From Octopus vulgaris (taxonomy: Eukaryota), in assembly GCA_951406725.2 (NCBI GenBank), contig OX597816.1, positions 81,034,001 to 81,098,000 on the forward strand: a stretch of 64,000 nucleotides of DNA. The letters run 5' to 3'. This document shows positions 1 to 64,000 of this stretch, one piece after another. Each line of letters starts with the position of its first letter. Position 1 is the first letter of the stretch. Made by a program: the position numbers and the translations under genes. The notes under the pieces are model-generated. The model saw nothing but the letters and a program-made list of their open reading frames with translations. It had not been told where the DNA came from and did not search any database.

Positions 1-1406
1 AGGTTCAAATATCTTAATCTTGGCAATATATACATATGTGTATATATTTTTGTACGTGACTGTGCGTGTGTACATACATGCATACCCACATATGTACATT
101 CGTATGTATATATAAGTCTGTGTGCATTTTCGTACTAAATGATGTTTATTACAGAATTAAATGTGTGACCAATATTCGACATTTAACAATTAAATTACAG
201 ATCGGCAATGCACTTGAGCATACATACGGATAATTCTATGTGAGCGAATATATTTATACAGATGCCTTTATATAAATGAGTCACGGGCGACATCATTGGA
301 AAGGCCATAGTTGTCTAGTGAATGACTGACAATTCAATTTGTATAATTAATTACTTAATTAATTAAATTATATATCTATGTGTGGGTAAGTGAAGCTGTG
401 TGCGTGGCCTTTCTCAGGAGTTTTGATATATATATCTTGAGAGATATCATAGCATAAGAGAAGCGAAAGTATTTCAAACGGAACAGAAAAGTGGTCTGTG
501 ATGACAGTTCACCTTTGAACTATTATGATGCATGCTCTACATTGCCTTTTCTCTGGGCAATCCCTTTTAGAGAGAAAGGAATATTGAAAGAAAGATTGTG
601 TGTACGTGTAAAAATGTATGTGAGAATGTATGTCTGTATACTGTATTGGCAGTAGTATGCGGTGTTACAGATATATATAAATGTGACGGCAGAGTATACA
701 AAACTACACACCGTCAGAATCCCACAGTTGAGCGTGTATTTGGGTTTTTATTGTACCGTGGTTATTTGCAGAGATTGACAGTGGACTAAATCAACATCAA
801 TATGTGACATGGAAGGGAGAATGATTTGAACTAAGAACGTAAAAAACTTAAGCAAACGATGCAAGATATTTTGTCTGATGCTCTAACGATTCTAGCAAAT
901 CAACACCTACGCATCCTTCAGAGCTACTGCCATATAATTTGAACTTTATACTGAATTTTAAAAAAATACTACAATCAAATCGATTATCTTACTTTCACAT
1001 GAACTGCGACGTAATTTGCTACCATGACTCTCATCTAAAATCTTACAAAAAGAATAAACATTGAATAATGTAGTTCTCCATATATATATTAATACCAAGA
1101 AAAGAGTTTAACTAGTTTCCATGCTTTTGAACATAAGCCTGATGGGTCATGACTGTTTCTGGACAAAGCAACAATAAACATACAGCAATGACTAAGCGTC
1201 TATGCGATAGTTAGACATGGTCGAAATAGCAGCCCTATTCATTTCAGGTCGCAGTGTACCGTCTTAAAAATGGAAGAATACATTATCTGAATAAAGGACC
1301 TTTGTGAACACTTGTTACTAGTGTGTATTTCTTGCATTGCTCCTTTATCATACACATAAGTATAAAAAATAAATGTGTGTATATGTTTACATACACACAC
1401 ACACAC

Positions 1407-1461
<55 letters not shown>

Positions 1462-1470
1462 TTTATTTAT

Positions 1471-1674
1471 TACGAGAGGGTGCTGAAAAGTTTCTAGCTT
1501 TGGGTAAAAGAAAATACAGGAGGATCAGTTAATTATGGCTTATTCAACATATCCCCCTGTCACATTCATTTACTTATTGCAGTTCTTCAGTTTTTCTAAG
1601 CGCTGTAAAAGAAGTCGGGAAATTGGGTCTCCGACCAGGCCTTTCCCGATACCCTTAAGCTAGGAACTTTTCAG
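1471..1674 (+). mobile_element. Tc1/mariner-type MITE (non-autonomous), right TIR truncated
   Basis: Starts TA-CGAGAGGGTGCTGAAAAGTTTCTAGC and ends GCTAGGAACTTTTCAG (inverted match). A second copy lies at ~31120-31490 on the opposite strand. Confidence 0.7.
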
Positions 1675-2493
1675 TATATATACATATATGCAGATATGTA
1701 TATGTACATACATATATGCATATATATATATATATGTGTGTGTATGTGTGTGTGCGCGCGGGCGGGCATATGCATACGTATATAGCTATTTAATTTGATA
1801 CTAAATAGGATTCTTATTTTAAACATTAACATTTTAAAGAAGCCAGTTGCTCAAGTTTTGAAAATAAAAACCTACTGTAGGAAGCAACCATACAAAGTAT
1901 GTTACTTATGAACTGCTACAGTGATTTGACAGAGATTTTATAGCGTTGGATAGACTACCGAGATCAGTGTTGCATTTTGTCCTTCCGATTTCGATAAACA
2001 ATACCTACGCGGGTGGGAAATGTAAGAACGTCGTGTCCCAAGCCTACACGGATAACAGTCTTAATCCATTACCTGGTATAACACCATCACCGGGCCGTGT
2101 CTTCTAATTGAACATACTTTCCTTCCTGTCTCCCACCAGTATCAGAGACCCTGTGAATGATTATAGACACTACCTTCCCTACTGATTGTAAAAGAAATAC
2201 ACTGAATAAGCTACAGGATTGTCTCATCTGAAACATTTTCGATCGTGGCTGTGCTAGACCAGGTTTTTCCAGCGTCTACACAATAACTTGCTAATTTTTG
2301 CACAATGCTAGCAAGGTTTTTGTTTTTGTTTTGTTTCATTATTTTTAAAGGAAGAAGTTGATTACATCGACACCAGTACACAACTAGCACTTATTTTCTC
2401 AATCCCGAGAGGACGAGAGGCAAAAATCGTCTGAGAACGTCTGAGAGCCAAAACAAATGAGCTAAGCATTTTCTTCCACACGCTAACGATTCT

Positions 2494-2909
2494 TATTTCT
2501 TTATTGCCCACAGGGGGCTAACCATAGAGGGGACAAATAAGGACAGACAAACGAATTAAGTCGATTACATCGACCCCAGTGTGAAACTGGTACTTATTTA
2601 ATCGACCCCAAATGGATGAAAGGCAAAGTCGACCTCGGCGGAATTTGAACTCAGAACGTAGCGGCAGACGAAATACCTATTTCTTTACTACCCACAAGGG
2701 GCTAAACACAGAGGGGACAAAGAAGGACAGACAAACGGATTAAGTCGATTATATCGGCCCCAGTGCTTAACTGGTACTTATTTAATCGACCCCGAAAGGA
2801 TGAAAGGCAAAGTCGACCTCGGCGGAATTTGAACTCAGAACGTAGCGACAGACGAAATACTACTAAGCATTTCGCCCGGCGTGCTAACGTTTCTGCCAGC
2901 TCGCCGCCT
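2494..2909 (-). mobile_element. Young tRNA-derived SINE family A (Meta/MESC-like core), head-to-tail dimer
   Basis: A-box-like GAGCTGGCAGAA, B-box GAGTTCAAATTCC and core GTCGACTTTGCCTTTCATCCTTTCGGGGTCGAT..AAGTACCAG. A full copy (2909-2678) is followed by a headless second copy. Flanked by the direct repeat CTTCCACACGCTAACGATTCT (2473-2493 / 2908-2928). Core-domain name is from recall. Confidence 0.85.
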
Positions 2910-5900
2910 TCCACACGCTAACGATTCTGCCAGCTTGCCAACTTCGCGAGTAAGCAAAAAAAGGACCACCAACATCATCGAAAAGTATTTATTCAATTTA
3001 CCTCTAGCAGTCTCGTCATATCGTTATTTGAACCAAGAACTAAAAGCTACAAGCTCGAGACGAAATACCGCAAGACATTTTAATCATGAATTCTGCTGTA
3101 TATGCCAGCTCTATACCCTTACTTATTCTTACATATGATATTCCAGAAATATGTTTCAATGAACGCTTTATTTAATTTACTTTCTTTTTTCTCTCTGTAT
3201 ATCCTATTTATTTTTCTACTACGTCTTTCCTGTGTTTGTTTGGTTGTATTTATTTTTCATTGCATTTTTTTTTTATTCTATCTAATCATGATAAACTAAC
3301 TGCAGGAATGCAGAGGAAAAATTGATTTGACATTTTTACTAAAGAACACTTTAGTAACTAAATTTAGGCTGCTGAAGAGAAATAATTTATATCGTTGGTT
3401 TATTTATTTATTTATTCAGATGTTATTTCTTTTTATATATTTATTATATTATATTTATCTCATTTTTTTTTTACCTAAAAATCGATTTACAGTGAAGAGG
3501 ATTTAATGAAATTCTGAAAGATATTTTCGATTAAACTTATATAAAATAACCAAACTTAAATATGAAAATAGCGAAGAATGGTGATGATGATGATGATGAC
3601 GATGACGATGATGACGACGATGATGATGGAGATGTCGGGATAAAATGGTAATAATTGCAGATTAGAATATAGCGGAGGATTAAATATCTCACAGACGACT
3701 TCGTTTGGTTGATTTTTGTCAGATATGCATTTTTCCATCTGAAAGACAGAAGCTACTGCTAACTATGAAGACAACGACAACGATGATGACGATAATGTTT
3801 ATATGGATATTTTATTTAAATCCAATAATTTATACAAGTTCATTTTAACCTTTTCATAATAAGAGTCATTTTCCAAATAATTAGTTTCGAATTTATCATT
3901 TGTTAAACTCTAGCTGTATTGGATTCATCAACGATAGCGAAGAGCAAGAGAGAGTTCTGGTAAATATATTATAGCAAGAAAAACAATACCCAAAATTATA
4001 GTTGGGTATTGTTGAAGTATTTAACAACACAACTGCTACACTGAAGCTTCTGTTTCTATGTAAAATGTAAATTACAGATGCAAAGCTAAAGAAACATCCG
4101 TCACTTGAACAGTACTTCTGCTGCTTATTCTAACAACATGATGCCTAATTATCGAAGTAAAGTGAATAAGACCATTAATATCTTCTAGGCTGGAAATCAC
4201 AGAAGACAACATAAGCTTTTGTGACGTGTGTGTGTGTGTGTGTTTCTACAATTTCTTGATTTTGTTTCCGCCATATATACAGTTGGCGAATCGACCCTAG
4301 TATATGATTGTTAATTAATTCCTTAGTCCTATAAAAATCGGAAGCAGCTTGAATCCTTGTGAGACTTTCAATCAGACTGTTGAAGAGCAAAACGAAATCC
4401 TCAAAGAGCAGTATTTAATCCAACGAACTTATGCTTTTACCAAACCAATTCCTTCTATAATGTTTCAACTGACCCAGCTAAAGAAAATAATGTCAATGAC
4501 GAGTATTGAGGTGGTTGAAATATGCTAAACACATGGTTAAACTGAGAGTAGATATCGTATTTAAAAAAAGTTTGTTCAACACTTCAAATTGAAAATAACT
4601 AATCAAAACTGAATGAGGACAGGAAAAGAGAGAAGAAGGATAGAGTCAGATACAATTAGAATTTGTATTGTAAGCAGTTGAGACATTGTTATAACATTTA
4701 TCTTCACGTCAAGCCTGTTGGGAGAGAACAAGACATTGTAATACTTTTTTCTTCTTTCTGGGTAGAATTTAATCAAAACAAGAATTATATAAGGAGCTTA
4801 TGTATGTGTTTCGGGGATTATGCTTCACTCAGCTCTCGGGAGAGAACAAGTCGTATACTGATTATCAGTTGATTCTGTTGAAGGGAAATGTTAATTTAAC
4901 TAAAATGATAAACCGATAGGAATTGGAACTTTTCGAGACTGCATTGCATATTCTCTCATTTTCTTGTTGCATCTTGCTTCTTTTTTACTTTATTTTAAAA
5001 ATATGTTAGAAGTGTTGTTCTTGTCTTTGTTTTTGCTGTAGTTGTTTAACCCTTCTGGACAGCACCAATCCAGAAAATTTAGGATAAAAAGTATTTTCAA
5101 GCATAATCCTCGATAAACTTATATTATCTAATGTGTGTTTCATTTCTTTAAGACTATGTAATTTAAGGGACTCCGTCCTACTATTTCAAGTAAGTCGAGC
5201 AGCTAATAATAAACATGAAAATTTATTATGAGAGAGGTGATTTAGAGTTGAGAACACTTATCGAAATTACAATAATGTAAAAAGAAAATGTCAAATTCGA
5301 CAAAAGTTTAATTCAAAAGGTGCAGAGACGAAAGAGAATAGCTTTTGACAAAGTACAGAGTTGTGTATTTTGAGGGAAGAATCAATTGTATAATTGTGAC
5401 ATCCGTGAACTGCATGTAGTGTAAGATGTAAAATGGAATAACTCCAACCGGGAATTGAAATAGAGTTGCGTCTGGTAAAGCGTAGCTCACTGCAAACGAA
5501 TGAAACACTTGATCATCTTACAGTACTACGACTACCTACACTGATGCACATTACCAGCCTACTGCACTTATTTATATCCTGTAAAGAGATTTTGTCACAG
5601 ACACAACACACCTCCGGGGACAAGTTTTGAAAAGTTGAACTACTGGAGCACAGTTAATTGAAATATATACATCACTTTATAGGTGTAGTGGAAGAATTTA
5701 TATTTCAAGACATCTGCCCTTAAACTGCTGCCGTTTCTTCTCCTCAGGACGAAGTCTATTTTGTATAGTAATTTAGTAAGACGTAGAGGGGAAAAGATGA
5801 AATGCGATGGAAAATAACGCTACAATCCGACGCTTATTCTAAACCGAACCGTGTCGTTCAACTGTTATTATAACTGATTCGAAACCTGCTTCTTTGAAAC

Positions 5901-8571
5901 TTTCTGGCTTTATGCCCGCTTCATCCTAAATCTCTTGATACTCACGATTTCCCCACTTCTCATAAATTTTATAACTTCTGTTAAAGCAAGTGTGTGTTAG
6001 TGTGTTTTTTAAGTGTGTGCATTCATCTGTATAAACTCGAGGGTGTGTACTTGCATTTTGCCTAGAAAGGATAAACCTTGCACGAACGTGTGAATTCTAG
6101 ACATATAGTCAATCAAAGACATTGAAAGATGCGAACACACGCATGCTTGCGTGTTCAGATTTGCTTTAAATGGTCAATGTTTGTTTGTTTCTATTCCTAT
6201 TCATTTAATACTTGTTTTTATTACTGTTTAGGTAGCGACGAATAAATCTCAGGACATCAGCAAAGTTTAGAATAATAATGCAAATATCTTGAAGTGTTTA
6301 AACACGGATGATGTCTTAAGCTAACAGAATTCAGTTAATTTTGCTTCTTACGCTGATGCTTCATATATATTTATATTGATATTTGTGTTGTCATTGATGT
6401 TGTTAATCTTCTTATCAATATTCGAATTTCAAAGAAGTTTAATCAGTGGGGAGTTTAAACAGAAGAATTAACGAAACAGTATTAATTAGACCTGAAAATA
6501 TCATCAAATATAAAGGAGGAATTTTTAATCGAAAAAACCAACCCATTCTGACGATTCGTTAATAAACACTTCGGTAGTTTCACGGAAAAAAAATTCAATA
6601 GGAATTGAAATGCAATAAAAATAAAAAATATAAACTATCATATTCAAACCAAGCTGTCGTGTAAAAGCGTCATTCTGTTAACAATCATCATATATGTTAA
6701 TCTAACTTGAAAGAGATTCAACACTATAAAAATTAAATGTATTATAATAATCATGTAATCACGTGTCTAACCAAAGTTTCGTACCTCATCTCCTCTTCCG
6801 GGAAAATTATTTTATTCTTCCAAACTAAATTTAAATGCACTTTAGCTCGCAGTAGTCATTTCCCCTCCACGCCATTTTGAAATTGTTTTTCGATAATTAC
6901 AAGAAAATTTCATTTCAGAAAATTCGAACGCAAATGCAAAAAATAAACACAATCAGTGTCTAAAAAAGAATAAATAAATATATAAAGGACCATATAAAAG
7001 ATCACAAGATAGTCATTATTTCTAATTTGTTGTTATGATCGTCAAAATGGAAGAAATAAAGGCAAAAGCAAGTTCCCTTTTTAAGTAATCTCCTAAACAT
7101 TGGAAAACTGAAGCAAGTACCTAATGCAAAACAAATATTATTTCTGTCTATAATCTCTGTACACATCCTTGTCCATCGAACTATACGTGACTTCTCAGAA
7201 GAAGGGGGAAAATGGAAGTAACAAATGCCTCAATACAAGAGAATCTATAACGAAAAAAAATTGTAAGAACCGTAGGATTTTGCCACCGAAAATAAACATG
7301 TAATTACACAAGCGAACTCAGATATTATCGACTAAAGCACGAAATGTAATGGCTGTCTTTTTTCTTCAAGCACAATAAATCGTGGTCCGAACAGATCGGC
7401 TTAAATCCGTTATTTGTTATTTGATCGTTTATAAATCCATAACTCAAGGATAAATAACGAGTTGTAACTACAAATGGAGGATTTGCTTTACTATATTTTG
7501 TTTATAATTTTCTTCTTTTTTTTTATAATTTGAATTGATGTCGAAAGGATAAATACTTCAAACTACTGTATGATTATTTTACTAGAATGTCAATAATACT
7601 TAGACTAAAGCGTAAAAGAAAAAGAAATATCGAAGATTAACTCTAATAGGTAGATTTATGAGTAATAAATGCAAATGGTGAACAAATCTATTCAAACAAA
7701 TCGAATAGCAAACACGAATACATCAACGAAAAGTAAAGACAGAAAGAAATGCCTTGTAGAACTAAGAAATGCGAAGCAAAATTACAGTTACTTCCGGTTA
7801 ATATTTTCGTTTTATTTGATTTTATAGATTTCGTTTTCTTTTGTTGTTATTTTCATCTATTTTATCTCAGATATGTTGATGCTTTCTTCATTTAGATAAA
7901 CAGCGAAGAAGCTATAAAGTATTTAGGCGACCATATAGAAATGTTAATGAGTTTATTAACTTAAATCCGTTTATTCAATTTCGTACAGTGTTTCGTGAAC
8001 AAGCATACAATTTAAAGATTTATCCAAATCTAAAGCCGCTCGGAACATTAGCTATTCAATATGTGACTAACGGTAACCACCCGTCAGTACACTTTGTCAC
8101 ATCACACCGTCTCCAATGTACTTCACACAAAGAATTTTTTTAACGAAATAAACAAATATCAAAAAGTAAATTCTCAATTTAAATAATTTGATGAAAATAG
8201 AATTATACATTAAATTTCCTCTAAATTTTATTTCCGTAATTCAATTTTCAATTAATTGAATTTTATTTAAACAATATTAGAAATGTTATTCAATATATTT
8301 AAGCAATATTTTAAAACGTTATTCAATATATTTAAAGTGAGTTTGCAAATTGTGTTAACGATATTTATTCAATGCGGTTTTTTGATTTGTTTTTTTTTTT
8401 CTGAGTACAGTTTTAAATGTTTTATTAAAGAAATCGTATAAAATTGTAAGTGGTAAGTCTTTGGCTAGACAAATAATGACCCAGTTTTGATTCCAACTAA
8501 AATCCTGCTTAATTCGCTTACACTGCTAATTTGATGGTCACATTTTTCAATTCATTCACCAAAAATGTATG

Positions 8572-8606
<35 letters not shown>

Positions 8607-8649
8607 TGTGTGTGTATAGATACATACAAATAAATACATATATGCGTAT

Positions 8650-8828
8650 ATACATTATAAGTATGTGTATGCTTGCACGTGCGAACTCATGTAAATATAT
8701 GCATACAAATATTACATATATATGTATACACATACATACGTACGCACACATACACATGCACACACACACACACACACATCACACGAACACACACATATGG
8801 CTTCCGTGAATTTATAATGAAGTTCAAG
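8650..8828. repeat. Left arm of a ~177 bp inverted duplication (partner 10139-10313)
   Basis: Reverse complement matches 10139-10313 except for (CA)n length, and includes non-repetitive sequence (GCTTGCACGTGCGAACTC, GGCTTCCGTGAATTTATAATGAAGTTCAAG). Confidence 0.95.
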
Positions 8829-10138
8829 AGGTTAAATACCTTATTTAAAAGTACCTTGATTTTTAGCCGCTGAACGAGGAAACAGACTCACATCGTTCCA
8901 GTCCAAATCAACTTGTTTTTGTATATCAATGTTATCCTGCTGCTTTTCATATAATATCTCATGATATGGGAGGAATTTAGCAAGAATTCTCATAAGTAAA
9001 ACTATGCCTTGATGGCCTGTATCGACATAGAAACACTGGCACTCACACATACATATGACGGATTGGTCTCCGCCGTTCGACGATTAGAAATCAGTTGTTC
9101 CATCAACTAAAGTACCTCCTCCTGAATGAGTGTATGCGGTTAAATATTCCAAAGACATGCGCATCCTTAGCATAATTTTCAGGCAGAATCTTCGTCAAGC
9201 AGTACTACCAAAGCTGCACCTTTTGAATTACGAGTGCAATCCACCCAGGCCTCTACACACTTTCTCTCGGGTCGACCCGAAGCTAAAAGAAATGAAGTTT
9301 GCCCCAGCTGTCATGCACTGGCATTGAACTTCTTAACTATTCGGCCATGCTGTGCGTACTGTACGTAGTTATACGCGTGTGCACACACATGTACTACACA
9401 CATACAAATACGCACAACAATATACACTACACACATTGATAGTGATAATTTATAAAACAAAAGAACACAACTTTGTAAGAATGTACTTTTATTGCTCCAT
9501 TCGACAACTCACGCAAATAATACATGAAAATTATTCTAAGCCACAAGATTTTTGAAACATTCATATTGTTGACATATTTTCAACAACCAATTTATATCAA
9601 ACTGACAGTAATGTAAATTGTCATTTGACAATCATTTTCTATGTACATTAGGTGAATTTTCATTGGAATAAACTACATATTTTAGATAAAATTATCATCA
9701 GGTATACGTCTACGATACGAGTAACTATGTCAGAATAGACAATAACGTTTAATCATCATATACGAAGCGCTTGACTTTTTAGTAAAGCTAATCACATCAT
9801 CATTGTGTTTTAAAGAAAGTGGTGAGAAAGAAATATCTTTGCATATTTTGAATTAGGAAAAAAAAGCATTACCTTAATTTTTCAACCAAACAATCAACTA
9901 TTTTGCACACAGATAAAAAAAAATTAGATCCATAAAATTAATCATATTGTATGAGAGTACTTTTTCAACGAGGTATTACAGCCTTAGGATATTTGCAAAG
10001 ATCTAATTTCATGACCTCTTCATATTTAAAAGTTGTACATATTGCAATCTTCTTATATTGTGTTCAGCGATGAACAAAAAGATAGCGATACGTATCGAGT
10101 TGAGAAAAATCTTTGACATATATTGCATCTGGATATCA

Positions 10139-10313
10139 CTTGAACTTCATTATAAATTCACGGAAGCCATATGTGTGTGTTCGTGTGATGTGTGTGTGTG
10201 TGTGCATGTGTATGTGTGCGTACGTATGTATGTGTATACATATATATGTAATATTTGTATGCATATATTTACATGAGTTCGCACGTGCAAGCATACACAT
10301 ACTTATAATGTAT
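10139..10313. repeat. Right arm of the inverted duplication (partner 8650-8828)
   Basis: CTTGAACTTCATTATAAATTCACGGAAGCC...GAGTTCGCACGTGCAAGC. ORFs 8518..8775(-) and 10113..10400(+) share the same peptide. Confidence 0.95.
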
Positions 10314-10318
10314 GTAAG

Positions 10319-10349
<31 letters not shown>

Positions 10350-10400
10350 TGTGTGTGTGTGTATAGATACATACAAATACATACATATATACGTATATAG

Positions 10401-10469
<69 letters not shown>

Positions 10470-10659
10470 CATGTATGTATCTATGTTGTATTATGTGGTA
10501 TGTATATTCTATTTTATTAAAGCCGAAAAATTTCACGAACTGTTACTCAGAGTAATTTTGACTTTAATAATATAATATTTTACTCTGTCTTTAGTATTTG
10601 AGTACTATTTTCTTCCACTTTGTTTGGCACATGTGCTTATTTGTGTGAGTAAATAAATA

Positions 10660-10778
<119 letters not shown>

Positions 10779-13375
10779 GCATCTGATACGCTGTTCAATA
10801 GGGAAGAAAAAGCCAAGTTGAGCGAAACGTTTTTAAAAACAGTAGTAAAGAAGCAGTCAACGAGGTCTCTTGGACCCAGATGTGTTCCAATTCTCACTTC
10901 GTCATTGACAGAGTCGCTTTTTTTTTTTGTCAAAGGTAGCCATTTAAAACAATAAGTTCAATGTAATCAAACTCGTGACAAATGAGAGATGCTAATGATG
11001 AAGATTTCTGGTGACGATACCGTGGGCGGTGTTTTATGCATTGTGTGTGTGTATGTGTAGCGTGTGTGTGCGTAAATAAGGAGAAAATTAAAATGTAAAC
11101 TTCAAACAATTATTGAAGCTGCTTCGAGTTTCACGTTCCCTACTCCCGATGAAATTTAAAGAATGATGCAAGAAAAATATCCCTATGAATATTCAATATA
11201 AAAAAGACAAAATACAGAAATCTTTTTACAGTGTGTGTGTGTGTGTGTGTGTGTGTAAATGATAACTGTGCCATGGATGGTATTTTCTCACCTTATTCCA
11301 GTTATTTAAATGCGTAGTAATCTACCCGATTGAATCAAAATCTCCTTTCTTTATTGGTACTTAATGTATGGAACCCGGGAGGGAGAAGAATGGATCGTAA
11401 AATTCAATAAGAGACAAATTTGAACTCTTACTATAGGTGTATCTAAATGTTATAAGGCATTTTGTACTGTACTCTCATTTTGTTTTAGTGCTTCTTTCCT
11501 ATTTATTAATTCATTTTCTCTGCTTTTTTGTTTGAGGGAGTTTTCTGTGAGATTGGCGCTATGTTCAAAAAATAACGAAACATGTATTTGCTCTAGTGGC
11601 TATAATATCTTACATAAGAATTCAATATTTGTTACTTGACGATAAGATATCTTAGAATTTAAACGACGTAGGTTTCATATTAGCTGCCAACATTAATAAA
11701 GAAAATGTCTAATTTTCTATATATTCTGCATGACTATCCGAGAGGTTACATACTTTGGCTTGAAGTGAAATGATATAGTCAATACTTTCTAACAATATAT
11801 TTCCAAATTAGTTGAATGGAATGTAAAAATCTTGGATTTTAGCCGATAGTCTTTCACATACTTTTCTCTTAGCCTGAATTTGTTTGGCTTTCCGCATTAA
11901 CCTCTGTTCGACCCATCTGTTGAAAGACATAACATGGTCTACTAATTTTGCTTAAGGTAAGTCTAAAGCGCAGTTTTGCCAACAATAATTGTGTTTATGT
12001 TTAGTTTACAATTGTAGTTCTGGAATTTCAAATATAGCTTTTGGAGATGTTAGTAAATTCTCTGTGGACAAAACGATCAAGTAACATTTCAAAATATCGC
12101 AGTTTACGATAGGCACGAAAGTAACTTTTTATTGCTATCATCGAGAACGGCGAATAGTAGAATCAGTAGAATGATGGATTAAATGCCTTGTGGTATTTAA
12201 TTACCTTCATTTACGTTCTTTGTCTTTCATCTGTCGTGTCGATAAAATATGATCAGTCCTGTATTGGGGATAGTTAAATCGACAACACAAAAGTTATGAC
12301 CTTGTACCAGAAGTAGAAACCATTGCAAGTGAAGAGTGAGATTGGCAGAAACTACAGAATGACGGTTAATTGGTCTTATGTTATTTAGTTAGTTACGTAA
12401 CTAAGTTCAAATCTCGTTAAGTTGTTGTTGCGTTCCATCCACCGGGAATCGATAAAATAAGTATCATTCAAGTTGAAAGGATTAATTAGATTATATCTAT
12501 TACTCAAAACATTCAGCATTGTGATAATGTTTAAAATGTTCACTAACAATAGGATTCCCAGGGTACAACCAGACGCTCCTGTATCACTCTGGCATACTAT
12601 CTTTAGTATAATGGTTAAGTATCTATGTTAGAATAAATTATAATACTAAATTGAGAAAATGTATGCTATGCTTAGTAAAGATATTGCTTATGTTGCAAGC
12701 AAGTTCTGGCAGGGATTTCATGCGCTCGTTTAATTTCAAATCCAATTAACCAATAAATCTTGGCATTATTTTTCTGTTGCCATATTTTCATTGCGCTAAC
12801 CATCCACTTCAATTGTCTTTCAACTTTTTTCCAGGTGACGGTTTAATCGGAAGGAATCGAAATGTTTATGTATGCATATGTCTTCATTTCTATCATTGCT
12901 CTATCTCAGAAACTTTCTTAAATCATATTATGAGATCAATGAGAAGTCTTCTAAGGACATGTTGTTGTCAGATAATGCTTAGATGCGGATTTATATCACT
13001 TATTCTCACATTCAATTTGACTGTATTTTTACTACTGTTGTTATTGCTGACAGTAACATTCATTCTTTGAAAGCGATAAAAGTGAAGTACTATCGATTAT
13101 TCTCTCCCCCATAGGTTTGTAACCTCCTGCCTGATTTTGAAATCAATACTATTATGGACCCAGCTATCGGTTGAATCCATCATAAAGGGCAAGCAGTTTT
13201 CATATATGGTTGATCTACCGAAAGAGTGTGTGTAGGGCACGTTTGTAAGAATTAAGAACAGATGATTCAGTCTACGACCAAGGCCTCATTGAGATCCCCA
13301 AGTTGCACTTGAATAGAAAGGTGAGGGTGCAGGTGAGTTGCTTCCTCTGCTTCAATAAATCTATGAGAAAAAATG

Positions 13376-13750
13376 ACAGCTGGTGCAAATCCTGAGTATA
13401 CAGGTCTACTCTCATCATGCACCAGAGTTCAAATCCCACCAAGAACAACTTTGCCTTTGAGGAGGTCGATAAAATTCCAACCAAGTACTGGGGTCGATGT
13501 AATCGACTACCCCCCCTCCCACAAATTTCAGGCCTTCAGCCTCTAGTAGAAATAATAATAATAATAATAATAATAATTATTATTATTATTATTATTGTTG
13601 TTGTTGTTAAGGCGACACGTTGGCAGAAACGTTGGTATGCCGGATAAAATGGTTTGCCTTTCATCCTTCCGGATTCGATGAAATAGGTATCGGTCGATAT
13701 AGTCGACTTACTCAATCTCCGAAATTCCTGGCCTTGCGCCAAAATTTGGC
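13376..13750 (+). mobile_element. Two decayed SINE family A copies separated by (TAA)n(TTA)n
   Basis: GAGTTCAAATCCC, CTTTGCCTTT, GGGGTCGATGTAATCGAC and the CAAATTTCAGGCCTT tail. The second copy starts AAGGCGACACGTTGGCAGAAACGTT. Confidence 0.7.
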
Positions 13751-14699
13751 ATTTGTCTTATCGCCGATGTTTGTACAAGAACCACTACGCACTAACGCGT
13801 TGACTTCTTTGAAAGTAAAGCATCATTCATCATTAAGGACAAATACAGAGAAGGGCTGAGAGAGAGAGAGAGAGGAGAGAGAAAGAGAGAGAACCTGAGA
13901 TGGAAACGAAAAGAAAAAGGAAAAGAGAGCAAGATCAAATAAAAGTGATATAAAGTCTATATATGTAGACTATATGTGAATGCCGGTGCAGCTGTTTTCT
14001 AATGCAAAGTTACTCGTTTTAGTAAACATGCAAACATGACGTTAATTGAAAATTATGGCGTTATGCAATTGGTATGCCACACATTATATTGAGGCATCGG
14101 TAGTTCGTTTATAATACATGCATGATATAGCGTAGTTCAGTAATATACAGTGTCATATTACGAAATTGTATTTCTTTCTTTCTTTCTTTCTTTTTTATTT
14201 AGTAACGGTGAAACACGTACAAATAACTTATAAACAAACATCGAAGATATAATCAAAGTTATATGATTCTGCAAAGTTCTCTGATAAGATAGCATTACAG
14301 ATAAATATAATTTTCTTTGTGATGAACGTTACATAATTCATCCAATATACACTTATGTTGTTTTGTTATCATTTATTATTATAGTTTGAGAAGGGTGTTT
14401 GATACCAGAGTTGGTAGAGTGTGGAAACACATAGCAGCATTTACATACATACATTTACATTCGAAGTTCAAATGCCACTAGAGTCAGCTTTACCCTTCTG
14501 AGGACAAACTAGATACTAGAGAGGTTACTGTTATAGACATAGTCAATTACATCTTCCTCTAAGATAATATAGAAAATATAATTATACTGAAGACGGTAAA
14601 TTGACAGAAATATTAGATAATCGGACAGAATGCCTAGTGATATTTGCACCGGCTCTTTATCAACCATCTGGTGTCGATAAAATAAACAAGTCAAGTTAA

Positions 14700-14931
14700 G
14701 GCCGCGAGCTGGCAGAACCGTTAGGACGCCGGGCGAAATGCGTAGCCGTATTTCGTCTGCCGTTACGTTCTGAGTTCAAATTCCGCCGAGGTCGACTTTG
14801 CCTTTCATCCTTTCGGGGTCGATAAATTAAGTACCAGTTACGCACTGGGGTCGATGTAATCGACTTAATTCGATTGTCTGTCCTTGTTCGTCCCCTCCAT
14901 ATTTAGCCCTTTATGAGTAATAAAGAAACAG
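14700..14931 (+). mobile_element. Full-length SINE family A
   Basis: Near-identical to 2909-2678. Flanked by the direct repeat ACAAGTCAAGT (14686-14696 / 14944-14954). Confidence 0.9.
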
Positions 14932-15479
14932 ATAACATAAACTACAAGTCAAGTACAGGGCTTTATGGAATCGATTAACCCCAACAACTAAAATAACTAA
15001 TTGCATTAAGACGCTGTTGAGTCCACTATTCATTCACAAAACTGAGACCGGGACTCGTTATTTTGATAAGAATAACCGTTTAATAACATCACTCGTAATT
15101 ATAAGAGACGGATTCTTTCCATATGCATTTATACACGCATATACACTGCTACATTCCCAATACCAACATACAATTCCATTAGCACCATCACCACCCACAC
15201 CAATACCACCAACATTTCCATACACATAGCGAGCGCTGGTTTTTATCTCTCCATAGATTATAGTGATTATGTCGCAATTTACTAGGAAATTTTTGTACCA
15301 ACATCCGGGACCTAAACTTTAAGAGGCGGTGAAATTTGAAATCCTTTTAAAGAAAGCGTGTGGGGCACACTAACCTTGGTAACAATAACAGCTCATTAAA
15401 ATTAATTTTCCGAATATATAATGAGCAGGTTTCTCTCTATACGAAATGGTATGTGTGTGTGTGTGTGTGTGTGTGCAAA

Positions 15480-15800
15480 TATAGGCGAACGAATCGACCC
15501 TAGTACTTATTTCTGTTTTTTAAGCCTGGTATTTTTCGCCAAAATGCTAGGTTACGTGGACGTAAACACACCAACACCGGTTATCGAGCGGCAGTGAGGG
15601 GCAAAGTTAGAGACAAATATACCTCAACACACACCCACACACCCACACACCACGGTCTTTTTTCTCTTCCCATCAACCAAATACACTTACAAAGGTTTGA
15701 TTGGCCCGAGGCTATAGAAGACACTCACCCAAAGTGTCACACAATGGAACTGAACCAGGAACCATGAGGTTATAAAGAAAAACTTCTTAACAGCCATGCC
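15480..15800 (-). mobile_element. SINE family C (tRNA head, CORE-like block, internal microsatellite), decayed
   Basis: Reverse complement resembles 52264-52632 (GGTTCAGTTCCA, TTGGGTGAGTGTCTTCTATAGCCTCGGGCC, GTGTTTACGTCCACGTAACCTAGC). Confidence 0.75.
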
Positions 15801-15891
15801 TACGCCTACACGCAAACACACGCACACATGGTTATACACATGCATATATCATCTTGTGTGTATATATATTATTGTTTTTATTATTACTATA

Positions 15892-15947
<56 letters not shown>

Positions 15948-16479
15948 ATATAGGTATAACATATACATACATATAAACATGCATATACTGTGTGCCTGTG
16001 TGTGTATGTGTGCGTGTGTGTATGTGTGCGTGTGTGTTTGTGTGTGATATACATGTGTATGTGGCTGTTTGTGTATTCTATGCGGAGTGTGAGTGTATGC
16101 ATGTTTCTATCGTTTCCTTATTTTTATAAATGTCCATTTCTGTTTTACTTGTTCCTCTTCTGGTCTTCATAGAGTTTCTGTGTTGTTTTCAAGCGGAGGC
16201 TTTATAAGTTCAAACACATTCCGGCTAACATGATGTCTCATATATATATTTATCTAACTCCCAATGATACTTTATGGATGTTATATTACAGGCGTGAAAT
16301 TCAATGAAACTATATCATACTCTCCATTAATCTTAGCCTCAAAGGTCGTAACTTTTATATTTGTTATACCAAATCTCTGTTATATTATATATGTGTGTGT
16401 GTGTATACAAATGTATATATGTATATATCTACATACACATATGAAACAAACAAATATTATGTGCATGTGCTTGTGTGTG

Positions 16480-16519
<40 letters not shown>

Positions 16520-17195
16520 GTCTGTGCATTGTGTGTGTATCTATAAATTTATGCATCATATACAATATTTATGTGGCTAAGCTTATATATTTAAATATGT
16601 GTATTAAGGATATATTATATGCGTTTATATGTGAGTATGAGTGCGCGCGCGCGTTTGTGTGTGTGTGTGTAAATGTGCATTTCGTGTGTATATATTGTTC
16701 ACATTCATATATGTATTTATGAATGAATACATGTATGTTGGTGTCGTAAAGTTGTAATATTTACGTATTTACCCAAGTATTAATGTATAAATACATTATT
16801 GTATATTGCGAAGATATCATTCCATCACATTCTTTATTTATTTGTCTTTTACACTCTTCCCCACCTCTCTCTCTCTCTTTCTCATACAGTTTCATATATA
16901 TATATATATATGCATGTGTATATGCATATATGTGTGTGCGTGAATGTGTGTGTGTGTGTGTGCTCGCGCGTACGTTTGATATATTTATGTATTTTGCTAT
17001 AAATATCTTAATGTATGCACACAAACACATATAGTTGTGAACACACATACACGCACACAAACACACGCACACACATAAACCTCGTACATCATTACAGTAT
17101 ATACCTCGTACATCATTATACGTTTAGTGTGGTGGGGTTGCCGGCAAGTAACCTTGTGAGCCAATGTCGGTCTTAACAACAACATTGCTTTTCTA

Positions 17196-17257
<62 letters not shown>

Positions 17258-17944
17258 TCCATGTGCCTCTGCGTATACCTGTGTGGGGGCGTGTTGTGTG
17301 CATGTGGATGTATGTATGCATATTTTGTATTCGTCGTCTTAGATAATTCCCAACTATTCTTGATAAGTAAATACAAAAAAAAATTGCATAAATTTACCCT
17401 GTTGTTGAAATACAAACGGCAATAAAATCGGCTAACTTAAATACTGCATATTTCAGAATTTTTTTTACATTCTGTTGACTAAATGTATTTGTAAAGAAGA
17501 AAAAGTGAGGCAAAATTCATTGTTCGGTCTTTGAAAAACCTACCGAAATAGTTTGTGTTTCATGTGATCTCTGTTCATGTTTATTTGGAAGGTTTCTTGC
17601 TGGATAGGGTAAATGCTAGCGTATTATGTAGTATTAAAGCAGAAATCCATTTTTGCATGTTGCTTCTTTTTAATTACTTCTGCGCTCATTACAAAGAACA
17701 AATGGTATATTACAACATAAAAGGAGAAAATACTCTTTTGTTAGACTTCTGACAACAATGAACTGAGATGCATACAAAAGAGAAATGTTCAGTGTTTTTT
17801 AGATTTTGTTTTCTTGTAAATATCCTGCATAGCTTAAGCGTACTAGAAAATGGTCTAAGGTTTACTTGAAAATTCCTTCTGTAGGAATTGTTAAAGTTCT
17901 CTTTCAAGATAAACATTTTCTAAACATTTTTCATTAAATATACA

Positions 17945-18109
17945 GGCACGGGCTTAGCCGTGTGGTTACGAAGTTCGATTCCCAAACCCTGGTTTCTGAT
18001 TTCGATGCCCCTGAGTACAAATCTCTACTGTAACTTCAGGTTGACAAATACGTTGGCATCAGAATTTAATCGTCCGAAACTGTGGAAAAGTTCGTTGTGT
18101 TTGTATATG
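17945..18109 (+). mobile_element. Decayed 5' half of SINE family C, ending at the mariner insertion
   Basis: GCTTAGCCGTGTGGTTACGAAGTT head with decayed body, then TG/TA microsatellite and the mariner TIR. Confidence 0.55.
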
Positions 18110-18111
18110 TA

Positions 18112-19087
18112 TTGGGTTGGCAAGAAAGTAATTTCGTTTTTTTATTGTAAAATAAAAGTCTTTTTCTTTTGTTTTTTTTTTTTCTTCTTCATACAAAGAA
18201 TTATATATTTTTCATTTTGTTCGATGACCTTTGCCATCTTTCTGGCAACTTCATGATTCCGCCCTCGCAGAACTTCTGATCCTTAGCAGCCAAAAACTGA
18301 AGCAAGTGCGATTTAAAGTCATCATCATTATTGAAAGTTTTACCATTCAAACAATTTCGCAAACTTCGAAATAAATGGCAATCTGGTGATGCAAGGCCAG
18401 CGCTATATGGTGGATGTGACATCACTTCCCAACCAAGCTCCAATAATCTTTCACGAGTTAGCAAAGACGTTTCTGGTCTAGTGTTGTCATGGTGGAAAAG
18501 GATTCCTTTACGATTTGCCAATTCTGGCCGTTTTTTCTTTGATTGAATCCTCCAGTTTCATCGGTTGTTGACAGTAAACATCTGAATTGATCATTTGGGT
18601 CCTTGGAAGCAGCTCAAAATATATACCTTTGTAGTCTCACCAAACTGACAGCATGACCTTTTTTATGCAATTCAGCTTTCGATGTGGCTTGTGCTGCTTC
18701 ATTACACTTGGACCATGATCGTTTTCGATTGATGTTATTGTAGACAATCCATTTTTCATCGCGAGTCATGATTCGTTTAAAATGCTAACCATTTCTGACA
18801 TGTACGTTCTGTTAAGCAATCACCACCTTAAACTTCACTTATTTCTTTGTGAGCCTCAGCAGCTTTCTTGCCTTTACGGAAATAAAAAAAGCAAAATATG
18901 GCCAAAATGTTCGTTTTTGCACTCCATGTAAAATTGACACTGAACTAACAACTGTAAACAAAATTACGCGCAATTTGCTTCTAAAGTAAGATAAAAGTAA
19001 CGACTATCAAATGTCAAAAGAGAAAAATCATAATATTGACAAAAGTCATTAAAAAAAATAGTAACTATCTATTTGCGAAAAACGAAA
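18112..19087 (-). mobile_element. Mariner (DD34D) DNA transposon, internally deleted, transposase pseudogene
   Basis: TA then TIR TTGGGTTGGCAAGAAAGTAATTTCG at 18112. Minus-strand translation from ATG 18927 gives MECKNEHFGHILL..FRKGKKAAEAHKEI..TERTCQKW fused to KRIMTRDEKWIVYNN, then HHDNTRP..HPPYSAGLASPDCHLFRSL (cf. YSPDLAPSD)..GIMKLPERW. Has frameshifts and stops. Only the inner part of the other TIR (AAAAACGAAA, ~19078-19087) remains. Confidence 0.93.
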
Positions 19088-20576
19088 GTTCAGAAGTTTG
19101 CTCGGCAATAAGAGCCCTTCAGTGTGTTTGTTTTCTTTTCCATAGGCCTCTTCGTCCCTTCCGGGTCGACATACTGCTCTATCTGAAACTGGGTAAACAG
19201 AAACTGTAAAAGTCTGTCGAATGGACGGCATTTATGTTTTAAAGAGCGAGCCTTGTCACAGTGTCTGACATCGTTTCTCCATGAAGTTTACAATAACAAT
19301 ACTAGTGACTGCAGAATACTTACCCGTTAATATAATAACCCAATGCAGATGTATATTCCCGAGAAACCGTTTATATCACTGTGTTTGTGCAAAACAGCAT
19401 GCCGAATCGCGAGAGAATAAGTATAAACAAAGAAAAGTTATTTACAATTAACCAGTTTCACATGCTCGTTTGCCTTTCAAAGAAACGAAAAGCAACCAAG
19501 CGTTAACAGGTAGCACTTTCGATCAAAGATTCGCCATATTTCACTACTTTTGGACATGATGAAAATCGTGAATCGGGTTTAGTAATATGAATAAATTTTC
19601 TTAAAGTGTATTTTCAACTTCTTTTCTTTGTGTGTGTGTGCGTGCGTGCGTGCTTATATATGTGTTGATATATCCTTTAAGTCAGTTTATGTGAAACCTT
19701 TTTGAGTGCGCTCATGAAAAGCTCCTATGTTATATGATAGGATACAGTTTCATGAAGTAGGATGTCTAGCAGTTATTTTCGCAACGTACACCCTTCCCTG
19801 TTATCTGATGAGGTACAATAGATGCATACAGGGGCTGGTATTTTAACTACAAGGACCCCCTTGTTGGCACAGACAGGCTAAATAGTTGGTTTGAGAAGGT
19901 AACTTGTAACTGTGCTTAACTTGTTGGTTGGTAAGTCTGACTGACCTATTATACAGATGAGAGTTTGGTGACTTCGGCTGATTCGAGGCTACATGTAATA
20001 GGAGAACGATATATTACAGTGTTTGAGGTAGAATGCGAACTCTGTAGCTCTTAGTTGTACGTCTGTTACCTCCAAACAACTCGTTTACATTTCCAAATAT
20101 TTGCAGTGGCTGAATACAAACCATTCATCGTATCTTTTTTGTCTTGTTTTGTATATGAAGCAAAATATGAAGGATCAGTTATAATTATGTAGTAAAAAGC
20201 AACATATATGTGTATATATATATGTATGTATATATACATACACACATATTCACATACAAATACTAAGCAACACAGCCACATATGTATGTGCATTCATATA
20301 TATATATATATATATATATATAAACAAAGGAGATTGCTTTGTTTATAAAGTAGCATCAAATATATTGATTATTTGAAGGAGCAATCGTTCCTGTCAACAG
20401 TCCGTTTGTTTGTATTTCATCACGAACTGGAAAATAGTTTTTTTTTTTCCATTTTTCCAATACTTTGTCTGAATTCTCCGGGGTGTGTTGTATCTACAGA
20501 AAGTAAATACGAAAGTAGTTAATCTGTTATGTGTTGCAGTATTTGTGCGTGACGTGTGTGGTGTGTTTGTGTGTGT

Positions 20577-20625
<49 letters not shown>

Positions 20626-21452
20626 TGTGTGTGTACAAGGAGAGAAATGTTTGTTAGGGTCAGTATGTTCGTGTGTGCGTGTGTCAGTGAGCGCACGCAT
20701 TTGGGATACCTGTGGCAAATGAGTGGTGGAAAGAGTTAAAGGAAAGAGAAACAGTCTATGTCTGTGACAATGAGTGCGCGTTTATGCGGGTAAGTGCTTG
20801 TGCGTGAGAGAGACAGAGGCAGAGACAGAGAGAAACAGGAACAGAAGATGACAGTGTGACAGTCAGTGTGTGTTAGTGAATGTGTATTTGTGAGTGAATA
20901 AAGACAGTGAAAAAGTAAGACAGAAGGAAACGTTGGCGCAGGTATAGGAAACAGCGTGAGCTTTCTTATCTGTATGCTTGTCAATTGTATGCTATTATTA
21001 TGTGATTTATGAGTGTATGAGTGTATAAGTGTGTGTTAGTGTGTGATTTGAATGCGTGTATGACGCAGTGTCCGGGTATTCATTGGTTTTGTTTGATTCA
21101 TGTTCCTTCCAATGTTATTACGAATTAGTAATTGCCCAGTGTTACGGGGATTCAGATGTTTCCTATATATATATATATATATATATATATTCATGTTAAT
21201 GTGTGTGTGTTTGTATGTATGTAGTTTTATATTTGCGCGTGTACACACACACACGCACACACACACACACATACACATTGGTGTAACTGTGTGCGTGTGC
21301 ATGTACGTGTGTCTGCGTGTTTTAACTTACAATGCCCGTCTAGAAAATCGGCAGATAAATATACTGAATGTGGTTGAGCGTTATCTCGCAAACCTGATTA
21401 GCTTACAAAAGTAAATGCATGGAAGTACATATACATATATTTATATGCGTAA

Positions 21453-21513
<61 letters not shown>

Positions 21514-21800
21514 AGATATATGCTTGCTTGCTACAAATAACTGTGTGTATGTATGTATGTATGTATGTATGTATGTATGTATGTATGTATGTATGTATGT
21601 ATGTGTGTGTGTATGTATGTATGTATGTATGTATGTATGTATGTATGTATGTATGTATGTATGTATGTATGTATGTATGTATGTATGTATGTATGTATGT
21701 GTATGTATGTATGTATGTATGTATGTATGTGTATGTATGTGTATGTATGTATGTATGTATGTATGCATGTATGTATATATGTATGTATGTATGTATGTAT
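21453..21800. repeat. (TG)n and long (TATG)n microsatellites
   Basis: Directly visible. Confidence 0.98.
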
Positions 21801-21984
21801 AAATGAAATTGCAAACACACACGTACAAACAACATTTTCGCAATTTTATAGTTTTATTTTATATTACTGCTTGTATTATTTATGAACAAGAACATGTCGG
21901 AAATTTTACAATATTTTCCCTAGCGGGAAAACTAATAATTATTCTACTTTCTTCACAAACTCTGACCGTTAACTTCAGAATTTT

Positions 21985-22043
<59 letters not shown>

Positions 22044-22764
22044 TCCCTCTCTCTCTCGCTCGCTCACTCGCTCACACACATTCTATCTCCTTTATGTCTG
22101 TCTCCTTCTATTTCAACCATAGTTATAATTCCTAAGAAAAATCACTGTTATCGAAACAGGATAAGCTTAAGCATTGAATTATTTTAATAATGTATTGCGT
22201 CTCTGGCTTCAACAAAATGGTTGTATTCACTGTTATTTTTCCATGACCATGCAACCACGACAGTTACATCGTTCTAGAAGTATGTTTAGTATAACATATT
22301 CCAGTACGCTCTTTCGTTTCCAAAACGTCGTTTTATGATGGATACCTGACTGTTATTTCTACCAGATCAAGCGATGTGTTTCATTGTTATATATATTTCA
22401 CTCCGCACCAGATCTGATTAAGTAATCCTAAGTCAAAAGCATTTCATCGATGACCAGCCCGTATTTTCTCAGTGAAATATATCTAGTAGAATTGTGACTC
22501 AGTTTTAGTTCAGTAGACTTGAGTAATGAGACATGGAGACATGGCACCGCCCGATCCAGGAGTCATACCTACGACCTTACCATTGTGAAGCCAACACCCC
22601 AACCAGTAGGCGACTGGTGCAGCTGTCCTCCTCCAACAGTTTTACACTGGATGGTCTGCGAATCAAGAGTGGCGGGTAGAGTGATGTAGAGGCTGCCTAT
22701 GTTTACTCGGTGTTTTCTCTGCCTCAGTGTATTTAAAACTACTCGCTTTACTATTATTATTATT

Positions 22765-22981
22765 CAGTAGTTTTATTTTTATAGCGTGCTTTCACTTCAC
22801 TACCGAGCGCAGCTCTGTGTGCCTTGGGTATGTGATGTGATTTGTTGTGATGCTCTGATGGTTACTGTATGGAAAGTGTTCTACGTAGGATGTGTGCAGT
22901 GCCTAGTAGTGCAATTTTCTGTATGTTATATGTGTTTGTAAGTCCTGGTGTTTTTGTTATGTATTTGTCTGAATATTTTTT
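22765..22981 (-). mobile_element. 5'-truncated R4/Dong-type non-LTR retrotransposon (C-terminus plus 3' UTR)
   Basis: Minus strand reads KYSDKYITKTPGLTNTYNIQKIALLGTAHILRRTLSIQ* (stop 22862-22864), a typical R4-clade C-terminal motif. Flanked on both sides by (TAA)n. Confidence 0.85.
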
Positions 22982-23439
22982 TTATTATTATCATTATTAT
23001 TATTATTGATGATGATGATGATGATGATGAAGATGATAATGGTAGTGCAGTTTTCAAATTACATTAAATTAATTTAATTTGACTATGTCTTGCAATTACG
23101 TAATTCTACATTTAGTGGTGTTAATCTTAGCGAAACAACTGTTGTGTACAAAATATAAATATGTGATAGCTTTCTGCTTTTATGCTTTGTGTGTGTGCAC
23201 TATATGCATACATACAACATTACACTACCATTATGTGTATGTGTATGTTAAATAGAAATAGGAAGTGTAAGTTTGGAAATAACAAGAGAACATTTATTGA
23301 TAAGGGGACTCATATTCGGAGTAGACTCAAATTTACTATATAATTCATTTTAAGTGGAAATGTAATCTTCGGTTGATGGCTTACGCAGCTGGTTGAATGA
23401 ATCTGAAAGCGATAATTAATCTTCCACTCTACGAATTTT

Positions 23440-23492
<53 letters not shown>

Positions 23493-23504
23493 ACATTTAC
23501 TTTT

Positions 23505-23687
23505 ATTTGTTTCATTCATATGACTGAGGCCATGTTGGGACGCCTCCCTGAAAGGTTCAATCGAACAAATCGACTCCAGTATTTATTTTTAAACCTGCTA
23601 CTTATTCCAATGGTTTCTTATTGCCGAACCGCTAAGTTACGGGACGTAAACAAAACCGACATTGGTTGTCAAGCGGCAGTGGGGAAT

Positions 23688-23729
<42 letters not shown>

Positions 23730-23860
23730 GCACGCACACACACAACAGGCTTCTTTAAGTTTTTCGTCTACGAAATTCACTCACCAGGCTTTGGTCGACA
23801 TGCCAAGCAATAGAACAGAACCTGAACCCATGTGGCTGAGAAAGTAAGGTTCTTACCACA
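23505..23860 (-). mobile_element. SINE family C with internal (CA)n
   Basis: TTGCCGAACCGCTAAGTTACGGGACGTAAAC and GAACCTGAACCCATGTGG..TTCTTACCACA match the reverse complement of 52264-52632 and 62920-63480. Confidence 0.8.
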
Positions 23861-23868
23861 AACAATCT

Positions 23869-24206
23869 GAGAGACCCCCTTCGGTCACGACACTGACCAT
23901 GGGATTGCACCTAGAAAGTTACCCTCCCAGGCCCAAGTCCGGGCAAGGTTGTTTATGGAAGACCAGCAGTCGCCCATGCTTACCGGCCTCCCCTCTCCAC
24001 ACCACCAGTGTTATCCAAGGGAAAGACAAAGGCCGATACAGCTTCGCACCTGTGACGTCGCAACTCATATCTACAGCTGAATGAACTGGAGAAACGTGAA
24101 ATAAAGTGTCTTGCTCAAGAACACAACACGCAGCCCGGTCCGGGATTCGAGCTCACAACCACACGATCGTAAGCTCGACGCTCTAACCACTGAGCCATGC
24201 GCCTTC
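23869..24206 (-). mobile_element. Full-length SINE family B (tRNA-Arg-like head, CORE-like block)
   Basis: Minus strand: A box TGGCTCAGTGG, anticodon-like loop TTACGAT, B box GCTCGAATCCC, then GTGTTCTTGAGCAAGACACTTTA. Other copies at 31669-31998 and 36028-36365. Confidence 0.88.
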
Positions 24207-24744
24207 ACTAACAATATAATATATATTTTATAGAGAGGCGGAATAGAGAACATGCATATCTATATAAGGTATGTGTGTATGCGCGTGCGTGTATTTATTC
24301 ATAAATCACAGGGATTACATTCTTAACTAAATTAAAAATCGGACCTTATCAAATGTTTCCCTTTATTTTTCGATTTCTTTTTCCATCACTTTGTCACTTC
24401 CCCTTTGGCTTTTTCCTTCACTTTCTACTTCTTCTCGATTCAACTACAACCTTTCTCATTTCTACTTGTCTGAATATTTCTGAATTTCCTGCCTTGCAAT
24501 CCAACATACTTACATTTCCCTTACTCTGTAATTTTACTAAAAGATTCCAGAGGTGAATGGTCATTTGAACAAGCAGTCAGAGAGTCCATCTAAGAAGAGC
24601 AGTTACGTAGCAGTTACGTAACTTTGAATATTATTTAATAACCAAGCACCGATGAAAATATTTCACGCCGTTACTTATTTAGAAAATGGCTTTTTTAAAG
24701 AGTAATAGAATATTTTATAGCTTTTTAAAGAGCAATACAATATT

Positions 24745-25210
24745 TTATCAATACGGAAGGGATGAAAGGCTGTGATCACTTTCAACTTTCATCTCTCCGT
24801 GGTCGATAAAATAAAGTACTCGTCCTGCACTGGATCGATGTTCATTTCCCTCAAAATTGTTAGCCATTATTATTATTGTTACTATAATTTTCATTATCAT
24901 TCTTGATTTCCGCCGAGGGGGCGATAAGATAAGCACCAGTTGTGAACTGGGGTCGATGTAATCGACTTAACGCCCTCCCCAAAATTGCTGCCCTTATGGC
25001 AAAATTTGAAACCATCATTATTATTATTATTATTATATTATCATTATTATTATTAACCAGGCAGAATCGTTAGCACGCCTGGAAAAATGCTTAGCAGCAT
25101 TTCGTCCGTCCTTACGTTCTACGTTTAAATTTCGCCGAAGTCGATAAGTACTAATTGACTAGACCCCCTCCCCCAAATTTCAGACTTTGTGCCTATATTA
25201 GAAACGATTA
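24745..25210 (+). mobile_element. Cluster of partial SINE family A copies with (ATT)n tails
   Basis: GTCGATAAAATAAAGTAC, GGGGTCGATGTAATCGAC and GGCAGAATCGTTAGCACGCC motifs. Confidence 0.7.
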
Positions 25211-25212
25211 TT

Positions 25213-25246
<34 letters not shown>

Positions 25247-25833
25247 CGAGGTCGATTCTATCACCTGAAACCTCACTGAAATCGCTGGCTTTCTGCCAAC
25301 ATGTGAAACAATTATTGTCATTTAAGACAAAAACGACACATATTTTTAGGGTGTATTAAACTGGTCCAATACTTGTTTTACTTCTATATTTTATATCGCA
25401 ATTTGTAAATATAAACCTTTCAACGGGTCACTCATATATCGACTGTATTCCTGACGTCGATCGTAATAAGGTGGCGTCTATGCAAGTCAGTGAAGACCGA
25501 TTATAACAAGTGACTTCGTTCAAAGCACCTGCATTGGACTGACATTAAGTTTTCATTAAGGTAGACACTGAATAAGCCTTTATTTTGTTTCAAAAACGAA
25601 AAATGTCTCCATAGTTTAGAAGTAAAACAGGGGGTCGATGTTTATACCCGTTTCAGATGGTTAATAGTGTAAATAGAGGGAAAGTGATTCAACAGGATAT
25701 TGGACCCTGCTGCGTCCACGACTTGCCATGGTCTTTCTTCATGCTCTGTTTTTGATCAAATAAATATCAGTAGGTATTATGTTAATTATTATAATTAGCT
25801 GATACACAGTTACACACAAAACATGGGGCGCGT

Positions 25834-25865
<32 letters not shown>

Positions 25866-28079
25866 ATGTGTGTATGTATATGAGTGACTTTTGCCAATGC
25901 AGGTGTGATGTGTATGTATACAAGGTTGTACGGTGCGCATATGTGTGTGTTTGCGCGCGCGCGCGCGCGCGCATGTGTGTGTGCAAAGAAACACGCATTT
26001 TCCTTAGATAAATATGACTCCATATATGAGAAATTTACAAATGGAAGATATCACACTCTTCACACATACGCACACACACACACAACACAGTAACTAAACA
26101 GAGCAATCATATGTATATAATTATTTTCATACGAGTTCATAACAAAAAATTTATTAGCGGTATTGTCATGCGCATTCATTCACGCACGAAAACAACTCAC
26201 ACTCACACAATTAATAATAAATAACAACAAAGCCTAAATAAGCACTTGCATCCCTTATTTTCCAAATAGAATTGAAAAGATATGCGACAACAACCTGCAG
26301 TCTTGCCAACTAATCAAAATAAAGACAAGATTTGAAACGAAAAAAATATTTCATAGAAGAGGGGAGGGCTCTTTTCTTCTCTCATGAATCTTAATGACAC
26401 AGGAATGCTATCATTGCTGTGGTATGTCTCCCAGGTTCAACATCACCGTCAGTATAGCGATGTTGTTGTTGTTGTTGTGTGGCGGCGCCTACTTGCTTGC
26501 GATCCTGTATGTATGTGTATGTTCGTGTGCATGTATATGTATGACGGTGTCGGATGTTTGTCTGATGATGTTTGTGTGCAATGGCATGAGATTTGCATGT
26601 ATGTGCGTGTGTTCTATCTTGCTTGTTTGTGTGATGGTAGGGATAGATGATGATGATGAGGAAGAGGAGGAGGATTGAGTGTGTGTGATGGAGCAATGAA
26701 GGATGAGAGTGAACGGACGCGTGTGTGTATGTATACATGTGTATAGGTGCGTTAATCTCAGTACTAACGCTGACGTTTCAGTTATAGTTACTACTCTTAA
26801 TAATCGTAATACTGGAAATGTCGATGAGGAGGAGGAGGAGGAGAAGGAGGAGGAAGAGGAGGTTGAAGTTGATGATGATCAGTACCACGATAAAGGCGAC
26901 AACTAACTTCCATACAACATATAGCAATCACAACTCACAGCCGCCATTTTCACCCTCTATTCACCACAACACATGCATTTTATTGAATATCTGTTTCTTT
27001 TATAAGTTGCTACCAAAATTTTGCTTTTTCCAAATTAGCTAACAGTATAGAAACCTACCTAAACTCCCATGCAGCAACTGAAAATTCTCTACTCCTCATT
27101 CAAACGCTACCACAACTGCCATCAAGGGTCTTCCTAAACACTTCGCCTAACCATTTTAATCTACTGAAATACCCTTCCTGTCCACCATTTCCTAACAAGT
27201 ATCAGTTTGAAGTGGTTTTAATCCGAACATTAACCACATCTAATCTCCAAAATGTCAGTCAATTTTCAAGGTGCTGTGATTTTAACTTCACCACATATAT
27301 GAGGCTAAATAATGGTTTCAGTGTTTGGATCAAGGACTCAAATAAGAAGAAGGCGCCTACCTTATTTAATTTGGCGCTTTAGTGACCGGTAACTGATTAA
27401 TCAACCCCCGAAAGGATGACAGACAAAGTCGGAAGCAACATCTGAGCCTAGTAAGTAAAGGTCGTGAATTGATTTCACTGCCACATATTTGGATGGATAT
27501 GAATAAATGATTTAATCGATCCCAAGAAGTTAATTGTCCTTTATTTTATGGACAACGAAAGAATGCAAAGCTGATTTGCGCATGATTCGAACACAAAACA
27601 TAATTAAATATCCCGAAGCATTATGCCAACACCGACTTCGTTCAGACTAAATAATGTATTCTAATATAGGCACAGTTCCAACTAAATCAATGAGCGGTAT
27701 CAATATAAAAATTCCTGTGTGTTCTGTGTATTTGTCATGTTGAGTTCGATACGTTCAACATGTACAACCGCCCATTTTTTTCAGTAAAATAAAATATAAC
27801 AACAGGTCGAGCTACGTAAACCATACGCACACAGGCATAAGCACACATTTTTACATATAAGCACGTAATTCAGTCATATACGAAGTTACGGAAATCAACG
27901 ACACAAGACGATATGTCAGGCCGTTTTCTGCCTCCAGGCGTTTGATAAAATGAATGATGGTAAAGAGGATGATATAATAGACTATCAGGTTTTATTACGT
28001 CCTTGAGGAAGAGAAGCAGTACACGCAAAGGAAGAGCTGGAGAAAGGTGGGGAGGGGTCGTAAATGAGAAGGATTATAG

Positions 28080-28133
28080 AAAAGGGGGGAGAAGGAGGAG
28101 GAAGGAGGAAAAAAGATTGAAAAGAAGAAGAAG

Positions 28134-28164
<31 letters not shown>

Positions 28165-28410
28165 TGAAGAAGAAGTTGAAGAAGAAGAGAGGGAGAAAAG
28201 AATGAAAAGAGAGAAGGAGGAGATGAAGAAGAAAAAGGTGGAGAGGAAGAAGGCGGAGCAGAGGAAATAGAAAGAGAGGAAACAGAAGAAGGGGAGGAAA
28301 AGAGAAGAAGAAGAAGAAGAAGAAGAAGAAGAAGAAGAAGAAGAAGAAGAACAACAACAACAACAACAACAACAAAAACAACAACAACAACGACAATGAC
28401 AACAACATAA
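28080..28410. repeat. Compound (GAA)n/(CAA)n purine-rich repeat
   Basis: Directly visible; explains ORFs 27985-28479. Confidence 0.95.
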
Positions 28411-28869
28411 TGAGACGCAAAAGAGGAGTGAGTGTTGTGTGAAAACAAGGGGGAAATTACACTCAATGCCAATTAGCAAATATAACCTTAGGTAATTTTA
28501 TCGTTGCTTTTTCTTTATTTTCTTTTTTATTTGTCATTCATTTATTCAGATGATTATTTTCTTCAAGACTCGAGTTTCTTTGTTTTATCATTGTTTCTGT
28601 AGAGGTATTGTCACTCTTATTATTGTTGTGGTTGATGATGATGGTGATGATAATGATTCTCTTATTTTTATATATTTTTCGTGCTAATTATTTTTCATTA
28701 TAATTAACTACGAGAATATTCTTCAACAAGCAAAATCATTATACGCTCACATATATTCGTATTTTTGATACATACATATTTACACACACACACACACACA
28801 CACACATAAATATATATAATATACTTATAAGCATATACATATATCTATCTATGTTTGCATGTATGAATT

Positions 28870-28952
<83 letters not shown>

Positions 28953-28995
28953 GATGGATAGATGGATGGATGGATGGATGGATGGATGGATGGAT
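28870..28995. repeat. (AGAT)n(GGAT)n microsatellite
   Basis: Directly visible. Confidence 0.98.
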
Positions 28996-29369
28996 AAAGA
29001 ATACAGTCTTCTATTCTCTTATCCTATAAGGGTTGTATATGCCAACCTCAGTACATATTGCAATTGATACTTGTCTTAACAGTCTTTGCTTGTCGAACGG
29101 CTATGTTATATTATATATGTGTGTGTATGTGTGTGTGTGTATGTATGTGTGTAAACGACGCAATTCAACATGCTAAGTGAATAAACATAAACGCATACAC
29201 ACATTCAAATACACACACATAAACACATGCACGCACGCACAAACACACACTCGTATACATAATTAGTTATTGCAATTTTCAAATTACAATAAGCTGTTTC
29301 AAAAATTAATATTTTGTCTAATTTGTCTTTCGGCTGATGTACTTTCGACCAGTAATGTTTGTTTTTACG

Positions 29370-30710
29370 GCATAAACACTATTTCACATTACGCTCAATA
29401 GTCTTAAAAGAGTACATATCTATTAAATTTTTACAAGGAAAACGTTAACAGTGACTTCGAAATTTCGGTTTGCTTGCCGCCATCAGATTGTCAGTAGTTC
29501 TTTCGGGGTGTCAGAATTGGATCAATCGAAAATCATTAAGACATTCCAAGACTAGGTATGTGGACCAAACAGATTTTATCAAGCCCTTCGACACTAGCCA
29601 TGGAAAAATTCACGACCGAATAGTGAACACAAACTGTTCACTAAGCAAAGATCAATAATTCTGAGCCAACAAGCATATCGTCGCTAATACGGCGTGAGAT
29701 TTTCTCCGAGTGAATCAATGATTATATGTTTGGCTGTCATTTTCAGGATCAGGGTTTAATAAGTAACAACCCACGATGAGACTGACTTCATTCGGTTAGG
29801 AGCAAAGGTATAGTTGAGTGTGTAAGTGACAGTGTTGCAGAAGATCCTTGCAACATAAGCTTGAAGACGGTCTGAAAAGTTTAAGGTCTCTCGAACGTTG
29901 TTCCGACGAATTCTTAAAGCCTTGAGCCCGTTTCCGTATAAAATACAGTTGGCGCCACCAGATTATGTCCATAGATGCATTATGCAGACAGATTTCAAGA
30001 ATTAACAAGGAGACATCTCGAATTTATTCATATGAATAGCTTCATTAATAAACAAAACAGCTAGGGTTGAGGTTCGAAAATTCCTTGGGCAATTCACCAA
30101 AAGATATCGCATCCCATTAAAAGGAAGGCCTGATGTGAGGTAACGTCGAACGAAATGAATGGACTTCGCTTTTTCGCAGATCACATTGGGAATGCTTTAT
30201 CTGTTATAGGAGAGTAATATCGGTCTATTACCGAAAATGTTTCACTCCCAACAGTTCAAGATATACAAGACATGAGGTTCTAACAGATCGGAAAGACAAC
30301 TTAAGTAGCAAACCTAAATGTTCAGCCAAAATTTTGAGAGTGAACTAATTCCTTCGGTAGAAGACATAAGCAGATTACCACATTCTCCAGATCTCACGAC
30401 TTCTAATTTAATCCAATGAGTTTATGTCAGTAACAAAGTTTATGTTAACAAACACCAGATGCTCCAACGGCCGAAGAAAATTATTCCAGATGCAATCAGA
30501 AAACTGGAGCCAGAAACAGTAAAAGGTGTCACGGAAAACGCCTTATCAAAAGCACAGAAAAAGGACGCCATTTACGACGCGATTTTTTTTCACACATAGC
30601 GTACGTTAATTTCTTACGTATATTGTTTATGATGCTATAGTATTATGAATTTAAAGCAAAAACTTAGGAAGTCATTAAATGTTAAAAACTCTACGTGAAT
30701 TTTGACTCAA
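29370..30710 (+). pseudogene. Highly decayed Tc1/mariner-superfamily transposase (rosa/DD41D-like or DD37D-like type)
   Basis: Manual translation across frameshifts: VSDSVAEDP..VSRTLFRRILKALSPFPYKIQL (~29820-29950); FINKQNS*G*GSKIPWAIHQKISHP..GLRFFADHIGNALSVIGE*YRS..DMRF*Q (~30040-30285; cf. VNKQNCRIWGSENP..GPYFF..TVNGERYR..WFQQDGA); LPHSPDLT..YVSNKVYVNK..IFFHT* (~30375-30599; cf. WPPRSPDLT..GYVKSKVY). Possible TIR remnant CGTGAATTTTGACTCA near 30695-30710. Confidence 0.8.
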
Positions 30711-31119
30711 CAAAATTTGTTTTGAAGGGCTATGTCAGAGAAAACTGTTACCCTTGGAAGATATTCTTATTTTATGAATTGGCTTAAGATTTTTTTATAT
30801 TTTCATCTATTCCACTTACATTTACATTACATCTTTCTTTTTACTGTTTATTGAGTCCGCACTTAATTCATTACTAGCATACTTAATAATCTTAAACTTT
30901 GCTTAATACTATCTTATATTATTCTATCACTACCATCTTTTTTGCATTTTATTATTCTATCTTATGTATTTGACTCTCATTCAGTCTTCTCATACAGTTA
31001 AAACGGCTTGTGTCTATGTGTATATAGACGTAAAATATATATAGGGTCACAGATGAAAAATTCGCCTAGAAAATTATTTTATTTGCTAAAAAATTTAGAA
31101 ACCTAGGTCTGATCGGAAT

Positions 31120-31490
31120 AAACAGGGCTTAGAAAAACTGAAGGGCCGTTGCAATAAGTGTATGAATCTCAGAGAGGAATATGTTCTTTTCTACTCTAGG
31201 CACAAGGTCCGAAATTTTGGGGGAGGGGCCTAGTCGATTAGATCGACCCCAGTATGTAACTGGTAGTTAATTTATCGACCCCGAAAGAATGAAAGGCAAA
31301 TTCTACCTCGGCGGAATTTGAACTCAGAACGTAAAGACAGACGAAATACTGCTACATTTCGCTCGGATTGCTAACGTTCCTGCCAGCTCGCTGCCTCTGA
31401 GAGGGAAATATCTTGAATAAAATCACAATTAACTCATCCTCCTGTATTTCCTTTTACCCAATGCCAGGAACTTTTCAGCACCACCTCGTA
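31120..31490 (-). mobile_element. Second copy of the mariner-type MITE, split by a SINE family A insertion
   Basis: TIR GCCAGGAACTTTTCAGCACCACCTCG-TA ends at 31490. The body continues at 31120-31184 and matches 1530-1610. Confidence 0.8.
31185..31395 (-). mobile_element. Full-length SINE family A (second tail type)
   Basis: Same head and core, with tail GGCCCCTCCCCCAAAATTTCGGACCTTGTGCCTAGAGTAGAAAAG. Degenerate TSD CTCAGAGAGGAATATGT / CTGAGAGGGAAATATCT. Confidence 0.88.
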
Positions 31491-31520
31491 TACATAAATG
31501 GATATGTGAGTATGTACATG

Positions 31521-31551
<31 letters not shown>

Positions 31552-31598
31552 TGGTGTGTGGGTGTGTGTGTGTGAGTGAGTGAGTGTGTGTGTGAGTG

Positions 31599-31648
<50 letters not shown>

Positions 31649-31668
31649 TGTGTATGTGTATGTATATC

Positions 31669-31998
31669 TGGGGGACCCCCTTCGGTCGCGACACAGACCA
31701 TGGGATTGCACCTAGAAAGTTACCCTCCTAGTCACAAGTCTGGGCAAGGTGGTTTTATGGAAGACCAGCAGTCGCCCATGCATACCGGCCTCCCCTCTCC
31801 ACGCCACAGGTGTTATCCAAGGGAAAGACAAAGGGGCCGATACAGCTTGGCACCCGTGACGTCGCAACTCATTTCTACAGCTGAGTGAACTGGAGCAACG
31901 TGAAATAAAGTGTCTTGCTCAAGAACACAACACGCAGCCCGGTCCGGGATTCGAGCTCACAACTTCACGATCGTAAACTCGACGCTCTAACCACTGAG
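31669..31998 (-). mobile_element. SINE family B
   Basis: Closely similar to 23869-24206. Confidence 0.9.
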
Positions 31999-32000
31999 AT

Positions 32001-32270
32001 GTCACGTGGCATAGTGGCTAAGATATTCGACTCACGATCTTACGCTCGTGATTTCGATTCCCGCCACGAGTTGTGTCCTTGAGCAAGACACTTTACTTCT
32101 CGTCCCTCCAGTCCACTCAGCTGGCAAAAACGTGTCGTACCTGTATTTCAAAGGGCCGACTCTGTCTCACTGTTTCACGCTGACTCTCCCTGAGATGTCT
32201 GTGTAGTGCTATGCCATTTGCATGTTAACATCACGAGCATGCTCTGAGGTTTATCGTATCAGTGCCAGCT
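32001..32270 (+). mobile_element. SINE related to family B (shared head and CORE-like block, different 3' part)
   Basis: GTGGCATAGTGGCTAAG, TTCGATTCCC and GTGTCCTTGAGCAAGACACTTTA..CTCCAGTCCACTCAGCTG, then a divergent tail. Confidence 0.75.
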
Positions 32271-32469
32271 ATAGCTGTAGATAATCATCGATACATGTAA
32301 ATATATACACAAATGTATGTGTTTGTATACATATATACACGCACAAAAATATGCGTTTGTATATATATAGGCGTGGCTGTGTGGTAAGAAGCTTGTTCCC
32401 TAACTGCATAGTTGTGGGTTCAGTCCCACGATGTCAACATTAACAATTTTTCAAACTTTAGCACAATGC

Positions 32470-32790
32470 GTTAGTCAATTGCAGTGACCCCAGTTCGTGG
32501 CCTGTACTTTCGTTTTATCGATGCCGAAAGGATAAAAGCTACAGTTAACTTCGACGCAATTTGACGTTAGTGCATAAAGAGCGGCAAGAAATTCCGCTAT
32601 GCATTTTCTTTCGATGTGCTAACGATTCTGCTATCTCGCCACTTTTAGCAATAAGAATATCAAATTTTGGCACAAGGCCACCTAGTGTAAGGAAAGGGGT
32701 AGTCGATTGAATCGACCTCAGTACTTGACTAGTACTTTATGGTATCGATCTTGAAAGCATGAAAGGCAAAGATGAACTCGGCTTGCTAAC
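32470..32790 (-). mobile_element. Two decayed SINE family A copies
   Basis: GACCCCAGT..CGAAAGGATAAAAG..GCTAACGATTCTGC and GGCACAAGGCC..GTCGATTGAATCGAC..TGAAAGGCAAAG. Confidence 0.7.
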
Positions 32791-32974
32791 GTTTCCGCAA
32801 TTTCACTCTCATCAACAGACATAATAACAATAACATCAAACAACAGCAGGGTAGCAAAAGTGATGATGATGATGATATCGAGCAAGAGAAACCAACGCCA
32901 GGTTTCTTGAGAACTGTTTCAGTTCCATGTATTACCACTTTGAGGAGACATATAGTGCACAGTGTATATCAATA

Positions 32975-33071
32975 AAGAAGAAGAAGAAGAAGAAGAAGAA
33001 GAAGAAGAAGAAGAAGAAGAAGAAGAAGAAGAAGAAGAAGAAGAAGAAGAAGAAGAAGAAGAAGAAGAAGA
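32975..33071. repeat. Pure (GAA)n microsatellite
   Basis: Directly visible. Confidence 0.98.
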
Positions 33072-33354
33072 CGTTCCATAATCTGAAAGCGTTGACCTGA
33101 ATGGAGTGTATAAGATTTTCCAGGTGTTTACAAAAAGTATAGTTCTTTCTTGTTTTGTTGCTGTTGTTAGCTATTTCTTGTATTTGCTTAATTTGTTTCT
33201 TAATGCTTTTATTTATCTTTACATTCTTCTCTTGTTTTTGTTGTTGTTGCTATATTTATTTCATTATTTCAATTAGATTTCTGGAGTGCGATAGAAAAGA
33301 AAGGAATGTCGGTAATGCCAATGAGCAACTAGAGGAGGGAGGCAAAGAGAGGGA

Positions 33355-33413
<59 letters not shown>

Positions 33414-33668
33414 GACAGACAGATAGACAGACAGACAGAAAGAGAGACAGAGAGAGATGGCGATTATGATCATAGTGATGGTGTTGGATGATAAGGAAGA
33501 TGTGGCGGAGAAAAAGAACAGAGGCATGCAGTAAGAAAAAAAGATAGACAGAGGAGAGTGAAAAGAAAGGTAAGTGAAAGAATGATGAGAGGAGACAGAC
33601 AGACAGACAGGCAGACAGGCAGGCAGGCAGGCAGACAGACAGGCAGACAGGCAGACAGACAGGCAGGC

Positions 33669-33717
<49 letters not shown>

Positions 33718-33730
33718 TATAGATAGATAG
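33355..33730. repeat. (TG)n(AG)n(AGAC/AGGC)n compound microsatellite
   Basis: Directly visible; explains ORF 33273-33830. Confidence 0.95.
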
Positions 33731-34949
33731 ATATTGTGTTAATTAGTGTACGCTTGTGTTTTTGTGTCTTTGTTATGGCGTATATATTGTCTGTATTTGA
33801 CTGTATTACTCTGTGTGTGTGTGTGCACATATATACGCGTGAGTGTGTGTGTGTGTGTGTGTGTGAGTATTTGGTAGGCGTGTGTGCGTATAAACGTGTA
33901 TTACCTAGATAACGTTTCTGTGTGTGGTTCAGTGTAATTAATATGTGTGAATATGCGTTTTAGAAAAACAGGTATCTATGAGACGCTGTGCGTGTGATAT
34001 TGTGAGAAGATGAAAGGAGATACAGAGTGGAAAAAAATCAAACAAGAGACATGGAAGGGTAGAAGGAAAGTGAAAGTGCGACGAGAAAGATGCAATAGAA
34101 AATGTTTATTATATGATTATTATAGACAAAATAAAGGGGGGTGCGGTTGCAACATAATAGAGCAGAGAGGGAGTGAGAGAGAAAGAGATAAAGGGTGGAA
34201 AGAGTGTTAGTAAAAAAGCAAGCAAATGAGACAGAGAGATCGAGACAGATACAGAAATAGTGAGAGGCACAGAAAGACGTGGGGAGAGAAAATTGAAAAG
34301 AGTGAGAGAAAGTGAGATATATTTAGAGTAGGAAGTGAACATGGAAGTTAGTGAATATAAGGAACGATGTATAAGAAAGTAAGAGAGAAGGTGAGTGATG
34401 CTGTAGAAGAAGAAAAGGAGTACTACAAAGTAAAAATTCAAATAGAGTAGCGACAGGTGAGAAAGTAAGTAGGGAATGTGTGAACTGGTGAGTGAGTGAG
34501 TGAGTGAGTAGAAAATATGTAGTAGTATAAACGTTAAAATAGTTGAAGTGGAGAATGAAGCGAAGGAAAGAAGAGTTGTGAGTGAGAGCATGAGTGGAGT
34601 GATGTGGATCAAGTGAAGATGAAGTAAAAATTAGATGACGATGTAGAAGTTAGAAAAGGTGAGGTAAAAGATTTTCAGTTGTGTGTGTGTGAGGGGTGGT
34701 GGTGATTGGGTGAGGGGATGGAATAAAGAAAGTGGAAGGAGGAGGAGTAGGTAAAGGAGAGCGCGTAATGAAACAATTTCAATGATAGTTTGAGGCAGTA
34801 TGAAATGACTCAGCATTCTGCTTGGAATCACTGAGTGCTTCGTTCATTAAGTTCATGATATGTGTTACATTTTCGCAAGCAAGCAAGCAAGCACAGATAG
34901 GCACATGCATCGTTACATGCATAGTCGCACATACATTTACTCACACAGC

Positions 34950-35007
<58 letters not shown>

Positions 35008-35138
35008 AGGAAAGAAAGAAGGAAATAAAGAAAGAAAGAAAGAAAGAAAGAAAGACAGAATTAGTACAAATACAACTATGATGAAGCTGGTACTTTCACT
35101 GAATATATGTTAACTGTTCTCCCTCTATTTCTCTCTCG

Positions 35139-35196
<58 letters not shown>

Positions 35197-35219
35197 ATAT
35201 ATATATTTCTATATATATG

Positions 35220-35253
<34 letters not shown>

Positions 35254-35429
35254 TAATAAATATTAGGGAATAAATCCAAATTTACAGGGAAAAAATCAGA
35301 TTTAGGATTAAATCCAATTTTATAGTAAAATATTATAAAATATTATTAGAGACAAAACCACTATTTTGCAAAACAAACAAGGAAAGACTTAATCAATACA
35401 TAAATTTTAATAAATAGTCAAAAAAACCG

Positions 35430-35472
35430 CCACTACAATTGTTTCTTGTCTTGATCGACAATCTTCAGGTGG
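35430..35472 (-). ncRNA. Minimal type I hammerhead ribozyme (mirror copy)
   Basis: Exact reverse complement of 35533-35575. Confidence 0.88.
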
Positions 35473-35532
35473 ACTTCCAATAAGTCAGTTTCAAATTATG
35501 AAGTCATAATTTGAAACTGACTTATTGGAAGT

Positions 35533-35575
35533 CCACCTGAAGATTGTCGATCAAGACAAGAAACAATTGTAGTGG
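35533..35575 (+). ncRNA. Minimal type I hammerhead ribozyme
   Basis: CCAC (stem I) - CTGAAGA (core) - TTGTC gatcaa GACAA (stem II) - GAAA - C AATT G (short palindromic stem III) - TA (cleavage predicted after 35571) - GTGG (stem I). All conserved core positions and three helices are present. Confidence 0.88.
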
Positions 35576-35662
35576 CGGTTTTTTTGACTATTTATTAAAA
35601 TTTATGTATTGATTAAGTCTTTCCTTGTTTGTTTTGCAAAATAGTGGTTTTGTCTCTAATAA

Positions 35663-35718
<56 letters not shown>

Positions 35719-36027
35719 CATGTGTATGTGCGCGCGCGTGTACATGTATGTATGTGAGGCGAGAGAGAGAGAGAGAGATGTGCGTGTATGTATGTTTGAA
35801 TATATAAACACACCATCGTATTCTTCAGTCTCATACCAAGCTGTCAATCTCTATCAAATCTGTTCTAGTCATCATCGACAATCTAATTATGTCGTCTGTT
35901 GTAACATACTTAACATATAACATATACGTGTGTCTTAAACCATATCGCCCGTTCACTCATTACTTATCAATCAGCAAGTAGCTACAGAATTTACAAACTG
36001 CTGCTTTTACCAACTTTTACAGGCGAT

Positions 36028-36365
36028 GTGAAGGTGCATGGCTCAGTGGTTAAAGCGTGGAGCTTGCAATCGGGAGGTTGTGAGTTTGTGAGCTCGATTT
36101 GCGGACCGGACTATATGTTGTGTTCTTGAGCAAGACACTTTATTTCATTTCATTCAGTTGTAGAAATGAGTTGCGACGTCACTGATGCCAAGCTGTATTG
36201 GCCTTTGGCTTTCTCTTGGATAAAAATCGATGCGTGGAGACAGGAGACTGGTATGCATGAGTAACTGCTGGTCTTCCACAAACAACTCTACTTGCTCTTG
36301 TGTCCGAGAGGAAGTTTCTAGGTGCAATCTCAATGTTATTCGTGACAGAAGGAGTCTTTACCCTT
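36028..36365 (+). mobile_element. SINE family B, older copy
   Basis: GTGAAGGTGCATGGCTCAGTGGTTAAAGCG..GTGTTCTTGAGCAAGACACTTTATTTCA..CTGCTGGTCTTCCA..TTTCTAGGTGCAATC. Confidence 0.85.
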
Positions 36366-36777
36366 TTACAAACATTCTCAGTTTTGGTTTAGCTCCCTGT
36401 GAGGGAGCATCTACGAACTTTTTCATATTGCCACCCGTCTTAAAATAGCTGCACATGCTAATCGCTTAAATATAAAGTATAGAATTCTTTACAACAGAGA
36501 TGGCACAGACTCAATCATAGCAAGAATTTCAAAGGTAAGCTAGGTAACACTAAGTTTGATGCCTGATTCCTTGGTTTCCTATTCATAGTTCTGTGCTTGT
36601 GTGTGTGTGTGTGTGTGTGTGCGTGCATAAATACATGAGAAATTATGATAAATGCAGGTCTATATCATTTGATCCAAATGTAAGCTTGGCTGTTGTCGTT
36701 GTTTGGAACTAACCTCTACATTGGATGTTCCAAGTGCTATCGGGGATGCTTAACTACAACGCCATCATCAGGAGAAC

Positions 36778-36828
<51 letters not shown>

Positions 36829-37577
36829 CATGTTACCTATATATTATTATTATTAGGTGCTCATTAAGTCATAAATAAAAGCATATTTAGTTTTAGTAAT
36901 AGAGCGGGTATATCTATTTATATAATGTCAAACAATAAATTGCTTATTATGACATATAACTGATCGTACATACATAATACACACACCCCCACATACATAA
37001 ATACATACATACATACATACATACATACATACATACATACATACATACATACATACATTAGATACTCGATAGCGAATGATTTGATTGTAGTTAAGGAGTT
37101 TCTTAAATAGAGGACCTATGAAACACCTCTAGTTACAGAAGGAAAAAAAAACTCGCTAATCTCCCATCCCCTACCTCATTAGCTTAGACCACCTCCACTC
37201 CTAGTTCCTGCTTTCATCATTAAACTTAAATTCACTTCTGTGTCACTTCCGCCCAACAAAAGACATTCGCTCTCATGATGCTATTTGACGTAGTACTAAA
37301 ATCAAGGATTGTGTGATAGTGTGAAAACAGCATAGGAGAAACACATGTCATCAACAAGATCACAGAGTGTAACGGAAAAAACTTTGTTAAACTAATTAAT
37401 CAATTAATATATTTTATTCACAAACTATTGAATTCATAATAAAACTTACAATCAGGGCAATCAGTATGCGTTTTTATATGTAAAATACAACAGTTTCACC
37501 ATAAGATTTCACATCAAAATTAGTGCAAAACGAGGGTGTGTACGTGTGTGTATATAAATATACAGCTTTGTCTTTAA

Positions 37578-37928
37578 TCTTTTACTTGTTTTAGCCATAA
37601 GATTGCGGCCAGTCTGAGGCACCACATTGAAGAATATTTAGTTGAATGAATCGAGCTCAATACGTATTTAGTATTATTATTTTTTTTTTTTTGTCTTTTT
37701 GAGCCTCGTACTTATTCTATAGGTTCTTAACCGAACCACTAAGTTATGGGGACGTAAACACAACGACACCGAACGTCAAGCAGTAGCGAACGAAGAACAC
37801 TGACACAAAGACACACACACGCACTCACACATACACATATATATATATATACATATATATATACATACATATATATATACATATATATATATACATATAT
37901 ATATACATATATATATACATACATATAC

Positions 37929-37975
<47 letters not shown>

Positions 37976-38135
37976 CATACATACATTCATACATACATAC
38001 ATACATATATATATATATATATTTACGACGAGCTTCACTCAGTTTCCGTCTACAACATCAAGTCACAAGACTTCGATTGGCCCGGAGTTATAGCAGAAGA
38101 CACTTGCACAATGGGAGTGAATCCGGAACCATGTT
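37578..38135 (-). mobile_element. SINE family C with expanded internal (TA/CA)n
   Basis: CTTTTACTTGTTTTAG tail, CCGAACCACTAAGTTATGGGGACGTAAACAC, ~210 bp microsatellite, then CAGTTTCCGTCTAC..GAAGACACTTGC..CCGGAACCATG. Confidence 0.82.
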
Positions 38136-38304
38136 GTGTATATATAAACTTGATGCTTTCTTATATTATTAGAACATTGTTGCTGATTTGATGATATTCA
38201 GACGTTTGGTTCCTGCTTAGTGTTTTGAAAAGCAATCCAAATTAAAAAACATAGACTGCACTTCCCGCCACCAATAACAGTTCAAAGCAGCAGCAGTAAC
38301 AACA

Positions 38305-38307
38305 GTA

Positions 38308-38377
<70 letters not shown>

Positions 38378-38390
38378 CCGCAGCAGCAGA
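38305..38390. repeat. (GTA)n microsatellite
   Basis: Directly visible. Confidence 0.97.
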
Positions 38391-38964
38391 TCGCGGGCGT
38401 GGAATTGACCACACACATTTTACCATGGGATGAAGACAAACATATTACGGCCGTGTACTGAAGTTGATATTATCGACTGCGACCTTAGGCTTTTATCATC
38501 ATTATTATTATTGATGTGATACGGTGATGTATATTTTATAAGGTGCAGGCGGCACACCACTCCTTTTTTTTTTTTCATTATTCTATTTCCCGTGTCGTAT
38601 ATTAATTGTCATCATGAAATTACAATAGATGCAATACACCGCCACCCTCCATTACATTACTATTTCCCATCATCCACACACTTTTCTTTGCCACTAATTA
38701 CTTGTTCATCATCTTACTTCAAACACCGCAACTACCTGCCACCAACACCACCATCATCATTCCCATCATCATCATCATAATCATCTTCATCTTCATCATC
38801 GTAGTCAACTGCAATAAAAACTCTAACACACTATGATCGCTGTAAGTATATTATATCCGCCTCCACACAATTCCGCTTCTTTTACACTTAAAGAACATCA
38901 GCTCATCTCGCCATCTTCACGCGTTGCATTTCTACATTCGGTGCATTTACACGCACACACACAC

Positions 38965-39059
<95 letters not shown>

Positions 39060-39218
39060 ACACCTGGCATTCTAATGAGAAACATGAACTAGGAACACAC
39101 ACACACACACATATATATATATACATATATATATACACACACATATATATATATATGTATGTATAAATATATGTATATATATATACACGCGCTCGTGTGT
39201 GTAAGTGCACGTGTTATG

Positions 39219-39266
<48 letters not shown>

Positions 39267-39512
39267 GTTTATAGGTTAGTATGGCGTGTTGTGTGTTTTG
39301 TAGCCTCAAGACTTCGTAGTCTTTTTCCACTTAAGATCTCAAGTACTGCATTCGCCATTGTGTTTGCTGCCGTCGTCAGTGTTGTCAGTGTCATTGTTTT
39401 GGTGTCGATGGTGTTGGCGGTAGTGATTGTCATCGGCGTCGTTGTTATAGTCATTATCAATCTTGTGTTTCTAGGTCTACTTCATATATTCTTTTCTGTT
39501 TTTTTTTTATCA

Positions 39513-39648
39513 TTTCTACTCTAGGCACAAGGCCAGAAATTTTAAGGGAAGGGGCCAGTCGATTAGATCGACCCCAGTATGCAACTGGTACTTAATTTTA
39601 TCGACCCCGGAAGGATGAAAGGCAAAGTCGACCTCGAGGGAATTTGAA
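39513..39648 (-). mobile_element. 5'-truncated SINE family A (second tail type)
   Basis: TTTCTACTCTAGGCACAAGGCC..GGATGAAAGGCAAAGTCGACCTCG..AATTTGAA. Confidence 0.85.
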
Positions 39649-39946
39649 GGTGTGCTTCATATATTATACTATCTTTAGCAAATCAAATAAAATTCTTTTC
39701 TGTTTTTGATATTTCTTTCTCACTCTCTCTCTCCGTGTGTGTATGCGTGTGTGTATGTGTGCGTGTGCGTGTGTGTGTGCGTGTGTCTGTGTGTGTGTGC
39801 GTGTGTCTGTGCGTGTCTCTGTGTGTATATGTGTGTGTGTAATTTCTGCATTTATTTCTTCCATACAGTCTTGCTCTTTCCTTTTTCTTCTTTACCTTTC
39901 TTTCAACTACTCTTCGCTTTGAATGTGCAGATTCATTCATACATGC

Positions 39947-40003
<57 letters not shown>

Positions 40004-40114
40004 CATACACACACAGAAGCATACGACCAGCATATAAACACACAGACACACATACATAATATATAGACAACATATACATACAAATATGCATACATAAAGC
40101 ATATAAACCATATT

Positions 40115-40440
40115 GTTGCTATTCAGAAAGAAGTGATAGCTCCAAATGCCTGATCAATGAGAGAGATAAGATTGCCTCCAAACATTCACATTGTGATAAA
40201 AAAGAATGCTGATCGCACCATACCAACGTGGAAGATACCACCCATATCACCAACAGCTGTCCTAAAATGTCTTTAAGTTACGACTAACCTATATTACGCT
40301 GTACGATATTACGCTGTGGCAAAAACTATCTACAATGCTTTCCGCAGGAAGGGTTTTCTGGAAAGCAATACCTTAAAGCATAACAGAACGTATACATCTG
40401 TTGCTTTAAAACTAAGAAATACTGATGGAATATTATAATA
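40115..40440 (+). mobile_element. Decayed fragment of a restriction-like-endonuclease (R4/NeSL-type) non-LTR retrotransposon, zinc-knuckle region
   Basis: Translates AIQKEVIA..HCDKKEC*SHHTNVEDTTHITNSCPKMS..AVAKTIYNAFRRK..KY*WNI (cf. AIQEQEI..CRLC..EDI.HI...CPKMS..RHD.VAK.IYN..EYWWN). Confidence 0.65.
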
Positions 40441-41344
40441 AAATCAGCAGTCTGGTGTTAATACAGTGTATTTGATATTCTTCTATAGGACAATGAGCAA
40501 AAACCATGCATTTCTGTAAATACTAACTGCTCAGGCATTATGAAATTATTGAATAAATTCGTAAAAGGACAACTATAATATTCTAATGCAGAAATTACTG
40601 CTCTATTGTCCAGACTATATATTTTTAGTTGTGCTATATAGTGTAAGTGCATTTGATGAAACGACAATGGATTTATATAAAACCCTAGAAATAATGGGAA
40701 ATTGTTAGGAAGTATAAAGTAGACTCACACTTTCAAGCTCTTTGAATATAAAGAGAATTTTCCTAAAATATTTTTGGAATAAACATACACACTCGCTTGT
40801 TTACACGTATGTAAAGAGTCGCCAGACATTTGTGTTCTAGAGAATTATATACACCCATTACACGAGTGCAAATAAACCTTTGTATATGCACCAATTAATT
40901 TACCTACATATTCACAAATTCCTACTATTCTCTTCATTCAAATAAAAAAAATGCCTTCGAGCTGGTCACTAGCAAAGTAATCAGCTTGAATTCCACAAGA
41001 AACGTAAACAGATCTCAAAGAAAAACATATATACATAAGCGAACATATATACATGCATCCACATATACAAAAGTGAAAAATACATAAACACAAGTACTTA
41101 CATTCAAACGAGCATAAATATTGGCGCAAATACAAATACGGAAACATTTATTAATGCAAACACATATATAACACACACATACACACACATACATACACAC
41201 ATACATACACACATACATACACACATACATAACACACACACATACATAAAACACACACCTACACACACATACACACATACACATACATACACACATACAT
41301 ACACACACACACATACATACAACTGTTACCTCACAACACAACTC

Positions 41345-41765
41345 CAAGGAGAATATTTTTCAATCCAAAAGCTAGGTGAAGCCACCTTACTTGTCGATTG
41401 AAAAAATACCTAACGAAGTATAAAAAAAAATAGTGAAGCATCTAAACCCCACAAATGCAACTGAAAATGCATATTGTGTTACATTTCTGTGATACATATA
41501 ACAAATGTGATAAGCAGATGCCTAGAAATTGTCATCAATTTTTCACTGACATGATGTTGTTACTAAAGCTATATACAATATCAACGCTAACAAGAGAAAT
41601 ATTGTAGAAACATCTCCATCAAAACTTTCTCCAAATACAAACATGACAGGCCCGAACTTGTTGTTTTGCACAGAAAAGAAAAACCATGTACTGTCATAAA
41701 TGTTAACTGCTCTACAGATGTGAACATGTCTTCTACAATCGCACAGAAGTAGAATGCTTTTGAAC
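41345..41765 (+). mobile_element. Second decayed fragment of the same RLE-type retrotransposon family (zinc knuckle plus endonuclease start)
   Basis: QGEYFSIQK..KCN*KCILCYISVIHITNVISRCLE..HDVVTKAIYN..EKYCRNISIKTFSKYKHDRPELVVLHRKEKPCTVINVNCSTDVN (cf. HNRPDIV..C.IIEVSCP.DVN). Confidence 0.72.
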
Positions 41766-42323
41766 AATTTCCTTGAAATTAATTACTTCCCTATCTCGAT
41801 ATTACACTCACATTTATACAGATAATTATTTGCCCACTTGAATATGTGAATAAATATTTTAAGAGATAATGTCGAAAAACTAGATTTCTTTTTTGCAAAG
41901 AAGTGACCAGCAAAGACACTTTACAAATCAAAATGTAAGTGGAACCGTAAAAATATTAAAGTTTTTTCGAAAGTTCAACATGTAGCAACGTTTATATTTC
42001 AGAAACTCCTATGAAGCAGCTTTGTTCCTTTTGTTACAAGAACAGCACTTTCCTTTTAGGAAAAATTCAAATAATTAAAAAAGAAAACACGTACATACAT
42101 AAAATTATTCAGTCTCCCTCAAGTCTCTATAATAATCTTAGTTCTCTCTATTCTTTTTAACCTAATGATATTTTCTTTTTCTTTTCAAATGCTGTCTTTT
42201 TATGGATTTTATGTATTTTGTTCACGCATTTCCTTTATTGTATTTCATTCTTCTGTATCTCTCCCTCCCTACATTTCTCTCTCTCTCTCTTTTATTATAA
42301 ACATAGTACACGCACCACCACCC

Positions 42324-42423
<100 letters not shown>

Positions 42424-45204
42424 GCCATCACTATTTTTCTTACTTTTGTTCTTTGTCATCTCTCTTTTCCACTGGCTGGCCTCTCTCTATTTCTTGCTGC
42501 TGCATTTTATAAATGTTTTGTGTTTCATTAGTATTCTATGTTCTTTTCTCATTCTTACTGAATACCTCTCACTCCTGTACCTCTCCTTTCTCTTTCCTTC
42601 TATTTCTTGTTCTTTGTATATCTCTCCCTCTCTGTGTATACGAGTACCGTCTCCTTCTGCTTCCTCTCTTTTTCTCCCTTTCACTCTCTCATTCTTCCTC
42701 TCCCCAACTCTATCAATTTTGAAAAGTTAATTGACGTTCTATGAAAATTTACCCTCATCTTTATCTTTATTGCTTTAGAGTTTTCTCTCTTCCTTACATT
42801 TGTCTTTCATTATACACTGTCTCTGTCTCTTTCCCTTATCATCCCTCCCTGCACGTTTATGCCTTGTTTCTCTTATATTTTTCTTCTTCCCTCATATCTT
42901 TTGACTTCATTTTTTGCAGGTTCTTTAATTCAAATGTCTTTTTTTTTTTTTTTAATCTCTTGTAATTTTAAACAGTTTCCTGATTTGTCTCATTGAAATT
43001 CTTAACCGAATAAATAAATAGAAAAACGATAAATTAAAATGCCAACTCTTTCTACAGGATCTGTCAATACACTGATAGAGGAACAAATGAACAAATTTGT
43101 TGCTGTAGGAGGAAAAGAAAAAGAATGAACAGCCAATCAGCTAATAAGGGTAACCTTGTATCTTTGATCTAACGTTTTCGTACACTTTATAACTACTGCC
43201 AGTCTTGAGAAGTCAAAATGAGGGGTTATAAAGTGTAGTTCCATGACACTTCATATCTCCTTCAATAGCTGATAACAGTCTGGCAGAAAACACTGACAAG
43301 CGAGAAGCTTCCGGTTAATAATAACCCTGGAAAGGGCATCAATGCTACAAATTACTAAGGACGCCTTTTTTGATAATATAAGGCTTTTTGTACTTAATCG
43401 GGGTAAAATTTCTACTAGTTACTGAAAGAACTACATGCACAGTAGTGTAAAAAAAATTAAGACACCTGTAAAATAGAGAAACCTACTGAATAGATTCACA
43501 GAGTTGGTCTTCATTCCTAACTGGAAGAATTTCGTGATATTTACGCAGAGAATGATTTTCATAAAATGACATGAGCATCAATACTTCACATAACTTCATT
43601 GAAGATATAGGGTATTATTACTTCGATTCGATACTATTCAGACAGCTCCAACTTAACTAATGTCAAACGTCCTTTTCTTAACTCCTGTGGACAACCCTAG
43701 CGATGTGCAGAGGGGATTTTGCCATCTGGCCAACCCAAAACATCCATAGATCCAGCCAAGCCTTCTGTTATGAATAGGTCGCTAGATTGAATAGTGGTGG
43801 AAAGAGATGGATATAAAGTTTAAGAGAAAGATGAAAAGAAAGGCAAGTGCCATGTAAGCCGAAAATGTGGCCATATATACCATCCCCACAACTGCCGCCT
43901 CTTCGTGCCAACAACGGCCGATACTCGGCTGTCAAATATGATATTTATTTTCTGAATGACGGAAAACCCTACAAAGATGGAAAAAGGGAAAAGAGGACAC
44001 GCACACACTGCAGACCAATGAGCAATCAATAATGATGTCTCTGCCGGTCAAGCTTCGGAAATATTTCTACGATCCTTACTTCTTGTAAGCGATCGAAATC
44101 GGTCGTCTTTTCTAAGTCATGGAAATTTCGCCGGTGACGGAATTCAGCCAGTCGACTGGGAAACTGACTGGCAGATCACGAGACCTCACTGGGCCATTCG
44201 GTCTTAGTAGTAATTGGTGGTATGTACAAAGTGCAGAAGAGTGATCGACACAAGCTAATGACCCTCGCATACCGGGAACTCCACGTTCTAAACGCAGATC
44301 GCTATCAGGGGAGGTGGTTGAAATGTTCCCTGCCCTTCTCGGACCAGAAAAAAAAACTCTTGCTGATACTTCTTCACATCTAATTGCATCACAGACTTTT
44401 ATCTCTCCGCCTCGTACGGCTTTCTGCTATTGATTCCTCAAAGAAACATTGCATTCACCAGCCAACCGGTCCAGACACAACGCCACGAGCCGAGCCAACA
44501 AATCACCCTTCCAAGTGACATCACCACTGCGCTGGTGACGGGCGCCGCTGAAAGGCTATGACGACAGAAGCAAAATCGACCGTAGCACCAGCAGCGAAAA
44601 GAACGGTGGCAGAAACAGTAAGCTAACAATACGTTGAAAGTTACCGACAACGGTTTTGGCGTCACTATATTGCCAAAACAACACTGAGCGACGCACTACT
44701 GAGGAGACCTGAATTTCATTTCTTATTGGAATAGACCGTTCGAATCGCCTTGCCAGCTCAACGACTTTGCTCCATCACTCACCACAATTAGGAACACCTC
44801 GATTGACTTACGTGTCTAAAATATCTAATTAACAATGAACAAAAATCAAAGACAGATTCCACAAATTTTCTTTTATTCACCCTCTTCAACAAGCGAGTAT
44901 TTGTATACATTCTAAAAGAAACCAATAATTGATAAGGAGCATGTCATGTTGGTCCTTAACGGTTGTAATTGCATCAGTTCGATCCCAATTAGTTGCTGAA
45001 CAGAAATTTATGAGGACGTATTCACTAGTGCACATCTTGCTTGAAATCTGTAATGGTTTACGTTGGTAGAAACAGAGGTAAAGTTGATTAAATCGACTCA
45101 GTATATAACTGGAAATAATTTATATCATCGTCGTCAGAGAAAAGAACATTAAACCAACACTATTGATGTCTAACACAGAACAAAGCAAATCTAAACTAAA
45201 TATT

Positions 45205-45416
45205 CTTTTCTACTCTAGGCACAAGGCCTGAAATTTTGGGGGAGGGGCCAGTCGATTAGATCGACCCCAGTACGCAACTGTTACTTAATTTAGCGATCCC
45301 GAAAGGATGAAAAGCAAAGTCGACCTCGGCGAAATTTGAACTCAGAACGTAAACACAGACGAAATACCGCTAAGCATTTCGCCCGGCGTGCTTACGCTTC
45401 TGCCAGCTCACCACCC
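45205..45416 (-). mobile_element. Full-length SINE family A (second tail type)
   Basis: Complete head, core and tail. TSD ATCTAAACTAAATATT (45189-45204) / ATCTACACTAAATATT (45420-45435). Confidence 0.9.
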
Positions 45417-47273
45417 TACATCTACACTAAATATTGTAAGACACTTTACGGGGGAGGCTTACTTTTTCCGCCATTTTAGCTATTTCCAGATATCTGAAAT
45501 TTCACAAAAGATTTATTGTTCAGGGATTTGTTTCCGTTCTTTCGCAACTGTAAGTTAGTCGAGCTAGAAATACAATTTTGATTCGATGACTGCCCCCATT
45601 GTGCTCCTCCCATTAGGAATGGTGAGGTAAGATAATTGTACAAGATAAGTACGGTTACAGTTCAATTTGAATTGTTTGTAGTTTCAATGCTAAGTGAAAA
45701 GATTGGGCGTGGAAAAAGTTCCACAGAAATGTAATCCCGAGAGGATGGACTTGGCAAAATGATATTAGAATGGGTCGAGATTCAATATGGGTGATTGAAG
45801 AAATCTAAAATCTACATCAATGTTTACTTGTTTGCTTGTTTTATTTTATTTAAAATCTCCTGGCGATGAATCAGAAATGATGTAAACATAAAACACAGAC
45901 AGCATTTTATAAATAGCAAGCAAATTTACCAAATGACCAATATCTAAGTTTAGTAGCAGCTTAGTTTAATTATTTAGACTGTTGAAATTTGTCTATAAGT
46001 TAATCACATTAGATAATAGATCAATTATATATCGATTGTGTATCAGTTATTTATAGTAAATATCTGACTACACATTTTATTTAAACAAACAAAAACACAT
46101 TGTAAACTTTGTTTTCTTTTTCAGACTAAAATCACACCCGCGGGATATAAATTGCTTCCTAATATAGATAGGATATGATCACCAACTGGTGGTATTCTAT
46201 GCGTGGGATCGAAGAGCACAGCTACTTGAATGATTGCTTAACAAGGAACAAATGTTTCTTGATCACTAACAAACTTTGAATCTGGGTACTGAGCATGATG
46301 ACAGCTAAGTGTGTAGGTCATGGAAATATTGCACACCCATAACAGCATACTAATCACCAACACTTCGACTGCACGACCGGCACCCTGTCGATTCAGCCTT
46401 CTGTTATTCTGTTCCCTTCAATATTCTAAAATTTAGTCCAGATTGCTGAAGCAATAGCGCGCTGAACTAAACGTGTTGGACTACTTAGTTTTGGTCTGTG
46501 AGTTCTAAGTTCAAATCTTGCTTTACATGTCTGGGATAGATTTGTACACCTATATTTCTTCAAAATCCTAATATGGTGCCTGTATAATAAAATAAAATCA
46601 GTACTGAAATGTTTACGTTGTGAATGGTAGCTAGTTGAGTTCATACAGTGCTGGAATACCGACTGTGGAATTACCACTTTGCGTCCCACCGCGGACGGTG
46701 CGTTGCTCTCATGGACATCACATTTAACAATCACTGGTTTAGTACTCTTAGCTGTAAAACATAAGAACTCTTGATTGTTCGGCACGTGTCAGTAAATTAT
46801 GAAACTAGAACTACAAGCTACACATTTTCTCTTGATAAATACATTTTATCTACCTTGTATTTGTCTTGATCGATATATTATTTAGCACCGTCATAACTTG
46901 AGATTCATCAACACTTCATTCCTAACAAATAAACTGCTCATTCCCCTTGAAGCTTCCCTGATTGGAATTGGCACTTCTACATTAAAAAGAAAAAAATTCG
47001 TGTTCTAACAGAATATATAATCAACATTGCAGCATCAATAAAATTTCAACCTTGCAACAATTAAATCCCTATACAAATTGGATTTCAAACTCTTCGAATC
47101 ATTAAGTAACAGTATTGGGATCTAACATACTATTATTTACCCTAATTTACAATCATTTAAACCTGTAACCATGTTCAAAGCATTAAAAGTTATGGTTTTT
47201 ATGATATAAAATGGAATTCTCTATTTCAACGTTCTTCGTTCAGATTACAGTAGTCAAATCTCTCTACCCCCAA

Positions 47274-47320
<47 letters not shown>

Positions 47321-49371
47321 CCTATAAAATAAGTGCCAGTCAGGCACAGGAGTTAATTAAAACATTTGTATTACTTTTCAGCAGAACTCATATCTAACAC
47401 GAATGTGAGAACATGATTATAGGTCAGAATCATTTTCAGACACAGTGATTTAGGTGGAGGGGGAAACCCAGCTTATAAGCGTAAGATAAAGTTGTGCAAG
47501 AGAGATCAAATGTAATAAATAGTATTACTTAACCTCTAGTTTGAAATTAATTGATGTTGGAGTCTAGCTATGAAACTACCCTTCTTAGACATTCAATATA
47601 AATGCCCCATGTAGTTCAAGGACAATCAGGGCAATTTGATAATTTGCGTGTTTTATGTTCATATGTCTGAATTTCTTTCACTTCGATAAAATAGACACGA
47701 AGAGTTCAACCATCCACTCCAAAATAAATATAACTATACGCTAGTTCTAATTAGAATCCGCTTCGGTTTGGGGCTTCTTAGTTGTTTTGATATTTGTGTT
47801 AATATTTATTTGGACGAGACACAGAATTAGTTTATGTAGAAAATGTGGGTGCATTGCTACGGTAATTTGTTTTATTTGAGTTAACTATCGATTACTCAGA
47901 AAGATATTATAGAAGCTAGTGTAGTTCTTTGAAACGATGTCAGCATACTAGTAGTATATCTTATATAGATCACCAGATAGATTTCGAACAGAATCGGATA
48001 TAAGATTTGAATGTATAAGTCAAGGGTCGTAGCTAAACACTAATGCATTTAATCCGGAATCCTTTCGGTTCTGCCAATCTATCAGCTATAGTTGAGATAA
48101 TAATGACTTTTATAGGGAAGGCACCAAGGCTAGGGTTTATAATAGACAGAATAGATTTCAATGTATTACTTTTGTTACTTGTTATTGTTGTTTGGCGCCA
48201 CGATCTGTTCCAGTAAACCTATGAATAAATGCATTCTAGAGAGTTAGGTATATATGGGACAACATTATTTAATGTATCCTTGTCTTTTGAAGAAACTATT
48301 GTGCTTTGATGAAGATTTAGCTGCTATTTTACTTTTCGGGTTACCATATACAGCCTCAGTCACTATCTTGACTATTAGTTTATCCCAGTAGTATAATAGC
48401 TAAATTATAGTTACCATGAGAAAAGAAAACAATCCTGACGTTTCTGTGCCAACTTATTTTATCAAAGGAGAGAAATGTGAATTCATGTGAATTCGAAACG
48501 TATTTTATCGGAATGTAAAAGAACAAACCTAAACAATAAGGCGTTAAGTATAAATTGTTATCTCACAACTCATCGCTTTTCAAACCAACAAGAGAGCTTT
48601 TACATGCATAAAACTAAAAAGACGGGATAGTCACTAATGAAATGTTTTTCAGTATAAGTCTGTTCAGTGAAGACTGTCCTGAGACTAAACGTCAACAACA
48701 TCTTACCAACTTTGGCTAGCAATGCTATTATTATTTTATTGCTTAGATTTTGTTGTGATTTACAGCTAAGAATATTATTACGAAGTGGAGTATATTTATA
48801 ATATATGGGAAAGAATATATCACTAATATATGAAATATTAATGTTCATGATATGTTTATTTATTTGTCTTTACCATAAATTTTGTGAAAGCAGTCCATTG
48901 TAGCGCAAAAATGCTCCGAGTAGTGAAACAGAAACTCTTCTGCTTAAAATAACTTCCAGTACATTTCCGGGGCCTGTCACCCTGAAAACTGAAGAATATT
49001 GTTGCCTGGTTTTCAATGCGGAAAAGAAGAAAGGCAATTTACGATGTTGCGGGAAAAAAGTGGTAGAGTAAAGGAATGTAAAGATACTGTAAGATATACA
49101 TTTGAGATAGAAATAGAAAGTGAAGCAATAGACAGTAAGACAAAACATAAGATGAGAAAATAGCGTTATTCCTTACTAAAAAGGCTTCGTCCGAAAGCGA
49201 TAACTATAACCAGTTCCCACTGAATATGTAAGGTTTACAAGTAAGGTGTATTTATACGTATATGCATATATATGTGTGTGTGCATGTGCGCGCATGCACA
49301 CGCACACACAAGCGCGTACACATTCTCTTTCACACACATTTAGATAGACAGACAGACAGACAGACAGATAA

Positions 49372-49431
<60 letters not shown>

Positions 49432-49463
49432 TTGCGAGTTTCCGTGTGCCTGCAAGTATGTTT

Positions 49464-49538
<75 letters not shown>

Positions 49539-49659
49539 GCGTGTGTGTGTCTGTACACGTGTGTTATATTCTTTTGTAGTGGTTTATTGGAATGCAAGTA
49601 AAAATTTTCTGAGTACAAAAAATATATATATTTCTGTTACAAATAATATATGTATGTTG

Positions 49660-49765
49660 TGTTTGAAATAAGAGATTTATGTAGAATTACTATGATTCTC
49701 ATACAACAAATTGGCCACTAACACGGTTTTTTATTTCTCCCAGGCAACGCTGGCTATTCTTCTGG
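49660..49765 (+). mobile_element. Helitron-like 3' terminus (non-autonomous)
   Basis: Short GC hairpin CCAGGCAACGCTGG (49740-49753), followed 8 nt later by CTGG|T. This matches the hairpin plus CTRR|T Helitron end. The 5' boundary was not located. Confidence 0.5.
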
Positions 49766-50068
49766 TGCGTGTGAGTATGTGTGTGTTGTGTGTGTGTGTG
49801 TGTGTCTGTGTCTGTGTCTGTGTGTGTATGTCATGTATATATGTATATTATATATACGTGTGTGCATTTATGCAGATATGTGTGTATGTATACATATATA
49901 AGAATATAAAGCCCTTGTATAATTTTAAATTATAAATTGTTAATAACTTTTCTTCTATATATGATAGAATTAATTAGTAAGAAACAGCTAGAAGCTTGAT
50001 GTCTCTGATTTATCATAATCAGCCCAACAAGAATGTATTAGCATTGATTTTTTAATTGAAAAACAAAT

Positions 50069-50444
50069 AACAAGAGCAGTCAGAGAGCGCAAACCTCTGC
50101 CAAGGCAACACCAACGACCTCTCAACGATTAGCCACAGATGATTTTTAAAATGAGATTATCTGAAATATATTCGACTGCTCTCACAAACGAGAATACTAA
50201 AAATGAACCCAACTGCTTTCAGAGAAACAGGAAAAATAATCCAGAATCCTTGTCCGGTACCGGCTCGATCCCAAAATCTAATCCGTTCATACCAGTCACA
50301 ATGCCAAACACCCCTGAAAGTTTCATCCGAATTGTAGGTAGACAAGATATCTTAAGAACCGCTGATTCTTGAGATATCTTGTCCACGGACAAGCAAACAA
50401 ACACGACTGAACCAATACCTCCGCCTTCGCTAAGGCGGAGGTAA
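50069..50444 (-). mobile_element. Helentron-associated non-autonomous element (HINE/DINE-1-like)
   Basis: Minus strand: 5' TTACCTCCGCC with adjacent inverted copy GGCGGAGGTA, a short (GTTT)n, 3' sub-terminal GGCAGAGGTTT, then small hairpin GCGCTCTCTGACTGC and TCTTGTT. T-rich ends and no TSD. Confidence 0.7.
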
Positions 50445-50936
50445 TGATAATTTCTTCAACTTTATTTTGTAGCAGTTTGTAATGAGTATTATTTATACAA
50501 CTAAACCTCATGTCAGCTAGATAACTACTATGACTCGGAATATCTCTAAAAATGTGCAGCAAAACATATTTTTAAAACTTTAGAATCATACCAGAGTTTC
50601 TATACGTAATATCATTGGATATAGGAAGAATTTACTTTCTTAAGTGAGTAAAATCCAATAAATTTATTCACTCATACTTTTCAAGGATTAATTCTCCTAT
50701 ATATCGAATTAAAATTATACAAATTTAAAATAGCAAAAGGACTTTTTAACGACCCAGTATTGCTGGTGTTTATTGGGATTTATTTTTGTAGACCCAAGAG
50801 TGATTGGATGTGCATGTGATATTAAGAAATATCATAAGTGCAAATAAAATAAACATACGTATATTTAGCATATAAATACCGAATATTGCAAGCAAGGTAT
50901 ATAAGGTATTCACTCACCTCCCCCGATTTAAAGCAC

Positions 50937-51001
<65 letters not shown>

Positions 51002-51726
51002 TTCTTTTTCCCTCTGTTTGGTTAATTTTTCCATTATTTTTTAATGATAAAATCAGAAAAGAAATTTCTATCATCGTACGAGTAGAGAGGATGAAGGCAA
51101 AAAAAAAATAATAATAAATAAATAAAATCTAAATAAAACAAATATATAAACAAGCAAACAAACAAACAAAAGGTTGGTTGATCGACCTCCAAATTCAAAA
51201 GTTCAAATATTGATAATTCTATTTAAAGAAAAACAACAAAAACCAAGTCTTTGTTTTTTTGTTTTTGTTTTTTTTATTGTTTTTTTTTTTTGCTTTTCAT
51301 TTAGAAGAATGTTGACGTAAAAAGAAAGATGAAAAAATAATGCTGCTGCTGCTATTACTACTACTACTACTATCATTATTAATACTACTACTATTACTGA
51401 TTCTTTTTTTTAAACTCCCTAATTTTTAACTTTCAGTTTCTCTTTTTCATTAAAACGATTTTTATGCTACAATGATGCAATGGATAGTTTTAAAAATTTG
51501 TATAGTTCTTGTGGTTAATATTGCTATTATTAAGGTTGTTATTATTGTCAATGCTGTCGTTGCTGCATGCTGTTGATGTTGTTGTTATTGTTATTGTTGC
51601 AGCTGCTGATAAGGATGTTAATCTTATTGTAGACATTGATGTCATTGTTGTTGTTGTTGTTGTTGTTATTGACCATTTTTTTAAAATTTTCGTTTCATTT
51701 TTTAATCGCTATTGTCATCGTCAATG

Positions 51727-52040
51727 TAGTTGTTGTTGTTGTTGTTGTTGTTGTTAGTGGTGGTGGTGGTGGTGGTGGTGGTGGTGGTGGTGGTGGTGGT
51801 GGTGGTGGTGGTGGTGGTGGTGGTGGTGGTGGTGGTGGTGGTACTGGGAGTGGTGGTACTGGTGGTGGTTGTGGTGGTGAAGGTGGTGGTGGTTCTCGTG
51901 GTAAGAGATGTCTTGTTACTAATATTCTACATGTTGTTGCCACTGATAATACTTCTGATATTACTGCTACTGTTATTAAAGCTGCTGCTGCTGTTGCTAC
52001 TGCTGCTGCTGTTGTTGCTACTGCTGCTGCTGCCGCTGCC
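51727..52040. repeat. (GTT)n(GGT)n(GCT)n trinucleotide block
   Basis: Directly visible; explains the poly-Gly, poly-Pro and poly-Val ORFs at 51636-52217. Confidence 0.95.
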
Positions 52041-52263
52041 TTGACGTCGCGCCATTTCTTAATTCCGTTTCCTACTATTCTTGAATCGAGATTGTCGCCC
52101 CATTATTTTTGCTGTTATCAATGTTATTGTTATACATCTCTATATTGTATTTATTGGTACTTGTTCTTGGGGTGGTTCTTCTTGCTATTTAGCCACAGGT
52201 CAGCCGAGATCAAGTAAACAGATGACGAGCCGTGATTATAAAAAACCTTTTGAATATCTATGA

Positions 52264-52632
52264 CATTGTTCCGGGTTCAGTCCCACTACGTGGCACCTTG
52301 GGCAAGTGTCTTCTACTATAGCCTCGGGCCGACCAAAGCCTTGTGAGTGGATTTGATAGACGGAAACTGAAAGAAACCTGTCGTATATATGTATATATGT
52401 GTGTGCGTGTGTATGTGTGTGCGTGTGTATGTGTGTGTGTTTGTGTTTGTCCTCCCGCCATCTCTTGACAACAGATGGTGGTGTGTTTACGTCCCCGTAA
52501 CTTAGCGGTTTGACAAAGTGACCGATAGAATAAGTACTAGGCTTACAAAGAATAAGTCCTGGGGTCGATTTGCTCGACTAAAAGCGGTGCTCCAGCATGA
52601 CCGCACTCAAATGACTGAAACAAGTAAAAGAG
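52264..52632 (+). mobile_element. SINE family C, well preserved, 5' end clipped
   Basis: B-box-like GGTTCAGTCCC, GGCACCTTGGGCAAGTGTCTTC, internal (TA)(TG)n, GGGGTCGATTTGCTCGAC and tail TGACTGAAACAAGTAAAAGAG. Confidence 0.88.
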
Positions 52633-52929
52633 TATACATATCTTCCAATGCGCACCTTTATTGTTTGAGACTGTTGTGTGTGATTTGAGCGTTTGGTTTC
52701 TATTTATAACAGATCGAGTGACCGCGAATAGGCTAACTTCTTGTTTTGTTATCGTTGTTGTTATTGGTGGCGGTGGTGGCGGCAGTGATTGTGTGATGGT
52801 GGCGTAGTGGTAGTAGTCGTGATGGTGGGGGGGGGCTAATGGTAATGATTGGAAGGTATGTTGATATTGTTATTGTGGGATTGCGTTGTTACTGTTAACG
52901 TTAATGGTGATGGTAGTGGAATAGTGATA

Positions 52930-52963
52930 TTGTTATTACTATTACTATTATTATTATTATTAT

Positions 52964-52999
<36 letters not shown>

Positions 53000-53164
53000 G
53001 GACAGAGGTGGTGGTGATTGTGGTGATGATTGTGGTGATGATTGTGGTGGTGATGGTGGTGGTTGTAGTGTTGGCGGTAGTAGTAGTAGTAGTAGTTGTG
53101 GCTGTGGTGGTGGTGATTGTGGTGGGGTGGTAGTAGTGGTGGCGGTATTAGTAGTAGTAGTAGC

Positions 53165-53222
<58 letters not shown>

Positions 53223-53480
53223 ACGGTATTAGTAGTAGTAGTGGCGGTGGTGGGGATGATTGTGGTGAGGTGGTTGTAGTGGTGGTGGTGATGGTAGTAG
53301 TGGTGGCGGTAGTAATAGTAGTAGTAGTTGTTCTTGTTATTGAAGTTGCCCTGTTTTCTTATTAAACTACTATTTTATTATTCAATCTTACTATTGATAC
53401 TGTTGCTACTTTTTGTTGTTACTATTGCTACAACTGCTGTTGTTGTTGTCGTTGTTGTTGTTATTGTTGTTGTTGTTGCT
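52930..53480. repeat. Compound (TTA)/(GTA)/(GTG)/(GTT) trinucleotide region
   Basis: Directly visible. Confidence 0.93.
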
Positions 53481-53878
53481 GTTTTTGCCTTATGTAATGT
53501 TATATTTTTCAACAAATTCCATTCGTATGATGTAACTTGGAGGTATGAAAATGAATAAAAAATAATTAAAGCGGAAAAGAAAACGAAATAGAAAAAAAAA
53601 ATTACATATTTCAGAGGTGAAAAGAATTACATTTTGAGCAATTCTTTCGTTTTGTTATGTTTTATTGAACTTCATTTTTAGCCAGAACATAGAGGAGACT
53701 ATGGAAACAGTTTCAAGGAAAAAATAAATAAATAAATAATAAATAAATAAATAAATAATAAACAGAAATTTCTTTATCCTAATATACATTGTTGAAAATA
53801 AATAAATAAATAAATAAATAAATAAATAGATAAATAAATATGAATTGATGCAAATAAATATATGTGTGTGTATTGATG

Positions 53879-53882
<4 letters not shown>

Positions 53883-53917
<35 letters not shown>

Positions 53918-53959
53918 AGACAGACAGATAGACAGACAGGCAGGCAGGCAGACAGACAG

Positions 53960-54034
<75 letters not shown>

Positions 54035-54075
54035 GGCAGGCAGGCATCAGGCAAACAGACAGACAGACAGACAGA
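53883..54075. repeat. (GA)n(CAGA)n microsatellite
   Basis: Directly visible. Confidence 0.97.
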
Positions 54076-54251
54076 ATGTGTTCTTTTGTAAGACGGCAGT
54101 CTATGATTTGAAATAGATTTAGTTGCTCTTTCTAACAGGTCGAGCACACATGCATATTCTCTTTTGTCGGCTCGTTTGTGACTCTTTGTTGTTGTTTGAT
54201 GCCAGGTCAACCCTGATCAAGAAGCACTATGATTAAAATATTACATTAAAG

Positions 54252-54635
54252 CAGAGGTTCTTAACGTGGGCGGTGTCGAAGGGGGGCGGTGAAAGGGTGG
54301 TGAAGTAACATAATTAACATACTAAATTTTGCCTATAATAATAAATATATTATGCATGGTAAAATTAGTAATGATTAGTAAAATAAAATAAACTCAACAG
54401 ACACAAGGAAGTCATTAACTTGCAATGTATAAAGCAAATTTACAACTCTTGTCTTTATCAATTTTTTAATCGTTTTACTGTTAAAAGCTTATACAATCCA
54501 ATTTTAAAGTACAATTTATAAATTACCATCTATGTTAAGTTAGTTTAATCGTGATACCTCACTCGCAACGTAGCCGGGTGCTAGGCATAGCAACTATTAA
54601 AGGAAGGCGCTACAGTAAAAGCTTAAAAACCACTA
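54252..54635. mobile_element. hAT (Charlie-like) MITE, decayed
   Basis: Left end CAGAGGTTCTTAACGTGGG and right end AAGCTTAAAAACCACTA are imperfect inverted repeats of the CAGTGGTTCTCAA type. The 8-bp flanks CATTAAAG / CATTTGCA match only partly. Confidence 0.5.
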
Positions 54636-56239
54636 CATTTGCAAAAGACCCAACGGAGGAATTTATAACTTGTTGATCGATCTGATTGAGAAGAACCAAA
54701 TCTATACCGACTTAAGAACAGTCTAAATAATGTGTACCTGGCTACGTTGTACATTAGAAAAGGACAGGGTGGTCACAGCTACTAGCAATCAAAACTTTTT
54801 TCTTCTTGAATTGGAGAAAGAAGTAATCCTGTAGTCTTTGTAGAACCTCCGAGACTGGTGCTATTAACGTCCCGTTTAAAGAGTTCCAGGTCATGATCTG
54901 CAAGAAAGACATGAACATGGAGAAAGAAGATTCCTTAAGGTTCATGTTCTGGGAAGGACTAAACACTGTGGTTAGTGCAAGGCAGAGGGTTTTGAACGCA
55001 TCAAGAGTGATAAATGGTGAAAGATGAGAGGTTGCCTGAATTTGTAGAGCTACGAGACCAGCCAGTTCGAAACAGCTGAACCCATTAAAGGACACGAGCG
55101 ACCTACAACAAATAACAGCGAAATTTCCTTCAAACTATGTCCTACGGTCTTAGATAGGTGAATTAATATATTCGGTATGATTCTGAACACACACTGTTGG
55201 GATAGTCACTATTGGAACGACCTTGATCACGATCGTAGGTCTGCTCATTTAAAGCTGATGTAAGACCGAGTAAACTATAACAGCAACAATGCATAAGTCA
55301 GGTAACATTAAAAAAACGCTGTGACAATGAGAAACTTAACGAGCATGGATGAAAGTAAAAATTGGGAAATTCGGAGAGTGATACATGCAGAGATTAATTT
55401 CGAAAATGATAAATAGATTAGAAGCTTGAGAAAGAAGATTGAGAAAGTTTCTGTGAGATTCACACCATACGGAAATTAAAAATACTACTTCAATGACTGC
55501 TTTACACCATTATAATGTAGTAGCAGGAAAAAAGATGTCAGTAATTGCAGATGGCAAAAGAGTAGAGATGATTAAAGTTAAATCAGATCATATGTGTGCG
55601 AGTGCGGGTGTATGTTAGTCTGTATGTATGTGTTTAGGTGTCTGCGTGAATACATCATTATAATTGAGTAAATATTCGCTCTCTCTTTCTCTTTCTCCCT
55701 CGCTCTCACATACACACATACACACACATAATGGCTTTTTTTCTTTTCCTATTTCTCAGAGTTAAGGATCATGATGGGAGATTCTAATCAAGGATCAGTT
55801 AGGAAACAAAGCAAAGGTTATTATTATCTTAGCACCCAAATTCATTTGGGAAAGGAAACAACTCGGAAACGAGTGAAGGAGTGCGGAAAAATGAAAGAAA
55901 TATGAAAGCAACGTGACATGTTGGGTCTTCGTGTGACAATTGTAGAATGACAGACAAAATGACAACAGGATAAACGTAACTGGCTGTGTGCAGTGATATT
56001 TGTGTGAATACGATCAATTTACGTTGTTGCATATGATTATCTGTTTGTTTCTCTGAGGGACAAGGCGTCTTTGAGTGGAATTTTGAAGCAAAACACTAAA
56101 AAAAAAACAATTCTCTATCCTACAACATTCCTTCCCTTATCCGCTGGTAATAATGACCAAAAGACCATGGGAAAGAAAAATACGATCACCGCTATTCTTC
56201 TATTGTTCCTTGAAACTTTATTATCATTACTTGATTGGC

Positions 56240-56450
56240 AAGATGGCGAGCTGACAGAATCGTTAGCATACAAGGAAAAATGCTTAGCGGCATTTCGTCC
56301 GTCCTTACGTTCTGAGTTCAAATTCCAGCGAGGTTGATTTAGCCTTTCATCCTTTCGGAGTCGATGAAGTACTAAAATCAATTTATTTGACTAGCTTATC
56401 TGAGTTTAAATTCCGCTGCAGTCATACTTTCCGGGTCGATAAAATAAAGC
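56240..56450 (+). mobile_element. SINE family A with a partial tandem second copy
   Basis: GATGGCGAGCTGACAGAATCGTTAGC..TTCTGAGTTCAAATTCC..GCCTTTCATCCTTTCGGAGTCGAT, then again TGAGTTTAAATTCCGC..CCGGGTCGATAAAATAA. Confidence 0.8.
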
Positions 56451-56749
56451 ATCGCTTAAGTTCTTCTGAGCACGATGGTATCCAATAATGATAGAAAGGG
56501 TTAATGTAACTGATAAGCAAAGTGAAATGCTCTCTGAAACAACCATAATCACCAAGGCAGATGAAAATCAAATAGATGAAGAAAGTCACACAGAAATTGA
56601 CCCAACAGAAGTAGATGATCTAAAAAAATCAAATGATTGAATGGCTAAAAATTAAAGAAATCAGTATAAATGAACGTGACTATCTCCCAAACATTCGCAA
56701 CTCCAACCGAAACCTGAAGGTAAGTGATAAAATCCGCCTGACACTTAAG

Positions 56750-56850
56750 CAGTGATTCCCAAAGTGGGCAGTTCTACCCCCTTGGGGCAGTGGAAAGATC
56801 CAAAGATGTTGAAGAGAAGTGGAATGATAATGGGGTGGGCAAAATGTGGT
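56750..56850 (+). mobile_element. Single hAT-like terminus
   Basis: CAGTGATTCCCAAAGTGGGC...CCCCTTGGGGC resembles the left end at 54252. No partner TIR was seen. Confidence 0.45.
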
Positions 56851-56869
56851 GATAGATGTAAAAAAAATG

Positions 56870-58947
56870 TTAATAGATCAATTCACTAATGAGCAAAAAG
56901 GATGCAAACGTGGGTCATATGGTTGTAAAGATCTGCTACTCATCAATAAGATGATCTTGGAAGATTGTCACAAACGACCAAACGACACAAAAACTTGTCG
57001 AAAGCCAGGGCAGACTATAAAAAAGCGTTTCATAGTCTATCACATAGCTGGATTAAGAAATGTCTGGAAATGTATAAAATAGCACCTACTCCGCAAAACG
57101 TCTTGTTTGTAAGTTTGAGATCATGGAAAACCACACTGACTTTGAACAGTGACAATGAATCTCGCAATGCTGGTGATATAAGAATTTCAGGTGGCATTTT
57201 CCAAGATGAATCTCTATCACCGTTCCTCTTTTGTCTAGCCTTAATACTTCTCTCGAAATTGCTCGATGATGTGCAATGGCTATAAAATATTTGATAAAAA
57301 TATAAATCATCTCATTTACATGGATGATTTAAGGCTCTTTACAAAAAGAATTACCAACAACTGCAGTACTTACTAGCAATTGTTAAACAATTCAATGATG
57401 ACATTAGGATGCTATTTCGCCTCTATAAATGCGCAGAAGCTACCTTTATCAAAGGAAAAATGACAGAAACATCCAACGTTAATCTTGACCAGTAGAATGT
57501 CATAAAAAAGTTAGAACCAGCGGGGAGCTACAAATACATAGGAGTATTTGAAAGTGATGGAATCAAACATTCAATGATGAGGCAAAGGATCGGAAGCGAA
57601 TGTTATCGCAGGGTAAGAGTTAATACTCAAGATTGAAGCGATCAATACTTTAGCCATACCGGTCGTGACTTACAGCTTCAATATCATTAACTGGTCAATT
57701 ATTGAAATATGTAGTCTTGACAGAAAAATATGAAAATTGTTAACAATGTATAGAATTCACCACCCTAAGGCAGATATAAAACGACTTTACCTGCCAAGAA
57801 AAGAAAGTGGCCGTGTACTTTTACAACTGCAGTTAATAATGAAAATTGCCACAATTGGCCTAAACACCAAGCTGAAAAACTCTGATGACCGGATGTTAAA
57901 ACTTGTCTTAAATCTTGAAAACAAGAAAACATGATACTCAATAATAAAACAAGCAAAGGAATATCTAAGTGAATTCCAAATACAACAAATCCCAGAATTA
58001 GAGGTAGTGGAAACAAGCACAGAAAAAGCTAAGCGTATGAAAACTCGTACTAAAACTGCTGCCTTAGATATTCTTACTGATAAATGGCAAGAAAAAACCT
58101 TTCAATGGCAAATACCCATAGAGAGCTAATAATGCCGATGTTGACAAAACACTTACCCATCAATGGTTAGTGTCTTCTTGTTTAAAATCAGAAACAGAAG
58201 TGTTTATCATAGCAGCCCAAGATCAATGCCTACCTACAAGGAGGTACCAGGCCAATATATTAAAGAACAGCAGTAGCCCAACAAAATGAAACCATTGATC
58301 ATGTTATCTCCATGTGCAGACTTCTTGCGCCTACAAAGTATCTCAACAGGCATGATAGAGCAGCACAGTATATTCACTGGGTTATTTACAAAAACCTAGG
58401 GCTGCCCCATAATAAAAATTGGTAGGAACACAAACCACCCGCAGTGCTTGAAAATGATCACATCTCACTAATGTGGGCTTTCAGCGTTCAAACTGACAGA
58501 AAGATTGATGCGAATAGGCCAGATATTATATTGAAAGACTTCAGACAAAAAATCCTGCCTCTTCATTGATATAACTGTCTCAATCGACATAAACGTATCA
58601 GTCAGAACCTACCAAAAACTGAGCAAGTATAAAGATCTTGAAATAGAAATTGACAAAATGTGGAACCTCAAGACTAAAACAATACCTATTGTCACAGATG
58701 CCCTAGAAAAGATAGCAAAAGAAGTTGATTCCTACATAGCTCAGATTCCAGGAAACCCCAAAATGGTAGAAATTCAAAAGATACTGTTTTTGTAATTTCA
58801 AATTTTAAAACAAACTTATAATTTTCTTATGTTTTCTTAAACACCCTACGCATAACACCAGCTTGAACTTCTAACTTGTTGTCTCTTGAGGTCTCTGGGT
58901 GAGACTTGGATTCAACTTGTACAAATACAAAGTAAAAGTCAAACATA
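56870..58947 (+). mobile_element. R4/Dong-clade non-LTR retrotransposon (RT plus restriction-like endonuclease), frameshifted pseudogene
   Basis: EQKGCKRGSYGCKDLLLINKMI; DYKKAFHSLSHSWI; GIFQDESLSPFLFCLAL; HLIYMDDL (YMDD 57317-57328); HHPKADIKRLYLPRKESGR; KSETEVFIIAAQDQCL; ETIDHVISMC; RHD (58348-58356); NRPDII (RPD 58516-58524); KLSKYKDLEIEI. The 3' UTR ends in (TAA)n from 58948. Confidence 0.95.
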
Positions 58948-58974
58948 TAATAATAATAATAATTATTATTATTA

Positions 58975-59026
<52 letters not shown>

Positions 59027-59040
59027 CATCATCATCATCA
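58948..59040. repeat. (TAA)n(TTA)n(TCA)n tract
   Basis: Lies between the Dong 3' end and the tail of an oppositely oriented SINE. Confidence 0.95.
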
Positions 59041-59044
59041 TAAT

Positions 59045-59251
59045 CCTTTCTACTAAAGGCCAGAAATTTTAAGGGAGGGGCCTAGTCGATTACATCGGTC
59101 CAGTGTTTCACTAGTGCTTAATTTATCGACCCTCGAAAGAATGAAAAGCAAAGTCGACTTCGGTGGTATTTGAACTCAGAATGTAACGAAGGGCGAAATA
59201 CCGCTAAGCATTTTGCCCGGCGTACTAATGCTTTTACTAACTCGCTGCCTT
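59045..59251 (-). mobile_element. SINE family A (second tail type)
   Basis: CTTTCTACT..GTCGATTACATCG..GCAAAGTCGAC..TTTGAACTCAGAA..GCTAAGCATTTTGCCCGGCG..CTCGCTGCCTT. Confidence 0.85.
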
Positions 59252-59769
59252 AACAATAATAATAATAATCATACATACATGCATGTGTGTTAGTGTGTGT
59301 GAGTGTGTGTGTGTGCATGTGTAAAGGAGATACAGATAGGAGACTTCCTGTTGTAAGGCAGATGCAAAGTAAAATAAAAAATAAATAATGGAAGAATGTT
59401 TGGAAAGGAAATAAAAATAAACCTTATCTCCCCAAAAGACATATCTCTTTAGAATTAATTAAACAAAACTGATGAGCTACTTAATAAGATGTGAACCATG
59501 TGCCTGGTGAGGAAATCTTATCCAGCTGCTGCTCAGTAGAAATATACAAACATCAACATTAAAAATATATATATATAGTATAAGACATTAGCGCAGGATG
59601 CCTCTAAGATAACAATTAGTACCCGATATCATCATTACCATCATTATTGTCATATCATTATCATTATCATCATCGTCATCAATATTAACCACCACACAAC
59701 CACCACCAAATCGTCATTTGCATCATCTTCACCACTACCATCATCATTAATGTGCTATCATCATCATCA

Positions 59770-59815
<46 letters not shown>

Positions 59816-60087
59816 ATTATGGATATAATATACATTTTCGGTTATATTTTCTTTTTATTTACTATCCTACCATTATAAAAGATCGTTGGCAGAAAATAAC
59901 TAAGAGTATGAGCTGTTCCAAGGAGAGAGGTTTTCTGGAGCCCTTACATGTCTGTCTTGATATCCAACTGTGCCAGGGAGTACAATACGCTTTTGCTGAG
60001 ATTTTTATTTGTTTTTCTTTTAATTGACCTGATCAATGTAATTGTCTCGCTTCGTCAACTTGCCCAAATTGCAGGCCCTGTGCTAAA

Positions 60088-60129
<42 letters not shown>

Positions 60130-60134
60130 GTTAT

Positions 60135-60468
60135 TCCAAGTTTTGGCACAAGGTCAGCAATTTTAGGGGAAGGCGTAAGTCGATTACATCGACCCCAGTG
60201 CTCAACTGGTACTTATTTAATCGAACCCGAAAGGACTGAAAGGTGAATCAACCTCCGCTCAATTTGGACTCAGAACGTAAAGACGGACTAAATACCGCTA
60301 AGCATTTTGCCCGACGGCATTTCGTCACTTCAAGTTCTGAGTTCAAATTCCGTTGAAGCAGAGAAGGTCTTTCATCCTTTCGGGGTCGATAAAACAAGTA
60401 CCAGTAGAGTACTGGAGTCGATATAATCGAGTAGCCCTTCGTGCAAAATTTCAGGCCTTGTGATTATT

Positions 60469-60511
<43 letters not shown>

Positions 60512-60618
60512 CAGCAGCAGCAGTGGTAGCAGTAGCAGCAGCAACAGCATTAGTAGTAGCAGTAGTAGTAGCAGCAGCAGCAGCAGTGGTAGCAGTAGCA
60601 GCAGCAACCTCAGTAGTG

Positions 60619-60661
<43 letters not shown>

Positions 60662-61300
60662 CAGCAGTAGCAGCAGCAGCAGCAGCAGTAGTAGCAGCAG
60701 CAGCAGTAGTAGTAGTCATGAATATTCAGAACTAAAAATTTCGGCCAGGTCAACTCTTCCTTTCATCTCTGTGGTCAATAAAATAAAATACCAACCAAGT
60801 ACTGAGGTCGATATTATCGACTTAATCTTCGCAAACCCCATGTTTCAGGACCTCTATCTCTGCTAGAAACAATTATTAGAAAGGAATATCGGCAGCATGG
60901 TCTGGCTGGGGTCAACTTTACCTTTCATCCTTCTTGTGGGAAGGGCAGCATTCAATAAAATAAGCACCAGTCAAGTAATGAAGTCGATATTGACTGTTAC
61001 TTCCCTAAAAATATGGTGGCCTTTTTTTCCTATGTTAGAAATCATTTGCTTTGTAATTATTTTTATAATGGTAGCGGACTGACAGAATCGTTAACACATC
61101 GGATAAAACGCTTTGTGATATTTGTTCTGGCTTTTTAAGTCTGAGTTCAAATTCCGCCGAGGCTAACTTTGTCTTTCATCCTTCTGAAGTCGAAAACATA
61201 ATCTACTAGTCAAGTATTGCACTCGATAAAATAAACAACTAATCAACTAATTTTAGTGGCCAACCCTTCCCTTTCCACGTGTGATCTTCAGCCTATTTAA
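60135..61300. mobile_element. Cluster of about five SINE family A copies: one minus (60135-60315), then plus copies at ~60316-60462, 60725-60870, 60905-61040 and 61070-61300, interrupted by (GTA/GCA)n at 60468-60716
   Basis: Repeated GAGTTCAAATTCC, CTTTCATCCTT, GTCGATAAAA and ATTTCAGG motifs. Confidence 0.78.
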
Positions 61301-61614
61301 GAAATTAGTATTATTTATAATATCACTAGAGACGTAAGATCCGGACTAAATGTTTTACGTACAAACCCAATTAAAATCAATTTTGATCTTTTTATACTTT
61401 CGTGGTTGATCAAATAACTATCAGTAAAACACAATGTTAAGCTCAATTGACTATTTTCATCTGCTCTGTATTAATAGAGAACTGTGCCAAAGAAAGAAAT
61501 TGATACCTATACACAAAACAAATGTTGGCAGTTGACGAGTACAGTTGTTTGATTCCATCGCTGCATCTTACTGGTAGTTATTTTGCCAGCTCTGTAAAGA
61601 TAGTTTATGAATAC

Positions 61615-61880
61615 GGAACATCTTTCGGATGAGATGGTAACACAGACAAATAAAACCTTGTGGGAACAAGCGAGCCAGCAAACTATCGAAATTTAGATCA
61701 AGAAGAGGAAACGGAGAATCGTGATGGAGCAAAAGCAACACAGAAAAAGTTCACAGAAACTGAAGCACTGGCATGCGACTATATATAGAAACAACTGCAT
61801 TTCATTGCCAAAGATCGCGACAGATGGTGCTCTCTCGTGGGCGTCTTATCTTCTATATGGAGACAATAGAATTAAAGAAA
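61615..61880 (+). mobile_element. Decayed 3' end of an RTE-like LINE
   Basis: NKTLWEQASQQTIEI*IKKRK...KQLHFIAKDRDRWCSLVGVLSS (cf. LW.RT.Q.PIE.EI..RKW and AQDR..WR.LV..LCS), followed by a GAA/GAAA tail. Confidence 0.6.
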
Positions 61881-62797
61881 GAAGAAAGAAGTAGAAATGA
61901 GATAGTTGATACAAAGGGAATTTTAGAATGTAAAGTCTAGGAAACGCATGGTTTAAACGCTGTAAAATATTTTATTCAGTATCTGTACAGATTCTGCCAA
62001 TTTTGCTGTAATTCTATTCCTTACATCGTTTTAACATATAATCGATTAACCACTATATGTCGGCGTATGCAGTATGGTTCTCAGTTCTGTGGCACTATGA
62101 TGTATATATGGGACAAAAGTTCTATATTGTCATTCGACTGATTATATATGTACCATAGGTCAGAACTGGCCCCGGTTACACAACAACAATTACAACAACG
62201 CTATTAAAACAAAAGTCTGGCTTAGACAACCTATAATGCAAAATAGAAAATGGACTGGTAGCTGTAGATATCAAGCCGTCATAACAAATTCCATATTACC
62301 AACGAGACTGAGCAGATACGACAGAAAGTGACGGGAGCAGGTTAGAGGACAAGGAGCGAGCGAGACAAGGAAGGTAGCCATCATTTTCACTGCATATTTC
62401 TGTCATAGAAATCCTCTCATGTGAGAAATATATTCTTATAACTTGGAATTCTGGAGAAGATTTATTATTGAATTTCGCAGATTTAGGAAGTAGGAACAAA
62501 ACGTGTGTTTACCACCGTAGTAGTATATTAATAGTTATCTCTGTAGGTTGATAATGGAATCAGATCATGCGCACAATAATGGTGAAGAGCGCTACATACG
62601 CACAAACACATACATAGCATATATATATGAGCAGTGAAAGCGTCTGCGTGCAAGTGTAAATATTCGAAAGGAGTTTTATATAAAATATGTGCATATTAAC
62701 TATGTCTATGTGTTACAACACATAGACATACTCACACACACACATATGTATGTATATACATATATATATATATATACATGTATATATATATATATGC

Positions 62798-62846
<49 letters not shown>

Positions 62847-62856
62847 AACATGTATA

Positions 62857-62916
<60 letters not shown>

Positions 62917-62919
62917 TGT

Positions 62920-63072
62920 GTGGATGTGTTGTAAGAAGCTTGCTTCCCAACCACATGGTTCCGGGTTCATTACTACTGCATGGCACCTTGAACAAGTGTC
63001 TTCTACTATAGCCTCATGCCGACCAAAGCCTTGTAAGTGGATTTGGTAGTCGGAAACTCAAAGAAGACCGTC

Positions 63073-63125
<53 letters not shown>

Positions 63126-63219
63126 CTAAATTATAATTTTAATAATAATTATTACCTTTGAAGGTTTTTATTCCCATGCTGGCCACCTGATAAGATCCGT
63201 ATTTACAAAACGATCTTAT

Positions 63220-63258
<39 letters not shown>

Positions 63259-63480
63259 CATCCATACATGTATGTTAGTGTCCGTGTTTGTCCCCACGCC
63301 ATCTCTTGACAGCCGATGGTGGTGTGTGTTTGTCCTCGCAACTTAACGGTTTGGCAAAAATACCCGATGGAATAAATACTAGACTTACATAGAATAAGTC
63401 CAGTGATCGATTTGTTCGACTAAAACCCTTTAAGGCGGTGTTCCAGCATGGCTGCAGTCAAATGACTGAAACAAGTAAAA
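62920..63480 (+). mobile_element. Full-length SINE family C with a ~100 bp insert in its internal (TA)n
   Basis: GTAAGAAGCTTGCTTCCCAACCACATGGTTCCGGGTTCA head through the TGACTGAAACAAGTAAAA tail. Foreign segment at 63124-63222. Confidence 0.88.
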
Positions 63481-63770
63481 TTATAACAGAATAAAATAAT
63501 ATATAAACATGTATATAAATGTGTGTGTACGCGCGCGTGTGCGTACACACACGCACGTATATATCTTTCACTTTTTGAGGGATTGTACAGCGGCCATACT
63601 GGAGTTTTAGTCGAATGACTCGATTCTTGTACTTTTTTTATTAAGTTTGGTTCTCATTCTAACGGTTTTTAGCTGAACCGCTAAGTTACGAAGATCAAGC
63701 GCGCACTCACACATATACATTTATATATGAGAAGCCCCTGTGGTTGAAAATTAACTTTTTAACCATACAG

Positions 63771-63818
<48 letters not shown>

Positions 63819-64000
63819 CGATTTACAAACAAGAGAAATAGGACTCGCTATGTAGAAATGAAAATTATTTCCTATTTAGCTGTGAAGCAACACATCACTA
63901 ACAGCTTTACAGTTTAATGGTAGGCATTTAGGCTTAACAGAATCAGTTTAGTTTTGTCTTATAAATGCTGCACATGAAAATCTAAACTGGTTTAGTTTTA

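Follow-up and report, generated by a model that had tools for sequence, protein, structure and literature searches.

A perfect ribozyme-bearing palindrome in the octopus genome and its likely origin from the spliced leader RNA of a Penelope-like element

A perfect palindrome set between (TA)n repeats in the window, as we call the whole 64-kb stretch of octopus DNA analysed here, is almost certainly a head-to-head pair of intron-less 5′ leaders of a young Penelope-like element (PLE). Both the parentage and the spliced origin are covered by this confidence. We further consider it likely that one spliced sense RNA was reverse-transcribed twice, from two fixed internal sites at one (TA)n cut. The window locus by itself is probably a functionless insertion. 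Published work is cited below for the parts of each source that were available.

Results

Architecture of the palindrome

The inverted repeat consists of two arms of 164 bp each, at positions 35338-35501 and 35504-35667, with no mismatches and a 2-nt spacer. A palindrome scan of the window confirmed this description, which had been given in an earlier note on this DNA, and among the palindromes listed it was the sole perfect non-simple one with arms of at least 25 bp. It folds as a hairpin of −277 kcal/mol. The (TA)n flanks that the note had described on both sides are likewise present: the left target repeat spans 35140-35252 (Tandem Repeats Finder (TRF) call, 35140-35263) and the right one 35668-35718 (TRF call, 35662-35718). 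Two features had been missed. The left arm extends about 85 nt past the palindrome (35253-35337), forming what is known in PLEs as the ‘tail’, and each arm contains a splice junction, at 35523|35524 on the plus strand and at 35482|35481 on the minus strand.

We number the leader from its inferred transcription start, +1, which lies at 35504 in the long arm of the window. In blastn comparisons with a leader derived from locus L083, the long arm (35253-35504, minus strand) corresponds to the spliced leader of the parent element from +1 to about +254 (query 1-254 at L001, 99%), and the short arm (35504-35667, plus strand) to +4 to about +168/172 (query 4-168 at L001, 99%). According to the scan and blastn, the tail (minus strand) covers about +169 to +254, is present on one arm only and lies between two inferred reverse transcriptase (RT) start sites; in full-length copies its sequence runs on towards the ATG at +311. 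Exon 1, of 23 nt, occupies 35482-35504 (minus strand), as delimited from the parent copies L031, L033, L035, L036 and L048, which have an initiator-like TCACTTC before it and GTAAGT after it. In the short arm, the exon 1/exon 2 junction falls at 35523-35524 (plus strand; mirror 35482/35481), where comparison with long copies reveals the absence of a 1.8-kb intron. The head-to-head joint at 35502-35505 is of the +1/+4 type with 1-2 nt of microhomology, and this is the commonest joint type of the family (12 of 87 simple pairs). A stretch at 35590-35617 (plus strand; mirror 35388-35415) carries a 1-nt deletion common to both arms; it has four exact matches in the genome, two of which are the window's own arms.

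The hammerhead ribozymes

A minimal type I hammerhead with a palindromic stem III is found on each strand, as had been claimed, at 35533-35575 (plus strand, predicted cut after 35571) and in mirror image at 35430-35472 (minus strand, predicted cut after 35434). The CUGANGA / GAAA / UH core and stems I-III are present, and a relaxed type I descriptor found these two sites alone in the window and none in 60 doublet-shuffled windows. An Rfam search of the window returned no hammerhead match, and its sub-threshold miRNA hairpin matches occur because the palindrome forms a hairpin. Two strands of the ribozyme co-fold as a dimeric hammerhead (MFE −22.0 kcal/mol), which agrees with the dimer-type ribozyme proposed earlier; the best fold of the monomer leaves the core unclosed, and the leader folded alone has no unusual structure (z = −0.06) and does not form the hammerhead as a monomer. 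Among the three subfamilies compared, the core and stems I-II are invariant, loop II and N7 vary, and no compensatory change was seen in the stems; among the variants of stem III, the most frequent (46 of 267) still pairs, through G-U. Because any transcript across the locus would fold into one 164-bp hairpin, the two predicted ribozymes of the window copy are likely to be inert.

Most cDNAs of the family extend through the predicted cut at +71, which means that their templates were uncut at the hammerhead. The hammerhead motif of PLEs is described as dimer-dependent, so uncut templates are expected (PMC4209133). Eight arms at seven loci, including both arms of L292, are truncated exactly at the predicted cut (start at +72), against control starts of 2 at +69, 2 at +74, 0 at +75 and 3 at +145, a position in the same TAGTGG context. 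This test was post hoc. Because the neighbouring positions are also raised (about 6 starts at +70, 5 at +71 and 8 at +73, numbers that TA microhomology can produce) and subfamily B did not repeat the excess (1 vs 1), we regard the modest surplus of starts at the cut (L289-L296) as at most suggestive of a trace of cleavage in vivo.

The parent element and its protein

The 43-nt ribozyme has 492 exact copies in the 2.8-Gb genome. Long copies containing fragments of RT and nuclease were reached through ribozyme pairs lying far apart, and full-length copies through a search with the ORF. The linkage to an RT plus GIY-YIG ORF, suggested in the earlier note, is supported by these copies. A complete tandem unit of 6.0 kb is found at L081, with exon 1 at 1085, exon 2 at 2926, the ATG at 3212, the stop at 5728, a second exon 1 at 7083 and a second exon 2 at 8922. 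The parent has a single ORF of 840 aa comprising RT and GIY-YIG. Open frames of at least 838 codons at 8 of 30 ORF loci, together with a median identity of 99.0% between 156 arms and a single-copy reference, indicate that the family is young, in keeping with the young multi-copy family that had been anticipated.

On its predicted structure (mean pLDDT 84.2), for which the top nine Foldseek matches are telomerases, the 840-aa ORF would encode a telomerase-like RT. Pfam gave no RT match for the parent protein and an RVT_1 match in 1 of 10 aligned homologs. A GIY-YIG-like segment (VVYK...YIG, residues 710-735) is conserved at the motif level in homolog alignment A1; the GIY-YIG domain had no Pfam or PDB match, and a sequence search of the parent protein against the PDB gave 0 matches. 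The protein also bears the marks of the Hydra clade, namely SDKT at 127, CTCRDKSNC at 691, CYLC at 797 and CRH at 826, as well as YRDD; in the RWK motif column it has KWK at 43, and its homologs have RWK or RWR. Partial-tandem pseudo-LTRs, an inverted truncated copy and a one-sided tail are seen in L081, L282, L284 and L288. The (TA)n repeat lies at the 3′ flanks of the arms, and the ribozyme layout agrees with rows of File S2 of PMC8557442. Judged by these sequence features, the parent is probably a young, intact PLE of the Hydra clade, and the earlier proposal of a Penelope-type hammerhead with a (TA)n target is borne out by it. Between the RT and the nuclease of P0001 (L057), residues 490-610 form an Asn-rich (43%), low-confidence, frame-keeping insert; comparable inserts have been described for rotifer Penelopes (PMC3846280).

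There are two sister subfamilies, B (L211-L240) and C (L241-L278), with 127 and 239 exact ribozyme matches, respectively. In each of them exon 1, the GT donor and loop II are distinct, the tail is the same, and both spliced and unspliced copies occur.

Intron, donors and leader start

The 23 nt with which the arm opens are found, in long copies, 1.8 kb upstream of the remainder; GTAAGT follows them, and TTTTAG precedes the remainder. The intron measures 1805-1830 nt, or 2345-2360 nt in a variant form. The window joins exon 1 to exon 2 exactly, with precise loss of the GT-AG intron. Exact matching across the genome gave the spliced junction 339 times, the unspliced acceptor 299 times and, 34 times, the junction of a second donor (donor+4), a GT located 4 nt downstream of the main donor and used in about 9% of spliced arms. 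From sequence alone, this pattern speaks for removal of the intron by RNA splicing.

Exon 1 begins inside TCACTTC, a sequence that fits the initiator consensus. The motif TCACT has been named initiator-like in a rotifer PLE (PMC3846280). There are 57 copies complete to the inferred start base, and 5 of 56 arms examined extend upstream of +1, the longest by about 280 nt. A few spliced copies start upstream (L279:7382-7836, L280, L106 and L281), pointing to minor upstream starts or to spliced read-through RNA. We dropped a G before +1 (31 of 56 copies) as evidence of a cap, as it is mostly explicable by the partner arm or by microhomology; clean cases of an extra G are few (L171, L184 and L195). 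The promoter and exon 1 region is tandemly duplicated about 1-1.2 kb apart in L032, L038, L087 and L288, with some altered donors, and the intron itself contains diverged repeats of this region.

The intron is retained in long copies and lost in short ones, including that of the window. Each of the nine copies that carry both the ATG and a leader is unspliced, and five more ATG-bearing copies are truncated. No spliced copy among those fetched reaches the ORF, and none extends beyond +266. In contigs from three presumed-RNA runs and one presumed-DNA run on exon 2/ORF start, we found no joints and no leader-ORF piece. The same four haplotypes recur at 25/8/6/2 in unspliced arms, 90/21/13/5 in main-donor spliced arms and 16/8/2/5 in donor+4 arms, from which it follows that splicing and copying were repeated and did not take place once in a master copy.

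Arm ends, pairing and joints

Two clusters of 3′ ends can be distinguished among the arms, one at +161 to +178 and one at +247 to +262, with edges made indistinct by TA microhomology. In a sample enriched for copies containing the junction or the ribozyme, 98 of the 100 classifiable inverted pairs combine a long arm with a short one (binomial, 4e-27); one pair is long+long and one short+short, both at three-armed loci, and two more pairs are unclassifiable. The same rule holds for unspliced inverted pairs (10 of 10). Set aside from these counts were L130, which has an internal deletion, and the complex loci L172, L180, L190 and L209; L012 and L186 were counted as single, their partner arms being too broken; one of the 98 pairs belongs to subfamily B (L137); and L003 and L198 were counted as one event on account of their shared flanks. 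These last two loci (G000:C29), about 45 kb apart, have identical 5′ flanks and are probably a segmental duplication.

The short arm is more complete at its 5′ end in 28 pairs and the long arm in 19, and in 51 pairs they are within 10 nt of each other. The joints of the 87 simple pairs comprise 63 that overlap by 1-6 nt, 7 that are blunt and 17 with filler. Fold-back points vary from locus to locus; the +3/+12 joint occurs in 8 of the 87 pairs, and in 4 both arms are complete to +1. Haplotypes shared by both donors, together with these locus-specific fold-back points, indicate that the short copies were made afresh from the spliced RNA of the parent. The earlier note was therefore right about the ribozyme, the target, the youth of the family and the link to an ORF, but its view of the palindrome as a self-standing element consisting of nothing but a fold-back terminal repeat, with a spreading family of its own, was not supported, since the haplotypes are common to unspliced parents and the fold-back points are locus-specific; it had also overlooked the removed intron.

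One template for both arms

In nine pairs both arms show the donor+4 junction; L155 can be read either way, and no pair is plainly discordant. The probability of nine such concordant pairs would be 4e-10 if the arms were independent, and they are spread over four haplotype backgrounds. With regard to splice form, in the part of C1-C4 present in both lists, 27 pairs are unspliced on both arms, 19 are spliced on both arms, and 0 of 46 are mixed. Common variants are nearly always on both arms, being confined to one arm in L134 and L138. The rare donor acts as a barcode for each molecule: it marks the template as a sense RNA that had been spliced, and it ties both arms to one RNA. Cell-specific splicing or conversion between the arms could also produce concordance; the differences between arms (81 private vs 32 shared) argue against general conversion, although they would be compatible with some. 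The rare deletion shared by the arms of the window fits self-copying as well as a change at the RNA level.

The surroundings of the window and of other copies

Pfam searches of 100 of the 160 reading frames of the window yielded nothing useful and identified no host gene. A dispersed repeat of about 330 bp, SINE-like in appearance, occurs three times (36028-36352, 23865-24208 and 31666-31998; 75-93% alike), one copy lying 360 nt to the right of the palindrome. Another dispersed repeat, about 180-240 bp long, is found at 2494-2860, 14698-14934, 31181-31396, 45200-45409, 58992-59254 and 60088-60316, once as a tandem pair. Elsewhere in the genome, the reading frame L033:95-646, which adjoins a copy of the family, has what we take to be a resemblance to a Cys-loop receptor exon, and some family copies would on this basis be intronic.

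Discussion

By what route could one spliced RNA give rise to two opposed arms with different ends? We consider it likely that it was copied twice, in the following manner. The protein of the element would cut the (TA)n repeat, and from each of the resulting ends a cDNA would be primed on the one RNA, with one start near +172 and a second near +255. Synthesis of both cDNAs would proceed in the direction of the cap, the leading one being displaced by the one behind it; microhomology would then join the two 3′ ends, which would be filled in. The template would be sense, spliced and uncut at the hammerhead. As the two start sites lie 5′ of the ORF on the spliced mRNA, such RNA would yield only ORF-less stubs. 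Long copies would need a read-through RNA on which priming takes place in the downstream repeat; if the intron of that repeat is rarely spliced, this would explain the retention of the intron in long copies. In vitro, the protein of a Poseidon PLE cuts and extends both strands of an AT-rich DNA target and initiates reverse transcription at two internal sites, which mark the limits of the tail, and mutations of the ribozyme are without effect (PMC11167929).

The main rival to priming at two sites begins with the same spliced sense RNA: the first cDNA would fold back on its own 3′ end and copy itself, and a second priming would close the far end. Self-priming has been proposed for PLE palindromes (PMC3846280), and it would account for arms that are alike in splice form and in rare changes such as the deletion in the window. 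Many joints fit it equally well, and those of the +3/+12 and +8/+8 types sit on a small exon 1 hairpin. The commonest joint, however, leaves a 2-nt loop. Such a loop is too tight for snap-back priming, and the four pairs complete to +1 on both arms are also difficult for this route. Nor can a single fold-back of a long first strand yield all pairs, because in 28 of them the short arm is the more complete and a long first strand cannot have templated it; moreover, the fixed second end still requires a second priming site. We therefore consider this route rather improbable. Two RNA molecules, one for each protein subunit and each giving one arm, would explain most simply how a single stretch came to be copied twice, and the 81 private differences between arms, as well as the possibility that L155 is donor-discordant, could be read in this way; the concordance of the rare donor on four backgrounds and the absence of mixed pairs nevertheless make it very improbable.

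A different kind of explanation would derive all short copies from one intron-less master copy, as a self-propagating non-autonomous family of the retrozyme or SINE kind. Hundreds of near-identical short copies with an initiator-like motif at the 5′ end might suggest as much, and retrozymes derived from PLEs exist (10.64898/2026.07.22.740005). Given that the same four haplotypes are found in unspliced, main-donor and donor+4 arms, that the joints vary by locus, and that the copies occur inverted or singly rather than in tandem, with their starts 70 nt upstream of the cut site, we rate this a shade lower even than the two-molecule explanation. For head-to-head PLE palindromes and for intron retention, an antisense template with self-priming has been published, argued from palindromic junctions and stated there as unproven (PMC3846280). 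A GT-AG intron in the sense orientation could not be spliced out of an antisense RNA, and the 339 and 34 exact spliced junctions, many of them in palindromes, exclude such a template for the spliced copies; for the unspliced long copies it is possible, though these show the same two end points. As an account of the family its probability is close to nil, and we give no higher standing to a fold-back artefact of library or assembly. Perfect palindromes can indeed arise as chimeric reads, but here the ends are asymmetric and lie at the two fixed sites of the family, the flanks differ on each side, and the joint type recurs at 12 of 87 loci.

Much of what surrounds the proposed double priming of one RNA is already known in PLEs, including inverted hammerhead pairs, the one-sided tail and an intron in the 5′ UTR (PMC4209133, PMC3846280, PMC2377424 and PMC8557442). 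The marks given for the Hydra clade are a GIY-YIG-type C-terminal nuclease, DKT, YRDD, a CxCx5C linker, CxxC and CxH; the octopus family shares these protein marks with the clade, together with (TA)n targets and a type I hammerhead with a palindromic stem III (PMC8557442). By eye, Hydra-2_Amil reads almost like homolog P0018, which is 35% identical to the parent protein (PMC8557442). In contrast, the octopus parent unit is 6.0 kb long, against less than 3 kb in Hydra, and has a leader intron of 1.8-2.4 kb, the Asn-rich insert and K for R in RWK (PMC8557442). Hydra-1_Obim, also from an octopus, differs in protein and ribozyme (supplement of PMC8557442). In the available parts of PMC8557442, no mention of an intron or of spliced copies was found for Hydra.

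The inverted pLTRs described for EN+ PLEs resemble the octopus pairs in being head-to-head, with a tail at one end and microhomology joints, whereas the octopus arms are spliced, have the inferred cap site as their start, and bear a tail about 85 nt long instead of 30-40 nt; in the octopus family, the pairing rule and the single-template origin could also be counted (PMC3846280 and PMC8557442). The Anolis Poseidon element PAc is similar in its two internal RT starts bounding the tail, in the cutting and extension of both strands, in its AT-rich target and in its uncleaved RNA; its start sites lie within the ORF, whereas those of the octopus lie in the 5′ UTR (PMC11167929). Inverted copies, splicing and the use of one or two templates are not addressed for PAc in the parts of PMC11167929 available. 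Penelope of Drosophila virilis has its start and an intron in the pLTR, with the intron just upstream of the hammerhead, as in the octopus, and most of its transcripts are spliced (PMC2377424 and PMC4209133). Intron retention has there been attributed to selection or to an antisense template, and the available parts of these sources describe no intron-less genomic copies, whereas in the octopus the spliced junctions outnumber the unspliced acceptors (PMC2377424 and PMC4209133).

Like the window copy, non-LTR retrozymes are non-coding, 150-300 nt in size and PLE-derived, with a type I hammerhead; they are, however, tandem direct repeats that give rise to circles, whereas the window contains an inverted pair whose arms begin at the start site and continue across an uncut ribozyme (PMC7761336 and 10.64898/2026.07.22.740005). 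The tandem direct repeats of a retrozyme are absent here, there being an inverted pair with one ribozyme on each strand, and spliced copies are inverted or single. At one other locus (L148:1490-1800; G000:C5:64451613-64451848), three spliced donor+4 leaders with the hammerhead lie in direct tandem, 107-109 nt apart. This natural array, which should be dimer-competent, has the look of a nascent retrozyme that is arising out of a PLE stub.

A 2026 annotation of octopus repeats reports recently active Penelope families, yet the words ‘hammerhead’, ‘ribozyme’ and ‘intron’ are absent from its main text as available. In the literature covered, which was mostly non-subscription and from which several founding papers were missing, we found no report of intron-less or spliced PLE copies, of twin priming or of a single-template test. 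Intron retention and the formation of head-to-head repeats are stated as open questions for PLEs (PMC8557442 and PMC3846280).

We give about even chances to the wider reading in which one RNA is primed from both cut ends, the spliced mRNA is a dead-end template, read-through RNA propagates the element, and the excess at the cut site is a trace of cleavage. With an intact parent at hand, and with its two start sites placed to about 10 nt, the model could be tested directly by the assay of PMC11167929. If it is true, one geometry would explain the inverted repeats, the one-sided tail and the retention of the intron, with no need for an antisense template or for selection. The family would then be a record, kept in the octopus genome, of the Penelope insertion reaction, in which the translated mRNA gives rise only to palindromes of its capped leader.
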